A DNA stretch of 32,000 bases, taken from Candidatus Altimarinota bacterium. GTDB taxonomy: Bacteria > Patescibacteriota > Gracilibacteria > UBA1369. The notes beneath the pieces were generated by a model. The model was not told the DNA's origin, searched no databases, and saw nothing but the letters and a program-made list of their open reading frames with translations. Each line of letters starts with the position of its first letter. Within the stretch, counting starts at the first letter, position 1. The DNA lies in assembly GCA_041659405.1 (NCBI GenBank), contig JBAZYK010000003.1, positions 30,001 to 62,000 of the forward strand. Reading direction: 5' to 3'. Shown here piece after piece: positions 1-32,000 of this stretch. A program made the position numbers and the translations under genes.

Positions 1-22
1 TAATATAATATTTGAAACAAAA

Positions 23-2110
23 ATGAACACAGCCAAAAAACTCCTAAAATTCGGTGAATGTCTCAACTTTTCAGATGAAAATCTGAAAGGAAGATTTGTG
101 TTTCAAACCGCCAGCACAGGCGGAGCTGGTGGAACCGCTGAAGGTGCCGCAAAAGACAAACCACCGGTTGCGGTTCCGGAAACTAAAGAAACTGGCCCAA
201 AAGTACCGGAAGCAGACAAAGCAAAAAAAGCAGCAGAAATTCATGGCGAAACAAGGGCCCTCCTAAAGGCTGAAATGGAAAAGAAATTGCAGGAAATCGC
301 AGCCAGAAAAGAAGCCATCACCAAAGAAAAAACAGATAATGATGCTGAACTAAAAAAAATCCTCGGAGCAAAAGACGAATGGTCTACACGTCAACCGGAT
401 TTTGACTTAAACACTCCTGCAAAAATTAAAATACCAGATACCACTGCAATTGGAAAATTAGCTGGAAGTTTAGTTGGAGATGTTGACGCGACCCCATCCA
501 GAATTGCCACACAGGCAGAAAAAACTTTTGCAAAAGCCGAAAACCCAACAGCAGACACAAAACCTGAACTCGTTAAACTTGGCGAATTTTTAAAATTAAT
601 CACTCTCCCGGAATTTCCACAAAGCCAGGGGAACAGGAATATTTTACGAGACACTGTTTCTACTTTGATCAACGAGTATCTTCACCACATGCCACAGCCG
701 GTAACCAAGGAATCATCCGAAGGTTACAAAGATCAACTTATGGGTCGATTTCAAGCTTTTGGTGAAAAAATTCAAGCTCAAGCAAACGGCAAACCATTGG
801 AACTTATGATTGGTTTAAGCGCATATCTCAAAAAAATCGATCCGACTTTTGATTTCATCAATGCCAATGGAACCTTTCAGCCTGAAGGATTAAAAAATTT
901 ATTAGTCCTGACTGATCCTGCAACCTTATTGGAAAATTTTCAAAAAAATCAAAATATTGATAAAGAATCGGGCAATCTTTCAAGAGACAAAATAAATGGA
1001 GAAAGTGCATTAGCCACGGCTCAAGAACAACCAGTCGACGCTAAAAAAATGATTCAAGATGGAACACTTAAATTTACAGCAAGAACCATCACTCTTCCGG
1101 CAGAAGCCGATAAAATTGATGAATTTCTAAAAGAAGAATTCGGCAAAGCCTTAGACCCAAAACTTAATTCAAACCTAAAAGAAGCAGCCATAGCTTACGC
1201 CATGGAAAAAGCCAAAGACCTCAAACAACCGGGTCAAAAATTGATCTTGGCCGAAAACGGAGAAAGCGCTGCTGTAAGCGAAGCAGCTGAAGCCCAAAAG
1301 AAAAAAGAAGCCGAAGAAACTGCCAAAAAATTAGCTGAACAAGCTTCAACTATGGCCGGTAATCCGGATGTAAAACCTGGACAAGAAAGCGAATTGGGCA
1401 TTGCAAGTTTTGGGGCTTTAATTGCTAAATTTTTTGAATACATAGCCGACCTCCTGAAAAATTTTGGAGGATTCAATTTTGGTTCAAAAGAAGTTAATAA
1501 AAACCTGGAAGCCAGACTTAAAAACTGGACTCCATTACCAACCGAAGAAGAACTTAAAGAAGTCGGAAAATTTGAAGCCGCCATACTAAAAGGTATTCCA
1601 AAAATCAACAAAAAGAATCTGGCAAAATTATTGGAAAATAGAGATGAAATGCGTAATCACATTTTCACAAGCAACCCAGGCAACTTAAGCTGGGAAACAT
1701 ATTTATTTGACCCAAAAAAAGGCCGCATAACCGCAGAAGAGCGCGCCAAACTTGAAGACCAAACCAAAGAACTTAAACCAAGCGAAATCAGCACAATGAT
1801 TATGATGAAAGATCCGAAAAAGGCTCCTGAACAAACTGCTGCTGCCGCTACTGCAACACCGGCAGTCGCACCAAGCCAAACACCAGCAACCGAAACACCG
1901 GCAGTCGCACCAAACCAAACCCCAGCAACGACATCACCAACAACCCCCGAAGTTGTACCAGCAACACCACCGCCACCATTAAACCATGAAGTGGCAACAA
2001 ATATACCACCAACTGCAGCTCCAAAATCAGCACCTACCCCGCCAGCAAACCCTGAAGTTGCATCTGCTCCAACACCCGCTCAAACAACTCCACCAGTTAA
2101 GCCTTTATAA
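23..2110 (+). CDS. hypothetical 695-aa protein; charged/helical body with Pro/Thr/Ala-rich C-terminal tail; no recognisable domain
   Basis: Long uninterrupted ORF with codon usage like its neighbours. No obvious signal peptide or TM segment. The last ~100 aa are PT-rich (TPAVAPSQTPATE repeats). TATAAT at 4-9 lies upstream of the ATG. Confidence 0.6.
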   Translation: MNTAKKLLKFGECLNFSDENLKGRFVFQTASTGGAGGTAEGAAKDKPPVAVPETKETGPKVPEADKAKKAAEIHGETRALLKAEMEKKLQEIAARKEAITKEKTDNDAELKKILGAKDEWSTRQPDFDLNTPAKIKIPDTTAIGKLAGSLVGDVDATPSRIATQAEKTFAKAENPTADTKPELVKLGEFLKLITLPEFPQSQGNRNILRDTVSTLINEYLHHMPQPVTKESSEGYKDQLMGRFQAFGEKIQAQANGKPLELMIGLSAYLKKIDPTFDFINANGTFQPEGLKNLLVLTDPATLLENFQKNQNIDKESGNLSRDKINGESALATAQEQPVDAKKMIQDGTLKFTARTITLPAEADKIDEFLKEEFGKALDPKLNSNLKEAAIAYAMEKAKDLKQPGQKLILAENGESAAVSEAAEAQKKKEAEETAKKLAEQASTMAGNPDVKPGQESELGIASFGALIAKFFEYIADLLKNFGGFNFGSKEVNKNLEARLKNWTPLPTEEELKEVGKFEAAILKGIPKINKKNLAKLLENRDEMRNHIFTSNPGNLSWETYLFDPKKGRITAEERAKLEDQTKELKPSEISTMIMMKDPKKAPEQTAAAATATPAVAPSQTPATETPAVAPNQTPATTSPTTPEVVPATPPPPLNHEVATNIPPTAAPKSAPTPPANPEVASAPTPAQTTPPVKPL
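1856..1933 (+). repeat. two tandem copies of a 39-bp (13-codon) unit encoding TPAVAP(S/N)QTPAT(E/T)
   Basis: Copy 1 (1856-1894) and copy 2 (1895-1933) align directly and differ at only a few positions. They are in frame within the 23..2110 ORF. Confidence 0.8.
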
Positions 2111-3056
2111 ACTCCAAAGCTTTCTCAACCTCTTTCTTCGATCCCAAAAAGATTGGCGTTCTTTGATCAAGTTTCGTTAAAGGCAAATCCAAAATGCGAC
2201 CTTTTGCGACCTGGCTCGCTTCACCCGCAACGCCCTTTTCACCCACCACTCCATACATGGCCGCCCCACCCGCTTTTTCCATTAGATAAGCCATTGGCGC
2301 GCATTCATATAAAAGCCTTAATTTGCCATCCGGTTTTTCCTGATAACCCGGATAAGTAAAAACCCCACCACCTTTGCGCAAAATCTGGTTTACATCCGGC
2401 ACCATTCCGCCACTGTAACGCAAAGTATATTCATTTCTGACCCAAAACTCCAAAAGCTTCACATACCATTCTTCGCTACTGCAAGCCCGCAAATTGCCCG
2501 GAGCAAACATCTTTTTTTCTTCCGCAACTTTCATCACACCACTCTGCACAAATTGTTTTTGCTCATCATGATAACTAAATTCCAAAACTTCTCCTCCAAC
2601 CGAAATCATAAAAGTTAAACGTGGACCATAAACCGCAATCAAAGCCGCAACTTGCTCACTTCCCTTTCGGCCGATAAACCCTTTGCCCTTATAAACGCCA
2701 AAAATGCTTCCTACAGCCAAATTCACATCCACCAAAGAAGAACCATCCAATGGATCAAACCCCACTGAAAAACCATCTTCACCCGCACCACACACAATCT
2801 CCTCTTCCAACTCTTCCGAGGCCAACGAACTAACATGTTCATTTTTCTGAAGCGCATCAACAAAAAGATTGTTGGTATAAACATCCAATTTCAATTGCTG
2901 TTCACCATAAACATTTTGAGTATCGGCATATCCCAATTGCGAAGTCTTTAAAGCCTTGGCCACCTGCGGAAAAACATTCACAATCTCATTCAAAACACTT
3001 TGCAAAGACGCGTCCAAACCACTCGCTCCAAGAAAATTAACAAAAGTTTTTTCCAT
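2097..3056 (-). CDS. fbp: fructose-1,6-bisphosphatase, class I
   Basis: FDPLDGSSLVDVN metal-binding motif, GGMVPDVNQILRKGGGVFTYPG and KLRLLYECAPMAYLMEKAGG blocks. The 319-aa length is typical of class I FBPase. Confidence 0.9.
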   Translation of the reverse strand: MEKTFVNFLGASGLDASLQSVLNEIVNVFPQVAKALKTSQLGYADTQNVYGEQQLKLDVYTNNLFVDALQKNEHVSSLASEELEEEIVCGAGEDGFSVGFDPLDGSSLVDVNLAVGSIFGVYKGKGFIGRKGSEQVAALIAVYGPRLTFMISVGGEVLEFSYHDEQKQFVQSGVMKVAEEKKMFAPGNLRACSSEEWYVKLLEFWVRNEYTLRYSGGMVPDVNQILRKGGGVFTYPGYQEKPDGKLRLLYECAPMAYLMEKAGGAAMYGVVGEKGVAGEASQVAKGRILDLPLTKLDQRTPIFLGSKKEVEKALEFIKA

Positions 3057-3140
3057 AAAAATAAAAGTTAATAAGCCAAACGCAGATTAACCGAAATACC
3101 TCAAAAAGAGCAACTATTTTCCCGCCGCCCCCCAATAAAA

Positions 3141-3581
3141 TTAGTAAGTATTCGCGCTGGCAATTGCCGAATCCCCGCGAACAAAAATTATATCGGAAGC
3201 TTTTTTCATACCTTCAAGTCTTCCCGTATTAATAATATTATTCATCGATTTAGACTGAGCCAAACGCGCATCCTTAATTTCATTCTCACTTAAAAGCTGC
3301 TGGCGATCCGCTTCCAATTTTCTTAAATCGTACCCTTTTGTGGCAACCTGATTAAAATGCGCCAAATAAGCCATCCCAATCAAGACAATTCCCACAGCAA
3401 GAGCCATAATCAAAGTTACCGGCCCAAATTGCAGATTGATTTTTGGTAGAGCCACAGCCCTGGCAGCGCTTTGATTCGAAACAATCCCGGAACGCAAACT
3501 TGAACGTGAACGTCTATCCCACAATGACCTTTGAGCAAAACCGTTTCTATATGGACTGCGTGATAGTGAAAGTTGGGACAT
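3141..3581 (-). CDS. FtsL-like bitopic cell-division protein
   Basis: Lies immediately downstream of rsmH, the canonical dcw position. Single TM (VTLIMALAVGIVLIGMAYLAHF) followed by a coiled-coil-like segment (DLRKLEADRQQLLSENEIKDARLAQ) and an LEGMKKA...IIFV tail. Confidence 0.55.
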   Translation of the reverse strand: MSQLSLSRSPYRNGFAQRSLWDRRSRSSLRSGIVSNQSAARAVALPKINLQFGPVTLIMALAVGIVLIGMAYLAHFNQVATKGYDLRKLEADRQQLLSENEIKDARLAQSKSMNNIINTGRLEGMKKASDIIFVRGDSAIASANTY

Positions 3582-3606
3582 TTCTAGTAATTAATAATTT
3601 AGGGGG
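3582..3606 (-). promoter_or_regulatory. TAATTA-rich leader element directly upstream of the ftsL-like start (minus strand reads CCCCCTAAATTATTAATTACTAGAA-ATG)
   Basis: Shares CCCTAA(A)TTATTAATTACTA with the rpoC leader at 26145-26165. Confidence 0.4.
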
Positions 3607-3611
3607 AGAGT

Positions 3612-5006
3612 TTAGATTTTTTCCGCCACACGTAATTTTGCGCTGCGGCTGCGAGGATTTTTGGTTAACTCAGTTTCACCCGGAGTTAGTGGTTTTTTAG
3701 TTACAATTTTTAGTTTCGGATCAAGATGAGTTGTCGTTAGTTGATCAGGTAAATTAATGTAATCTCGGGCCTGATCCTTAAAGAAATTTTTAACCAGACG
3801 ATCTTCCAAAGAATGATAGGCAATAATGGCCAAACGACCCTTCTTTTTCAAAAGGCCCATAGCCTGTTCCATCACACTTTGCAAAGATTCCAATTCCTTG
3901 TTTACTTCAATGCGCAAAGCCTGAAACACGCGAGTTGCAGGGTGAATATGCCCCTGACGTTTAATATATTTCTCAATAAAACCAGCCAGTTCCGTAGTTG
4001 TTTTAAAAGAACGGCTTCGACGACGTCGCACAATTTCACGCGCCAACAAACGGGATTTCATTTCTTCACCATATTCATAAAAAATTCGGGCAAGCTCTTT
4101 TTCAGGATAACTGTTGATAACATGAGCCGCAGTCAATTCCTGATTTTTATCAAAACGCATATCCAAAGGCCCTTCACGCAAAAAAGAAAATCCACGTTCA
4201 GCCACATCAACCTGAGGAGAAGAAAGACCAAGATCCAACAAAATCGCATCGACACCGTGAATCTTCAATTTCTTTAATTCTTCAGCCAAATTACGGAAAT
4301 TACTTTGAATATAATGAATTCTGCTATCAAATTCCTTCAATTTTTCCTGGGCACGTTTCAAATTTTCCTCGTCCAATTCAAAAGCAACCAATTTGGAATC
4401 GCCATTTGCATTGGTCAAAAGCGCATGAGCATGTCCACCCAAACCAAGTGTTCCATCCACGATTACTTTTTTACCCGGCAGTTGCAAACCTTCAAGAACC
4501 TCTCGCAACAAAACCGGATCATGCATTGGCTGAACAGACTCAACAAGTTGAGTTGGCAGAGCCGGTATCTCGATTTCAACTTTTGGTTTCAAAACCTTGG
4601 CAATTTTCAAAACTTTCACTTTCTTTAAGATCACTTTTTTGGCTTTCTTAACTTGAATTTTCTTAGCCTGAACTTTAGCCTTTGCCTTAATTAACGGCTT
4701 CGTCTTTGCTTTTGATTGAACCTTCACTTTTGGCTGAACCTTTTTAACATTAGCTTTTGCCAACGGCTTTGCCTTAATTTTTGGTTGAACCTTCGCTTTA
4801 GCTTTTTTCTGTAATTTTGGTTGAGCTTTAGCTTTAGGTTGTACTTTCACCTTAGGTTGAACCTTCTTTATCGGCTTTGCTATAACCTTTTTTTGTTGAG
4901 CTTTTTTCGAAAAAAGCATCTCTTTCAATTTAGAAAAAGTGCTTTTATTTTTTTTAGGTGCCTGAGCTTTATTTTTTGGGATTAATTTTGATTTTTTCTT
5001 GATCAT
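3612..5006 (-). CDS. rsmH: 16S rRNA (cytosine1402-N4)-methyltransferase RsmH with a ~160-aa Lys-rich N-terminal extension
   Basis: HDPVLLREVLEGL, DGTLGLGGHA (SAM site), LLDLGLSSPQVD and AYHSLEDRLVK motifs from residue 161 onward. Residues 1-160 are K/V/Q/P/A repeats. An alternative internal start ATG at 4526 would give a canonical-length RsmH. Confidence 0.9.
   Translation of the reverse strand: MIKKKSKLIPKNKAQAPKKNKSTFSKLKEMLFSKKAQQKKVIAKPIKKVQPKVKVQPKAKAQPKLQKKAKAKVQPKIKAKPLAKANVKKVQPKVKVQSKAKTKPLIKAKAKVQAKKIQVKKAKKVILKKVKVLKIAKVLKPKVEIEIPALPTQLVESVQPMHDPVLLREVLEGLQLPGKKVIVDGTLGLGGHAHALLTNANGDSKLVAFELDEENLKRAQEKLKEFDSRIHYIQSNFRNLAEELKKLKIHGVDAILLDLGLSSPQVDVAERGFSFLREGPLDMRFDKNQELTAAHVINSYPEKELARIFYEYGEEMKSRLLAREIVRRRRSRSFKTTTELAGFIEKYIKRQGHIHPATRVFQALRIEVNKELESLQSVMEQAMGLLKKKGRLAIIAYHSLEDRLVKNFFKDQARDYINLPDQLTTTHLDPKLKIVTKKPLTPGETELTKNPRSRSAKLRVAEKI
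4640..4880 (-). repeat. degenerate in-frame tandem repeats encoding (K/A)KVQPK-type units
   Basis: The plus-strand 10-mer TTGAACCTTC recurs at 4716, 4785 and 4857 (69- and 72-nt spacing). TTTGCCTTAATT recurs twice. All copies lie inside the rsmH 5' extension. Confidence 0.6.
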
Positions 5007-5379
5007 AATGAGGAAAGTTCAAAACTTGTATTCAATGTATGTATAATTTTTTTATACGATGAACATGACTTATTTATAAGAGAAACAAACCCTAGAGTCA
5101 ACAACTTCCACAAAGATAGTGCAAAATTTGTATTCGCAAAGCAAAAATAAACCCACCTTTTCGGCTCAAGTAAAACAAGATTAACTATTTCCATAATTCA
5201 TTGCCCGACTTTCACAATATTGCATAATATTTTTATACTCAACACGGATAAACTGCTGCCAAAAAGGAATAAAACAATTACTGTTAAAAAAATAGTACAG
5301 CAGACACGAGCAAAGCGAGTGTCCCTACAAAAAACCGTCCTCAATAAAAAATTAAAACAAAAATCATCACAAAAAAGCA

Positions 5380-5407
5380 TTTACCTCAAAGCAAAAAACC
5401 TTATAAT
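5380..5407 (+). promoter_or_regulatory. sigma70-like promoter TTTACC-16-TATAAT placed for a leaderless transcript of the 5414 gene
   Basis: The consensus -10 TATAAT at 5402-5407 ends 6 nt before the ATG at 5414. There is no room for an SD. Confidence 0.45.
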
Positions 5408-5413
5408 ATCAGC

Positions 5414-5893
5414 ATGATATATCTCCCTCCGGAACTTCTGGTTCTCTTTACATCAATGCTTCCAATTGTGGAACTCCGCGGAGGCATCCCCTTAGGTCTT
5501 CTTTTGCATTTACCAATAGAAGCCGCTTTTTTTTGGGCGGAAATCGGCAACATGATTCCGATCTTTTTTATTTTGAAACTGCTCGGCCCCGTTTCTGATT
5601 TCCTCATCAAACATTCCAAGTTTTTTGAAAAATTTTTCCATAAACTTTTCACCATAACGCGTGAAAAACATGGCCACAAAATGCAAAAATGGGGTTCGGT
5701 CTTTCTTGTCATATTTATTGCGATTCCCCTGCCCGGCACCGGCGCCTGGACCGGAGCATTGTTGGCCTTTTTGTTTGATATTCCTTTCTGGAAAGCGGTT
5801 TTACTTATTTTAATCGGCAACCTTGCCGCCGGCCTATTGATCAGTTTTGGCTTTGGATCAGCCATCGAAGTGGCAAAATTGTTCGTAAAATAA
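5414..5893 (+). CDS. small multidrug-export-like membrane protein (COG2426 / Sm_multidrug_ex family)
   Basis: N-terminal LPIVELRGGIPLGL signature and four hydrophobic segments. The 159-aa length is typical of the family. Confidence 0.7.
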   Translation: MIYLPPELLVLFTSMLPIVELRGGIPLGLLLHLPIEAAFFWAEIGNMIPIFFILKLLGPVSDFLIKHSKFFEKFFHKLFTITREKHGHKMQKWGSVFLVIFIAIPLPGTGAWTGALLAFLFDIPFWKAVLLILIGNLAAGLLISFGFGSAIEVAKLFVK

Positions 5894-5927
5894 AATTTTA
5901 TTTGACATTTATTAATCGATATATAAA

Positions 5928-6224
5928 ATGCCAACTCAAATTTTATGTTTTTTAAATATGCCTTTTTTGGAAGACGATTGTCATCAACAGCATCATACAG
6001 AAGCTGATGGAGAACCATTAACTAAATGTGCGAGGTTAATACTTGAAGCAAAAAAACAGGATCCCTCAATTCCTATTTGTAATGTAATTTGCCCAATTTC
6101 AAAAAAAACTTCCCCCGTAGGGATTAAACTAGCTGTTCATGATCGTTGCCACATGTCTTTAACAACTCTTAAAGCCTTGCAAAGTGGACTAACAAGGCAA
6201 GTATTTCAAGTTTTGAAATACTAG
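5928..6224 (+). CDS. questionable hypothetical Cys/His-rich 98-aa ORF
   Basis: It is the only sizeable ORF in the 333-bp gap between convergent genes. There is no homology I recognise, and it overlaps a shadow ORF on the other strand. Confidence 0.25.
   Translation: MPTQILCFLNMPFLEDDCHQQHHTEADGEPLTKCARLILEAKKQDPSIPICNVICPISKKTSPVGIKLAVHDRCHMSLTTLKALQSGLTRQVFQVLKY
6200..6222. terminator. perfect 10-bp-stem hairpin (AGTATTTCAA-GTT-TTGAAATACT) between convergent genes; possible bidirectional terminator
   Basis: The inverted repeat was read directly. It is AT-rich and has no flanking U-tract, so terminator function is uncertain. Confidence 0.35.
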
Positions 6225-6226
6225 CT

Positions 6227-6976
6227 TCAATTCTTCAAAAACTCCTTCACTTCCGAAATCTTTGCCCCTTCACGCAAAATCACTGCGTGGCCATTTTCAA
6301 AGCCAATAATTGTTGATGGAGGATTTTTCAACACGCCCGCGCCTGATTCAGAAACGCTCACCCCGGATTCAGACAAGCCAAGTTCTCCACCATCCAAGAC
6401 CAAAGCAATTTTTTCACTTTCCTGCAAAGCTCCTTTATACTGCTTCAAAAAATCAGCAACAGTGTACGCCTCCGGTTCACCAGCCAAATTTGCACTGGTA
6501 GTCGTAAGCGGACCACCAAAACCCGCAATCAACATTTGTGAAATCTCCGAATCCGGACAACGAACCCCAACATTAACCTGCCCTTCATTAAAAAAAGTCG
6601 GCAAAGTTTTTTCGGCTAATGGCTGGCGCACATGCTCATCAAAATTTTGATCTTCTTTCCGCGCCACTTTTTTCGGCAAAACCAACGTTACCGGACCCGG
6701 CCAAAATCGCTCTGCCAAGCGCAAAGCCACTTCATTAAATTCTGCATACTTCTTTGCCTCATCCAAATTTCGCACCATCATACTCACGGGCTTTTTAAAA
6801 TCGCGGCCCTTAGCCACATACAAATCCTGCAAAGCCTCCTGATTAAAAACATCCACCGCAAAACCATAACAAGTTTCTGTTGGATGAACCACCACGCCAC
6901 CCTGCTGCAAAAGCTTTACCGCTTTCGCAATAATTTCCGATTGAGGATTTTTGGGATTGATCGACACGATTTTCAT
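6227..6976 (-). CDS. tsaC: L-threonylcarbamoyladenylate synthase (TsaC/YrdC/Sua5 family, single domain)
   Basis: GGVVVHPTETCYGFAVD, AKGRDFKKPVSMMV, RFWPGPVTLVL and TTSANLAGEP motifs. Confidence 0.85.
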   Translation of the reverse strand: MKIVSINPKNPQSEIIAKAVKLLQQGGVVVHPTETCYGFAVDVFNQEALQDLYVAKGRDFKKPVSMMVRNLDEAKKYAEFNEVALRLAERFWPGPVTLVLPKKVARKEDQNFDEHVRQPLAEKTLPTFFNEGQVNVGVRCPDSEISQMLIAGFGGPLTTTSANLAGEPEAYTVADFLKQYKGALQESEKIALVLDGGELGLSESGVSVSESGAGVLKNPPSTIIGFENGHAVILREGAKISEVKEFLKN

Positions 6977-7140
6977 ATTTCCTTTAATTACTATTCAAGC
7001 TTCGCTATACTAGCGGCGAACAAAATTCCGGGCAAGCCCGATCAACGAGCACGAAACAAACCTCAAGCTCCCCTCACAATCCTAAAAAAACCCGGACACG
7101 ACTCCCCTATTTAAAAAAATATTTCCTAACCCCCCTTTTC

Positions 7141-8148
7141 ATGCCTACACGCCTTGCAATAAATGGTTTTGGCCGCATTGGACGCGAAATGTTTCGCATC
7201 GCTCTCACACGTAAAGATCTTGAAGTTGTTGCGATCAACAATCTTAGCGACAACAAAACCATGGCTCATCTTTTAAAATACGACTCCAATTACGGAATTT
7301 TGGACGCAGATGTGAAAATTGAAGATGAAACCAGCATCACCGTGAATGGCAAAAAAATCGCTTATTTCCAGGAAAAAGACCCAAGCATGATTCCTTGGGG
7401 AACCACCAAGGCCGATATCGTCCTTGAATCAACCGGCGTTTTTACCGATGGTGAAGCCGCAAAAAAACATCTTCATGACGGTGTTAAAAAAGTAATCATC
7501 ACCGCTCCTGGCAAAAATGTTGATGCTACTTTTGTTATTGGCGTAAACGAAAGCAGCTACGATCCTGCCAAACACAACGTAATTTCAAACGCTTCCTGCA
7601 CCACCAACTGCATGGCGCCTCTTACAAAGGTCATCAACGACACCCTCAAAATCAAACGTGGACTTATGACCACAATTCATTCCTATACTAACGATCAACA
7701 AATTCTTGATCTTCCCCATAAAGATCCTCGCCGTGCCCGTGCCGCCGCACTTTCCATGATTCCAACCAGCACCGGCGCCGCAACTGCAGTTACAACCGTT
7801 ATTCCTGAACTTAAAGGCAAATTAAACGGCTTCTCGGTCCGCGTTCCAACCCCAACTGTTTCTTTGCTTGATTGTGTCTTCGAAGTCGAAAAATCCACAA
7901 CTGTAGAAGAATTAAACGGAATTTTAAAGCAAGCCGCAGAAGGTCCGCTCAAAAATATTTTGGCTTACAATGAACTTCCACTTGTTTCCGTTGATTACAA
8001 AGGCAACACACATTCTTCAATTATTGACGGGCTTTCCACCATGGTTATGGAAGGAACAATGATCAAAGTAGTGGCCTGGTACGACAACGAATGGGGCTAT
8101 TCTTGCCGCGCAATTGACTTGGCTGCCCTGATGGGTGCAAAATTGTAA
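7141..8148 (+). CDS. gap: type I glyceraldehyde-3-phosphate dehydrogenase
   Basis: INGFGRIGR Rossmann start, SNASCTTNCMAPL active-site block and WYDNEWGYS C-terminal block. Confidence 0.95.
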   Translation: MPTRLAINGFGRIGREMFRIALTRKDLEVVAINNLSDNKTMAHLLKYDSNYGILDADVKIEDETSITVNGKKIAYFQEKDPSMIPWGTTKADIVLESTGVFTDGEAAKKHLHDGVKKVIITAPGKNVDATFVIGVNESSYDPAKHNVISNASCTTNCMAPLTKVINDTLKIKRGLMTTIHSYTNDQQILDLPHKDPRRARAAALSMIPTSTGAATAVTTVIPELKGKLNGFSVRVPTPTVSLLDCVFEVEKSTTVEELNGILKQAAEGPLKNILAYNELPLVSVDYKGNTHSSIIDGLSTMVMEGTMIKVVAWYDNEWGYSCRAIDLAALMGAKL

Positions 8149-8181
8149 AACGCCCGCCAAGGTGCAGTTCTGCTGCAAAAA

Positions 8182-8222
8182 TTGCCAAACCCGCTTTAGC
8201 ACTGTACAATTACAACCGCTAA
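8182..8222 (+). promoter_or_regulatory. promoter TTGCCA-17-TACAAT overlapped by a degenerate CIRCE operator (TTAGCACTG-N9-AACCGCTAA)
   Basis: -35 at 8182-8187, -10 at 8205-8210, CIRCE at 8196-8222. The CIRCE consensus is TTAGCACTC-N9-GAGTGCTAA. Left arm matches 8/9 and right arm 6/9. Confidence 0.6.
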
Positions 8223-8246
8223 TTTAGTTTTGTAAAGATTTAAGCG

Positions 8247-8957
8247 ATGGATCGCAAACAAGAAGTATTAAAGGCTATCATTAAACATTTTATTCAAACT
8301 GCCGAACCGGTTGGATCGCAAGCCATCCTCATCAGCTACAAATTTGCGGTGAGCCCGGCCACGATTAGAAACGACATGGCCCAGCTGGAAAAAGAAGGCT
8401 TTATTTATCAGCCTCACACTTCTGCCGGTCGCATTCCAACGGATTTGGGTTATCGTCTTTTTGTTGATGAACTGGCCGATTTGGAAGATGAAAGAAAAAA
8501 AGCCGTTCAGGTTTTGCAGGAGATTGAAAAGAATTATCATCTGGAAAAAGCCAAAGAAAAAATTTATGACGGCGTTTCTTTATTGGCCAGAGCTACAGAA
8601 AATATCAGTTTTGCCACATTGCCGGATAACCGCCGCACCTTTTATTTGGGACTTTCCAGCGTTTTGCGCCAGCCGGAATTTTTGAGTGATAGTATTCGCG
8701 CCAGCCAGGTTATAGAAGTTTTGGAAAAACACGATAATTTTGTGAATTTGCTGCAGGATTTGGAAATAAACGACGAAGTTCGAATTTTCATCGGCAAGGA
8801 AAACATCCTTGAACAGATTCAAAGTTGCAGCTTGATTGTGACCAAATACCGCTTTCAGGGATACGACGGATTTATGGGTATTTTAGGACCAACCCGCATG
8901 AACTACACCTTCAACCAGATCGTTCTGGAAGAAATCAAAAAACTGCTTAAGGGTTAA
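8247..8957 (+). CDS. hrcA: heat-inducible transcription repressor HrcA (short, 236 aa)
   Basis: N-terminal winged-helix block [21 protein letters not shown]...[39 protein letters not shown]. The gene order hrcA-grpE-dnaK supports the call. Confidence 0.85.
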
Positions 8958-9012
8958 ACTAAGCAAAAAACTCACTCAAAAATTTGAACCATAATTTATA
9001 ATTTTTTCTAAA

Positions 9013-9660
9013 ATGGCCGATCAAAAAGATCAAAATCAAACACAACAAAATTCCGACAACGCAGCAGGCAATAGCGCAACAAATGACGACGATCAAACCA
9101 CAAACGATGGTTCTGCAAATGACGACAACAACACATCTTCAACCGGATCTGTCGCTAATGATGGAACAACAACTGGCTCCTCCCCAAACGACGACGCCGA
9201 ATACCAACAGCTCAAACTCGAATTAGAAGAAACTCAATCCAAACTTCAGGATATGGTTAGCATTAGTCAGCGCGCCCTGGCCGATTTGCAAAATTTCCGC
9301 CGCCGTGCCGAAGAAGAAAAAACCAATTTTGTGCAATATGCCAATGCTGATCTGATTTTGGCTTTGCTTCCAACCATCGACAACGCCCATCGCGCCTTAA
9401 CGCATGAGCCAAAAGACGCCGAGTGGTCTAAAGGAGTTGAACAAATTTTGCGCCAACTCACTCAAATCATCGAAAAAAAGAATGTAAAAACTATCGCTAC
9501 AGTAGGCCAAAAATTCGATCCTACCATGCACGAAGCCCTTTTAATGGGCCCGGGTGAAAAAGACCTTGTTACAGAAGAACTCGAAAAAGGCTACCTCCTC
9601 GGCGACCGCGTCCTAAAGCGCGCAAGAGTCAAAGTTGGTGATGGAACGGCTACGGCATAA
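9013..9660 (+). CDS. grpE: nucleotide exchange factor GrpE with Asn/Asp/Thr-rich N-terminal low-complexity region
   Basis: LQNFRRRAEEEK, LLPTIDNAHRAL, KFDPTMHEAL and RVLKRARVKV blocks. Confidence 0.9.
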   Translation: MADQKDQNQTQQNSDNAAGNSATNDDDQTTNDGSANDDNNTSSTGSVANDGTTTGSSPNDDAEYQQLKLELEETQSKLQDMVSISQRALADLQNFRRRAEEEKTNFVQYANADLILALLPTIDNAHRALTHEPKDAEWSKGVEQILRQLTQIIEKKNVKTIATVGQKFDPTMHEALLMGPGEKDLVTEELEKGYLLGDRVLKRARVKVGDGTATA

Positions 9661-9711
9661 AGCCATTAAAACAGCCCGTTCTAACATCTGCACATTTTGC
9701 TTTAATAATTA

Positions 9712-9752
9712 TTGACATCACTCATTTAGCACTCTATAATTCGGAGTGCCAG
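9712..9752 (+). promoter_or_regulatory. perfect consensus promoter TTGACA-17-TATAAT overlapped by CIRCE (TTAGCACTC-N9-GAGTGCCAG) upstream of dnaK
   Basis: -35 at 9712-9717, -10 at 9735-9740, CIRCE at 9726-9752. Left arm matches 9/9 and right arm 7/9. Confidence 0.8.
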
Positions 9753-9790
9753 TTTGTATTAACGGCTCATGCAGGTTAAGAACAAACAAT

Positions 9791-9820
9791 TACCCATTAC
9801 TAATTATTAATAAATAAATT
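9791..9820 (+). promoter_or_regulatory. TAATTA-rich leader element upstream of dnaK (TACCCATTACTAATTATTAATAAATAAATT-ATG)
   Basis: The 16-mer ATTACTAATTATTAAT (9796-9811) is identical to 30688-30703 upstream of rpsG. Confidence 0.45.
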
Positions 9821-11842
9821 ATGTCAAAAATCATTGGAATTGATCTTGGTACAACCAACTCCTGCGTTGCAGTTATGGAAGGCTCGGAACCGGTCGTTAT
9901 CCCAAATGTGGAAGGCCACCGCACCACTCCTTCAATTGTAGCCATCAAAAATGGTGAACGTTTGGTGGGTGTTACCGCAAAAAGCCAATCTGTAACCAAT
10001 CCGGAAAACACCATTTTCTCGGCAAAACGTTTTGTTGGCCGCATGTTCAAAGAAGTGGAACAGGACGCCAAACGCATGCCTTTTAAAGTTGTTAGTGGCC
10101 GTGGCGGCGAAGCGGAAATCGTGCTCGACGGAAAAGAGCATCGTCCTGCGGAAATTTCTTCCATGGTTTTGGCAAAATTGAAAGCCGATGCGGAAGCGTA
10201 CTTAGGAGAAACTGTAACTGAAGCCGTTATTACGGTCCCAGCCTACTTTAATGACGCTCAACGTCAGGCCACCAAAGATGCCGGTAAAATTGCCGGTCTT
10301 GATGTGAAAAGAATTATTAACGAGCCAACTGCTGCCGCTCTTGCGTACGGCCTGGACAAAAACAAAGCCAAAGAAAAGAAAGTTGCCGTGTTTGATTTTG
10401 GTGGAGGTACCTTTGATATTTCCATTTTGGAGCTTGGCGAAGGCGTTTTTGAAGTACTTTCAACCAATGGCGACACTCAACTTGGTGGTGACGATATGGA
10501 TCAGCAAATCGTAACCTGGTTATTGGCCGAGTTCAAAAAAGATCAAGGACAAGACCTTTCCGGCGATCGTGTAGCGCTACAACGTCTGCGTGATGCTGCT
10601 GAAAAAGCCAAGATCGAACTTTCAACTCTAAACGAATCGGAAATTAATTTGCCGTTTATTTCTATGGATAAAGGCGGCTCTCCAAAACATTTCAACTTAA
10701 AATTAACACGTGCAAAGTTGGAGGATTTGGTGGCTGATTTAATTGAAAGAACAGTTGGCCCATGCAAAAAAGCCATTGAAGATGCCAAAATTTATTTAAG
10801 TGATCTTGATGAAATTATTTTAGTTGGAGGTATGACCCGCATGCCGGCAATTCAACACAAAGCCAAAGAAATTTTCGGCAAAGAGCCTCATCGTGGCATT
10901 AATCCGGATGAAGTTGTGGCGATTGGTGCCGCAATTCAGGGCGGCGTGCTGCAGGGAAATGTGAAGGACATTATTTTGTTGGATGTGACTCCCCTTTCAC
11001 TTGGAATTGAAACTTTAGGCGGAGTTGCCACAAAATTGATCGAGCGCAACACCACTATCCCAACTTCCAAATCGCAAGTTTTCTCTACAGCTGCGGATAA
11101 TCAGACATCTGTAGAAATTCATGTGGTTCAGGGTGATCGTCCAATGGCTGCAGATAACAAAGATTTGGGCCGATTTATTCTTGATGGAATTCCATCCGCA
11201 CCTCGCGGCGTTCCTCAAATTGAAGTAACTTTTGATATTGATGCGAACGGAATCATCAACGTAAAAGCAAGCGACAAAGCCACAAATAAAGTTCAACATA
11301 TTACCATTACCGGTTCCAGCAATATTCCGGAAGCCGAGCTGGAAAAAATGCGTAAAGAAGCTGAACTGCATGCCGAAGAAGACAAGAAAAAGAAGGAAGC
11401 CGTTGAAGAAAGAGTCAAAGCCGAAGGTTTGGTTTTGCAATCAGAAAGAACCCTGCGTGATGCCGGAACCAAGGTAAGCGACGAAATCAAAAAACCGGTT
11501 ACAGAAAAAATCGACACACTCAAGAAAATTTTAGAAAACAAGGACGCCAAACCGGAAGAAATCAAAAAAGCCTACGATGAACTAAGCGACGCCATCCAAA
11601 AAGTTGGCGCGGAAATGTATAAAACAGCTGGCACAGCCGGAGCGAATGCGCAGGGTGCTACAGGTGATGCCGGCACAGGCGAAACAGCCAGTGGCGCAAA
11701 CGCAGGAGCGGGAGCCGCAGGCGAATCCGCATCAGGCGCAGCCGACGACGGCACCAAAGTCTACGAAAAAGGCAAACGCCCGGAAGACGGCACAAGCGGC
11801 GAAGGCCCGGTAGAAGGCGAAGTGGTGGATGATAAGAAATAA
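9821..11842 (+). CDS. dnaK: molecular chaperone DnaK (Hsp70) with Gly/Ala-rich C-terminal tail
   Basis: [22 protein letters not shown]-type block ([13 protein letters not shown]) and [11 protein letters not shown] motifs. 673 aa. Confidence 0.97.
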
Positions 11843-12122
11843 CACCAACCCCATGCCCACTTTAGAAAGTCTTCAGCAAGAAATCAACGAAATCAAAGCA
11901 CGTAATCAGCGCGTCGAAAAAGACAAAGCTTGGGAAAAAAGCTGGTCCCGCAAAATTTTGATCGCGCTGCTTACGTACATCGTCATCGTAATTTTCTTCT
12001 CCACGGCAAATTTGCCAAACCCATTTTTTAACGCAATTGTCCCAACTTTGGGATTCTTGCTTTCAACCCTAACCATCCCCCTCGTTAAAAAATGGTGGAG
12101 CGGGCGGGTTTACAAAAGGTAG
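11829..12122 (+). CDS. small two-TM membrane protein overlapping the dnaK stop (alternative start 11853)
   Basis: The ORF overlaps the dnaK 3' end by 14 nt. It has a coiled-coil-like N-terminus and then two hydrophobic segments ([32 protein letters not shown]). Confidence 0.45.
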
Positions 12123-12165
12123 ATACAAATACGTCATTAGCAGTCGTATCCCTTAAAACACAACT

Positions 12166-12681
12166 ATGAGCACAAGAGATGACTTTGATCCAAAAACTAT
12201 TGAGGCAATAGGAAAACGGGCCTCTTATATTTGTTCAAATCCGACTTGCAAGAGCTTAACTCTATGCCCTTCAGCAACGGATGAAAGCAAATTTATATAT
12301 GTAGGCAAAGCAGCCCACATTACCGCCGCAGCAGTAGGCGGCCCACGATACGATGAAACACTTTTATCCGACGAGAGAAAATCAATCGGTAATGCAATTT
12401 TTCTATGCTCAAATTGTGCCGATATGATCGACAAAAATAAAGGCATTGATTTCACCATCGATCAACTGAAAAAGTGGAAACAGGAACACGAAACATGGAC
12501 CGCCCAGAATTTAAACAAAAGTTTAAACTCTCCCATTACTACCATCGACGGCGAACACATCGCTAGAGGAAAAGGCAATGTCACCGGAATCAGAACAACC
12601 AAGCCTACATTCTTTAAACCGGGAACAAAATCTTTAGCCGAAGGAGAAGGCAACATAACAGCAACTCACATAGGTTCTTAA
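12166..12681 (+). CDS. His-Me finger (HNH)-like protein with degenerate C-terminal His
   Basis: CSNPTCKSLTLCP ... AAHITAAAVGGPRYDE ... NAIFLCSNCADMIDKN matches the C-x-C / AHI...GGPR / N..LC..C(H)..ID layout of HNH nucleases, with Ala in place of the last His. The C-terminal part has an internal duplication (ARGKGNVTG / AEGEGNITA). Confidence 0.55.
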   Translation: MSTRDDFDPKTIEAIGKRASYICSNPTCKSLTLCPSATDESKFIYVGKAAHITAAAVGGPRYDETLLSDERKSIGNAIFLCSNCADMIDKNKGIDFTIDQLKKWKQEHETWTAQNLNKSLNSPITTIDGEHIARGKGNVTGIRTTKPTFFKPGTKSLAEGEGNITATHIGS

Positions 12682-12691
12682 CTTTTTAAAC

Positions 12692-12928
12692 ATGCAAACA
12701 GGTTCCTTTTTTGGATACAAGTGCCCACAATGCCATAGTGCCGTTGACATTGCCGCCATCGCTGGCAGTAATGAGCTGCTTTGCTCACAATGCAAAATAC
12801 CAATGGTTCCCGATCCAAATGGTCGCACCAGTGCCGCAAATGTTTTCTGCGCAAACTGTAAAGCTACTTACGGACTGGTGAATTCAGATAAATGTCCTCA
12901 GTGTGGAGGCCCGTTTTCTTCAATGTAA
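12692..12928 (+). CDS. 78-aa double zinc-ribbon protein
   Basis: Four CxxC pairs (CPQCH, CSQCK, CANCK, CPQCG). Starts 10 nt after the upstream stop. Confidence 0.5.
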   Translation: MQTGSFFGYKCPQCHSAVDIAAIAGSNELLCSQCKIPMVPDPNGRTSAANVFCANCKATYGLVNSDKCPQCGGPFSSM

Positions 12929-12972
12929 TAATAACGGGATACAGCGGCTAACAGTGCCCATTTTTAATCGTT

Positions 12973-13479
12973 ATGGAACAAAAATCTGGAAAACTTATAA
13001 TTGATAACAATGGCAAACTCATTCTAACAGGTGAAGTGTTTGACGACCACGGCTCATTTGATTTTAATGCCTTTGTAGATACAGGATCCTCTTTCGGTAT
13101 GGTTCTCACTAAACAACTGGCCGATGCTGTTTGTGCTAAATATGAACGAGATATAAATATAAGCATCGGTGGTGGTTCAAATGCTACAACTGGGCAAATA
13201 TGCAGAGCAAATCTTCGATTTGGAGATTTAACTCTACAGAATTATGAAGTAACAGTCGTGAATGGCAATAGGAATCTAGTTGGAATTAAGTTTTTTCAGG
13301 ATACAGGAATAATTATATTGATAGATTTTCACAAAGGCAAAACAATGGGTGGAGCAATAACTACTGATAGAAGATTCGCAAAAGCAATAGGTAAAACATC
13401 ACATTGTTTTTTTGTACATAATAACGACATAACAAAATCAAATGAGCCGTGTCCAATATGTGGAGCACAAGGTGAATAA
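12973..13479 (+). CDS. retropepsin-like (clan AA) aspartic protease domain protein with C-terminal CPxCG knuckle
   Basis: AFVDTGSSFGMVL (D-T-G-S catalytic motif), ISIGGG flap-like segment, a hydrophobic-G-hydrophobic motif (NLVGIKFF) and IILIDFHKGK. This is the standard order for bacterial retropepsin-like domains. Confidence 0.65.
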   Translation: MEQKSGKLIIDNNGKLILTGEVFDDHGSFDFNAFVDTGSSFGMVLTKQLADAVCAKYERDINISIGGGSNATTGQICRANLRFGDLTLQNYEVTVVNGNRNLVGIKFFQDTGIIILIDFHKGKTMGGAITTDRRFAKAIGKTSHCFFVHNNDITKSNEPCPICGAQGE

Positions 13480-13488
13480 AAATGAGCA

Positions 13489-13523
13489 GTGCAGCGCATT
13501 AGCGGTTCGGTTGCGGCCTAACC
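13489..13523 (+). repeat. copy c of a ~31-nt intergenic motif (CAGCGC-N-T-N-A-N-CGGTT...GCGG-N-CT)
   Basis: Matches about 23 of 31 positions against 31593-31623 by hand alignment. Confidence 0.4.
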
Positions 13524-13524
13524 C

Positions 13525-13571
13525 AAGTTGACTGGTTGTGGCCTTCGGCACATTATACAATCAGTCAACTT
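13525..13571 (+). other. 47-nt extended hairpin in the protease/metallopeptidase spacer
   Basis: AAGTTGACTG (13525-13534) pairs perfectly with CAGTCAACTT (13562-13571). The stem extends about 6 more pairs with G-U. The apical GCC-TTC-GGC can also pair. No U-tract follows. Confidence 0.55.
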
Positions 13572-13618
13572 CGCCAACATGCGGACGTTATGAGAAATAA
13601 ATTATTTTTTGCCCCCTT

Positions 13619-14782
13619 ATGGAAAACGAAATAAGCAACGAATACATCGAAAATGCAATAAACGAGTTAGAAAAATTCTTTGGCGTTAAAGAGCCAGTTT
13701 TTAGTGAAAATATTTTTTCATTAATTAGGGGAGGTAAGGTCAAAGATGCAATGAAATTGATAGCTTTTCAACTTGGCTTGCCTATTGATATCAATATTAC
13801 AAATGTCCCGAATGACTATAGAGCCCAGAGCGGTGACAACCAATTTCATAGCACCCACCTAGTTAATGTTCATCAACACGGATCTGGTAGCGAAGGTATT
13901 ACAGCTCAAGTAACCATTCCTGGCAATTTACCATTTTACGGATCTTCAGCACTAAACGGATATCCTATCAATGTTAAGATAAGTAAAAATTGTACGGAAC
14001 ATACTGTCGTATTCGCAATGATAATGGCTCATGAACTTTCACATATATTACTGTATTCATTAAGTCATTCTAAAAAGGAAAATGAATTTTATACTGACCT
14101 TACCGCCATAATGTTAGGTTTCCAAAATATTTTCCAAAACGGGCGCAAAATTACAAAAACTGATGTAGAAGAAGGGTTTATGAGTACAACGACTAGAACA
14201 CAGACGACAACTTATGGGTACTTAAATGATAATCAGTTTAATTTTGCTCACAATAAAATAAATTTAATATTAGAAAAAAACAGAGAAAGAAAAAAACTTT
14301 TATCAGAGGAATTCAAAAGATTTACAAAGTTATTATCAAAATATGAAAAAACGCTATTTAAATTTAAAAATTTTTTAGAATATCTAACAAAAAATACTAA
14401 CAAAAAAATCTCTGGCGAAGATGGTAAAAAGATGATGTCGTTTTTCCAACCTGGATATATGGATGAGCTATGCTTAGTACCAAAAGAATATAAGGATAAG
14501 CAACAAATAATCAAAAAATTTTTAAAAGAGCTTTCCCATTATACGGATCAAAGATTAAATCAATTATCAGCTTATGCAAACAATCTGAAAAAATATTCCA
14601 GTGAATTAAAAATTCAACTCATTCCTCTCAAAAAAGATGTTAAAATGTTGAAGAAATATGTTAGCTATAAATATAGGATAAAAAAAACTCTCTCTCTTTT
14701 GTTTAAAGGAGCAAAAAATAATTTACATCTCATAACACGACATATGAAATTAAAGAAAAATTCACATAAAATCCCTCAGTAA
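13619..14782 (+). CDS. HExxH zinc-metallopeptidase-like protein with Lys-rich helical C-terminal half
   Basis: VVFAMIMAHELSHILLYS followed about 15 aa later by ENEFYTDLTAIMLGF (a gluzincin-like third ligand). The layout resembles ImmA/IrrE- or SprT-type cores. The C-terminal ~190 aa are K/L/E-rich. The gene is visibly more A+T-rich than its neighbours. Confidence 0.5.
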   Translation: MENEISNEYIENAINELEKFFGVKEPVFSENIFSLIRGGKVKDAMKLIAFQLGLPIDINITNVPNDYRAQSGDNQFHSTHLVNVHQHGSGSEGITAQVTIPGNLPFYGSSALNGYPINVKISKNCTEHTVVFAMIMAHELSHILLYSLSHSKKENEFYTDLTAIMLGFQNIFQNGRKITKTDVEEGFMSTTTRTQTTTYGYLNDNQFNFAHNKINLILEKNRERKKLLSEEFKRFTKLLSKYEKTLFKFKNFLEYLTKNTNKKISGEDGKKMMSFFQPGYMDELCLVPKEYKDKQQIIKKFLKELSHYTDQRLNQLSAYANNLKKYSSELKIQLIPLKKDVKMLKKYVSYKYRIKKTLSLLFKGAKNNLHLITRHMKLKKNSHKIPQ

Positions 14783-15048
14783 AATACGAAACGAAGTACT
14801 CAAACTTACCGATAAAAAAAATAAATCATCGCATCACTAAATTGACTACCAGTCCAACTCCTGCCACAACTCAAAATTTCGGGACGGGACGGCGAGAACG
14901 ACCATTTTAGGCCTCAAACAAGCCAACTTGTTTTTATGAGAATACCTAAGGAGTAACATTCCTCACACATAAACGCCCAGGCACGACCAACCTATTTCAT
15001 AAAAATTTCATCTCCCGTTTAGAAATCGTTAATGTTTCTGGATTATAT

Positions 15049-15077
15049 TTGACCAGCGCACCTAAATTGGATATACT
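15049..15077 (+). promoter_or_regulatory. promoter TTGACC-17-TATACT upstream of the AbrB-type antitoxin gene
   Basis: -35 at 15049-15054 and -10 at 15072-15077, about 30 nt upstream of the ATG at 15107. Confidence 0.45.
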
Positions 15078-15106
15078 TAAAGTAAGATTTTCTTACATTT
15101 ATCCAT

Positions 15107-15376
15107 ATGGCTACATTCGACATCACAAGTCTTTCCTCAAAAGGACAAATCGTTATCCCCAACAATCTAAGAAAAGAACTGGGAATGACACCGGGAATTA
15201 AGCTTATTATTTTCACTGATGGCTCTAATCTGCTCATAAAACCTGTGCCATCCCCAAAAATAGAAACCTTTCAAAAACTCATCAAAGAAAGTCGGGCATT
15301 AGTCAAAAAGAATAAATTCACCGCCTCAGATGTGGAAAAAATCATCAAACAAACCAGAAACGAAAATCGTTCTTGA
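15107..15376 (+). CDS. AbrB/MazE/SpoVT-family antitoxin
   Basis: LSSKGQIVIPNNLRKELGMTPGIKLIIFTDGSNLLIKPV is a classic SpoVT-AbrB swapped-hairpin domain. The gene overlaps a PIN-like reading frame at its 3' end. Confidence 0.8.
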   Translation: MATFDITSLSSKGQIVIPNNLRKELGMTPGIKLIIFTDGSNLLIKPVPSPKIETFQKLIKESRALVKKNKFTASDVEKIIKQTRNENRS

Positions 15377-15498
15377 TACAAATGTTCTAATTTCCGGGAT
15401 CTTCTGGAGATCAAGATCTACTCACATTAAAAACCATATCCAAAATCAAAATACTAACGCCTACAGATTTCCTGAAAGTTTTAAGAAAATCCCTTTAA
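15330..15498 (+). pseudogene. PIN-domain (VapC/PIN_3-like) toxin remnant with internal deletion and frameshift
   Basis: One frame (15363-15407) reads KIVLDTNVLISGIFW, a canonical PIN N-terminus with the first acidic residue. The +1 frame (15406-15498) reads GDQDLLTLKTISKIKILTPTDFLKVLKKSL-stop, a canonical PIN_3 C-terminus. The central bulk of a normal ~130-aa domain is missing. Confidence 0.6.
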
Positions 15499-15502
15499 AA
15501 CC

Positions 15503-15826
15503 CTATCTATACAAATAAACCGTGCCGCGGAAATTTTCAGCTCCATCATTCCCATCCACACCATAATCTATTTGCAACCTCAAAGTGGTGCGAGGGTACT
15601 TCCTGTTAATTGCAACAGCCTTCTGGTTCGCAGAAACATCTCTATGATCAAGCCAAGCAACCACTTTCCAACCTTCATTTTGCAGGGCATTAATAAAATA
15701 AAGATTTTGCTGACTGATTCCTAAATCTTTCAAAAATGTAAACACCGTAACTTTATCAACCTTATCAAGCTCCAAATATTGCGACTCATCAATTATCGGA
15801 ACTTTTAAATCATCCGGTCCACCCAT
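15503..15826 (-). CDS. hypothetical 107-aa protein
   Basis: Clean ORF that converges on the PIN remnant with a 5-nt gap. No motif recognised. Confidence 0.45.
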   Translation of the reverse strand: MGGPDDLKVPIIDESQYLELDKVDKVTVFTFLKDLGISQQNLYFINALQNEGWKVVAWLDHRDVSANQKAVAINRKYPRTTLRLQIDYGVDGNDGAENFRGTVYLYR

Positions 15827-15921
15827 AATAAATTTTTAAAATATAAACCATTAAATTCACCGGCAGGTTAACTCCAATAAAAATTCTGTCAAGATTTTGT
15901 CATCTGGATGACCTCACTTTC

Positions 15922-15957
15922 AAAAAAAGGGCCAAGGTTTTAACCAAAGCCCTTTTT
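15922..15957 (-). terminator. rho-independent terminator (bidirectional architecture) downstream of the 16032..16292 gene
   Basis: AAAGGGC (15926-15932) pairs with GCCCTTT (15949-15955), and an inner GGT/ACC pairing is possible. An A-run precedes it and a T-run follows on the plus strand, so the minus strand reads stem plus TTTTTTT. Confidence 0.65.
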
Positions 15958-16031
15958 CGTCTGATTTTTTGAAGGATCATCTGGTGAAAATTAGCCCTCA
16001 TAATCGAAATTTTCAACCCGCCACCACCAAC

Positions 16032-16292
16032 TCAAGCTACTTTCCCCCATGTTTCCTTAACTTTATCGATTTTCTTGGCATCGTTCAAATCAGCATCATT
16101 GATGTAATCCTCCAAATAACCACAAGCGGAACAGATATAACAATCCAAAAAAAGCCTTGAAAAAGACAAGGGGCCACCCAAAGGAAGCAAACATCTCTGT
16201 CCTGCTTTTTGGTTTAATTTGTCGGTGTAAATTTCATTTCCACTACACTTGGGACATTTCCCTGTTTGAAGGCCGGAAGTCGGTTTGCTCAT
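16032..16292 (-). CDS. 86-aa zinc-ribbon protein
   Basis: CPKCSGNE ... CSACGYLE pairs form a single ribbon. Followed by the terminator at 15922-15957. Confidence 0.5.
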   Translation of the reverse strand: MSKPTSGLQTGKCPKCSGNEIYTDKLNQKAGQRCLLPLGGPLSFSRLFLDCYICSACGYLEDYINDADLNDAKKIDKVKETWGKVA

Positions 16293-16328
16293 TAAAAAAG
16301 AGGAATTATAAATTAAAGAGAATAATGA

Positions 16329-17096
16329 CTACTCAATCTCATACGTCACACTAACACTGACCGTCATTTCTTTGCTTCCGGACTGGATTGAAGGCGCCGA
16401 AGAAGATTCGGCAGCACCAACCTTGGCATCCATAGTAAAATTACGGTAAGGAATCACACCCGAATCCGTACTTTCGCTAAAAGTCACCACACGACCGAGT
16501 CTCACACCTGCAGCCGAAGCCATTTCTGCCGCTTTTTCTTTAGCCATGGTGAAAGCTTTTTCACGAGCCTGTTTTTTGATCGGACCGGTATCATCAATAT
16601 CAAAACTCAAACCACCAACTTCATTGGCCCCGGCCTTAACTGCGCTATCCAAAACATCATCCACACTTTCCAACTTACGCACTTTTACAGTAATCGCCTG
16701 CGTTAAATTGTATCCCAAAAACTTGCGGCCACCGGTCGTGTAATCGTAATCCGGATTTAAATCGTACTGACTTGTTAAAATATCTTTGTCCTCTACACCC
16801 AATTTTTTCATAGCACCAATAATTCCATTCATTTTTTGATTATTGTCGGCCGTAATTTGCTTGACTGTTAGCCCCTTGGAAACAACGGAAAGTTGAATTT
16901 GAGCAATATCCGGTTTAACATTTACCTTTCCATCCGCACTAACCGTAACTGTTCTTGCATAAGGCTGGCTTGTAATTTCCGCCTTAATATTTTTGAACCA
17001 GGTCGGACCAGTCATTTGCCAAATCATGACCACCATGGCCATCAGCAAAAACAGGCTTCCACTATAGTAAATAAACCGTTTTGGATCTTTTTCCAT
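16329..17096 (-). CDS. SIMPL (DUF541) domain protein, N-terminally membrane-anchored
   Basis: N-terminal TM (YYSGSLFLLMAMVVMIW), then VTVSADGKVNVKPDIAQIQLSVVSKGLTVKQ...MKKLGVEDKDILTSQYDLNPDY, typical of the 26-kDa periplasmic immunogenic protein family. Confidence 0.8.
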   Translation of the reverse strand: MEKDPKRFIYYSGSLFLLMAMVVMIWQMTGPTWFKNIKAEITSQPYARTVTVSADGKVNVKPDIAQIQLSVVSKGLTVKQITADNNQKMNGIIGAMKKLGVEDKDILTSQYDLNPDYDYTTGGRKFLGYNLTQAITVKVRKLESVDDVLDSAVKAGANEVGGLSFDIDDTGPIKKQAREKAFTMAKEKAAEMASAAGVRLGRVVTFSESTDSGVIPYRNFTMDAKVGAAESSSAPSIQSGSKEMTVSVSVTYEIE

Positions 17097-17226
17097 AATT
17101 TTGGGGAATTAGGAGATAAACAAACACCGAGCATTGTATAACAACTTCACACATTTCATTACCAAGATAATCTGGACAAAAACGCAATTTTTTGCTTTAA
17201 TAGCGATCCGTTTTAACAAAACACCC

Positions 17227-17958
17227 ATGAGTTATTTGATACAAAAAGGAACCACCATAACAGATATGGCCCTCGACGCAGACATAGAAGAAGATGATGA
17301 TGGTCTTCGCAATCAACTTGATATAATTTTCGAAGGAGAATCCCCAAAACCTTATCCGGATGAAAGTGTACTCAGCAACAGCCATTTCTATTTAGCGCTC
17401 ACCCTCGATCGATACAAAAAACTTGCTCCTTTTATTTGCAAAACATTAGCCCAATTTGAAAATTTCGAGGAACTCGCAAAATGTGTTGATGAAAAAAAGA
17501 AACCCCGTTTTAGATTTCTTAAAAAGATAATAACTTTATTATCCCAAATTCAGGATCCAAAAATCAGGCAAGCTACCTATGAAGCCTTAAAAAAGGAAGC
17601 TGGCATAACATTACGAATACACTCAACCCGTGCCGCGATTCTAGAATCTTCAATACCTCAAGATGAACTATCAAATATGACTGATTCTGAAAGCCGGGAC
17701 ATAGAAATCGAAAAAGAACTTACCGTCCTGCTTTTTACCTGGATTTCCAAAGCGGACACTCGGGAAGATAAAGCAAAGACCCAGCTATTTTTCCGGACAC
17801 CAAACTATATTTATTTCAAACTTCTGATCAAAACACATCATCGGATTGAAGAAGATGAATTATTACAAGAAATCCTGGAAAAATTAAATTCAATTTCTTC
17901 ACCGGAAAAACAACAAGAAATTTTTGACCGCCTGCACAAGACCAATTGCATTTCCTAA
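17227..17958 (+). CDS. hypothetical acidic/helical protein (ORF opens at 17134; ATG at 17227 preferred)
   Basis: Long ORF with no motif recognised. The first 31 codons from 17134 look like non-coding upstream sequence. Confidence 0.5.
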   Translation: MSYLIQKGTTITDMALDADIEEDDDGLRNQLDIIFEGESPKPYPDESVLSNSHFYLALTLDRYKKLAPFICKTLAQFENFEELAKCVDEKKKPRFRFLKKIITLLSQIQDPKIRQATYEALKKEAGITLRIHSTRAAILESSIPQDELSNMTDSESRDIEIEKELTVLLFTWISKADTREDKAKTQLFFRTPNYIYFKLLIKTHHRIEEDELLQEILEKLNSISSPEKQQEIFDRLHKTNCIS

Positions 17959-18032
17959 AAACATCCCTCTTCACTTAAGCTGGCAAAATGCAAAGAGCAT
18001 GCTAGGATAGTGCTGCTCTTAATACGCTTATC

Positions 18033-19319
18033 ATGATCGATCTAAAACTTCTCACCGAACAACCGGAAAAAACCAAAAAGGCCATTTATAAGAAGACTCA
18101 CTACAAAGGCGATCTGGATTCAATTATCAAAATGAATCAGGAACGTCTGACTTTGATGCGTGAAATTGAAACGCTTAAAGCCAGCCAAAATCGCATTTCC
18201 AAAGAAATCCCCAAAGCAACCACAGAAGCAAAAGAAAAGCTTTTAACGGAAAGCAAACAAACCAAAGAACAACTTAAAGAGCTTGAACCTAAGTTGGATG
18301 CCCTAAAAGCCAAGCTGGACAGCGAACTTATTATGGTCCCAAATCCAACTTTGGATTCCGTTCCGGAAGGCAAAGACGAAAGCGGCAATGTTGTTGTAAA
18401 AACCGTCGGCAAGAAGCCGGAGTTTGATTTTGAGCCGCTGGATCACATCACAATCGGCAAAAAACACGATTTAATTGATATGGAAACGGCTACATCCATG
18501 GCCGGAGCCCGCTTCTATTACCTGAAAAACGAAGCTGTTATGCTGGAATTCGCGCTGATCCAGTTCATCATGGAAAAACTGATGAAGAAAGGTTTTAAAC
18601 CTGTAATTCCTCCGGTTTTGGTAAAAGAGAAAGCGATGTATGCCACCGGTTTTTTCCCTGCAGATCGCAACGAAATCTATCAGGTTAATCCAAAAACCAC
18701 AGAAAACCCTGAAAATGACGACCTTTATCTGGTTGGAACTTCGGAAGTGCCACTTTGCATGCTTCACGCCGACCAAATCCTGCCTGCGGAAAAGTTGCCT
18801 TTAAGATATATGGGATTTTCCACCTGTTTCCGTCGCGAGGCCGGCAGTTACGGCAAAGATACCCACGGAATTATTCGTGTGCACCAGTTTGATAAGATCG
18901 AAATGTTTAGTTTCTGCGATCCTTCCAAATCCGAAGCAGAACATGAATTGATCCGCTCGATGGAAGAAGAAATCATGACCGATTTGGGCTTTCACTTTCA
19001 GGTTTTAAACATGTGTGGAGGCGATTTAGGCAATCCTGCAGCCAAAAAGTACGATATAGAAGTCTGGATTCCAACCCAGGGCAAATTCCGCGAATTAACC
19101 AGCTGTAGTAACTGCACCGATTATCAGGCAAGACGCGCCAACATTAGGTTGACAAATGGCAAGGAGAATGTTACATTACATACTCTTAACGGCACCGCCG
19201 TAGCCGTTGCAAGAACTTTGGTAGCCATTTTAGAGAACTATCAGCAAAAAGACGGAACCGTGGCAATTCCAAAAGTCCTAATACCTTACATGCACGGCAA
19301 AACCTTTATTGGTAAATAA
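18033..19319 (+). CDS. serS: seryl-tRNA synthetase
   Basis: N-terminal coiled-coil arm, class II motifs (FRREAGS, RVHQFDKIEMF) and TLNGTAVAVARTLVAILENYQ. Confidence 0.95.
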   Translation: MIDLKLLTEQPEKTKKAIYKKTHYKGDLDSIIKMNQERLTLMREIETLKASQNRISKEIPKATTEAKEKLLTESKQTKEQLKELEPKLDALKAKLDSELIMVPNPTLDSVPEGKDESGNVVVKTVGKKPEFDFEPLDHITIGKKHDLIDMETATSMAGARFYYLKNEAVMLEFALIQFIMEKLMKKGFKPVIPPVLVKEKAMYATGFFPADRNEIYQVNPKTTENPENDDLYLVGTSEVPLCMLHADQILPAEKLPLRYMGFSTCFRREAGSYGKDTHGIIRVHQFDKIEMFSFCDPSKSEAEHELIRSMEEEIMTDLGFHFQVLNMCGGDLGNPAAKKYDIEVWIPTQGKFRELTSCSNCTDYQARRANIRLTNGKENVTLHTLNGTAVAVARTLVAILENYQQKDGTVAIPKVLIPYMHGKTFIGK

Positions 19320-19324
19320 CCTTT

Positions 19325-19684
19325 ATGTCCGAACTAAGCCCAGAACAAGAAGACATCGCCACACTGAATCACAGTGGTATAAGAACAAAAGAGCACACCC
19401 CAACAACCTCTACAGAAAAGATTCAAAATATTATTGCCGTTGCCCTGTTTGCAACAGGGGTTATAGGAACAGGTTATTTGATGAAAAAACAATATAGTGA
19501 AATATCGGATTTGGCAGATAAAGGATCATGCGCAGCCGTCAGGGAAAATTGCCAACGCAAACTACCCGACCAAATTTCAGCTAAACAGGCCCGGGAAAGA
19601 ATTACTGACTGTGTAGAAGAAACCAGTCCTCAATTAAACCGCATAAGAACAAGAAAAAACCTTCCACCAATGAATTGCCAATAA
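19325..19684 (+). CDS. hypothetical single-TM protein with four Cys in the C-terminal domain
   Basis: Starts 5 nt after serS. TM segment IIAVALFATGVIGTGYLM. Confidence 0.45.
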   Translation: MSELSPEQEDIATLNHSGIRTKEHTPTTSTEKIQNIIAVALFATGVIGTGYLMKKQYSEISDLADKGSCAAVRENCQRKLPDQISAKQARERITDCVEETSPQLNRIRTRKNLPPMNCQ

Positions 19685-19717
19685 ATTGCGATAACGAATA
19701 ATCTTTTCAGCCTAAAG

Positions 19718-19969
19718 ATGAACCTTCCAGAAGACAAGAAGATGCCCCCAGGCTTAAACATCCCAATCAAAAGCAACCCGCTTCCAATCCTGGATTGCAC
19801 CCGTTTAGGTTTACGTCCTCTCGAGATACCTGGAAACCACGATATGGCAATTTTTGTTGCCATAAGCGCTGCAGCCATTGCGGCAACGATGGCCTTTGTT
19901 GACCCGGCCCCCTCTTCGCCGGAAACACAACCAAACCCACCTTCTGCGGCCCATTCAGCCAAAAAGTAA
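19718..19969 (+). CDS. questionable hypothetical 83-aa protein with one hydrophobic segment
   Basis: It fits the co-directional gap and its codon choices (CCA, CTT, AAA) resemble local genes. A 126-aa antisense ORF (19630..20010) competes, so the call is unresolved. Confidence 0.3.
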   Translation: MNLPEDKKMPPGLNIPIKSNPLPILDCTRLGLRPLEIPGNHDMAIFVAISAAAIAATMAFVDPAPSSPETQPNPPSAAHSAKK

Positions 19970-20015
19970 CCAAAATCCAGTCCCATAACACCAAACTTCC
20001 CCCCCATCAAGACCC

Positions 20016-20045
20016 TTGCAAAAAGAGTCCTTTTTATGGTAGAAT
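20016..20045 (+). promoter_or_regulatory. promoter TTGCAA-18-(TGg)TAGAAT with extended -10
   Basis: -35 at 20016-20021, TG at 20037-20038 and -10 at 20040-20045, about 27 nt upstream of the ATG at 20072. Confidence 0.45.
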
Positions 20046-20071
20046 AAGGCGAAAACTTAAATCAAAACCAA

Positions 20072-20869
20072 ATGCTTGTTCTTTCTACAGACACATTAAG
20101 AGGATACGGTCTTAACCGCATTTTTAACTTCATTAAGCTGGCTGACTACGCCGGAGTTGATTTGGCGATTGATCCAAAAAACTTCGATACCCAAAATACC
20201 GAGTATATTAAGTCCCTTTCGGAGCAGTACGATTTGCCAATTACCGCAATTCAAACTCCTCCAAACGCCAACGCGCACAAAATTCAGGAAGCGGTAAAAA
20301 TGGCCAAAGAACTGGACTGCAAAATTATTGTAATTCAACCACCACGCATTTTTGATTTCAAATACATCACATGGCTCAAAAACGAAATTCCCAAGATTCG
20401 TCAAAAGGAAAATATTTCGATTGCGCTGGAAAACGCCTCTTCGGAAACTTTCCTTGGGATTATTCCCGAACACGCCATGGGCAACATTATTGAAATGAAA
20501 AAATTCAAGCACGCCTGTATTGATACAACCCGTGTCGCTCAAAAAAAAGATGACCTGATCCGTGTTTATAAAGCTCTAAAAAAATTCCTGGTTCACGTTC
20601 ATTTATCAAATGTAAAAACCGGAAAACAATATTACCTTCCTCAAGAAGGAATCTTGCCTTTGGAAAGCTTTTTGACCAAGTTGAAGCAGGAAAATTACGC
20701 AGGCAATGTTTCGCTCAAGGTAAATCCAAAATTTTTAGCCTGCGGTGAAGACGAAAAAATTCTAAAGTCATTAAAAGAAGTTAAACTTTTCTACGATACC
20801 TATTTCACCAACGTCAAAGTTATGCCAACAAGCATAACCGACGAGGAGGATACAAAAGAGGCAAAATAG
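20072..20869 (+). CDS. xylose-isomerase-like TIM-barrel protein (sugar phosphate isomerase/epimerase family)
   Basis: Alternating beta/alpha pattern with ISIALEN, ACIDTTR and HVHLSN metal-ligand-like blocks. The length is typical. Confidence 0.6.
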   Translation: MLVLSTDTLRGYGLNRIFNFIKLADYAGVDLAIDPKNFDTQNTEYIKSLSEQYDLPITAIQTPPNANAHKIQEAVKMAKELDCKIIVIQPPRIFDFKYITWLKNEIPKIRQKENISIALENASSETFLGIIPEHAMGNIIEMKKFKHACIDTTRVAQKKDDLIRVYKALKKFLVHVHLSNVKTGKQYYLPQEGILPLESFLTKLKQENYAGNVSLKVNPKFLACGEDEKILKSLKEVKLFYDTYFTNVKVMPTSITDEEDTKEAK

Positions 20870-20871
20870 AT

Positions 20872-20899
20872 TTGACACAGCGTTTTTTTCAGATAGAAT
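20872..20899 (+). promoter_or_regulatory. promoter TTGACA-16-TAGAAT upstream of rpoB
   Basis: Consensus -35 at 20872-20877 and -10 at 20894-20899. This leaves a leader of about 130 nt, with small hairpins (GCTCT-GTTTTT-AGAGC; CCGG-TAAGGA-CCGG), before the ATG at 21037. Confidence 0.6.
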
Positions 20900-21036
20900 G
20901 TCTTAGCTATCAGATTTTTGCTCTGTTTTTAGAGCGAGCTTGTGTTGTGGAAGATAGTAAAAGTCACCGGTAAGGACCGGAAAGCCTTTATATAAGGCAA
21001 AAACGACTTACGCTAACTTCTTCACTTTTTTCAAAT

Positions 21037-24000
21037 ATGGCTCCAAAAAAAGTCAAAGCTAAAAAAGGCGCTCCTGCAAAGAAGGCCAAATTTACCAAAC
21101 CTGCCAAAAAGGTAAAGGTTAATTCAGCCAAGCCAAAAAAAGGAGCTAAGCCTTTTAAGAAACTTGTTGCATCTATTAAAAAATCTTTAACTAAACCCGT
21201 AATGAAATCTAAGCCAAAGGCGTCGGCTAAACCTGCCAAGGCAAAGGTCAAAAAGACCCCAGCTAAAGCAGCGTCCAAGCCAACAAAAAAAGTAGTCGTA
21301 GCTAAAAAAGCAGTTCCGGTTGCTAAAAAACCGGTAGTAAAAGCTCCGGTCAAGGCAATCAAACCGGTTAAAAAAGAGACACCAGCTCCTACAAAAGCTG
21401 TAAAAGCAACCCCTAAGGCACCTGAAAAAGCCCCTGTAGAAGCCGCAAAAGCTCCCGCAGAAGCTCCAAAAAGAAACGCCTTCACCTCCGGATATAAAGC
21501 CGGCGGATTAAAATTTGCGAACAGAAACCACACAAAAGCTTCCAATGCTCCAAAAACACCAAAAGAAGAAGAGCGTTATCAGGCTCAACAAGTAGTGGTA
21601 AGAGCATCACAGGAAAAAGTTGGAAAAGCTGTAGCAAAAATGAAGGCAAGCTATTCCATGTCCGAAGAAATTTCCAAGATCCTTCCAAAGGAAAACATCA
21701 TCATGAAGGAAGCTAGCAATCGTAAATATTACGCTCCCCGCCTGGATCAAAACGTAGTTCTTCCAAATTTGATTGAAATTCAGATCGATTCTTATCGCTG
21801 GTTTTTGGAAGATGGTATCCGTGAACTTTTGGACGAAATCACTCCTATTACAGACTTTTCCGGCAAGAAACTTGAACTTCACTTTTTAGAGCATTCCATA
21901 GGTGAACCAAAATACGATGCGGAAACCTGCAAATCCAAGAACATGACCTACGAAGCTCCATTAAAAGTTCACGTTCAACTTATCAATAAAGAATCCGGTG
22001 AAATTAAAGAACAGGACGTTTTCTTGGGCGGAATCCCACTTATGACCAACAAAGGTACATTTATTATCAATGGTATTGAACGTGTTGTGGTTTCTCAGCT
22101 CGTTCGTTCCCCTGGTGTATTTTTCTCTAAAAATGCGCTTTCCATTGAATATAATAACGCCAAAATTATTCCAAAACGTGGTGCCTGGTTGGAAATTGAA
22201 ACCGACAAAAAGGGCATCATCACGGTTAAAATTGACCGTAAACGCAAAATTCACATCACTTCCCTACTCCGTGTATTTGGATACAAAACCGATACTGAAA
22301 TTCTTGAACTTTTCAAAGACGTTTTAAAGCCTGAAAAAAACTTCATTCTTAGCACTTTGGAAAAAGACAGTGCCAAGACCGAAGATGAGGCTTACCAAAG
22401 CATTTATCGCAAGATTCGTCCCGGTGACCTTGCCACTCCGGAAAATGCAAAATCATTGATCCAATCAATGTTTTTTGACTATCGTAAATATGATATGGGT
22501 CCGGTTGCCCGTTACAAGTTGAACAAGCGTTTTCAAATTGATGTCCCAAACAATAAAAACTATCACACTTTCCAGGTTAAAGATCTTGTTGAAATCCTTA
22601 GATACCTCATTCGTCTAAACAACGCCGAGCTTCAACCGGATGATATTGATCATCTTAGTAATCGCCGTATTCGTGCCGTTGGTGAACTTGTTCAAAACAA
22701 ATTCCGCGTTGGTTTACTCCGCACCGATCGTATCGCTAAAGATCGCATGACAGTGATGGATCTTGAAACGGTAACTCCTACACAACTTATCAACTCCCGT
22801 CCAATTACAGCAGCCCTCCGTGAATTCTATGCAAGTTCTCAACTTTCACAGTTCATGGATCAAACCAATCCATTGGCAGAATTGGCTCACAAACGTCGTC
22901 TTTCCGCCATGGGTCCGGGTGGTCTTTCCCGTGAACGTGCTTCGTTTGATGTACGTGACGTGCATCCTTCCCATTATGGCCGTATTTGTCCAATCGCCAC
23001 ACCTGAAGGTCCAAACATTGGTCTAGTAGTGCATTTGGCAACTTATGCCCGCGTAAATAAATATGGTTTCATTGAAACTCCATTCCGTGAAGTTTCTCAT
23101 ATCTGTGTAAACAAAGCCAAGGAATTGACCGGCCGCACAATCACTGAAAATGTTATCAATCCAAAAAACAAGAAGGTTGTGGCTAAAGCCGGAACCAAAA
23201 TCGACGAAAAACTCGCCAAAGAAATTGAAAAGCTTGATCTGGAAAAAATTGCAGTTAGACCTCACATCACCAGCAGCGTTCGTTATTACGATGCCGATGA
23301 AGAAAAAGGCTTAACAATTGCTCAAGCCAACACCCCACTGGGCGAAAAAGGTGAAATCATTGCTTCACAGGCTTCCGCCCGTATCAATAGCGAACCAACC
23401 CTCGCCCATACGGAAGATATTACTCATATTGATATCTCTCCAAAACAGATTATTTCAGAAACTACAGCCCTAATTCCGTTCTTGGAACATGATGATAATA
23501 CCCGTGCTTCCATGGGTTCAAACATGCAACGTCAGGCAGTATCTTTGATTTGCCCAACCGCTCCGGTAGTTGGAACAGGTATGGAAGAAATCGTGGCAAA
23601 AAGCTCCGGACAAGTAACTTTGGCCGAAGATAACGGTATCGTTTCCTATGTTGATGCCGACATGGTTACGGTTATCTATGACAATGGTAAAAAAGCGACT
23701 TACAAATTACAAACTTATGAACGCAGCAATCAGGGAACATGTATCCACCAACGTGCCCGTGTAACCAAAGCTCAACGCATAACCCGTGGTGATGTACTTG
23801 CGGATGGCGCGGCAACCGAAAATGGTGAACTTGCGCTTGGTCGCAACCTGCTCGTAGCTTACGTCGCATGGCAGGGTTACAACTTTGAAGATGCTGTAAT
23901 TATTTCCGATCGTGTTGTGAAGAATGGCTATTTTGATTCCGTACATATCGAAACATTCACAATGGATGTACGCGATACAAAACTTGGGCCTGAAATTATC

Positions 24001-25368
24001 ACCCGTGATATTCCAAACGTTGGTGAAGCAAGACTTAAAGATCTCGATGACGAAGGTATCGTTCGCATTGGTGCAACCGTACATGAAGGCGACATTCTTG
24101 TTGGTAAAATTACTCCAAAAGGTGAAACCGAGCTTACCGCGGAAGAAAGACTTTTACGCGCTATCTTCGGCGACAAAGCCCGTGATGTTAAAGATACTTC
24201 CTTACGTCTTCCGGGTGGAGAAGGTGGAAAAATCGTTGGAATCCAGGTTTTCTCACGCAAAAATAATGATGAACTTTCAAACGGTGTTAACCAACAAATT
24301 AGAGTTAGTGTAGCTCAAACCCGTAAGATTTCCATTGGTGATAAAGTTGCCGGACGCCATGGTAACAAAGGTGTCATCTCTATAATCGTTCCTGCAGAAG
24401 ACATGCCATTTTTACCGGATGGAACCAGCGTTGATATCGTTTTGAATCCACTTGGTGTATCCAGTCGTATGAACATTGGTCAGATTTTGGAGACACACGC
24501 AGGTTGGGCCGCTCAAAAAATGGGCATCAAGGTTGCTACTCCGGCTTTGAATGGTATTACCACCGATCAAATTACCGGAATGTTGAAAGAAGCTAAATTA
24601 CCTGAAGATGGTAAACTTCAACTTTATGATGGTCTAAGCGGTGAACCGTTTGATCACAAATCAACAGTGGGTATTACCTACATCATGAAACTGAGCCATT
24701 TGATTGAAGATAAGATCCATGCTCGTTCCGTAGGGCCATACTCTCTTGTTACTCAACAGCCACTTGGAGGTAAAGCACAACATGGAGGTCAGCGTTTTGG
24801 TGAAATGGAAGTTTGGGCACTTGAAGCCTATGGTGCAGCCCACACTTTGCAGGAAATGCTTACAATTAAATCTGATGATGTTTACGGCCGTGCAAAAGCC
24901 TACGAGGCAATTGTAAAAGGCGAACCAATCAGAAAACCACGTACTCCGGAATCCTTCAACGTATTGGTTAAAGAACTTCAAAGTTTGGGTTTGAGCGTTA
25001 AATTACAACAAACCGAACAAGCTCGTTTACTTGCCGAGGAAGACATCTACACAGCCGAGGAAAGCGAAAAAGAAGGAACAACAGTGATTAACGAAAACGA
25101 TGTTAATCGTCCACCGGTTGATCCTGAAGTTGAAAAATTGTTGGATAGTAAAGTAGAGGTAAAGGCCGCCGCAAAAGAACTGGACCAAGTTGGTGACCTG
25201 GAAGATGAAGCAAAAAAAGAACATCACGAAGAAGAAGATCCTGAAATCGATTTGGAAGATGCGGACCTTCATGAACCCGGTGACCTGGAAACACTAGCCA
25301 TAGAACCAACCGACGAAGACCTGGCCGCAGTTGAAGAAATAGTAAAAGAAATCAAAGAAGAAGAGTAA
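21037..25368 (+). CDS. rpoB: DNA-directed RNA polymerase beta subunit with Lys/Ala/Pro-rich N-terminal extension and acidic C-terminal tail
   Basis: The conserved core runs from about residue 228 (RKYYAPRLD...LPNLIEIQIDSYRWFL) through GDKVAGRHGNKGVIS, NPLGVSSRMNIGQ and GGQRFGEMEVWALEAYGAA. Residues 1-145 are AKKPxK-type repeats. The last ~120 aa are D/E-rich. Confidence 0.95.
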   Translation: MAPKKVKAKKGAPAKKAKFTKPAKKVKVNSAKPKKGAKPFKKLVASIKKSLTKPVMKSKPKASAKPAKAKVKKTPAKAASKPTKKVVVAKKAVPVAKKPVVKAPVKAIKPVKKETPAPTKAVKATPKAPEKAPVEAAKAPAEAPKRNAFTSGYKAGGLKFANRNHTKASNAPKTPKEEERYQAQQVVVRASQEKVGKAVAKMKASYSMSEEISKILPKENIIMKEASNRKYYAPRLDQNVVLPNLIEIQIDSYRWFLEDGIRELLDEITPITDFSGKKLELHFLEHSIGEPKYDAETCKSKNMTYEAPLKVHVQLINKESGEIKEQDVFLGGIPLMTNKGTFIINGIERVVVSQLVRSPGVFFSKNALSIEYNNAKIIPKRGAWLEIETDKKGIITVKIDRKRKIHITSLLRVFGYKTDTEILELFKDVLKPEKNFILSTLEKDSAKTEDEAYQSIYRKIRPGDLATPENAKSLIQSMFFDYRKYDMGPVARYKLNKRFQIDVPNNKNYHTFQVKDLVEILRYLIRLNNAELQPDDIDHLSNRRIRAVGELVQNKFRVGLLRTDRIAKDRMTVMDLETVTPTQLINSRPITAALREFYASSQLSQFMDQTNPLAELAHKRRLSAMGPGGLSRERASFDVRDVHPSHYGRICPIATPEGPNIGLVVHLATYARVNKYGFIETPFREVSHICVNKAKELTGRTITENVINPKNKKVVAKAGTKIDEKLAKEIEKLDLEKIAVRPHITSSVRYYDADEEKGLTIAQANTPLGEKGEIIASQASARINSEPTLAHTEDITHIDISPKQIISETTALIPFLEHDDNTRASMGSNMQRQAVSLICPTAPVVGTGMEEIVAKSSGQVTLAEDNGIVSYVDADMVTVIYDNGKKATYKLQTYERSNQGTCIHQRARVTKAQRITRGDVLADGAATENGELALGRNLLVAYVAWQGYNFEDAVIISDRVVKNGYFDSVHIETFTMDVRDTKLGPEIITRDIPNVGEARLKDLDDEGIVRIGATVHEGDILVGKITPKGETELTAEERLLRAIFGDKARDVKDTSLRLPGGEGGKIVGIQVFSRKNNDELSNGVNQQIRVSVAQTRKISIGDKVAGRHGNKGVISIIVPAEDMPFLPDGTSVDIVLNPLGVSSRMNIGQILETHAGWAAQKMGIKVATPALNGITTDQITGMLKEAKLPEDGKLQLYDGLSGEPFDHKSTVGITYIMKLSHLIEDKIHARSVGPYSLVTQQPLGGKAQHGGQRFGEMEVWALEAYGAAHTLQEMLTIKSDDVYGRAKAYEAIVKGEPIRKPRTPESFNVLVKELQSLGLSVKLQQTEQARLLAEEDIYTAEESEKEGTTVINENDVNRPPVDPEVEKLLDSKVEVKAAAKELDQVGDLEDEAKKEHHEEEDPEIDLEDADLHEPGDLETLAIEPTDEDLAAVEEIVKEIKEEE

Positions 25369-25390
25369 AAAAAATCATAAAAAGGATGTG

Positions 25391-32000: not shown

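What the first reader, a model, noticed from the sequence alone, without database searches (positions are those of the whole stretch)
12166..14782. Candidate novel four-gene module: HNH-like, double Zn-ribbon, retropepsin-like protease and HExxH metallopeptidase-like proteins
Four co-directional ORFs, with gaps of 10, 44 and 139 nt, are wedged between the dnaK cluster and conserved housekeeping genes.

Each ORF carries a compact catalytic-type or metal-binding signature:
- AHI...GGPR...N..LC..C-A-..ID (His-Me finger)
- four CxxC pairs
- DTGS with the flap and G-hydrophobic motifs of clan AA proteases
- HELSH plus a downstream Glu

No integrase, transposase, phage structural gene or tRNA flanks the module. 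The last gene is conspicuously A+T-rich. The module is followed by a decayed toxin-antitoxin pair and orphan small genes, the typical context of defence or conflict islands.

I do not know of a described system that pairs a nuclease-like sensor/effector with two mechanistically different proteases. By analogy with protease-based abortive-infection logic (for example the HExxH protease Lit), this could be a proteolytically activated conflict system. That is a hypothesis, not a demonstrated function.
Basis: inference. Interest (0 to 1): 0.75.

Follow-up and report, generated by a model that had tools for sequence, protein, structure and literature searches.

The report
Three unrelated integron cassettes, not one system
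The four neighbouring genes are not one defence system but three separate mobile gene cassettes of the integron type parked side by side after dnaK; only the nuclease and its small zinc-ribbon partner truly belong together, as an untested two-gene candidate anti-phage module found across many phyla.

Summary
The four ORFs and their motifs are real. The four-gene system is not supported. In more than 100 loci that encode homologues, proteins 3 and 4 never lie next to the HNH/Zn-ribbon pair or next to each other.

Only p1 (HNH) and p2 (4xCxxC Zn ribbon) are linked. 56 of 58 p1 homologues that keep the C-terminal beta-tail have p2 directly downstream. None of 53 HNH-only homologues has it.

Each unit has its own inverted-repeat bracket and its own G+C (0.42-0.46, 0.35, 0.30). 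For p1-p2 and p4 the bracket lies exactly where DNA homology to other genomes starts and stops.

Elsewhere these units are integron gene cassettes:
- They start with GTTRRRY and end with RYYYAAC.
- An attC hairpin follows p1-p2 in 11 of 44 loci, against 24 of 880 random windows.
- The p4 homologues in L128 and L008 have intact attC sites.
- A p3 homologue sits beside an integron-integrase-like fragment.

In the window the attC sites are decayed and no integrase is present, so this is a fossil cassette array.

- p1 carries the Cap5/SPARHA-type immune-effector HNH domain. With p2 it is a plausible streamlined defence or toxin-immunity cassette.
- p3 is a rare retropepsin-like protease with a Zn knuckle.
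- p4 is a zincin-like domain plus coiled coil, from a large uncharacterised family.

None of these functions has been tested.

The parts
12137..12952 (+). Cassette 1: the p1-p2 unit. DNA homology to the p1-p2 units of L130, L016 and L048 starts and stops at these coordinates.
   Evidence: alignment of boundaries; unit 12137-12952, 816 nt; homologous units are 799-849 nt.
12137..12152 (+). Left end of cassette 1, (A)TTAGCAGTCGTATCCC. This is a decayed copy of the GTTRRRY core plus left inverted-repeat arm (GTTAGCCGCCATATCCC in L130).
   Evidence: In the window alone this repeat is not significant (85 of 300 shuffles reach it); it is recognised by homology.
12166..12681 (+). p1: HNH (His-Me finger) nuclease of the Cap5/SPARHA type (residues 1-~120) plus a conserved C-terminal beta-hairpin tail (residues 125-169).
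   Evidence: PADLOC PDC-M68A 1.7e-26, SAVED-HNH effectors 1e-16, SduA 7.5e-9. PDB profile hits: 9OM4 at 1.4e-15, Cap5 7RWM at 5e-7. AF2 model pLDDT 75, tail pLDDT 87-95. Foldseek top hit Cap5 8FMF, probability 0.97.
12692..12928 (+). p2: 78-aa double zinc ribbon with four CxxC pairs, the obligate partner of p1.
   Evidence: Present directly 3' of p1 in 56 of 58 loci with tail-bearing p1 and in none of 53 HNH-only loci. The start overlaps the p1 stop by 4 nt in about half of the loci. Weak Pfam DZR hits.
12936..12952 (+). Right end of cassette 1, GGGATACAGCGGCTAAC: right inverted-repeat arm ending in the inverse-core-like GGCTAAC. The rest of its attC is missing; the next GTTAT lies only 17 nt away.
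   Evidence: no hairpin in 12930-12985.
12952..13491 (+). Cassette 2: the p3 unit, bracketed by the 18-nt inverted repeat 12952-12969 / 13474-13491. Its outer core sequence, present in L133 as GTTGTAC...GTACAAC, is deleted here.
   Evidence: window I2; L133 I1, 25 nt, 84% complementary. (0 of 300 shuffles reach the observed repeat score).
12973..13479 (+). p3: retropepsin-like aspartyl protease (DTGS) with a C-terminal HC-x3-H...C-x2-C zinc knuckle.
   Evidence: Pfam Asp_protease_2 4.5e-7 and gag-asp_proteas 7.7e-7, both above cut-off. Conserved residues. Only 26 homologues were found in 5.8 billion proteins.
13495..13593 (+). Decayed attC site between p3 and p4. It contains an L''-like stretch, GCCTAAC at 13516-13522, an internal hairpin at 13525-13539 / 13557-13571, an L'-like stretch, and GAC followed by R' GTTATGA at 13587-13593. 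It is homologous to the long attC sites of L048.
   Evidence: Alignment. DNA fold (-20.3 kcal/mol, z -2.2). Pattern CAACT-N-CGTTAT.
13587..14736 (+). Cassette 3: the p4 unit. Close DNA similarity to the p4 units of L128 and L008 starts at the left arm and ends exactly at the right one; about 30 nt upstream there is only weak similarity, which is the 3' part of the preceding attC. It is bracketed by a 40-nt inverted repeat, 13587-13626 / 14697-14736, running GTTATGAG...CTCATAAC.
   Evidence: The arms co-vary (GTTATGAG in the window and L128, GTTATATG in L008, in both arms). 0 of 300 shuffles reach the observed score.
13619..14782 (+). p4: zincin-like HExxH+E domain (residues 1-~200) followed by a beta hairpin and a long coiled coil (residues 204-~365). 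A 1-nt deletion removed the family's stop codon and added a 22-aa read-through tail.
   Evidence: AF2 pLDDT 86.5, pTM 0.80. Invariant H138/E139/H142/E156. Sub-threshold SprT-like hits in 9 of 43 members and Peptidase_M48 hits in 7 of 43. 1246 clusters at 50% identity. Frame comparison.
14729..14806 (+). Remnant of p4's attC. R'' CTCATAAC is intact, L''/L' are decayed, and R' has mutated (GAAACGAAGTAC where relatives have GAAACGTTAGC).
   Evidence: Alignment with the intact attC sites of L128, L048 and L008. No hairpin folds here.
15107..15518 (+). MazE/AbrB-type antitoxin gene plus a truncated PIN toxin remnant. It may be a further decayed cassette, but no cassette ends were found around it.
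   Evidence: Pfam MazE_antitoxin 4e-8; PIN_3 N-terminal 36 positions, E 0.023.

Best explanation
Window ~12137-14806 is a decayed integron-type gene-cassette array: a cluster of cassettes without an integrase, of the kind called CALIN. It was inserted 14 nt downstream of the small membrane-protein gene that follows dnaK. It holds three independently acquired cassettes.

**Cassette 1 (p1 + p2)** is the only real multi-gene module.
- p1 is an HNH DNase of the family used as the killing effector in CBASS (Cap5) and in short-Argonaute SPARHA systems. Its catalytic and Zn ligands are intact.
- p1's C-terminal beta-hairpin tail and the translationally coupled 4xCxxC zinc-ribbon protein p2 always occur together.
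- Inference: p2 binds the tail and keeps the nuclease off, acting as sensor/regulator or as immunity protein. A trigger then lets the HNH domains oligomerise and cut DNA, as in Cap5 and SPARHA.

**Cassette 2 (p3)** is a solitary retropepsin-like aspartyl protease with a zinc knuckle.

**Cassette 3 (p4)** is a solitary zincin-like metalloprotease fused to a coiled coil.

The three are neighbours because integron-type recombination stacks cassettes, not because they work together.

**Shown:** unit boundaries, pairing statistics, cassette ends and attC sites in relatives, domain homologies.

**Inferred:** the p1-p2 interaction, a defence or toxin role, and protease activity of p3 and p4.
For: **No co-occurrence.** p3 and p4 homologues are absent from all 32 genome loci and 80 metagenome loci fetched with the p1 family. 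p4 homologues are solitary in unrelated contexts. p3 homologues lie after Shedu SduA, after a resolvase, or after an integrase fragment.

**The p1-p2 pair.** 56 of 58 against 0 of 53, Fisher p = 8e-30. Overlapping stop and start codons are common.

**Unit boundaries.** DNA homology starts and stops at each unit's inverted repeat. G+C differs per unit.

**Integron signature.**
- An unbiased search for the best inverted repeat returns GTTRRRY...RYYYAAC brackets in many p1-p2 loci.
- attC-like sites follow p2 in 11 of 44 loci against 24 of 880 random windows, p = 1.4e-7.
- The L079 attC folds at -41.8 kcal/mol, z -6.3.
- L008 has three attC sites and L048 has five, each set belonging to one family.
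- The p4 homologue in L128 has an intact attC.
- The fragment upstream of the p3 homologue in L133 matches integron integrase TIGR02249 best, at 5.7e-33.
- The window's p3|p4 spacer aligns with the attC sites of L048.

**The HNH family.**, and PMC12738770, which reports that the SPARHA HNH superimposes on Cap5 and that both are activated by oligomerisation.
Against: - No attC in the window is intact, and my RYYYAAC/GTTRRRY hairpin scan found no convincing site there.
- The window's p1-p2 inverted repeat is not significant on its own.
- No integron integrase lies within the 32 kb.
- IntegronFinder's attC covariance model could not be run.
- About three quarters of p1-p2 loci show no attC by my criteria. 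In Dehalococcoidia the pair sits inside the dnaK-dnaJ operon without cassette ends, so the pair also spreads or persists in other ways.
- No experiment supports a defence role. p2, p3 and p4 have no PADLOC hit, and p1 matches PDC-M68A only over the HNH half.
Confidence: 0.8

Rival explanations
1. The four genes form one functional operon, a proteolytically activated conflict system. It would be newly assembled in this lineage from pre-existing parts.
For: The genes are co-directional and tightly spaced. The attC sites between them are decayed, so the block can no longer be shuffled. p3 relatives lie in defence islands next to Shedu/NYN or HEPN-MNT.
Against: The arrangement is seen only in this strain (L001-L003 are identical copies). 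No other locus joins any two of the three units. G+C is 0.42-0.46, 0.35 and 0.30 for the three units. p4 has its own conserved upstream region and its own inverted repeat. Nothing conserved links a protease to p1-p2.
Confidence: 0.04
2. p1-p2 is a toxin-immunity (addiction) pair rather than an anti-phage system. p1 would be a DNase toxin and p2 its downstream immunity protein, as in colicin E7/E9 DNase-Im operons. The pair would stabilise cassette arrays or mobile elements by post-segregational killing.
For: The gene order (nuclease first, small partner second), the translational coupling, the strict co-occurrence and carriage on cassettes fit this reading. From general knowledge, toxin-antitoxin cassettes are common in chromosomal integrons. 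A decayed MazE-PIN pair lies nearby.
Against: The HNH subtype is the one used as a regulated effector in CBASS, SPARHA and Shedu-like proteins. p2 shows no similarity to Im proteins. The two readings are not mutually exclusive, since abortive-infection systems are regulated toxins.
Confidence: 0.3
3. The inverted repeats that bracket each unit act in RNA or DNA regulation rather than as cassette ends. Possibilities are 5'-3' mRNA pairing that controls translation or stability, as in hok-type toxin mRNAs, or an invertible on/off switch.
For: The left arm of the p4 repeat covers the start codon and the right arm covers the family's stop codon. The arms co-vary. A promoter-like TTGACT-17-CATTAT sits inside the hairpin upstream.
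Against: The co-variation is what integron cassettes predict, because a cassette's 5' core derives from its own attC R' and must pair with its own R''. Relatives carry full attC hairpins just outside the right arm. No opposite-orientation copy was seen (L128/L129 and L008/L009 share one orientation), and no invertase is nearby.
Confidence: 0.1

Closest known systems
Integron gene cassettes, and clusters of attC sites lacking an integrase (CALIN); sedentary chromosomal integrons as stores of anti-phage cassettes (bioRxiv 10.1101/2024.07.02.601686)
   Same: The units hold one or two genes, are co-directional and are tightly packed. Each starts with a GTTRRRY-like core and ends with an RYYYAAC-like inverse core that pairs with its own 5' end. 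In relatives they are followed by 60-140-nt imperfect-palindrome attC sites of one family per array. There is no target-site duplication. The cargo is small defence- or toxin-like genes.
   Different: In the window every attC is decayed or deleted and no IntI gene lies within 32 kb. The host is a Patescibacteria/CPR-type genome. I found no description of its attC family (...CACCCAAATTGC...GCAACTTC...GAAAC|GTTA) in the paper library. Recombination activity is untested.
Cap5 (the SAVED-HNH effector of CBASS) and the HNH-APAZ effector of SPARHA short-Argonaute systems (PMC12738770)
   Same: p1 residues ~10-120 are homologous to their HNH domain and keep the catalytic His/Asn and the four Cys Zn ligands.
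   Different: p1 has no SAVED or APAZ sensor domain, and no cyclase or Argonaute gene is nearby. In their place it has a 45-residue beta-hairpin tail and a separate 78-aa zinc-ribbon partner.
PADLOC candidate system PDC-M68 (protein A)
   Same: This is the best PADLOC hit of p1: 1.7e-26, p1 residues 7-121 against model positions 5-117 of 253.
   Different: Only the HNH half matches. p2 hits no PADLOC model. No paper in the library mentions PDC-M68. Its gene content and any experimental status could not be checked.
Colicin E7/E9 HNH DNase with a downstream immunity gene
   Same: An HNH nuclease gene is followed immediately by a small, tightly co-inherited partner gene.
   Different: There is no sequence similarity to Im proteins, p2 is a zinc ribbon, and there are no translocation or receptor domains. 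This comparison comes from memory and was not tested.
   Same: p4 has an HExxH helix followed by a helix bearing a conserved Glu. Family members give sub-threshold SprT-like and Peptidase_M48 hits, and weak SprT-like fold hits appear in BFVD.
   Different: No hit reaches a curated threshold. There is no significant PDB fold match. p4 has a distinctive Thr-rich beta hairpin and a ~160-residue coiled coil. No similarity to Lit was detected.
Retropepsin-like bacterial aspartyl proteases (Pfam Asp_protease_2 / gag-asp_proteas, clan AA)
   Same: p3 passes both Pfam thresholds and has the DTG(S) motif.
   Different: p3 carries an extra C-terminal HC...H...CxxC zinc knuckle. The family is very rare, with 26 homologues. 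It has no retroelement context.

Membership tests
Integron gene cassette | The cassette begins with the core site G|TTRRRY and ends with the inverse core RYYYAAC, which is complementary to its own 5' core. | tested here: met
   Met in relatives of all three units.
- p1-p2: GTTAGGC/GCCTAAC, GTTAAGC/GCTTAAC, GTTAGAC/GTCTAAC and others.
- p4: GTTATGAG/CTCATAAC with co-variation.
- p3 in L133: GTTGTAC/GTACAAC.

In the window itself p4 meets the test, p1-p2 meets it only partly (ATTAGCA / GGCTAAC), and p3 has lost its outer core.
Integron gene cassette | An attC site lies 3' of the ORF, with the layout R''-L''-loop-L'-R', as an imperfect palindrome of ~57-141 nt. | tested here: inconclusive
   Clearly present after homologous cassettes: L079, L066, L063, L088, L048, L021, L023, L128, L008.

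In the window only decayed remnants survive: 13495-13593, which aligns with the attC sites of L048, and 14729-14806. After p2 there is none. My motif and hairpin scan of the window found no convincing site. The IntegronFinder attC covariance model was not available.
Integron (complete) | An integron integrase IntI, a tyrosine recombinase with the IntI-specific insertion, lies next to attI and the first cassette. | tested here: not met
   No tyrosine recombinase was found among the window ORFs that were scanned. Only L133-L135 show an IntI-like C-terminal fragment (TIGR02249 best hit at 5.7e-33, below the full-length cut-off) upstream of a p3 homologue. The window is therefore at most a CALIN-type remnant, not a complete integron.
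CBASS (Cap5 effector) | A CD-NTase cyclase gene, plus an effector that has a SAVED or other nucleotide-sensing domain. | tested here: not met
   p1 matches only the HNH part of the SAVED-HNH models (PDB alignments). No cyclase-like neighbour appears in the window or among the neighbours of 135 p1-p2 loci.
Shedu (SduA) | The DUF4263 (SduA_C) PD-(D/E)xK nuclease domain. | tested here: not met
   p1 matches the PADLOC SduA model only over positions 30-121, the N-terminal HNH-like part. p1 ends at residue 171 and has no DUF4263. A genuine SduA lies next to a p3 homologue in L004-L006, but not in the window.
SPARHA (short pAgo, HNH-associated) | A short Argonaute gene, plus an HNH-APAZ partner. | tested here: not met
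   The HNH domain is homologous (9OM4, 1.4e-15), but p1 has no APAZ domain and there is no pAgo neighbour.
HNH / His-Me finger nuclease | A beta-beta-alpha-metal fold with the catalytic His, the Asn, a metal ligand, and a structural Zn site (4 Cys). | tested here: met
   Invariant H51, N76, D89/N91 and C23/C28/C81/C84. The fold matches Cap5 with probability 0.97. Catalysis itself cannot be tested with these tools.
Clan AA retropepsin-like aspartyl protease (p3) | A D-T/S-G active-site loop in a single lobe that dimerises, and a Pfam Asp_protease_2 score above threshold. | tested here: met
   30.9 bits against a cut-off of 24.3, and 30.1 against 28.2. DTG is nearly invariant. Dimerisation and activity were not tested.
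Zincin metallopeptidase (p4) | HExxH on a helix, plus a third zinc ligand, in a zincin alpha/beta fold. | tested here: inconclusive
   HExxH and E156 are invariant. The AF2 model places them on consecutive helices after a beta-sheet. No profile or fold hit is significant.
   No locus other than copies of the window's own (L001-L003) combines p1-p2 with p3 or p4, or p3 with p4.

The most novel reading that the evidence does not exclude
The p1-p2 pair is a new, autonomous, minimal anti-phage system. In it, a Cap5/SPARHA-type HNH effector is controlled not by a large sensor domain but by a 45-residue beta tail and a 78-aa zinc-ribbon protein. Integrons would spread it across bacterial phyla and into archaea. 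In addition, CPR/Patescibacteria would have active integrons with their own attC family, whose cassettes include the large uncharacterised zincin-coiled-coil family of p4.
Probability: 0.3. Interest if true: 0.6.

Novelty: new member of a known kind. Interest (0 to 1): 0.4.

Why it matters
This finding corrects an attractive but wrong reading. Adjacency in a cassette array is produced by recombination, so it is not evidence of shared function. Here the boundaries show up in the inverted repeats around the genes and not in the proteins.

It also yields concrete leads:
- A very compact (~0.8 kb) two-gene HNH module, conserved at 55-88% identity across distant phyla. It is easy to clone and test as a defence or toxin-immunity system.
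- A family of more than 1200 clusters of solitary zincin-coiled-coil proteins carried on cassettes.
- Evidence that ultra-small CPR bacteria take part in integron-type cassette exchange through a recognisable attC family.

Tried and rejected
- **Genetic code 25.** The source is labelled Gracilibacteria, so I checked whether TGA read as Gly would change the ORFs. The four ORFs have no TGA and end in TAA, and the long housekeeping genes have no in-frame TGA.
- **p1 as a truncated Shedu or Cap5.** Rejected. The 170-180-aa form is conserved end to end in about 300 proteins.
- **A third conserved partner of p1-p2.** None was found. The neighbours are heterogeneous: OLD/Gabija-like ATPases, AbiV, TIR, restriction-modification genes, resolvases, housekeeping genes.
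- **Transposon with terminal inverted repeats.** No target-site duplication and no transposase; attC sites explain the ends better.
- **PDB profile search for p4.** It returned only coiled-coil noise.
- **Simple attC scan of the window.** It returned no convincing site. The remnants were recognised only by aligning them with intact sites elsewhere.
- **Literature.** Searches for PDC-M68 and for integrons in CPR returned nothing specific.
- **Functional tie to DnaK/DnaJ.** I considered one because of the 4xCxxC motif in p2 and the position after dnaK in two phyla. I found no evidence beyond position.

Full report
**Observation.** The four co-directional ORFs exist exactly as described: p1 12166-12681 (171 aa), p2 12692-12928 (78 aa), p3 12973-13479 (168 aa), p4 13619-14782 (387 aa). 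A 100%-identical p3 in public data is labelled 'Candidatus Gracilibacteria', a group in which some lineages read TGA as glycine. I therefore checked the code. All four ORFs end in TAA and have no internal TGA, and the long housekeeping genes of the window (dnaK, rpoB/C-sized ORFs) are intact under the standard code. The ORF boundaries are safe. The window has no tRNA, and Pfam scans of its ORFs found no integrase or transposase.

**Domain identities.**
- p1 is an HNH nuclease.
  - PADLOC hits: PDC-M68A 1.7e-26 (HNH half only), CBASS SAVED-HNH effectors ~1e-16, SduA 7.5e-9.
  - A family profile hits PDB 9OM4 at 1.4e-15 and Cap5 structures at 5e-7. 9OM4 comes from the SPARHA short-Argonaute/HNH study. 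That study reports that the SPARHA HNH superimposes on Cap5 and that both are activated by oligomerisation (PMC12738770).
  - The AF2 model of p1 (pLDDT 75) matches Cap5 best (Foldseek probability 0.97). It shows a confident C-terminal beta hairpin at residues 125-169.
- p2 is a four-CxxC double zinc ribbon, with only weak Pfam hits.
- p3 passes the Pfam thresholds for Asp_protease_2 and gag-asp_proteas. It has a conserved C-terminal HC...H...CxxC motif.
- p4 has an invariant HExxH and a downstream Glu, and a confident AF2 model (pLDDT 86.5).
  - The model shows an alpha/beta domain with two consecutive ligand helices, a Thr-rich hairpin and a ~160-residue coiled coil.
  - There are only sub-threshold SprT-like and M48 hits and no significant fold match.
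  - The family is large: 1246 clusters at 50% identity.

**Do the four genes travel together?** They do not.
- p4 homologues at 91%, 80%, 54%, 53% and 48% identity are solitary genes in unrelated neighbourhoods.
- p3 homologues lie after a Shedu SduA gene in a defence island, after a resolvase, or after an integrase fragment next to a HEPN-MNT pair.
- I fetched 32 genome loci and 80 metagenome loci with a p1 family profile. None contains a p3 or p4 homologue.
- The closest p1 relative (88% identity, L130) also lacks them.

**What does travel together.** p1 and p2 are an obligate pair.
- Of the homologues that retain p1's C-terminal tail, 56 of 58 with enough downstream DNA have a p2 homologue immediately 3'.
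- Of the 53 homologues that share only the HNH domain and carry other C-terminal domains (214-543 aa), none has p2 (Fisher p = 8e-30).
- In about half of the loci the p2 start overlaps the p1 stop by 4 nt.
- The pair occurs in Uhrbacteria, Saccharibacteria, Dehalococcoidia, Chloroflexia, Planctomycetota, Bacteroidota, Acidobacteriota and Proteobacteria. One record is labelled Euryarchaeota. Identity is 55-88%, which indicates horizontal spread.
- No third gene is conserved next to the pair. The neighbours include OLD/Gabija-like ATPases, AbiV, TIR, type II restriction-modification genes and resolvases, but also housekeeping genes.

**The units are cassettes.** I aligned the window with other loci at the DNA level.
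- For p4, close similarity starts at the left arm of a 40-nt inverted repeat (13587-13626) and ends at the outer edge of the right arm (14697-14736). About 30 nt upstream there is only weak similarity, which corresponds to the 3' part of the preceding attC. The flanks beyond are unrelated. The same repeat brackets the gene in L128 and L008, and both arms changed together there: GTTATGAG against GTTATATG.
- For p1-p2, homology starts at (G)TTAGC...TATCCC and ends at GGGATA...GCTAAC. Again these are co-varying inverted repeats.
- An unbiased search for the best inverted repeat across 49 p1-p2 loci returned brackets such as GTTAGGC...GCCTAAC, GTTAAGC...GCTTAAC and GTTAGACGG...CCGTCTAAC. These are the integron core (GTTRRRY) and inverse-core (RYYYAAC) sites.
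- Directly outside the right arm, many loci carry a full attC-type imperfect palindrome that ends in the next GTTRRRY. The L079 site folds at -41.8 kcal/mol, z -6.3.
- By fixed criteria, 11 of 44 non-redundant p1-p2 loci have such a site, against 24 of 880 random windows from the same loci (p = 1.4e-7).
- L048 carries a p1-p2 unit 80% identical to the window's. It is a 4.9-kb array of five attC sites and four cassettes.
- L008 has three attC sites of one family, two of which flank the p4 homologue.
- The 91%-identical p4 homologue in L128 is followed by an intact attC that is about 85% identical to the one after p1-p2 in L048.
- The p3 homologue in L133 is bracketed by GTTGTAC...GTACAAC. It is preceded by a 101-aa fragment whose best NCBIfam match is the integron integrase model TIGR02249, at 5.7e-33.

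From established integron biology, a cassette's first six bases derive from its own attC R' site. This explains why each unit's 5' end is complementary to its own 3' inverse core and co-varies with it.

**State of the array in the window.** The array is decayed.
- The left end of cassette 1 reads ATTAGCA rather than GTTAGCC. Its inverted repeat is not significant on its own (85 of 300 shuffles reach it).
- After p2, the inverse core GGCTAAC is followed by only 17 nt before the next GTTAT, and no hairpin forms.
- p3 has lost the outer part of its bracket. Its inner 18-nt repeat is significant (0 of 300 shuffles).
- The p3|p4 spacer (13495-13593) aligns with the long attC sites of L048, but its R''/L'' half is degraded.
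- After p4, only R'' and fragments remain.
- A 1-nt deletion removed p4's stop codon and added a 22-aa tail, which the AF2 model predicts with low confidence.
- No integrase lies within the 32 kb.
- G+C differs by unit: 0.42-0.46, 0.35 and 0.30.

The best description is a fossil cassette array of the CALIN type, inserted 14 nt after the small membrane-protein gene that follows dnaK. A decayed MazE-PIN pair and orphan small ORFs follow it.

**Mechanism.**
- Shown: p1 has every residue expected of an active Cap5/SPARHA-type HNH nuclease, and its tail and p2 are co-inherited.
- Inferred for p1-p2: p2 binds the tail and restrains or licenses the nuclease, and activation proceeds by HNH oligomerisation, as in Cap5 and SPARHA. 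The pair acts either as a streamlined abortive-infection system or as a toxin-immunity addiction pair. I cannot separate these two readings.
- Inferred for p3 and p4: both are probably active proteases, because their catalytic residues are conserved. Their substrates are unknown, and nothing links them to p1-p2.

**Novelty.**
- Integron cassette arrays and defence cassettes are known (for example bioRxiv 10.1101/2024.07.02.601686).
- The cargo families here are uncharacterised.
- I found no description of the p1-p2 pair, of PDC-M68, or of integron cassettes in CPR bacteria in the searchable library. Absence from that library is weak evidence of novelty.
- I file the finding as a new member of a known kind, of moderate interest.

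Noticed in passing
window 9821-12952; L017 3121-7903; L058 595-5101; L018; L051: The p1-p2 pair lies directly downstream of hrcA-grpE-dnaK in the window (a Gracilibacteria-labelled genome). In Dehalococcoidia it lies between dnaK and dnaJ, as little as 7-10 nt after the dnaK stop codon and without cassette ends. Two very distant lineages share the same neighbour. I cannot say whether this is chance, an insertion hot spot, or selection for heat-shock co-expression.
   Followed up: partly
window 13048-13065 and 13434-13451; L133 4339-4359 and 4730-4750: A perfect 18-nt inverted repeat lies inside the p3 coding sequence, 368 nt apart. It is conserved and longer (21 nt, 95% complementary) in the 80%-identical homologue in L133, and absent from the 61-66% homologues. 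The two arms encode the conserved HGSxDF and KSNEPCP motifs. Its function is unknown; an mRNA structure or a recombination relic are possibilities.
   Followed up: partly
L008 1981-2057, 5900-5977, 7111-7189; L048 781-905, 1465-1544, 1831-1947, 2761-2838, 3675-3798; L128 ~7112-7190: A recognisable attC family recurs on contigs that carry CPR-like cassettes. Its layout is yATAAC-A-L''...CACCCAAATTGC...GCAACTTC-L'-GAAAC-GTTA. In L008 it separates multi-gene restriction-modification/HATPase blocks as well as single genes. This suggests active integron-type arrays in these organisms.
   Followed up: partly
window 13525-13571: A 15-nt palindrome (AAGTTGACTGGTTGT / ACAATCAGTCAACTT) overlaps a promoter-like TTGACT-17-CATTAT just upstream of p4. 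It is part of the decayed attC, but it could now serve as a promoter or operator for p4.
   Followed up: no
window 1-32000 (stop codons of 29 main ORFs): The public label is Candidatus Gracilibacteria, yet no long gene has an in-frame TGA. TGA ends only three small or accessory ORFs (6227-6976 on the minus strand, 15107-15376, 16032-16292 on the minus strand). The organism probably uses the standard code, unlike the code-25 Gracilibacteria.
   Followed up: yes
L004-L006 1671-7009: A p3 homologue (66% identity) sits in a compact defence island in the order DUF3800, MazG-like, SLFN-type helicase, Shedu SduA, p3 homologue, NYN nuclease. It is the only context in which p3 has a nuclease neighbour, and that nuclease is a different one from p1.
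   Followed up: no
window 23-2110, 3141-3581, 5401-6018, 17134-17958, 19325-19684: Several sizeable ORFs elsewhere in the window (695, 146, 205, 274 and 119 aa) have no significant Pfam hit. The 695-aa ORF at the start of the window is the largest unannotated one.
   Followed up: no

What the first reader, a model, noticed from the sequence alone, without database searches (positions are those of the whole stretch)
21037..21720. RNA polymerase beta subunit with a histone-H1-like polycationic N-terminal extension
The conserved RpoB core starts near residue 228. The ORF begins 680 nt earlier with about 145 aa of AKKPAKK/KPVKK repeats (MAPKKVKAKKGAPAKKAKFTKPAKKVKV...), then a linker of about 80 aa. 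The only good promoter (TTGACA-16-TAGAAT, 20872-20899) lies upstream of this extended start, so the region is at least transcribed.

The composition mirrors eukaryotic H1 tails and bacterial H1-like proteins or tails such as Hc1, AlgP and the mycobacterial HupB tail, which bind DNA non-specifically. Such a tail fused to the RNAP core would be an unusual way to increase DNA affinity or nucleoid association. It could possibly compensate for missing accessory factors. Internal Mets at residues 202, 208 and 223 are alternative starts.
Basis: partly seen in the sequence, partly recalled or inferred. Interest (0 to 1): 0.7.

Follow-up and report, generated by a model that had tools for sequence, protein, structure and literature searches.

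The report
Lysine-rich disordered tail on RNA polymerase β
The RNA polymerase β subunit of this uncultured Peregrinibacteria-type bacterium carries a translated, roughly 220-residue, histone-H1-like lysine-rich disordered tail at its N-terminus; the tail is kept across its whole clade and absent elsewhere, and probably gives the enzyme a built-in, sequence-independent grip on nucleic acid.

Summary
ORF 21037-25368 (+) encodes a 1443-aa RpoB. Its canonical N-terminus aligns to about residue 216-228.

- **Tail:** residues 1-145 are 33% Lys, 21% Ala, 14% Pro, with no Arg or Asp (net +44), and AlphaFold2 predicts coil. Residues 146-227 are a linker with two low-confidence helices.
- **Coding status:** the frame is open and Lys-rich, usually starting MPKK/MAKK, in about 110 of 120 called homologues and over 60 independent metagenome loci. 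The other frames are full of stops. Tail dN/dS is 0.12-0.28, and third-position changes dominate.
- **Transcription:** a strong promoter sits upstream of the extended ATG in 43 of 48 relatives; none lies inside the tail-coding DNA.
- **Apparent exceptions:** three tail-less NCBI calls proved to be start-calling or contig-edge artefacts.
- **Distribution:** other CPR lineages and other phyla lack the tail.
- **New points:** RpoB also has an acidic C-tail (net -33), which is not clade-specific. RsmH in the same window carries a similar conserved Lys-rich N-tail.

The most likely function is non-specific polyanion (DNA and/or RNA) binding, but this is inferred, not shown. I found no literature on it. 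I rate it a new variant of a known kind and moderately interesting.

The parts
20872..20899 (+). sigma-70-type promoter TTGACA-16-TAGAAT of rpoB
   Evidence: 11 of 12 consensus matches and the only such site in 20500-22000. An equivalent TTGAC(A/T)-16-TAnAAT lies 50-212 nt upstream of the extended ATG in 43 of 48 relatives. None was found in 18.4 kb of tail-coding DNA.
20906..21036 (+). 5' untranslated leader of rpoB mRNA. A stem (GCUAUC 20906-20911 / GAUAGU 20953-20958) encloses a hairpin and a conserved purine-rich motif. A pyrimidine-rich box sits just before the ATG.
   Evidence: The architecture is conserved in relatives. The closing stem is recovered by single-sequence folding in 22 of 24 relatives against 36% of shuffles. 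There is no Rfam match. Function is unknown.
21037..21471 (+). Lys/Ala/Pro-rich polycationic disordered tail (residues 1-145)
   Evidence: K 33%, A 21%, P 14%, R 0, D 0, net +44. AlphaFold2 predicts coil with pLDDT 45-53. No Pfam or NCBIfam match and no sequence homologue. The open Lys-rich frame is conserved in relatives.
21472..21717 (+). Linker (residues 146-227) with predicted helices 177-202 and 208-215 and the conserved junction motif EEISK(I/L)LPKENI(I/V)MKE
   Evidence: AlphaFold2 secondary structure at low confidence, pLDDT 53-59. The motif is conserved across the closer homologues. The region holds the internal Mets 202, 208 and 223.
21718..25026 (+). Canonical RpoB core (residues 228-1330)
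   Evidence: Six RpoB Pfam domains. TIGR02013 equivalog. Aligns to solved RpoB chains from their residues 8-27 onward.
25027..25368 (+). Acidic disordered C-terminal tail of RpoB (residues 1331-1443, plus the stop codon)
   Evidence: E 26%, D 12%, net -33. Present in all 120 homologues. Also found in unrelated phyla and in basal relatives without the long Lys tail.
4533..5006 (-). Second instance of the same kind of tail: a Lys-rich N-terminal extension (about 158 aa, 34% K) on RsmH/MraW
   Evidence: The Pfam MraW domain starts at residue 160. Sequence. Lys-rich N-extensions of 43-290 aa occur in 44 of the 120 closest RsmH homologues (the script listed 46 extensions of 40 aa or more, two of which are only 11-13% K).

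Best explanation
**What it is.** The tail is a genuine, translated, lineage-specific intrinsically disordered polycation fused to the N-terminus of the RNA polymerase beta subunit.

**How it most likely works.** It acts as a flexible, sequence-independent nucleic-acid tether. About 45-50 lysine charges on a 145-residue random coil bind the phosphate backbone of DNA near the enzyme. This raises RNAP's non-specific DNA affinity and keeps it on the nucleoid. It probably also stabilises promoter and elongation complexes. This parallels the lysine repeats of actinobacterial topoisomerase I, which stabilise the enzyme-DNA complex, and the Lys-rich end of archaeal Rpo13, which binds duplex DNA.

**Where it sits.** The tail leaves the core next to the beta1/protrusion domain, on the upstream side of the cleft. 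A chain of this length can reach either upstream or downstream DNA, or the exiting RNA.

**Role of the acidic tail.** The acidic C-terminal tail of the same subunit may temper or compete with this binding.

**Shown:** coding status, conservation, disorder, charge, clade restriction, promoter position.

**Inferred:** nucleic-acid binding, and its consequence for transcription.
For: **Translated and under selection**
- The frame is open for 227 codons, while the other frames have 16 stops each.
- Lys-rich (22-38% K) extensions of 37-245 aa, nearly all starting MPKK/MAKK, are called in about 110 of 120 homologues.
- The same holds in more than 60 independent metagenome loci, read from DNA regardless of gene calls.
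- Three 'tail-less' NCBI calls have an open Lys-rich frame upstream.
- Tail dN/dS is 0.12-0.28, against 0.006-0.08 for the core.
- In protein-unguided DNA alignments, mismatches are 0.265 at the third codon position against 0.157 and 0.136 at the first two.
- The genome generally lacks Shine-Dalgarno sequences, so their absence at 21037 is normal.

**Transcribed as part of rpoB**
- The promoter is conserved upstream and there is no internal promoter.

**Disordered polycation**
-.

**Clade-specific**
- Other CPR lineages, Chloroflexi, Firmicutes, Actinobacteria and Cyanobacteria have an in-frame stop shortly upstream and start 5-10 aa before the RK(S/Y)F motif. This also holds under genetic code 25.

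**Generic polyanion binder**
- The same tail type sits on RsmH, an rRNA enzyme.
- It is otherwise rare: among 628 ORFs of at least 120 aa in about 800 kb (the related loci plus the window), only rpoB and the window's RsmH show it.

**Experimental analogues**
- Topoisomerase I lysine repeats stabilise enzyme-DNA complexes and confer processivity (PMC5714199).
- Rpo13 of archaeal RNAP has a Glu-rich N-end and a Lys-rich C-end, and the C-terminus binds dsDNA non-specifically (PMC3479171).
Against: - There is no biochemical or proteomic evidence for this protein.
- The sequence cannot tell DNA binding from RNA binding.
- Tail length varies 6-fold, there is no positional conservation, and no homologue was detectable by sequence.
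- One relative (L138) lacks the tail and one (L137) has a frameshift in it. It is therefore not strictly essential.
- Its presence on RsmH argues against a transcription-specific role.
- A tail-less isoform from Met 202, 208 or 223 is not excluded.
Confidence: 0.55

Rival explanations
1. The tail is primarily an RNA-binding appendage. It would hold the nascent transcript, rRNA or ribosomes, acting as a built-in chaperone or a transcription-translation or rRNA-processing coupler, rather than as a DNA anchor.
For: The same kind of conserved Lys-rich N-tail is on RsmH, whose substrate is 16S rRNA in the 30S subunit. Lys-rich disordered regions on RNA-processing enzymes are known in eukaryotic snoRNPs (PMC11528048, listed; abstract only read).
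Against: The composition (K/A/P, no R) matches DNA-binding H1 and HU tails at least as well. Polylysine binds both polymers. Nothing in the sequence discriminates between them.
Confidence: 0.2
2. The basic N-tail works as a pair with the acidic C-tail of the same subunit. The pairing could be intramolecular (auto-inhibition released by DNA) or intermolecular (electrostatic clustering or condensates of RNAP).
For: Median tail charges are +28.5 (N) and -29 (C), and the median sum is +3. Tail lengths correlate, Spearman 0.52. Analogues are Rpo13 with opposite-charged ends, topoisomerase I lysine repeats ending in acidic residues, and the acidic delta subunit of Bacillus RNAP in recycling (PMC7749165; abstract only).
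Against: Charge correlation is weak (rho 0.25) and is not corrected for phylogeny. Acidic C-tails of similar size occur in Peptococcaceae, Dethiobacter and some Chloroflexi that lack any Lys tail. They also occur in basal relatives with N-ends of only 15-32 aa. The acidic tail therefore predates the basic one and does not depend on it.
Confidence: 0.1
3. The tail is a tolerated low-complexity expansion (replication slippage in A-rich DNA at a permissive terminus) with no specific function.
For: Rapid length change, even within 90%-identity clusters (1367-1423 aa). No positional conservation. One relative lacks it.
Against: It is retained with the same extreme composition across relatives whose tails no longer align. 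Acidic residues and Arg are nearly excluded. dN/dS is well below 1. The MPKK start and the promoter position are conserved. It is selectively present on two nucleic-acid enzymes and on almost none of about 600 other ORFs.
Confidence: 0.12
4. The extension is not translated. The true start is an internal Met (202, 208 or 223), and the Lys-rich frame is a long A-rich 5' leader.
For: Some NCBI annotations call internal starts (P0072, P0075, P0120). AAGGAA lies 10 nt before Met 223.
Against: An untranslated leader would not keep one frame open for 70-246 codons in more than 60 diverged loci while the other frames carry 2-22 stops. It would not keep an MPKK/MAKK start, nor show third-position-biased substitutions and dN/dS of 0.12-0.28. 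Met 223 is not conserved.
Confidence: 0.03

Closest known systems
C-terminal lysine repeats of actinobacterial topoisomerase I (TopA), Strzalka et al. 2017, PMC5714199
   Same: A long Lys/Ala/Pro-rich, low-complexity tail is fused to an essential DNA-tracking enzyme. It is lineage-specific and variable in length, and an acidic stretch is also present. It has been shown experimentally to stabilise the enzyme-DNA complex and raise processivity.
   Different: Different enzyme, C-terminal rather than N-terminal, and a different phylum. No experiment exists for the RpoB tail.
Archaeal RNA polymerase subunit Rpo13, Wojtas et al. 2012, PMC3479171
   Same: An RNAP component with a Glu-rich disordered end and a Lys-rich disordered end. 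The Lys-rich end binds dsDNA non-specifically and is proposed to stabilise RNAP on DNA.
   Different: Rpo13 is a separate small subunit of about 100 aa with short tails, found in Crenarchaeota. Here the tails are 145-227 and 113 aa long and are part of the catalytic beta subunit of a bacterium.
Histone H1 C-terminal domain and bacterial H1-like proteins or tails (chlamydial Hc1/Hc2, Pseudomonas AlgP, mycobacterial HupB/Streptomyces HupS, Deinococcus HU N-extension)
   Same: K/A/P-dominated, Arg-poor, disordered composition. These are presumed or shown to bind polyanions non-specifically.
   Different: There is no H1 winged-helix, HU fold or Hc1/Hc2 profile match in the window protein. The partner domain is an RNA polymerase core subunit, not a nucleoid protein.
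Streptomyces DdbA (H1-like domain fused to a DksA-like RNAP-binding domain), PMC3643593
   Same: It links an H1-like DNA-binding tail to the transcription machinery.
   Different: In DdbA the tail is on a dissociable secondary-channel factor. Here it is covalently part of the beta subunit.
Lineage-specific insertions and fusions of bacterial beta and beta' (own knowledge: Lane & Darst 2010 sequence-insertion catalogue; Helicobacter/Wolbachia beta-beta' fusion)
   Same: A clade-restricted addition to a universally conserved RNAP subunit.
   Different: The known insertions are folded domains (for example BBM2 or SBHM) within the chain. This is a terminal, disordered, highly charged tail.
Delta subunit (RpoE) of Firmicutes RNAP, PMC7749165
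   Same: A polyanionic disordered tail associated with RNAP. It is relevant to the acidic C-tail of this RpoB.
   Different: Delta is a separate subunit. The acidic RpoB C-tail is widespread in several phyla and is not the clade-specific feature.

Membership tests
Bacterial RNA polymerase beta subunit (RpoB) | Full set of RpoB domains and the equivalog model above its curated cutoff | tested here: met
   PF04563, PF04561, PF04565, PF10385, PF00562 and PF04560 are all above cutoff. TIGR02013 scores 1547 bits against 801. rpoC, rpsL and rpsG lie downstream.
Linker histone H1/H5 | Winged-helix globular domain (Pfam PF00538) | tested here: not met
   No such hit in the full protein or the tail, even at E <= 10.
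Linker histone H1/H5 | C-terminal-domain-like composition: Lys about 30-40%, Ala/Pro-rich, Arg-poor, disordered | tested here: met
   K 33%, A 21%, P 14%, R 0% in residues 1-145. Predicted coil with pLDDT 45-53. This is a resemblance of composition only.
Chlamydial histone-like Hc2 (PF07382) / Hc1 | Profile match above the gathering score | tested here: not met
   The window tail gives no HC2 or Hc1 hit at E <= 10. One homologue's tail (P0115) scores 26.2 bits against HC2, below the 40-bit cutoff.
HU/HupB-type nucleoid proteins with Lys-rich tails | HU/IHF fold domain next to the tail | tested here: not met
   No bacterial DNA-binding (HU) domain was found in the protein.
Tandem-repeat protein (true AKKPAKK/KPVKK repeat array) | Head-to-tail repeated unit detectable in DNA or protein | tested here: not met
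   Tandem Repeats Finder finds only a 21-nt x 2.2 repeat at 21426-21471. KPAKK and KPVKK each occur once. This is compositional bias, not a repeat array.
Intrinsically disordered polycationic tail that binds nucleic acid (TopA / Rpo13 type) | Disorder and high net positive charge | tested here: met
Intrinsically disordered polycationic tail that binds nucleic acid (TopA / Rpo13 type) | Demonstrated binding of the tail to DNA or RNA | not testable with these tools
   Needs EMSA, fluorescence anisotropy or single-molecule assays with and without the tail.

The most novel reading that the evidence does not exclude
In this CPR lineage the RNA polymerase itself doubles as an abundant nucleoid- or RNA-associated polyelectrolyte. 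The +45-65 N-tail and the -30 C-tail on each beta subunit would drive electrostatic self-organisation, either RNAP clusters or condensates on DNA or direct tethering to ribosomes. This would replace accessory factors or nucleoid proteins that these reduced genomes lack. The same tail module would be reused on other nucleic-acid enzymes such as RsmH.
Probability: 0.12. Interest if true: 0.8.

Novelty: new variant of a known kind. Interest (0 to 1): 0.55.

Why it matters
RNA polymerase core subunits are among the most conserved proteins known. Their lineage-specific additions are usually folded insertions.

This is a 100-250-residue histone-H1-like polycation fused to beta and kept across a whole candidate-phylum-level clade. 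As far as my literature searches could show, it is an undescribed solution to how RNAP finds and holds its template.

It also gives a concrete hypothesis that can be tested by heterologous expression for organisms that cannot be cultured.

There is a practical consequence. Annotation pipelines call this gene inconsistently: some NCBI records trim the tail. RpoB-based phylogenies and length filters for this clade should take this into account.

The parallel tail on RsmH suggests a broader, unstudied use of lysine-rich disordered tails on nucleic-acid enzymes in these bacteria.

Tried and rejected
1. **Homology search with the pure Lys-rich segment (residues 1-145).** It gave 5919 word-sharing candidates and none with E <= 0.001. 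The tail has no position-specific homologues, so it cannot be traced to a donor gene.
2. **Genome-contig scan with the core N-half.** It was swamped by a universal RpoB motif and returned only distant RpoBs of 61% identity or less. I used these as outgroups. Close relatives came from a clade-specific query against metagenome contigs.
3. **Structure prediction on an alignment of truncated loci translations.** I redid it with full-length search hits as alignment rows.
4. **Charge-balance co-evolution of the N- and C-tails.** Only a weak correlation appeared, and the acidic tail is older and more widespread. It is not adopted as the main explanation.
5. **Proteome-wide lysine bias as the cause.** Rejected: only rpoB and RsmH show Lys-rich windows among about 600 ORFs.
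6. **A separate upstream Lys-rich gene (fusion or fission) in tail-less relatives.** None was found. L137 is a frameshift within the tail and L138 simply lacks it.
7. **Pairing between the conserved leader motif and the box before the ATG.** It is strong in distant relatives (z -2 to -5) but absent in the window and its nearest relatives (z about 0). It is not claimed for this window.
8. **Covariance model of the leader.** Not built, because MAFFT could not bring the 3' stem arms into register.
9. **Rfam.** No family matched anywhere in the window.
Full report
**1.

The window has a single ORF at 21037..25368 on the + strand, with an ATG start and 1443 codons.

- All six bacterial RpoB Pfam domains are present. 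The first (Rpb2_1) begins at residue 244.
- NCBIfam's rpoB equivalog TIGR02013 scores 1547 bits against a cutoff of 801.
- Against solved structures, Bacillus RpoB residue 14 aligns to query residue 229, Thermus residue 8 to 235, E. coli residue 19 to 237, and mycobacterial residue 27 to 224-227. Nothing aligns to residues 1-223.
- The canonical N-terminus therefore corresponds to about residue 216-228, and about 215-227 residues are extra.

Composition:

| Segment | K | A | P | V | R | D | Net charge |
|---|---|---|---|---|---|---|---|
| Residues 1-145 | 33% | 21% | 14% | 12% | 0 | 0 | +44 |
| Residues 146-227 | 15% | 13% | 4% | 6% | 5% | 0 | +8 |

- Met residues are at 1, 56, 202, 208 and 223.
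- The promoter TTGACA-16-TAGAAT at 20872-20899 is the only promoter-like site between 20500 and 22000.
- The tail is compositionally biased rather than a tandem repeat.
- The 185-aa ORF on the opposite strand (20988..21545) is the usual Phe/Leu/Ala/Gly-rich shadow of Lys/Ala/Pro codons.

**2. The extension is coding and under selection**

*Open frame.* Over the 681 nt of the tail, the rpoB frame has no stop. The two other forward frames have 16 stops each.

*Called homologues.* The exact protein is in NCBI as a MAG protein labelled Candidatus Gracilibacteria bacterium.

- The 120 best homologues (68-84% identity over the BLAST-aligned part; labels Peregrinibacteria, Gracilibacteria, Patescibacteria) are 1166-1464 aa long.
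- Anchoring on the start of the core, about 110 of them have a called N-extension of 37-245 aa with 22-38% Lys. Nearly all start MPKK or MAKK.

*DNA read independently of gene calls.* In 80 metagenome loci recovered with a clade-specific query:

- More than 60 have the rpoB frame open for 70-246 codons upstream of the core, from an ATG that starts the same way.
- The other frames carry 2-22 stops over the same DNA.

*Apparent exceptions.* Three NCBI proteins with little or no extension were checked at the DNA level.

- P0072 and P0075 have a complete MPKK.../MAKK... Lys-rich frame upstream of the called start.
- P0120 is open and Lys-rich up to the contig edge.
- P0083's equivalent locus (L139) is likewise open to the edge.
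- The real exceptions are one locus with a stop three codons upstream and no tail (L138), and one with a frameshift inside the tail (L137).

*Codon-level tests* on closely related pairs:

- Tail dN/dS is 0.12-0.28, against 0.006-0.08 for the first 500 core codons.
- In DNA alignments made without protein guidance, mismatch frequencies by codon position are 0.157, 0.136 and 0.265.
- The tail is therefore translated and under purifying selection. That selection is much weaker than on the core and acts on composition rather than position.
- A search with the pure Lys-rich segment found no homologue at all.

*Start context.* This genome has essentially no Shine-Dalgarno motifs before its genes, so their absence at 21037 is normal.

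*Promoters in relatives.* 43 of 48 relatives have a TTGAC(A/T)-16-TAnAAT promoter 50-212 nt upstream of the extended ATG. None has one within 18.4 kb of tail-coding DNA.

**3. Structure**

AlphaFold2 was run on residues 1-427 with a 47-row alignment.

- Residues 1-176 have no secondary structure and pLDDT 45-53.
- Helices at 177-202 and 208-215 have pLDDT 53-59.
- The protrusion/lobe fold follows.
- The 15-45 residues before the core are conserved in sequence in the closer relatives...AQEKV.KAVAK.KA... and EEISK(I/L)LPKENI(I/V)MKE.
- The anatomy is therefore a disordered polycation, then a short helical and conserved junction, then canonical beta.

**4. Distribution**

- RpoB loci from other CPR lineages (Gracilibacteria-labelled L001, Buchananbacteria, Parcubacteria, other Patescibacteria), Chloroflexi, Firmicutes, Actinobacteria and Cyanobacteria have an in-frame stop a short distance upstream.
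- Where an ATG start is evident, as in the CPR, Chloroflexi, Firmicutes and cyanobacterial loci, it lies about 5-15 residues before the conserved RK(S/Y)F...LPxLIE motif. This also holds when TGA is read as Gly.
- Within the clade there is a gradient. The most distant relatives (70-76% anchor identity) have 15-32-residue, mildly basic N-termini that already begin MPKK/MAKK. Closer ones have 50-250 residues.
- Length changes even within 90%-identity clusters.
- The tail is an innovation of this Peregrinibacteria-type clade that has expanded and contracted since.

**5. Two further facts that change the picture**

*(a) An acidic C-tail.* RpoB also ends in a 113-residue acidic tail (E 26%, D 12%, net -33).

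- Across homologues the median tail charges are +28.5 and -29, and tail lengths correlate (rho 0.52). Charges correlate only weakly (rho 0.25), and neither figure is corrected for phylogeny.
- Similar acidic tails occur in Peptococcaceae, Dethiobacter, some Chloroflexi, and the basal relatives that lack the long Lys tail.
- The acidic tail is therefore older and not clade-specific.

*(b) The same tail on RsmH.* The 16S rRNA methyltransferase RsmH in this window (3612..5006, - strand) has its MraW domain at residues 160-463. A 158-residue, 34% Lys extension precedes it.

- Lys-rich extensions of 43-290 aa occur in 44 of its 120 closest homologues.
- By contrast, among 628 ORFs of at least 120 aa in about 800 kb (the related loci plus the window), Lys-rich windows occur only in rpoB, in a mixed K/E insertion of rpoC, in two other weakly Lys-rich ORFs, and in the window's RsmH.
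- The tail is thus not a proteome-wide bias. It is a selectively deployed appendage on at least two nucleic-acid enzymes.

**6. How it most likely works**

*Shown:* a translated, conserved, disordered chain with a charge of about +44 to +52, attached at the beta N-terminus.

*From established knowledge (my own, not tested here):*

- The residues that follow the N-terminus form the beta1/protrusion domain. This is the Mfd-RID and CarD docking site on the upstream side of the cleft. Chains such as 3mlq, 4xax and 4kbj appear among the hits.
- A 145-residue coil can reach upstream or downstream DNA, or the exiting RNA.

*Inferred by analogy:*

- Lysine repeats of actinobacterial topoisomerase I stabilise the enzyme-DNA complex and give high processivity (PMC5714199).
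- Archaeal Rpo13 has Glu-rich and Lys-rich disordered ends, and its C-terminus binds dsDNA non-specifically. It is proposed to stabilise RNAP on DNA (PMC3479171).

I therefore take the tail to be a sequence-independent nucleic-acid tether that raises RNAP's local DNA affinity and retention (confidence about 0.55).

*Rivals:*

| Rival | Main point | Confidence |
|---|---|---|
| RNA-directed role | Supported by the RsmH parallel | 0.2 |
| Functional pairing with the acidic C-tail | Auto-inhibition or clustering | 0.1 |
| Tolerated low-complexity expansion | No specific function | 0.12 |
| Untranslated leader | True start at an internal Met | 0.03 |

**7. Comparison with known families**

- The protein is RpoB: membership was tested and met.
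- It is not a member of the H1, Hc1/Hc2 or HU families. There is no winged-helix, HC2 or HU profile match in the window protein, and one homologue's tail scores below the cutoff for HC2.
- It resembles their tails in composition only.
- It works most like the TopA lysine repeats and the Rpo13 Lys-rich end.

**8. Novelty**

- Three full-text searches combined Peregrinibacteria or CPR, RpoB or RNA polymerase, and lysine-rich, N-terminal or H1-like terms. None found a description of this tail.
- The founding Peribacteria genome paper does not mention RNA polymerase, rpoB, lysine, histone or nucleoid.
- The searched library lacks most subscription journals, so this absence is suggestive, not proof.
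- I class the finding as a new variant of a known kind: a lysine-rich disordered tail on a nucleic-acid enzyme, here on the RNAP catalytic core. Interest is 0.55. It is solid and clade-wide, and unusual for RNAP, but its function is untested.

Noticed in passing
window 3612-5006 (- strand); tail = 4533-5006: RsmH/MraW 16S rRNA methyltransferase carries a Lys-rich N-terminal extension of about 158 aa (34% K, KVQPKxKA-like motifs). Lys-rich extensions of 43-290 aa occur in 44 of its 120 closest homologues; one reaches 290 aa with a sub-threshold HC2 Pfam hit.
   Followed up: yes
window 25027-25368: RpoB ends in a 113-aa acidic tail (E 26%, D 12%, net -33). All 120 homologues have one (37-154 aa). 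Comparable tails exist in Peptococcaceae, Dethiobacter and some Chloroflexi, so it is not clade-specific.
   Followed up: yes
window 20906-21036 (stem arms 20906-20911 / 20953-20958): Conserved structured 5' leader at the very start of the rpoB mRNA. A closing stem with covarying arms (GCUAUC:GAUAGC, GCUACC:GGUAGC, AAGACC:GGUCUU) encloses a conserved GGAUGAGUUAAGGA-like motif. The stem is recovered in 22 of 24 relatives against 36% of shuffles, and there is no Rfam match. In distant relatives the motif is strongly complementary to a UUCCUUGACC box just before the ATG (z -2 to -5), but not in this window (z about 0). It may be an autoregulatory element.
   Followed up: partly
window 25482-26129: A single-strand DNA-binding protein gene (ssb, 215 aa) sits between rpoB and rpoC. 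The rpoB-ssb-rpoC order recurs in 36 of 54 relatives where rpoC is in view. rpoB is not preceded by rplJ-rplL but by a xylose-isomerase-like TIM-barrel gene (20072-20869), itself conserved upstream in 34 of 66 loci.
   Followed up: partly
window, all gene starts (for example 26151-26180, 30683-30712): Genes in this genome lack Shine-Dalgarno motifs. The upstream regions are A/T-rich, often with TAATTA-like motifs, which suggests SD-independent initiation.
   Followed up: partly
L161 (P0072), L162 (P0075), L163 (P0120), L139 (P0083): Public annotations of this RpoB are inconsistent. Several NCBI records call an internal or non-ATG start and drop a Lys-rich extension whose frame is open upstream.
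   Followed up: yes
L137 about 6600-7003; L138 about 6990-7000: L137 has a frameshift inside the Lys-rich tail, which could be an assembly error in an A-run or a pseudogenised tail. L138 (82% identity over the roughly 190-residue anchor at the start of the core) has no tail at all, with a stop three codons before its start.
   Followed up: partly
window 26181-30092, about residues 140-260 of RpoC; also L082, L122, L126, L130, L138: RpoC carries a mixed Lys/Glu-rich, probably coiled insertion in its N-terminal part. It is seen in the window and in relatives.
   Followed up: no
window 20988-21545 (- strand): A 185-aa antisense ORF rich in Phe/Leu/Ala/Gly overlaps the tail-coding region. It is the mirror image of Lys/Ala/Pro codons and most likely not a gene.
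   Followed up: partly
window 14000-16300: Low-GC stretch (0.30-0.36) with no ORF of 110 aa or more. Neighbouring ORFs 23-2110 (695 aa), 3141-3581, 5401-6018 and 12166-12681 have no Pfam match.
   Followed up: no
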